Source of the DNA: an uncultured Candidatus Micrarchaeota archaeon
GTDB taxonomy: Archaea; Micrarchaeota; Micrarchaeia; Micrarchaeales; Micrarchaeaceae
Assembly (NCBI GenBank): GCA_963741095.1
Contig: CAVUGN010000008.1
Location: 1-17,036 of the forward strand
DNA length: 17,036 nucleotides
Direction of reading: 5' to 3'
The notes beneath the pieces were generated by a model that saw only the letters and a list, made by a program, of their open reading frames with translations, was not told the DNA's origin and searched no databases. How positions within the stretch are numbered: the first letter of the stretch is position 1; every line of letters starts with the position of its first letter. Positions 1 to 17,036 of this stretch are shown here, piece after piece. The position numbers and the translations under genes are program-made.

Positions 1-2
1 TG

Positions 3-821
3 ATCGGCGCTTCGATCGCGGTCTTCGTGCTGATAAACATCTATTTCGTGCTCCTCTCCCCAGTAGCGACGATAACCAACATCTTCTCGCTCTTCGGCTC
101 GACAAAGCTGCCGTTCTACGGCCCCAATGTGATGCAGTTCTTCGTCAGCTTTTACCCTATGGCGTACTCGTTCATGGAAATAGCCTCGGTGCTGTTTTTC
201 ATCTGGTCCCTTGCGATGCTTTTCCTCTACACCAAGACCGCGAAGCCCCTCCTGGCCATCGTGCCGGCGTTCATATTCTTCATATCATGGAGGAACATCT
301 CGATATACGCAATACCCTTCGTTCCTTTGCTGCTGCTGATGTCGTACCACAGTGACGGGCTCGACAAAGAGGATAAAGACCTCATGCGGAGCAAAAAGCC
401 GATGGTCTACTCCGCGCTTGCGCTCGTCGCGGTCATTTTTGTTGTCATGGTCAGCCTGCATTCATCCTACGCCAGCAAGGACACCCTGCGCATCAATCAG
501 ATGCTTCCGATAATATACGTCAATTTCAACAACTACACTGGTAGCTATCAGTACAGCCTCGGAGGCATACGCATGAACGTGACGAACAACGCCAAATCGG
601 ACGAGACGGTCTCATTCCTGATAGTTAGCAGGAATCCGAACGGCGAGGCATACGTGCTCGGTACGACAGTCAACACGCTGTCGCCGATGAGCACCGCGAA
701 CTACACCCTGAACTTCCAGCTCCCAATGATAAACAACAACACAAAGCTTTTTGTAGTCATGTTCAGTAAGGACTACATCGCAAGCAAAGAACGGGACATT
801 CAGATAAACTATAAACCGTAG
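3..821 (+). CDS. Polytopic membrane protein with C-terminal extracellular beta-rich domain (possibly GT-C-type glycosyltransferase-like); 5'-truncated
   Basis: The frame is open from position 3 (IGASIAVFVLINIYF...), so the gene starts upstream of the window. Several hydrophobic helices are followed by a soluble Asn/Thr-rich domain with N-x-S/T sequons (NYT, NVT, NYT, NNT). The glycosyltransferase assignment is inference only. Confidence 0.6.
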   Translation: MGASIAVFVLINIYFVLLSPVATITNIFSLFGSTKLPFYGPNVMQFFVSFYPMAYSFMEIASVLFFIWSLAMLFLYTKTAKPLLAIVPAFIFFISWRNISIYAIPFVPLLLLMSYHSDGLDKEDKDLMRSKKPMVYSALALVAVIFVVMVSLHSSYASKDTLRINQMLPIIYVNFNNYTGSYQYSLGGIRMNVTNNAKSDETVSFLIVSRNPNGEAYVLGTTVNTLSPMSTANYTLNFQLPMINNNTKLFVVMFSKDYIASKERDIQINYKP

Positions 822-826
822 ATCAA

Positions 827-1465
827 ATGAGAACCGCAGATTTCATAACCCTGGTAAGGATAGCGCTGATCATACCCATAGTGTACCTTGTGCTGCTGAA
901 GGTAAACCCGATAATCCCGATAACGCTGTTCGTGATCGCGATACTATTTGACGGATTGGACGGCTTCGCCGCGCTGTACTCGCAGAGCAAGGGAAAGATA
1001 GGCTTCATGGAGTACCTGAAATACTCGCTCGGAGACGAGACCAACGCGAAGAAGATAAAGGACCTGAAAACATCGATAGGCGAGACCGCCAAGCACGGCC
1101 CGAGGATGGACATAGCCGGAGACCGGATAATGGAATACTCGATGTGGGCACTCTTCCTCTTCGTCCACATAGTGCCGCTCATAATAGTGCTGGCAATAAT
1201 CATGAGGCATTCGATTGCGGATGCGCTGATGGCCGCAAGGGGGACATCATCAAAGATGAAGACGCGCTTCGCCCAGGTCGTCTACTCTTCAAACATAGTG
1301 GGCAGGGCGGGGATAAACGTCGTAAAGGTTGTCACCTTCTCGTACCTGATGCTCGTGTACATAGCCAACTACCCGATAAGCATAGGCTACGCTCTCATAG
1401 CGATACTCGTGCTTTACATAATGGCCAGGGGCGCAGCTGAGATATACGAGTCGATTATAGACTGA
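827..1465 (+). CDS. CDP-alcohol phosphatidyltransferase family protein (archaetidyl head-group synthase)
   Basis: Contains DGLDGFAA ... GPRMDIAGD, the DxxDG..A and GxxxDxxxD halves of the CDP-OH_P_transf signature. N-terminal xDxITxxR helix, multiple TM segments, 5 nt after the upstream stop. Confidence 0.85.
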   Translation: MRTADFITLVRIALIIPIVYLVLLKVNPIIPITLFVIAILFDGLDGFAALYSQSKGKIGFMEYLKYSLGDETNAKKIKDLKTSIGETAKHGPRMDIAGDRIMEYSMWALFLFVHIVPLIIVLAIIMRHSIADALMAARGTSSKMKTRFAQVVYSSNIVGRAGINVVKVVTFSYLMLVYIANYPISIGYALIAILVLYIMARGAAEIYESIID

Positions 1466-1477
1466 GCCTTAGCGCGT

Positions 1478-1759
1478 TCAGTCCCACAGCTTCGACAGCT
1501 CCCCACTCTTGAAGATTATCTCGTTGAGCTTCTTGTCGAGGGCCTTGTCGTTCCTCCTCAGCCACTCGAGCAGCAGCGTCGCGTGCTCCTTCTCGTCGTC
1601 GCGGTTGTGCGCAAGCACCTCCTTAAGCTCCTTGTCCGAAGTCGCATCGGCGCGCTCGTCATACCACATTATAGCCTGAATTTCCTCGACAAGGGACTGT
1701 CTCGCCCTGTTCAAGTCCAGGGTCTTCCCGCTTATGTTTCCCCTCTCATTGTAGTCCAT
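1478..1759 (-). CDS. Encapsulin-associated ferritin-like protein (EncFtn/Flp family)
   Basis: RARQSLVEEIQAIMWYDERA and LAHNRDDEKEHATLLLEWLRRND match the two-helix EncFtn ferroxidase motifs (EExxAxxWY, HNRDEEKEH). SD GAGTGAT lies 3 nt before the ATG. Confidence 0.9.
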   Translation of the reverse strand: MDYNERGNISGKTLDLNRARQSLVEEIQAIMWYDERADATSDKELKEVLAHNRDDEKEHATLLLEWLRRNDKALDKKLNEIIFKSGELSKLWD

Positions 1760-1791
1760 CCAATCACTCCAATCTAACTACAAATACAATC

Positions 1792-1846
1792 TATTTAACC
1801 CTTGCTTTGCCCAGAGGGAAAGCCTTAAAAGCATTAACTAAATATT
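1792..1846. promoter_or_regulatory. Divergent archaeal promoters for the EncFtn gene (-) and hppA (+)
   Basis: TTAAATA on the minus strand (1792-1798). On the plus strand, GAAAGCCTTAAAA (BRE/TATA-like, 1818-1830) and TAAATA (1839-1844), all in an AT-rich intergenic gap. Confidence 0.5.
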
Positions 1847-1856
1847 AGAAACTACT

Positions 1857-3935
1857 TTGTCTTCGCCTCAGTCGTTTGTCTGTGTACGAGACAAAAATAG
1901 TGATTCCATAATCCTAGAAATTGCTTACTTTGCGGGAATATTGTCTCTAGCGGTCGCAGTGGTCCTCTCACTCTGGATCTCGAAACAGACGGTCGAGAAC
2001 AAGAAGATGGAGGAGATAGCCAAGGCGATAAGGATAGGCTCAACAGCCTACCTGAAGAGGCAGTACAAGACCATAAGCATAATATCGATAATCCTGGCAG
2101 TCCTGCTCTACCTGGTCTTCGACCTGAAGACCGCGTTCGCGTTCATGCTGGGCGCGATATTCTCGCTGCTGGCGGGATACGTGGGCATGGATGTCGCTAC
2201 AAAGGCGAACGCCAAAACTGCCTATGCCGCAAAGTACGGCATGGACAAACCACTGAAGATATCCTTCTACGGGGGCCTTGTCATGGGCCTGTTCAATGTC
2301 GGTCTCAGTCTTTTGGGCGTAACGACCCTTTTCTTGCTTTACGGCAACAACCCCTCACTGATTGTGGGCTTCGGTTTCGGAGCGTCACTTTCTGCACTGT
2401 TCGCGCAGCTTGGCGGAGGAATATTCACCAAGGCCGCAGACGTCGGCGCAGACATAGTCGGCAAGATTGATGCCGGAATACCGGAGGACGACCCAAGGAA
2501 TGCTGCGGTCATTGCAGACAACGTCGGGGACAATGTTGGAGACGTTGCTGGAAGAGGTGCTGACCTGTTCGAGAGTATGACCGGAGAGAACATAGCCGCG
2601 ATGATAATCGGCTTCTCGTTGTACCTTGTTACACATAACTTCTTCTTTGTGATATTCCCCCTGCTGGCAAGATCTGTAGGAATATTCTCTTCGATACTGG
2701 GAATACCATTCGTTAAGTCGAAGGGTCACAGGGACCCGATGATAGGATTCAGGAACGGCGTGATAGCAACATGCATCTTCGCCATGATCGGATTCTACAT
2801 CCTGATCCATTACACAATACTGAACATCAACCTGTTCTACGCCAGCGTAGTGGGTCTTGCGGCAAGCCTGTTCATAGTGATGATAACCGAATACTACACG
2901 TCGAAGAGCCACAAGCCAGTGCAGGAGATTGCAGAGGCATCCAAGACGGGATCTGGGACAAACATAATCCGTGGATACGCCATATCGCTTGAATCCACGG
3001 GCATGCCGGTTGTCGTGATATCGGTAGCCATACTGCTGGCGTACTACCTCGGAACGCTCTTTGCGGCTTCGACTCCGGGCCTGACACCATACATGGGCGG
3101 CATATACGGCATAGCTGTCGCAACGATGGGCATGCTCTCAATAGCGGGCATGATCCTCGGAATGGACGGCTTCGGCCCGATCGTCGATAACGCCGGAGGA
3201 ATCGCAGAGATGGCGAATGCCGACGAGAAGGTCAGGAAGGTTACAGACATATTCGATGCGGCAGGGAACACCACCAAGGCGCTCACAAAGGGGTATGCCA
3301 TGGCCTCTGCGGGATTGGCGGCATTGCTTCTGTTCTCCGCATACCTGCAGGTCACGAACATAACCGCGGTGAACATAGTCTCGCCGCAGATCCTGGTGGG
3401 TCTGTTCATAGGGATATTGCTGCCGTTCGTCTTCGCCTCGTTCGCGATCCGCGCTGTAGGAAAGGCCGCGTACAAGATTGTCGAGGAAGTTCGCAGGCAG
3501 TTCAGGGAGATAAAGGGCATAATGACCGGCAAGGGAAAGCCCGACTACTCGAAGGCGATAGACATCGCGACAGTGGCTGCACAGCACGAGATGATAATAC
3601 CCGGCTTAATGCCTGTCATTGTACCCATATTCTTGGGCTTCACTCTCGGCGCAGAGGCAGTTGCCGCGTTCCTGATAGGCGTAACGCTTTCAGGGTTCAT
3701 CCTGGCGATGCAGATGAACACTGGCGGAGCAGCATGGGACAACGCCAAGAAGTACATCGAAGAGGGACACATGGGCGGCAAGGGCTCTGAGGCCCACAAG
3801 GCAGCAGTCACCGGAGACACATTCGGCGACCCGCTCAAGGATACAGCTGGCCCTTCACTGCACGTGCTGGTGAAGCTGGCAAACACCGTATGCCTGGTGT
3901 TCGGGACACTCTTCGTCCTACACGCACTGCTCTGA
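1857..3935 (+). CDS. hppA: Membrane-bound H+-translocating pyrophosphatase, K+-independent type (true start may be ATA at 1908)
   Basis: Motifs GGGIFTKAADVGAD, EDDPRN, DNVGDNVGD, GPIVDNAGG, GNTTKA (Lys indicates K+-independent), GGAWDNAKK and GDPLKDTAGP, with many TM helices. Confidence 0.96.
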   Translation: MSSPQSFVCVRDKNSDSIILEIAYFAGILSLAVAVVLSLWISKQTVENKKMEEIAKAIRIGSTAYLKRQYKTISIISIILAVLLYLVFDLKTAFAFMLGAIFSLLAGYVGMDVATKANAKTAYAAKYGMDKPLKISFYGGLVMGLFNVGLSLLGVTTLFLLYGNNPSLIVGFGFGASLSALFAQLGGGIFTKAADVGADIVGKIDAGIPEDDPRNAAVIADNVGDNVGDVAGRGADLFESMTGENIAAMIIGFSLYLVTHNFFFVIFPLLARSVGIFSSILGIPFVKSKGHRDPMIGFRNGVIATCIFAMIGFYILIHYTILNINLFYASVVGLAASLFIVMITEYYTSKSHKPVQEIAEASKTGSGTNIIRGYAISLESTGMPVVVISVAILLAYYLGTLFAASTPGLTPYMGGIYGIAVATMGMLSIAGMILGMDGFGPIVDNAGGIAEMANADEKVRKVTDIFDAAGNTTKALTKGYAMASAGLAALLLFSAYLQVTNITAVNIVSPQILVGLFIGILLPFVFASFAIRAVGKAAYKIVEEVRRQFREIKGIMTGKGKPDYSKAIDIATVAAQHEMIIPGLMPVIVPIFLGFTLGAEAVAAFLIGVTLSGFILAMQMNTGGAAWDNAKKYIEEGHMGGKGSEAHKAAVTGDTFGDPLKDTAGPSLHVLVKLANTVCLVFGTLFVLHALL

Positions 3936-3945
3936 TAAGGACAAG

Positions 3946-3967
3946 TCTTTCTTTTCCTTTTTTTCTT
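3946..3967 (+). terminator. Oligo-T archaeal terminator downstream of hppA
   Basis: TCTTTCTTTTCCTTTTTTTCTT about 10 nt after the hppA stop, between the convergent genes hppA and ftsZ. Confidence 0.6.
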
Positions 3968-3981
3968 AGCTCCAGCCAGGA

Positions 3982-5091
3982 CTAGGTCTGCTCTTTGCTC
4001 TTCTTCTCCTCTTCGAACATCTCGTCGAGGTCTATCTCCTCCATCTTCTTTATGCTCTTCGATATCCCGCTCTCGCTGTACTCCGGGAATTCGACGCCGC
4101 TGACCACTATCATGACTCGTAAAGCATCTTTCTGCATGTCCGGCTCTATCCTTGCGCCCCACTTGAGCATCGCGTCTCCGCTTATCCTGCCGGATATGTC
4201 CTGAAATATGGTCTCTGCCTCCCTGAGCGTGAGGCTGTCGCCGCCTATTATGTTGACCAGCGCCTTCTTCGCATTCGACAGGTCCGCATCGAGCATCGGG
4301 CTCTTTATCGCATTCTCCAAAGCCACGACAGCCCTGCTGGTGCCGTCGCTTGTCCCGACTCCCTCGCCGCTGCCTATCACCGCATAACCGGAATCCTTCA
4401 GGACTGCCCTGAGGTCTGCAAAATCCAGGTTTACCATCCCCGGCTTCGTGACCATTTCAACTATGCCTTTAGTAGCATTCGACAGCACTTCATCTGAAAC
4501 TCTGAACGCCATGTTCAGCGGCAGGTCCGGCGCCACGGAAAGCAGCTTGTCGTTGTGTATTATTATCGTCGTGTCCGTTACCTTCCTCAGCTTGCTCAAT
4601 CCCTCGAGCGCATTCCTCATCCTTGCTTTGCCCTCGCTTGAGAACGGCAGGGTTACTATCGCAACCGTGAGCGCACCTATCTCCTTCGCCTCGTGCGCTA
4701 TCATGCTGATTGATCCGGTTCCGGTGCCTCCACCAAGACCGCACGTTATGAACACAAGCTGCGCATCGCCCAGCAGGTGCTTGACCTCCTCCTTGCTTTC
4801 AAGAGCCGCCTCTTCTCCGACTCTGCAGTCGCTTCCTGCCCCCATTCCGCGCGCCACTCTCTTGCCAAGAAGAAGTTTTCTCTCCGCCTTGGTTCTCACA
4901 AGATGTGCTGCATCGGTGTTCATGGCGACCAGAGTCGCGCCCTGCACTCCTATGCCCGTTAATCGTGATATGGTGTTGCTTCCGCTTCCTCCCGTTCCTA
5001 CAACGTATATTTTCGGCCTGGCGCTCTCTATAAAACGCAGTATCTCTTCATCATCAGCGCTAAGCCTCTCTACCTTCTCTTCTGTCGCCAT
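3982..5091 (-). CDS. ftsZ: Cell division protein FtsZ (FtsZ1-like N-terminus)
   Basis: VVGTGGSGSN, NTD, tubulin signature GLGGGTGTG, TLPFSSEG, T7 loop NLDFAD and acidic C-terminal tail. Confidence 0.97.
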   Translation of the reverse strand: MATEEKVERLSADDEEILRFIESARPKIYVVGTGGSGSNTISRLTGIGVQGATLVAMNTDAAHLVRTKAERKLLLGKRVARGMGAGSDCRVGEEAALESKEEVKHLLGDAQLVFITCGLGGGTGTGSISMIAHEAKEIGALTVAIVTLPFSSEGKARMRNALEGLSKLRKVTDTTIIIHNDKLLSVAPDLPLNMAFRVSDEVLSNATKGIVEMVTKPGMVNLDFADLRAVLKDSGYAVIGSGEGVGTSDGTSRAVVALENAIKSPMLDADLSNAKKALVNIIGGDSLTLREAETIFQDISGRISGDAMLKWGARIEPDMQKDALRVMIVVSGVEFPEYSESGISKSIKKMEEIDLDEMFEEEKKSKEQT

Positions 5092-5112
5092 AGTATTATG
5101 ACAGCCTAAAAA

Positions 5113-5181
5113 GATAAAAAGCTATTGCAAAAGAACGGCGACGTCGATTGCCCATTGCGATTGCAACGAGCAGCTTTTAAA
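5113..5181. promoter_or_regulatory. Divergent promoters for ftsZ (-, probably leaderless) and dhs (+)
   Basis: TTTTTATC on the minus strand (5113-5120), about 25 nt upstream of the ftsZ ATG. TTTTAAA (5175-5181) lies upstream of the dhs SD GTGAT (5201-5205). Confidence 0.5.
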
Positions 5182-5208
5182 TTTTAGTTTCAAAGCATCT
5201 GTGATAGC

Positions 5209-6156
5209 ATGTACAACAAGAAGGCGCTGCTGAAGAACGGCGTGAAGGATATCAAACTCAAGAAGGGAATGAAGGTCTCTGAGCTCATAAGCTCCATGAA
5301 CGACATGGGCGGCTTTTCCGGGCAGCACATGGTAAGAGGCATAGAGATACTGGGCGACATGATCAAAGATGACTCGTCATACAACTTCCTCTCCTTCCCC
5401 GCGGACCTGGTTGCAACCGGATTGAGGGGCGTTCTCGCGAGCGCGGTCAAGTACTTCGACGCGATAATAACTACCGGCGGCACTCTCGATCATGACATAG
5501 CAAGATCGTTCCATGGCAAATACTCGATGGGCGAGTTCGAGGCGGACGATGCCGCGCTGCACAAGATCGGCATCTACAGGCTTGGCAACGTCTTCATAGA
5601 GAACAAGGAGTACGGCATGAGGCTGGAGAACGGCTTCTACGAGATCATGGACCAGATCTACAAGTCAAAGGACTACAAGAAAGAGTACAGCGCAGCAGAG
5701 CTCATAAGGGAGTTCGGCATGCGGATCAAGGACGAGAACTCTATAATAAGGCAGGCCTACCTGCACAAGGTCCCAATATTCTGCCCGGGCATACTCGACG
5801 GCGCATTCGGGACGGCGTTGAGCATATACTCGCAGAGCCACGACTTCAAGCTGAACCTGATACGCGACGAGCTTGACCTTAGCAACATCGCCTTCGACAA
5901 CAAGACCACCGGCGCGCTCATGATCGGCGGAGGAATCAGCAAGCACCACACCATCTGGTGGAACCAGTTCAAGGGCGGACTTGATTACGCTGTTTACATA
6001 ACCACCGCGACGCAGTTCGACGGCAGCCTGTCCGGGGCAAGGCTCACCGAGGCGGTTTCGTGGGGCAAGGTGAAGGAGAAGGCAAAGTACGTGACGATAG
6101 ACGGAGACGCCACGATAATAATGCCCGTGATGTTCGCGGCCTTGGACCTTGTCTAA
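5209..6156 (+). CDS. dhs: Deoxyhypusine synthase
   Basis: ITTGGTLDHD, RLGNVF, IGGGISKHH, DYAVYITT and DGSLSGARLTEAVSWGK (with the active-site Lys), plus GDAT. Confidence 0.96.
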   Translation: MYNKKALLKNGVKDIKLKKGMKVSELISSMNDMGGFSGQHMVRGIEILGDMIKDDSSYNFLSFPADLVATGLRGVLASAVKYFDAIITTGGTLDHDIARSFHGKYSMGEFEADDAALHKIGIYRLGNVFIENKEYGMRLENGFYEIMDQIYKSKDYKKEYSAAELIREFGMRIKDENSIIRQAYLHKVPIFCPGILDGAFGTALSIYSQSHDFKLNLIRDELDLSNIAFDNKTTGALMIGGGISKHHTIWWNQFKGGLDYAVYITTATQFDGSLSGARLTEAVSWGKVKEKAKYVTIDGDATIIMPVMFAALDLV

Positions 6157-6779
6157 TCAGCAGAATCGTCCTGCGCAAGCAATGTCCGGGTCTGATACCT
6201 GCCTCTCTTCTCTATCTCGCCAAGCCGTCCCATCACACCCACGGCATCTTTACCCTGTTCTTTATAACCAGCAGCAAAGGCGCGGAATTGCTCCGCGCTG
6301 ATGCTGCGTTTCATCAGTAGCAGGTCCAAAGCCCTCTCCTCAAAAGAGACAGTCATCTCGGATAGGCCGAAGTCTATTATCCAAGGTGCGTTTTTCCTAT
6401 CAATCATCACGTTGGCCGGCGTATAATCCCCATGCGCGATGCCTGCATTGTGCAGCATGCCTGCATAGGCGCCCAGATCGCGGAACACGCGGCTGCCTAC
6501 CCTCTTTGAAGCCATCAGCTCGTTCAGATTTCTGCCATTTATCCTGCTCATGCAAATGTTGTACTCATCGACAAACAGCACCATGGGTGCGTTCACACCT
6601 GCGGCAGCAGCTGCAGTCATTACCCTGGCCTCCTTCACCGTTCTCTCCGACCTTATCCGTGCGTCCATCTCCTCCACTCTGTATCTTTTTCTTGTCCTGT
6701 ACTTCACCACCGCATCGAACCCGAGTATGCCGACTCGGTATATGAACGCCTCAGCGCCTTCGGATATCTTGGTCACCAT
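6153..6779 (-). CDS. bud32: KEOPS complex kinase Bud32
   Basis: EGAEA, VVKYRTRKRYR, RTVKEAR, HGDYTPAN, IDFGLS and C-terminal RGRY. The ATG at 6779 has SD GGTGAGG and overlaps the kae1 stop (ATGGTGA). Confidence 0.93.
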   Translation of the reverse strand: MVTKISEGAEAFIYRVGILGFDAVVKYRTRKRYRVEEMDARIRSERTVKEARVMTAAAAAGVNAPMVLFVDEYNICMSRINGRNLNELMASKRVGSRVFRDLGAYAGMLHNAGIAHGDYTPANVMIDRKNAPWIIDFGLSEMTVSFEERALDLLLMKRSISAEQFRAFAAGYKEQGKDAVGVMGRLGEIEKRGRYQTRTLLAQDDSAD

Positions 6780-7750
6780 CCTATCCTCACCGAATCTATC
6801 CGATACCTCTGGTTTATCGTGCACCTCTTAATGTTTGCCTTAATGCCCGCATCCAGCATCTTCTCGGCAACAAGTGCTATCATCGCGCCGTTGTCGGCGT
6901 TGAACTCATCTGGCGCAACGCAGAATCTTGCCCCGTGCGAGCCAGCCATGATGCTCAGCATCTGGCGCAATCTCTTGCTCTGCGCCACGCCGCCGCACAC
7001 TATCAATTCCTTCCTGTTCTTCAGCAGCAGTGCCCTTTCCGTTGCCTCGCAGAGCATGGCAAAGGCGGTTTCCTGCAGCGAATAAGCTACATCCTTCAGG
7101 TTCCTGTTCTTGAGCGTCTTTATCGCGCTTGTAAGCAGGCCGGTGAAGGTGAAGTCCATGCCCTTGACCGTGTACGGCAGCTCAATGTACCTGCCGCCCT
7201 CTGCGACTCTCGCAACACTAGAACCCCAGGCGGGGTCAAGCCCGGCGGACCTGGCGAAGCTGTCCAGCATGTTGCCCACGCCAATGTCAAAAGTCTCCCC
7301 GCACACGTGATAATGCCTGTAAGGCGCTTTCTCAATCGCAAGTATCTGGGAATTGCCGCCGCTGACATAGAGCACCAGCGGGTCAGCCAGATGGAAAAGA
7401 TGCTTCGTTATCTCGATGTGCGCAACCGCGTGATTCACGTCATAGAGCGGCAATCCATACTTTTCCGAAAGGGCACTTGCGGCAAGCTGGCCCATCCTCA
7501 GGCATGATCCTATGCCCGGACCCTTGGTGTAGCCCACGGCCTCTATGTCGTCAATGCCCAACCCGCAGCGCAGGAACGCCTCTTTCAGCAGCCTGCCGAC
7601 GTTCTTCGCGTGGAAATCCGCCACCTTCGAGGGTATCATGCCGCTGCTTCCCACATCGTACATGCGCTTTACGTTCGCAACTATCTTGCCGTTGTCGGCT
7701 ATGCCTATGCCAAGGGTGTGTGCGCTGCTCTCAATCCCCAAAACAGCCAT
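6773..7750 (-). CDS. kae1: tRNA N6-adenosine threonylcarbamoyltransferase Kae1
   Basis: VLGIESSAH, GPG, VNHAVAH (HxxxH), LYVSGGNSQ, GETFDIGVGN, LPYTVKGMD, GGVA and DNGAMIA. Start taken at MAVLG (ATG 7750). Confidence 0.96.
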   Translation of the reverse strand: MAVLGIESSAHTLGIGIADNGKIVANVKRMYDVGSSGMIPSKVADFHAKNVGRLLKEAFLRCGLGIDDIEAVGYTKGPGIGSCLRMGQLAASALSEKYGLPLYDVNHAVAHIEITKHLFHLADPLVLYVSGGNSQILAIEKAPYRHYHVCGETFDIGVGNMLDSFARSAGLDPAWGSSVARVAEGGRYIELPYTVKGMDFTFTGLLTSAIKTLKNRNLKDVAYSLQETAFAMLCEATERALLLKNRKELIVCGGVAQSKRLRQMLSIMAGSHGARFCVAPDEFNADNGAMIALVAEKMLDAGIKANIKRCTINQRYRIDSVRIGW

Positions 7751-7819
7751 AGAACATGCCCAAAATCCGATAGAAAGCATTGGCTGGGAAACTTAATAAC
7801 TTTATCAACACCTTCAGGA

Positions 7820-8125
7820 TCAGGCGACGTCTATGCTGTCCGGCTTGTAGCCTATGCTCTCCAGGGCCTTCTTTGCTGCCTGCCTGTGCTCGCCCTGCAA
7901 TTCCACATAATTAGATTTGTATGTCCCTCCGCAGGCAAGCATGCGCTTCAGGCTCTTCGCAGTTCTTTCTATCTCCTCCGGGCTTATGCCCTCGACGACC
8001 GTGACGACCTTGTCGAACTTCGCCTTCTTGATGTAGACCTTGATCTTCGTCTCCGTTTCCCTATCAAGTACGTTGCAGACACAGATTTCAAGCGGCAGGC
8101 CACACTTTGGGCAGATATCCGGCAT
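7820..8125 (-). CDS. sui1: Translation initiation factor aIF1 (SUI1 family)
   Basis: N-terminal Zn knuckle CPKCGLPLEICVC, KVVTVVEG, LKRMLACGGTYK and ELQGEH. The ATG at 8125 is one nt after the rpl29 stop. Confidence 0.95.
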   Translation of the reverse strand: MPDICPKCGLPLEICVCNVLDRETETKIKVYIKKAKFDKVVTVVEGISPEEIERTAKSLKRMLACGGTYKSNYVELQGEHRQAAKKALESIGYKPDSIDVA

Positions 8126-8126
8126 T

Positions 8127-8333
8127 TTAGACCTTTGCACCTCTCTCTTTTAGCACCGTGTTGATCTTGGCGATAGTCCTCCTTATCTCGCGGTTCTTTA
8201 CGATCTTGCTTGACACTCCCGTCGAGGCTATCTTCCTCCTCTCGATGCTCAGCTCCAGCGACAGCTGATCGATCATGCCGTTGAGCACGCCGTCAGACTG
8301 CTGCCTTATGTCTCGAATTTTTATAAAAAGCAC
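8127..8333 (-). CDS. rpl29: 50S ribosomal protein L29 (uL29); start GTG 8333 or more likely ATA 8324
   Basis: N-terminal KIRDIR and C-terminal REIRRTIAKINTVLKER match the uL29 signature. Small and basic, and precedes sui1 as in archaeal ribosomal clusters. Confidence 0.88.
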   Translation of the reverse strand: MLFIKIRDIRQQSDGVLNGMIDQLSLELSIERRKIASTGVSSKIVKNREIRRTIAKINTVLKERGAKV

Positions 8334-8359
8334 CTTCTATAGTATTCTTCTCGCCAACG

Positions 8360-8455
8360 TATTTAAAACTTTCCAGAGAAGTCTAAGAGAAGATGTTTAG
8401 AGCAAGATCCTTTTAAGAACCTTCCCCACTCTCTAAACACCTTCAGCTTTTTATA
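8360..8455. promoter_or_regulatory. Divergent promoters for rpl29-sui1 (-) and lonB (+, probably leaderless)
   Basis: GAAAGTTTTAAATA (BRE-TATA) on the minus strand at about 8360-8373. TTTTATA at 8449-8455, about 25 nt before the lon ATG. Confidence 0.55.
8389..8444. repeat. 14-bp imperfect inverted repeat with 28-nt spacer
   Basis: GAAGATGTTTAGAG (8389-8402) versus CTCTAAACACCTTC (8431-8444; reverse complement GAAGGTGTTTAGAG), a 13/14 match. Confidence 0.75.
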
Positions 8456-8479
8456 CTTATAACGCGTATTGTCGATAGT

Positions 8480-10405
8480 ATGGCGAAGTCTAAGACCACC
8501 GCGAATGTGAAGATACCCAAAAACCTGATAGACCAGGTCATAGGACAGAGAAAAGCGGTCGAGATAATAAAGAAGGCGGCACGGCAGCGGAGGCACGTGC
8601 TGCTGATAGGCTCTCCAGGAACGGGAAAGACGCTGCTCGCGCAGGCGATGGCCGAGCTGCTGCCGACCACCGAGTTGGAGGACGTGCTGATCTACAGGAA
8701 TCCTAACGACGAGAACGAGCCGCTGGTAAAGGACGTTAAGACATACCCTAACTACAAGCCCGGGGACAAGCTCGGCGACGGGCAGGGAAGGATGCTGCTG
8801 CAGAAGGAGAGGATGAAGAACAGGATGTCCATGAACAAGGGCAGCAGCTGGGTAACTCCGATAATAGTCATACTTGTCATAGCGATTTTTGCAGTATCGT
8901 TGAGCGGTCTGATAAAGGGCGAGGAGCTGATAGTCCTTGCGGCGCTGATGCTGGGAATTCTGATATTCGGCTCGATGATCATATTCATAGGAGGCCTCTC
9001 CAAGCGGGTCGGCATACCCGGCGCCGGGGAGATTAACGAACCCAAACTCATAGTCGACAACACCGGCCTTACCCACGCGCCTTTCATAGACGCGACGGGC
9101 GCGAAAGCCGGTGCGCTGTTCGGCGATGTCAGGCACGATCCGCTGCAGAGCGGCGGCCTCGGCACACCCGCGCATCTCAGGGTCGAAAGCGGCGCAGTGC
9201 ACAAGGCAAACAAGGGAGTCCTGTTCATAGACGAGATATCGAGCCTTGAGCCAAGGGCGCAGCAGGAACTTCTCACGGCAATGCAGGAAAAGAAATATTC
9301 GATAACCGGCCAGAGCGAGATGAGCTCCGGCGCTCTTGTGAAGACCGCTCCGGTGCCCTCGGATTTCATACTTGTCGCTGCGGGAAACCTCCAGGATCTT
9401 CAGCACATGCATCCCGCACTTAGGTCAAGGATCCGCGGTTACGGCTACGAGGTCTACATGGAATCGACAATGGAGGACAACAAGCTCGACAGGAAACTGT
9501 TGGAGCAGTTCGTCGCCCAGGAGGTGCAGAAGGACGGCAAGGTGCCCCAGTTCGACGAGAGCGCCATAGACGAGATAACCGAAGAGGCGAGGCGCAGGTC
9601 AGGGAGGAAGAAGAGAATGACGCTTGTATTGAGGGATCTCGGCGGCCTTGTAAGGGCGGCCGGAGACATCGCGGCGGAGAAGAAGAAGGCATTCGTATCA
9701 AGGGACGAAGTGGTGGCGGCCAAGACGCTTGCCGCATCGATAGAGGGGCAGGTGGTCACGCAAGAGCTGGAATACCGCAAGGGCTACGACGTGTTCAGGG
9801 TTAAGGGCTACAGCATAGGCAAGGTCAACGGCCTGGCAGTCATAGGCGCGGCTCCGACCTATTCAGGAGTGCTAATACCGATAGTTGCAGAGGTAACCCC
9901 CGCGGGCTCGAGATCCGAGGGCAAGTTCATACCGACCGGAAGGCTCGGCAAGACCGCAACCGAAGCCGTGAAGAACGTCAGCGCGATAATAAAGAAGCAC
10001 ATGGGTAAGGAGACTGCCAACTACGACATGCACGTGCAGTTCCTCCAGATCGAAGGGGTGGAGGGCGACAGCGCCAGCATATCCGTTGCCGTTAGCATAA
10101 TATCCGCCATGGAGAACGTGCCCGTCGACCAGTCGGTCGCGATGACCGGCTCGCTGTCGGTCAGGGGCGAGGTGCTGCCGGTCGGCGGAGTGACCAACAA
10201 GGTCGAGGCCGCGATCGACGCTGGCATAAAGACCGTGATACTTCCGGTGAGCAACCTCGACGACGTTTCGATAAGCAAGGACAAGCTGAAGAGGATAAAG
10301 CTGATACCCGTAAAGACACTGGCAGACGTGCTAAAGTACGCTCTAAAGAGCGGTGCAAGAAAGGACGCCATAATAAAGGAGCTTCGGGGCTACGAGAAAA
10401 CGTGA
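8480..10405 (+). CDS. lonB: Archaeal membrane-anchored ATP-dependent protease LonB
   Basis: LIDQVIGQ, Walker A GSPGTGKT, two TM helices inserted in the AAA+ domain, [12 protein letters not shown], Walker B VLFIDE, and the Ser-Lys dyad motifs EGDSAS and [10 protein letters not shown]. Confidence 0.97.
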
Positions 10406-10409
10406 TCAT

Positions 10410-11522
10410 TTGAAGAACAAAAAAGAGGCCGCTACGAAGCCCGAGGAGACCCTGGAACAGTTCGGAAAGTCCATACTGAAGGACGTCGAACAGGGCAGAA
10501 ATCCTACCTTCTCTGCCACCGCAAGGACCAGGTCCAACATAATATTTGACGAGAAGAAGGGCTTCCTGTCACTGGGCAAGGCCGAAGAGGAGAGGAGCTT
10601 CCTGAACATAGCGCAATCGAAGAGGTTCATGCAGACCGTTGCGATAGCCTCGAAGTGCCACCAGTTCATAGATCAGAACCTGCACACCTCGATAAGAGGA
10701 CTTTTCTACCAACTGAAATACTCGCTGGGAGAAGACATTGACGAAAACATATTCAACGAGCAGGCGGAATCCAATCCCCTGATCGAGGATCTGGAGGTCG
10801 CGCTCGACCTGAAGAGGGAGGACCTCAACCTCAACGCCAACAGGAAGGGCGTGCTTGCAGGCAATGTCAAGATAATGGACACGTTCAACGGCGAGAAGTT
10901 CGAAATCGATGCCAGCAAGCAGGGAAGAAGCGGCTGGGCGATACCAAGCGACGTCGATAACGACATAGAATTCGTGGACGTCAAGGCCAAATCCGTACTC
11001 GTCGTGGAAAAGGACGCGCTGTGGCAGAGGCTCAACGAAGATGGGTTGTGGAAGAAGGAGAACATGATAATCATATCCCCGCAAGGCCAGGCCTCAAGGG
11101 GAACGAGGCGTCTGATAAGGAAGCTCGCTGACATGGACCTTCCAATATATGTCTTCAACGACGGCGATGCCTGGGGCTGGTACATCTACTGGACCATAAA
11201 GACAGGAAGCATGAACCTCGCCTACATCGGCAGAGAGATAGCCACGCCAGAAGCCAAGTTCATCGGCGTCACGATGTCCGATGTGGAGCATTACGATTTC
11301 CTGAAGAACATGACTATGCGAGCCACGGAAGTGGACCTGAAGAGGGCACAGGAGATGCTGGGCTACCAGTGGATAAACAGGCACAAAGAGTGGGTCACGG
11401 AGCTGAAGAAGGTCCTCACGACCAAGCAGAAGCTCGAGCAGGACACGCTGCAGGGCCCAAGGCTGACCTTCGTGGACGATTACATAAAGGAGAAGATAAA
11501 GAACAAGGACTTCCTACCTTAA
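10410..11522 (+). CDS. top6A: DNA topoisomerase VI subunit A (Spo11 family)
   Basis: WHD motif SIRGLFYQ (catalytic Tyr), Q.ES..LIEDLE, TOPRIM motifs VVEKDA and DGD, and KxEQ near the C-terminus. TTG start with SD GTGAT 3 nt upstream. Confidence 0.94.
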   Translation: MKNKKEAATKPEETLEQFGKSILKDVEQGRNPTFSATARTRSNIIFDEKKGFLSLGKAEEERSFLNIAQSKRFMQTVAIASKCHQFIDQNLHTSIRGLFYQLKYSLGEDIDENIFNEQAESNPLIEDLEVALDLKREDLNLNANRKGVLAGNVKIMDTFNGEKFEIDASKQGRSGWAIPSDVDNDIEFVDVKAKSVLVVEKDALWQRLNEDGLWKKENMIIISPQGQASRGTRRLIRKLADMDLPIYVFNDGDAWGWYIYWTIKTGSMNLAYIGREIATPEAKFIGVTMSDVEHYDFLKNMTMRATEVDLKRAQEMLGYQWINRHKEWVTELKKVLTTKQKLEQDTLQGPRLTFVDDYIKEKIKNKDFLP

Positions 11523-11525
11523 CGG

Positions 11526-12392
11526 TCATCTGTTCTCATTCAGGAAGGCCATGATCTGCTCCTTTGTCGGCATGGGCTGCTTTATCAGCGGGCCCTTTTT
11601 GAGCGTTATATCCAACTCTTCATAAGTCGGCTTCTCCGTCTCATAGAAAACACCTATCGGCAGCCTCTTGTATTCAGACTCCTCCGCCTCAAACGCCTTC
11701 TCCATCGCCGCCTTCCTGTTCTTCGGATCATGGCCCGTGCCCTCTAGCTTGTAGACTCCATTCTTGAACCAGTCGTAGGTGTTCAGATAATTGAAGGTGA
11801 CGCAAGGGCTGTAGACGTCTATGAGCGCGAATCCCTTGTGCGTTATACCCTTCTTTATCAATTCGGCAAGATGCGCGGGGTCGCCGGAAAAGCCTCTTGC
11901 AACGTAGGTCGCGCCTGCGCTTATTGCCAGGGCGATCGGATTGAGCGGATTCTCTATATCGCCGAATGGCGTCGACTTGGTCTTGTAGCCTATCAGCCCC
12001 GTTGGCGATGTCTGCCCAGTAGTGAGCCCGTAGGTCTGGTTGTCCGATATCACGTAGGTCATGTCTATGTTTCGCCTTGCTACGTGTATCAGGTGCGCCG
12101 CGCCTATCCCGTAACCGTCCCCATCGCCGCCTATTCCTAATACTGTCAAATCGTTGTTTGCGAGATTTGCACCCATCGCAACAGGAAGCAAACGCCCATG
12201 CAGGCTGTGTATCCCGTAGCTGCTGAACGCCTGTACCGTCGTGGAACTGCAGCCTATGCCCGCAACGATCAGCATGTTGTCCTTGTCAAGCTTCAAGTCC
12301 GAGAAAGCCTTCGTCATCGCGGCGAATATCCCGAAGTTCCCGCAGCCCGGGCAATAATCCGGTCTTATCCCGCTAGTGTAATTTTCAACCAT
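11526..12392 (-). CDS. 2-oxoacid:ferredoxin oxidoreductase subunit beta (TPP-binding)
   Basis: CPGCG, GIGCS, HSLHGR, TPP motif GDGDG...DNQTYGLTTGQ and SPCVTFN. The ATG at 12392 has SD GTGAT overlapping the alpha-subunit stop. Confidence 0.95.
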   Translation of the reverse strand: MVENYTSGIRPDYCPGCGNFGIFAAMTKAFSDLKLDKDNMLIVAGIGCSSTTVQAFSSYGIHSLHGRLLPVAMGANLANNDLTVLGIGGDGDGYGIGAAHLIHVARRNIDMTYVISDNQTYGLTTGQTSPTGLIGYKTKSTPFGDIENPLNPIALAISAGATYVARGFSGDPAHLAELIKKGITHKGFALIDVYSPCVTFNYLNTYDWFKNGVYKLEGTGHDPKNRKAAMEKAFEAEESEYKRLPIGVFYETEKPTYEELDITLKKGPLIKQPMPTKEQIMAFLNENR

Positions 12393-12396
12393 AATA

Positions 12397-14133
12397 TCAC
12401 TGATTGCCCGCCATCCTGGCAGCATTCTCGACGATCTCGCCGCACGTGATGTTCTCACCGTCGTATCGCAATATCCTGTCCTTTATCTCAATGCCGGTCT
12501 CCATCCGTATGACCTTTGCCAACTGCCCCGTGTAGTTGCATTCCACATCGATCAGGTGCTTGCCGCTCAGCATGCGATTAGTCCTGCCTGCATCAAGCGG
12601 CAGCAAATAATTGAATGATATCAGGCCGAAGTCCAGCCCTTTCTTGTTGAGCGTAATCATCGCCTCCCTCGCGACAGACGTGGTCGAGCCGAAGGTGACG
12701 AGGAAATGCTTCGCATTCCCGTTCTCGACGGTCGGAACGAAAACATTCTCGTTTTTCAGCATCGTATCCATCTTCCGCATGCGCTTCTCCTGCATCTTCT
12801 TCCTCATTGCGACATGTTCGTCCAAGCCGGAAAGCACATCGCTGACAAGATCGCCATACTCATTGTGTTCATAGCTGGGTGCGACGAAAGAAAGGCCCTT
12901 CATCCCAGGCACGGAGCGCGGCGATATCCCGTCATCGGTCAGCGCGTATCTCTTGAACCTGCCAGAAACGCTAGAAGCATCAGCAATCTTCCCTCTATCT
13001 ATCTTTATCGAATCGACATCGAAGCTTGCCACGCTTTCGACGCGCTCGGAGATGAATGCATCCATCAACACCAAAACAGGGCACTGATACCTATCGGCAA
13101 GATTGAACGCGTCTGCTGTAAGGCTGAAGCTCTCCTCCATGCTCCTTGGTGCTACGACTATACGTGGAAACTCGCCCTGTGAAGCGTGCATAACGAAAAG
13201 CAGGTCCCCCTGCTCGGTCTTTGAAGGCAGTCCAGTACTGGGGCCTGTCCGCTGTGACTCTACGACGACTATCGGCGTTTCTAGCATTCCCGCAAGTCCC
13301 AATGCCTCTACCATTAATGCAAAGCCTCCGCCACTAGAGCCGCACATGGCCCTTACGCCAGCAGACGCTGCGCCTATGGTTGAATTTATTGCCGCAATCT
13401 CGTCCTCGGTCTGCTTGTAGAGCACGCCCCTGTCGGCGTGTGCGGCGAACCACTGAAGTATGCCGCTTGCCGGCGTCATCGGGTACGCCGCGTAATACTT
13501 GCAGCCTGCCGCGTATGCCCCCAGCGAGAGCGCGGTGTTGCCGTCCAACAAGTATCTCGGCTTGCCATCGCCCCTTATGCTGTAGCGCTTTTCGACACCT
13601 TTGTAGTTGTAGCCCTCTGATGCCACCTTTATGTTCTTGTTGACCACATCGATGCCCTTGCGCAGGAACATCTTGTTTATGACCGCGTCGAACAGGCCGA
13701 TGTCTATGCCAACCACCTTCAGGACGGTCCCAATCGAGACCATGTTCCTCATTATCGAATCCCCGCCAGCGGCCATGACTATCTCAAGGAATGGGATGCC
13801 AATCAGGCTGTAAGAGCGGCCTTCGAGCTCCTTCACGTTGCACTTTGCCGAATCATAGATCACTATCGCCTTGTCCGCCAGGTGGCTTTTCTGGTTTGTT
13901 ATGGACTCCTGGTTCAGCGCGACAAGCACGTCGATGTTGTCTCCGGCACTGTAGAGCTTCTCGTCGCCAATCCTTATCTGGTACCAGACGTGGCCCCCGC
14001 GTATCACGGACTGATAACCGCGGTTGCCGAAGACCTCCATCCCACTGAGCGCGGCTATCTTGCCGAGCAGCGCTCCGGTTGATTCGACGCCGTCTCCGTT
14101 CGCGCCCGCAATACGTATGCTAACGTTCGCCAT
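12397..14133 (-). CDS. 2-oxoacid:ferredoxin oxidoreductase subunit alpha (gamma-alpha fusion)
   Basis: IAGANGDGVES, IRGGH, YPMTP, QTEDEIAA, SSGGGFALMVE, QRTGPSTGLPSKTEQGD and ECNYTGQLA. Start at MANV (ATG 14133). Confidence 0.95.
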   Translation of the reverse strand: MANVSIRIAGANGDGVESTGALLGKIAALSGMEVFGNRGYQSVIRGGHVWYQIRIGDEKLYSAGDNIDVLVALNQESITNQKSHLADKAIVIYDSAKCNVKELEGRSYSLIGIPFLEIVMAAGGDSIMRNMVSIGTVLKVVGIDIGLFDAVINKMFLRKGIDVVNKNIKVASEGYNYKGVEKRYSIRGDGKPRYLLDGNTALSLGAYAAGCKYYAAYPMTPASGILQWFAAHADRGVLYKQTEDEIAAINSTIGAASAGVRAMCGSSGGGFALMVEALGLAGMLETPIVVVESQRTGPSTGLPSKTEQGDLLFVMHASQGEFPRIVVAPRSMEESFSLTADAFNLADRYQCPVLVLMDAFISERVESVASFDVDSIKIDRGKIADASSVSGRFKRYALTDDGISPRSVPGMKGLSFVAPSYEHNEYGDLVSDVLSGLDEHVAMRKKMQEKRMRKMDTMLKNENVFVPTVENGNAKHFLVTFGSTTSVAREAMITLNKKGLDFGLISFNYLLPLDAGRTNRMLSGKHLIDVECNYTGQLAKVIRMETGIEIKDRILRYDGENITCGEIVENAARMAGNQ

Positions 14134-14402
14134 GAAAAACACAACCTAAAACACATTCGAATTTATGGATGCCTTGCCCTCCCTGCGGTGCAGTCGCACC
14201 GACAACAAATATTTTACGTAATGCATTAATAACCTGCCCCATCTCGGGGGTGGAATCGCATACAATTTCTGCGCCTTTACCCACCCAATGCGACGGTAAC
14301 AACCGGCAAGCCAAATGCAACTTCGTCAAGAGTCAAACATCACAACAAGGTATAATAGGGAGCTAACCCCAATAATCATGGAAGTCAGCGATTCGTGTAT
14401 TC

Positions 14403-15464
14403 ATGGCAAACATCATAAGGCACACGAAGGCAAGGGCGCCAGGAGTTGTGAAGCTTTTCGGCGAGCATGCGGTCGTTTACGGAAGGCTGGCCATAGCAGC
14501 AGCCATATCCCTGTTTGCGTCCGCGCAGATCGAGGATGTCGAGGGCACCGGCCTGACCATAGAATTGCCCAATTTCGGAACAAAATACGAATTCTCAAAG
14601 GAGCGGCTTGACGAACTGCACGCAAGCTACAAGGGCCGCACCGACATAAAGGATTACATTATAAACAACTCGGACATCAAGCCGGAGGTGTTGCCGTACG
14701 CCACCATAGCATCGAAGGCGATCGGCGAATACGGCGCAAATCTGGCTGGAAAGAAGGCGATCCTGAGCTCAGAGATAACAACGCAGAGGGGCCTTGCCAG
14801 CAGCGGATCCTGCTGCACTGCTTTTGCGGTTGCCATACTGCACGCGAGCAAGATAAAGCTCGGCGACGACGAGGCAATTGAATTGGCGAGGGAGGGCGAG
14901 AAGATAGTCCACAAGAGCGAGGGTGCCGGCAAGATCGACATACCTGCCTCATACTATGGCGGCTACAGCAGCTACAGCGGCTCCTCGGGGGCGAAGAAAG
15001 AGGACGTCTCAACAGACTTGAGCCTCCTATTGATAGACACCGGCCCGAAGATAAGCACGGCGGAGACGGTCGGCAAAGTCGCGGAAAGGTTCAAGAACAA
15101 CAAAGAGAGCACCGAGGCCATTTTCGACAGGATAAATTCATGCGCAATGGGGGGAATAGGCGCCCTGAAATCGGGCAACATAAGCAAGGTAGGGAGCCAC
15201 ATGACAGAGATACACAAGCTGCTGGCAGAGCTGGGCGTTTCAACAGAAAGACTTGACAAGGCAGTCAGCATCGCAATCTTGTCCGGCGCATATGGCGCCA
15301 AGCTCAGCGGGGGCGGCGGAGGCGGCCTTGCGGTCGCAATAGCGCCCAAGGATAAGCTCGAATACCTTGTTGACAGCATAGCCGCAGCGGGCTTCACCGC
15401 TTCGGTGACCCAGATATCCCAACTGGGCGCGAAAGAGCTGTACGAAGCGGGCAGCATCTCCTAA
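14403..15464 (+). CDS. mvk: Mevalonate kinase (GHMP kinase)
   Basis: APGVVKLFGEHAVVYG, ATP loop GLASSGS, E.IVH, KID (catalytic Asp position) and GAKLSGGGGGG. Adjacent to HMG-CoA reductase. Confidence 0.9.
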   Translation: MANIIRHTKARAPGVVKLFGEHAVVYGRLAIAAAISLFASAQIEDVEGTGLTIELPNFGTKYEFSKERLDELHASYKGRTDIKDYIINNSDIKPEVLPYATIASKAIGEYGANLAGKKAILSSEITTQRGLASSGSCCTAFAVAILHASKIKLGDDEAIELAREGEKIVHKSEGAGKIDIPASYYGGYSSYSGSSGAKKEDVSTDLSLLLIDTGPKISTAETVGKVAERFKNNKESTEAIFDRINSCAMGGIGALKSGNISKVGSHMTEIHKLLAELGVSTERLDKAVSIAILSGAYGAKLSGGGGGGLAVAIAPKDKLEYLVDSIAAAGFTASVTQISQLGAKELYEAGSIS

Positions 15465-15553
15465 ATTACGAGGTAAAATGAGGTACTTCGTCAATCGCCA
15501 TACCCTACAAAAGGACATATATATCATGCATTTAAACCCAATATCGTGTTAAC

Positions 15554-16798
15554 ATGACGCAAAAAAATATTTCGGAAGGTCCAAAATTTCACGAGCTCAG
15601 CATACCGCAGCGCCAAGATCTCGTGATAGAAAAACACAAACTCACATCAGACGAAGCCATACTCCTAAGGAAAGGCGGCGGCCTGAGCTGGGAGCAAGCC
15701 GACAAGATGCAGGAAAACGTAATAACCACGATTAGCTTTCCAGTGGGGATAGTGCCCCACTTTCTGGTGAATGGCAAAACGTATGACGTTCCAATGGCAC
15801 TAGAAGAGCCTTCCGTGATTGCTGCAGTATGCAACATAAACAGGATGGTTGTCGATGTTAAGCGCGGCATCACGGCCAGTGTTAACGGATCAATAATGGA
15901 AGGACACATACAATTCACGGGCGTACCCGACATGGATATGGCGATAAAGAGCATAAACTGGCACGCAGAAGAGTTGCTTGCCATTGCAAACGCCACGGAC
16001 AGATACCTAGTCGAGCAAGCACACGGCGGTGCGCTGACCATAGGTGCGCGAGTGGTAAAGACGCAGCGTCGTGATATGCTTGCTGTATGCTTTACGGTCG
16101 ATTGCAAAGAAGCCATGGGCGCAAACGCAGTGAACAAAATGGCCGAGGCAATCGCATCCAAGATCACAAAGGACCATATAATTACAGGAACTTGCGGAGT
16201 GCGCATACTTTCAAATCTGACTCCTGACAGGCTAGCAACAGCGAGTGCAACATTCGACAAGAAAATGCTGGGCGGAGAACAGATAGTTGAAAGGATAATT
16301 GAAGCAGCAGAGTTTGCAGATGCTTACATAAAGAGGGGCGCAACGCACAACAAGGGAATAATGAATGGCATAGACGGCATAGCTCTTGCAACAGGGCAGG
16401 ATTGGAGGGCGCTCGAAGCCGACGCCCATGCATTCGCCACTTACGGCCACAGCTATGGTTCGTTGACGAAATACTTCTCAGACGAAGCGGGGAATCTCAA
16501 AGGCATTATAAAAATACCAATAGCCGTAGGCACGGTGGGCGGTTCTGCGAAGTCCCACCCGATGGCGATGCTGCTCCGGGAGAAAATAATGGGAATTGAG
16601 AATGCCGCAGAATTTTCCGAAGTCATGGCTGCAGTCGGTTTGGTGCAGAACGTTGGTGCAGTGAGGGCACTTGTTGCCGAAGGCATAGTCAAAGGCCACA
16701 ACGCCATGCACGGAAAGAAGGATGAAATAAAGGAGATGGAAGCGGAAAAAGCAAAAATTCAAGAAAAGCCGAAGACAGATGGAGAATGCACCAAATAA
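15554..16798 (+). CDS. mvaA: Hydroxymethylglutaryl-CoA reductase, class II (bacterial/Archaeoglobus type)
   Basis: ENVI, EEPSVIAA, EAMGAN, ILSN, RGATHNKGIMNG, TGQDWRALEA, GTVGG and EGIVKGH (catalytic His382). Confidence 0.95.
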   Translation: MTQKNISEGPKFHELSIPQRQDLVIEKHKLTSDEAILLRKGGGLSWEQADKMQENVITTISFPVGIVPHFLVNGKTYDVPMALEEPSVIAAVCNINRMVVDVKRGITASVNGSIMEGHIQFTGVPDMDMAIKSINWHAEELLAIANATDRYLVEQAHGGALTIGARVVKTQRRDMLAVCFTVDCKEAMGANAVNKMAEAIASKITKDHIITGTCGVRILSNLTPDRLATASATFDKKMLGGEQIVERIIEAAEFADAYIKRGATHNKGIMNGIDGIALATGQDWRALEADAHAFATYGHSYGSLTKYFSDEAGNLKGIIKIPIAVGTVGGSAKSHPMAMLLREKIMGIENAAEFSEVMAAVGLVQNVGAVRALVAEGIVKGHNAMHGKKDEIKEMEAEKAKIQEKPKTDGECTK

Positions 16799-16831
16799 TC
16801 CACAGATAGCATAATATAATTGATCCTTAGA

Positions 16832-17035
16832 TTAGGCGCACACTACGGTGCACTTGATCTTCCTGTCCTCGCCAAGCAGTACCTTCTTCATGTTTCCAGG
16901 CGTGGCTGCGTTGATTATATAACCAGTAGCGCCTGCTCTGCTTATCGCCTTGTACAGCGCCGCCAGCTTTCCCTGCATACCGCCAGTGACATTCGCCCTC
17001 CCTACCGAATCGCCTGCGCCGGCAATGCCCGTCTT
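16832..17035 (-). CDS. C-terminal part of an amino-acid-kinase-family protein, probably isopentenyl phosphate kinase (5' part outside the window)
   Basis: Not in the ORF track. Manual translation gives KTGIAGAGDSVGRANVTGGMQGKLAALYKAISRAGATGYIINAATPGNMKKVLLGEDRKIKCTVVCA*. The (D/N)VTGGMxxK motif, YIIN and terminal xT fit the family, and the gene lies next to mvk and HMG-CoA reductase. Confidence 0.75.
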   Translation of the reverse strand, partial: KTGIAGAGDSVGRANVTGGMQGKLAALYKAISRAGATGYIINAATPGNMKKVLLGEDRKIKCTVVCA

Positions 17036-17036
17036 G

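Follow-up and report, generated by a model that had tools for sequence, protein, structure and literature searches.

A proposed AUA start codon on rpl29 and a possible aIF1 feedback circuit in a family of Micrarchaeota

Factors that police the choice of start codon are known to limit their own synthesis in bacteria (IF3) and in eukaryotes (eIF1). The locus described in this study raises the question of whether an archaeal counterpart could exist and, as a first step towards it, the simpler question of where a ribosomal protein gene begins. In the window (the whole stretch of DNA analysed, 17,036 nucleotides from an uncultured Candidatus Micrarchaeota archaeon), rpl29, the gene for ribosomal protein uL29, is directly followed by sui1, the gene for the initiation factor aIF1, and the uL29 N-terminus has no ATG. 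The starts of archaeal genes are assumed to be AUG, GUG or UUG, the only ones that gene callers accept, and it is unusual for a ribosomal protein to be made from a weak start codon. Using comparisons within the family of this archaeon, with its sister family and with the rest of the class, we find an ATA start of rpl29 to be well supported by the alignments, and from this start, together with the nature of the downstream gene, we infer a regulatory role for it.

The rpl29-sui1 locus in the window

Both genes lie on the minus strand, and their parts are collected in Table 1. The translation of rpl29 matches the Pfam family Ribosomal_L29 (PF00831) with an E-value of 1.8e-7 and 31.5 bits (cut-off 24.5) over profile positions 2-57 of 57, and that of sui1 matches SUI1 (PF01253) with an E-value of 2.5e-13 and 50.7 bits (cut-off 25.5). 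The genome to which the window belongs (G000) comprises 1.08 Mb in 11 contigs and has a single copy of sui1; it is that of a tiny soil archaeon. By their Pfam assignments, the neighbours of the pair are a divergent LonB protease gene upstream and a Kae1/TsaD gene downstream. Read on the minus strand, the sequence upstream of and at the uL29 N-terminus is gAAGGTG-CTTTTT-ATA-AAA-ATT-CGA-GAC-ATA-AGG, in which the GTG (8333-8331) and the ATA (8324-8322) share one frame; counted from this GTG to the TAA, the open reading frame has 68 codons.

Table 1. Features of the rpl29-sui1 unit, in window coordinates
Feature	Position	Strand	Basis
Predicted BRE/TATA promoter of the rpl29-sui1 unit, AAGTTTTAAATACGTT	8356..8371	-	Family weight matrix
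Putative Shine-Dalgarno AAGGTG; its GTG is the start taken by ORF finders	8331..8336	-	16S match
Spacer CTTTTT, 6 nt (codons 2-3 under a GTG start)	8325..8330	-	Family comparison
Proposed near-cognate rpl29 start codon ATA	8322..8324	-	Family alignment
rpl29 (uL29), 65 codons plus stop TAA at 8129-8127	8127..8324	-	Pfam PF00831
GGTG inside rpl29 (conserved R-G-A codons), 12 nt 5' of the sui1 ATG	8138..8141	-	
Junction TAA-A-ATG, rpl29 stop and sui1 start (A at 8126, ATG at 8125-8123)	8123..8129	-	
sui1 (aIF1), 101 codons plus stop TGA at 7822-7820	7820..8125	-	Pfam PF01253

A first-pass annotation of this DNA had described an rpl29 without ATG, in which an ATA follows AAG-GTG-CTTTTT, and had read the rpl29 stop and the sui1 start as joined in TAA-A-ATG. 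Both descriptions were confirmed in the window, and the start-region pattern is not a product of chance, since it recurs in 111 of 114 loci of the same family. The parallel that had been drawn to the OFOR alpha gene stands only in part: GTG-TTTTTC-ATG is indeed present, at 14142-14131, but the bases upstream of it are AGGTTGTG and not GGTG, so that this gene is a loose parallel only to the geometry of the rpl29 start.

The window comes from a metagenome-assembled genome, and the public runs compared with it were used as assembled contigs of low depth (2 to 7), from which neither transcript starts nor expression can be deduced; a true ATG could in principle have been misread as ATA through an assembly or base-call error. 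We consider such an error scarcely credible. A DNA contig from public run X1 spans 8170-8480 with 0 differences from the window, a match that is not independent evidence because X1 is possibly the source sample. A contig from an RNA library (X8), belonging to a relative at about 93%, spans 8284-8480 and has the same letters as the window at 8322-8336, and ATA is also found in a genome of the same genus and among the 88 family loci that carry it. The X8 contig crosses the intergenic region, and DNA carry-over into this library is possible.

The start column in the family and its relatives

We searched 129 genomes of the window's Micrarchaeota family, found sui1 in 119 of them and analysed 114 loci from 29 genera; those left out were G137 (flagged as unpublished), G075 and G096 (sui1 cut by a contig end), and G014 and G111 (contig ending inside or before L29). 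At the codon aligned to the ATA of the window, hereafter the start column, the 114 loci have ATA in 88, ATT in 14, ATC in 9, ATG in 2 and GTA in 1, counts that overstate independent support as the loci are kin, genus counts being the safer measure. The ATT and ATC codons together occupy the column in 23 loci from 10 genera. Neither GTG, nor TTG, nor any Leu codon stands there in any of the 114 family loci, and the only Val codon is the GTA of G054, whose two copies are identical. Counted from the start column, L29 has exactly 65 codons in 84 loci of the family.

The ATA has a competitor in the GTG that precedes it. In 111 of the 114 loci, a GGTG lies 5-7 nt 5' of the start column. The spacer measures 6 nt in 93 of these loci, 5 nt in another 17 and 7 nt in a single one; the 6-nt spacer, that of the window included, puts the GTG in frame, and the 5- or 7-nt spacer puts it out of frame (18 loci). 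It could thus be argued that the GTG is the working start in the window, on a leaderless mRNA or behind a very short leader, that the protein begins MLFIKIRD... and that the ATA is a plain Ile codon. This is the gene model to be expected from standard gene callers, and the Ile of the fourth column shows normal Ile codon usage. Nevertheless, we regard it as improbable, for the GTG is unusable as a start in 21 loci from 12 genera (frame-shifted in 18, separated from the start column by a stop in 2, absent in 1), and L29 remains intact at 65 codons in loci with an unusable GTG. In 19 of them, which again represent 12 genera, the start column is the sole candidate start, as the frame offers neither ATG nor GTG nor TTG: the GTG is frame-shifted in 16, separated by a stop in 2 and missing from 1; in the two further frame-shifted loci, the sole in-frame candidate is a far-upstream TTG or GTG. 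The stop-separated loci read GTG TTT TGA ATA and GTG AAT TGA ATT, and the locus without GTG reads GTT GAT TAA ATA, with the stop directly 5' of the start column. More generally, the spacer between the GTG and the start column is freely variable in the family and includes stop codons in 3 loci. Several of the states that exclude a GTG start are common to the species of one genus, and are therefore inherited and not random errors.

Other uses of the column were considered. The bias towards ATA was rejected as evidence of a start codon: Ile codons at the start column are 79% ATA, 13% ATT and 8% ATC, Ile usage over the L29 genes is 63%, 16% and 21%, respectively, and ATA is simply the preferred Ile codon of these genes (343/543). 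A reassignment of AUA to Met was rejected because the start column also holds ATT and ATC, and because ATA serves at conserved Ile positions. For the loci with a 5-nt spacer, we also tried a mini-ORF that would open at the out-of-frame GTG and end at a TAA over the ATA, followed by reinitiation; this does not fit the ATC loci.

The sister family provides a natural point of comparison. There, sui1 was found in 107 of 118 genomes, a tally that includes one genome flagged as unpublished (G164) from which no sequence was taken, and 67 loci were read. The same column carries ATG in 58 of these 67 loci (MKIKDLR), and the rest have ATG one to three codons upstream (5), TTG (1), ACG (2) or ATA (1). 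One of the ACG loci has a TAA directly before the codon, the ATA locus lies behind an out-of-frame GGTG, and a canonical alternative is missing in two of these three ACG/ATA loci. The N-terminus MK(I)(K)D(L)R, which the first reading had recognized as typical of uL29, is therefore the one actually found in the closest relatives that start with ATG. Whether relatives would all turn out to use ATG at this codon has a divided answer: the sister family does have ATG there, which confirms the position of the N-terminus, and the window's own family does not, 111 of its 114 loci keeping ATA, ATT or ATC. Based on the 19 loci without any other start and on the ATG of the sister family at the same codon, the comparison supports ATA as the rpl29 start, and we hold this to be probable at the level of the family and somewhat less so for the window's genome taken alone.

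We also read 46 loci from 27 further families of the class and could place L29 in 41 of them; all 41 have a canonical ATG. In 31 of the 41, this ATG lies three codons upstream of the column (ATG-GCN-ATH, MAI-), with GGTG or GAGG 5-7 nt before it, which shows that GGTG at this distance normally serves the gene as its ribosome-binding site throughout the class. In these families, the start column itself may hold I, L, V or M. In the window's family, the in-frame GTG (93 of 114 loci) occupies the column of the ancestral MAI- ATG, and this keeps the GTG start (MLFIK...) alive as a possibility for loci like that of the window. On the other hand, the codons between GTG and ATA, which would be codons 2 and 3 of such a protein, do not match the A-I conserved in the other families and are free to vary, stops included.

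The gene pair as such is an ordinary one. L29 is followed by SUI1 in 100 of 105 loci of the class, and outside the class the adjacency of rpl29 and sui1 is likewise that of an ordinary archaeal gene pair, belonging to an S10/spc-like cluster. The window's family shares the L29-SUI1 order with such pairs, and a short overlap of the two genes is seen in the sister family as well (TAATG in 47 of 54 loci). What sets the window's family apart is the start of L29, which is ATG in all the placed loci of the other families of the class, and the position of the pair, which stands here away from S17-L14-L24 and is preceded by a predicted promoter of its own.

Starts of this kind are not widespread in the genomes of this family. 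In G000, GGTG followed at 5-7 nt by ATA, ATT or ATC and a long open reading frame occurs at background level (0.043-0.062), against 0.19 for ATG. Among family loci, S17 starts with TTG in 17, ATG in 12 (one of them a codon upstream) and ATA in 1, which makes 29 of 30 canonical; L14 and S4e start with ATG in 28/28 each, and L24 with ATG or TTG in 28/28. Rpp29 was dropped as a control gene since its N-terminus is too variable for alignment. Among the genes tested, the odd start is restricted to rpl29.

Ribosome-binding site, promoter and junction

The 3' end of the 16S rRNA of the window's genome, GAUCACCUU, pairs with AAGGUG; given as GATCACCTT, it is the complement of AAGGUGAUC, which is thus the expected Shine-Dalgarno sequence, and the AAGGTG at 8336-8331 pairs with it over 6 bases. 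In the family, all 111 of 111 loci have G directly before the GTG, and 88 of 111 have A one base further out (-2). A Shine-Dalgarno element needs this G and A, and a start codon does not; they fit the 16S 3' end, not a start context, which again speaks against initiation at the GTG. Within G000, the combination of a GGTG with an ATG that opens a long open reading frame has its peak at spacers of 5-7 nt (64/188 cases with 5 nt, 28/253 with 6 nt and 20/147 with 7 nt), other spacers lying at about 0.03-0.12. The 6-nt spacer before the ATA of the window is thus one that other genes of this genome use as well (5-7 nt); the usual spacer of the family, 6 nt, differs from the optimum of this genome, which is 5 nt. 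The proposal that the GTG forms part of the Shine-Dalgarno is therefore supported by the 16S pairing, by the invariant G and by the spacing. Furthermore, a GGTG lies upstream in just 5 of 59 ATG-using loci of the sister family, and in the two ATG-bearing members of the window's own family it is degraded to GGTA. Across these sequences, a strong putative Shine-Dalgarno goes with a weak codon and a weak one with a strong codon.

For the promoter, a weight matrix was built on the family loci (consensus AAGGTTTTAATATCTT), a regular-expression search for a TATA box having found 46 of 111. With this matrix, 93 of 111 loci exceed 8 bits, and the window reaches 13.8. The distance from the end of the TATA-like 8-mer to the GGTG is 24-25 nt in the window; in the family it ranges from 21 to more than 35 nt, with a median of 28 and an interquartile range of 24-32.5. 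The usual geometry of archaeal promoters would place the start of the mRNA here at, or a few bases before, AAGGUG. Such a predicted 5' end fits a very short leader that would carry the Shine-Dalgarno. It would also suit a leaderless-like use of the GUG in the window, the predicted transcript start being within a few bases of it; for strictly leaderless initiation at the GTG, the TATA-to-GTG distance in the family appears too loose. A scan of the window for sigma-70 promoters and terminators gave nothing useful, these models not being applicable to archaea. In G000, the remaining genes of the old cluster (Rpp29-S17-L14-L24-S4e) are found on a different contig (C1), which makes the rpl29-sui1 pair an independent unit in this genome.

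At the other end of rpl29, the two genes are as tightly joined as had been proposed: in all 114 family loci, the start of sui1 is an ATG that lies between -4 and +2 nt relative to the stop of L29 (+1 in the window). The junctions are TAATG (56), ATGA (20), TAAATG (19), TAA-N-ATG (8), TAGATG (6), TAA-NN-ATG (4) and TGATG (1). No normally spaced Shine-Dalgarno, that is no GGTG at 5-7 nt, was found before sui1 in the family loci. The sole GGTG nearby is in the R-G-A codons of L29, 10-12 nt upstream of the ATG, in 112 of 114 loci; at this distance, real starts in G000 are at background level, and the R-G-A GGTG may help reinitiation at sui1. Neither the junction and sui1 start (z = +1.63) nor the 5' end and AUA (z = -0.24) is predicted to form a stable RNA structure, and a structure hiding the sui1 start or the AUA was rejected on these values. 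Since the ATG of sui1 adjoins the end of L29 and lacks a Shine-Dalgarno at the usual distance, its translation is likely to be coupled to that of rpl29. In Haloferax, termination-reinitiation is described as needing overlaps or very short distances between stop and start (PMC10666635).

A possible feedback by aIF1

Based on these comparisons, we propose the following sequence of events. The two genes would form a unit with its own promoter, transcribed into a short mRNA with AAGGUG near its 5' end. Pairing of AAGGUG with the 16S rRNA would set the initiator tRNA on the AUA, six bases downstream, so that L29 would start M-K-I-R-D-I-R and the in-frame GUG would be part of the ribosome-binding site. 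Ribosomes finishing L29 would then reinitiate at the adjoining AUG of sui1, and the output of both L29 and aIF1 would be set by the readiness of the cell to accept AUA as a start. As aIF1 is the archaeal factor by which non-canonical starts are rejected, an excess of it would lower the synthesis of L29 and aIF1, and a shortage would raise it. The result would be a negative feedback of the infC or eIF1 kind, in which the sensor codon is carried by the upstream cistron. We would give the model as a whole, with AUA start, GUG within the ribosome-binding site, coupled sui1 and aIF1 feedback, a probability of about one half. Its extension to the entire family, as an archaeal counterpart of infC and eIF1 in which uL29, starting at AUA, AUU or AUC, would be the sensor cistron and aIF1 would be made solely by reinitiation, is put forward more tentatively.

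In bacteria, infC, the gene of IF3, is reportedly autoregulated through a start codon of the AUU class (a finding attributed to Butler and colleagues, 1987). The present locus resembles infC in several respects: a fidelity-factor gene depends on a start with a third-position mismatch (AUU, AUA or AUC), a class of codons that the factor disfavours; relatives keep the odd codon; and ribosomal proteins are encoded in the same unit. There are also differences. Here the weak codon is on the upstream uL29 cistron and the codon of the factor itself is AUG, reached by the proposed reinitiation; aIF1, here the putative repressor, has the SUI1 fold and is unrelated to IF3. The eukaryotic factor eIF1 is said to be autoregulated through an AUG in poor context (attributed to Ivanov and colleagues, 2010). 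It is a homologous factor of the SUI1 family, and a high level of it raises stringency, with its own weak start being used less. The distinction from our locus is that eIF1 regulation operates through the Kozak context on a scanned, capped mRNA, whereas here a Shine-Dalgarno would lead to a near-cognate codon and to a coupled second cistron.

A feedback of aIF1 on its own synthesis is plausible by analogy with infC and eIF1 and by comparison with Sulfolobus, because the Sulfolobus aIF1 rejects AUU in vitro: in 30S binding experiments (PMC4705826; also PMC6237735), mRNAs with AUG and with AUU were bound without aIF1, and only those with AUG in its presence. The same facts at the start site can nonetheless be accounted for without regulation. 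The AUA, AUU or AUC start could be real and yet serve only to fix a low output, or be a tolerated relic of a change from ATG to ATA that a strong Shine-Dalgarno and promoter make up for, with no involvement of aIF1. All of the start-site evidence fits such an explanation equally well; the strong GGTG of the family, set against the weak Shine-Dalgarno of the sister family, resembles a compensation of expression, as does the degraded GGTG in the two members that have ATG, and the mix of codons at the start column matches neutral Ile usage. Despite this, we think it less likely than a feedback. A single third-base A→G change would suffice to turn ATA into ATG, and yet ATG is found in 2 of 114 loci only. 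ATT or ATC occurs in 23 loci distributed over 10 genera. The usual weak starts, GTG and TTG, never appear at the column, although S17 uses TTG in 17 of 30 loci. Finally, of the five genes tested (L29, S17, L14, L24 and S4e), the odd codon is found only on the partner of the fidelity factor. We favour the feedback model, in which the unit encodes a start-codon fidelity factor and its conserved weak start (111 of 114 loci) is carried by the upstream cistron.

Full-text literature searches, confined largely to the main texts of openly accessible papers, found neither a description of archaeal aIF1 autoregulation nor a conserved AUA, AUU or AUC start of an archaeal main open reading frame. A Haloferax ribosome profiling study reports about 30% of putative alternative sites as near-cognate and sets them aside (PMC7261190).

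In conclusion, the start codon of uL29, an essential and universal ribosomal protein, appears to be AUA, AUU or AUC in roughly a hundred species. If this is true, the annotated N-terminus of L29 would be wrong wherever the GTG is in frame, and where it is out of frame gene callers are expected to shorten L29 or to overlook it, with a possible effect on completeness scores that rely on marker genes. The locus offers a concrete and testable candidate for archaeal autoregulation with a layout of its own, the sensor codon being placed on a coupled upstream cistron, and the sister family, whose L29 has ATG at this codon, provides a natural contrast between two designs. If the model holds for the entire family, aIF1 dosage, the stringency of initiation and the supply of a large-subunit protein would be tied together in one homeostatic loop, and third-position near-cognate starts would be in regular and selected use in Archaea.

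Codons at the rpl29 start column

At the position aligned with the ATA that we propose as the near-cognate start of uL29 in the window, the sister family mostly has ATG, and we found a near-cognate codon in three of its genomes, ACG in two and ATA in one (L030 in G034, L148 in G233 and L174 in G239). In L030, where S3 lies upstream of rpl29, the S3 stop codon is followed directly by the ACG (GGTGAATAAACG). In the window's own family, a different codon, GTA, with two mismatches to AUG, occupies this column in genome G054 behind an out-of-frame GGTG. It was found in two identical copies (L053 and L304), the rpl29 region being present on two contigs of this genome, for which contamination is about 4%, and no usable rpl29 start was visible around the GTA column in these copies.

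Turning to the adjoining gene, sui1 starts with TTG and overlaps the end of L29 (GTTGCCTGA) in some other families of Micrarchaeia (L178, L179 and L206). In L213 (G357), the column corresponding to MPEICP contains no ATG, GTG or TTG and reads CTG AAA GAG GAA ATA TGT.

Shine-Dalgarno type and neighboring genes of the window

The 16S rRNA gene of the window's genome is 1994 nt long, as compared to a model of 1478 positions, and therefore carries at least one insertion or intron. The sequence at its 3' end, GATCACCTTAAAA, does not contain the usual CCTCC, which identifies the Shine-Dalgarno of this organism as being of the AAGGTGATC type.

In the large ORF that the first-pass annotation took for the OFOR alpha subunit, an ATG is found three codons 3' of the listed GTG (GTG-TTTTTC-ATG), behind AGGTTGTG. 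The listed GTG may, as at rpl29, be part of the ribosome-binding region. AAGGTG, here followed by TTG and then ATA, occurs a second time in the window, between the sui1 stop and the Kae1/TsaD gene. The latter probably starts at the ATG at 7750 (MAVLGIESS), 30 nt within the ORF as listed.

Coordinates of the features discussed
Feature	Location	Strand	Remark
Large ORF (OFOR alpha)	window 12397-14142	minus	listed from GTG 14142
GAAGGTG-TTG-ATA-AAG	window 7801-7815	minus	directly 3' of sui1 stop, upstream of Kae1/TsaD gene
16S rRNA gene (L236)	G000 (window's genome), contig C1:98605-100598		

S17 start codons in the family

As a control, we compared the start codons of S17 in 30 loci of the window's own family (L274-L303). 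One member (L293, G024:C7) has ATA at the start column, behind GTGATTGT, whereas the other 29 have TTG or ATG; this ATA could be another near-cognate start. At rpl29, the genome of this member carries an out-of-frame GGTG. TTG is the S17 start in 17 of the 30 loci, and weak canonical starts are therefore common on the ribosomal protein genes of this family.
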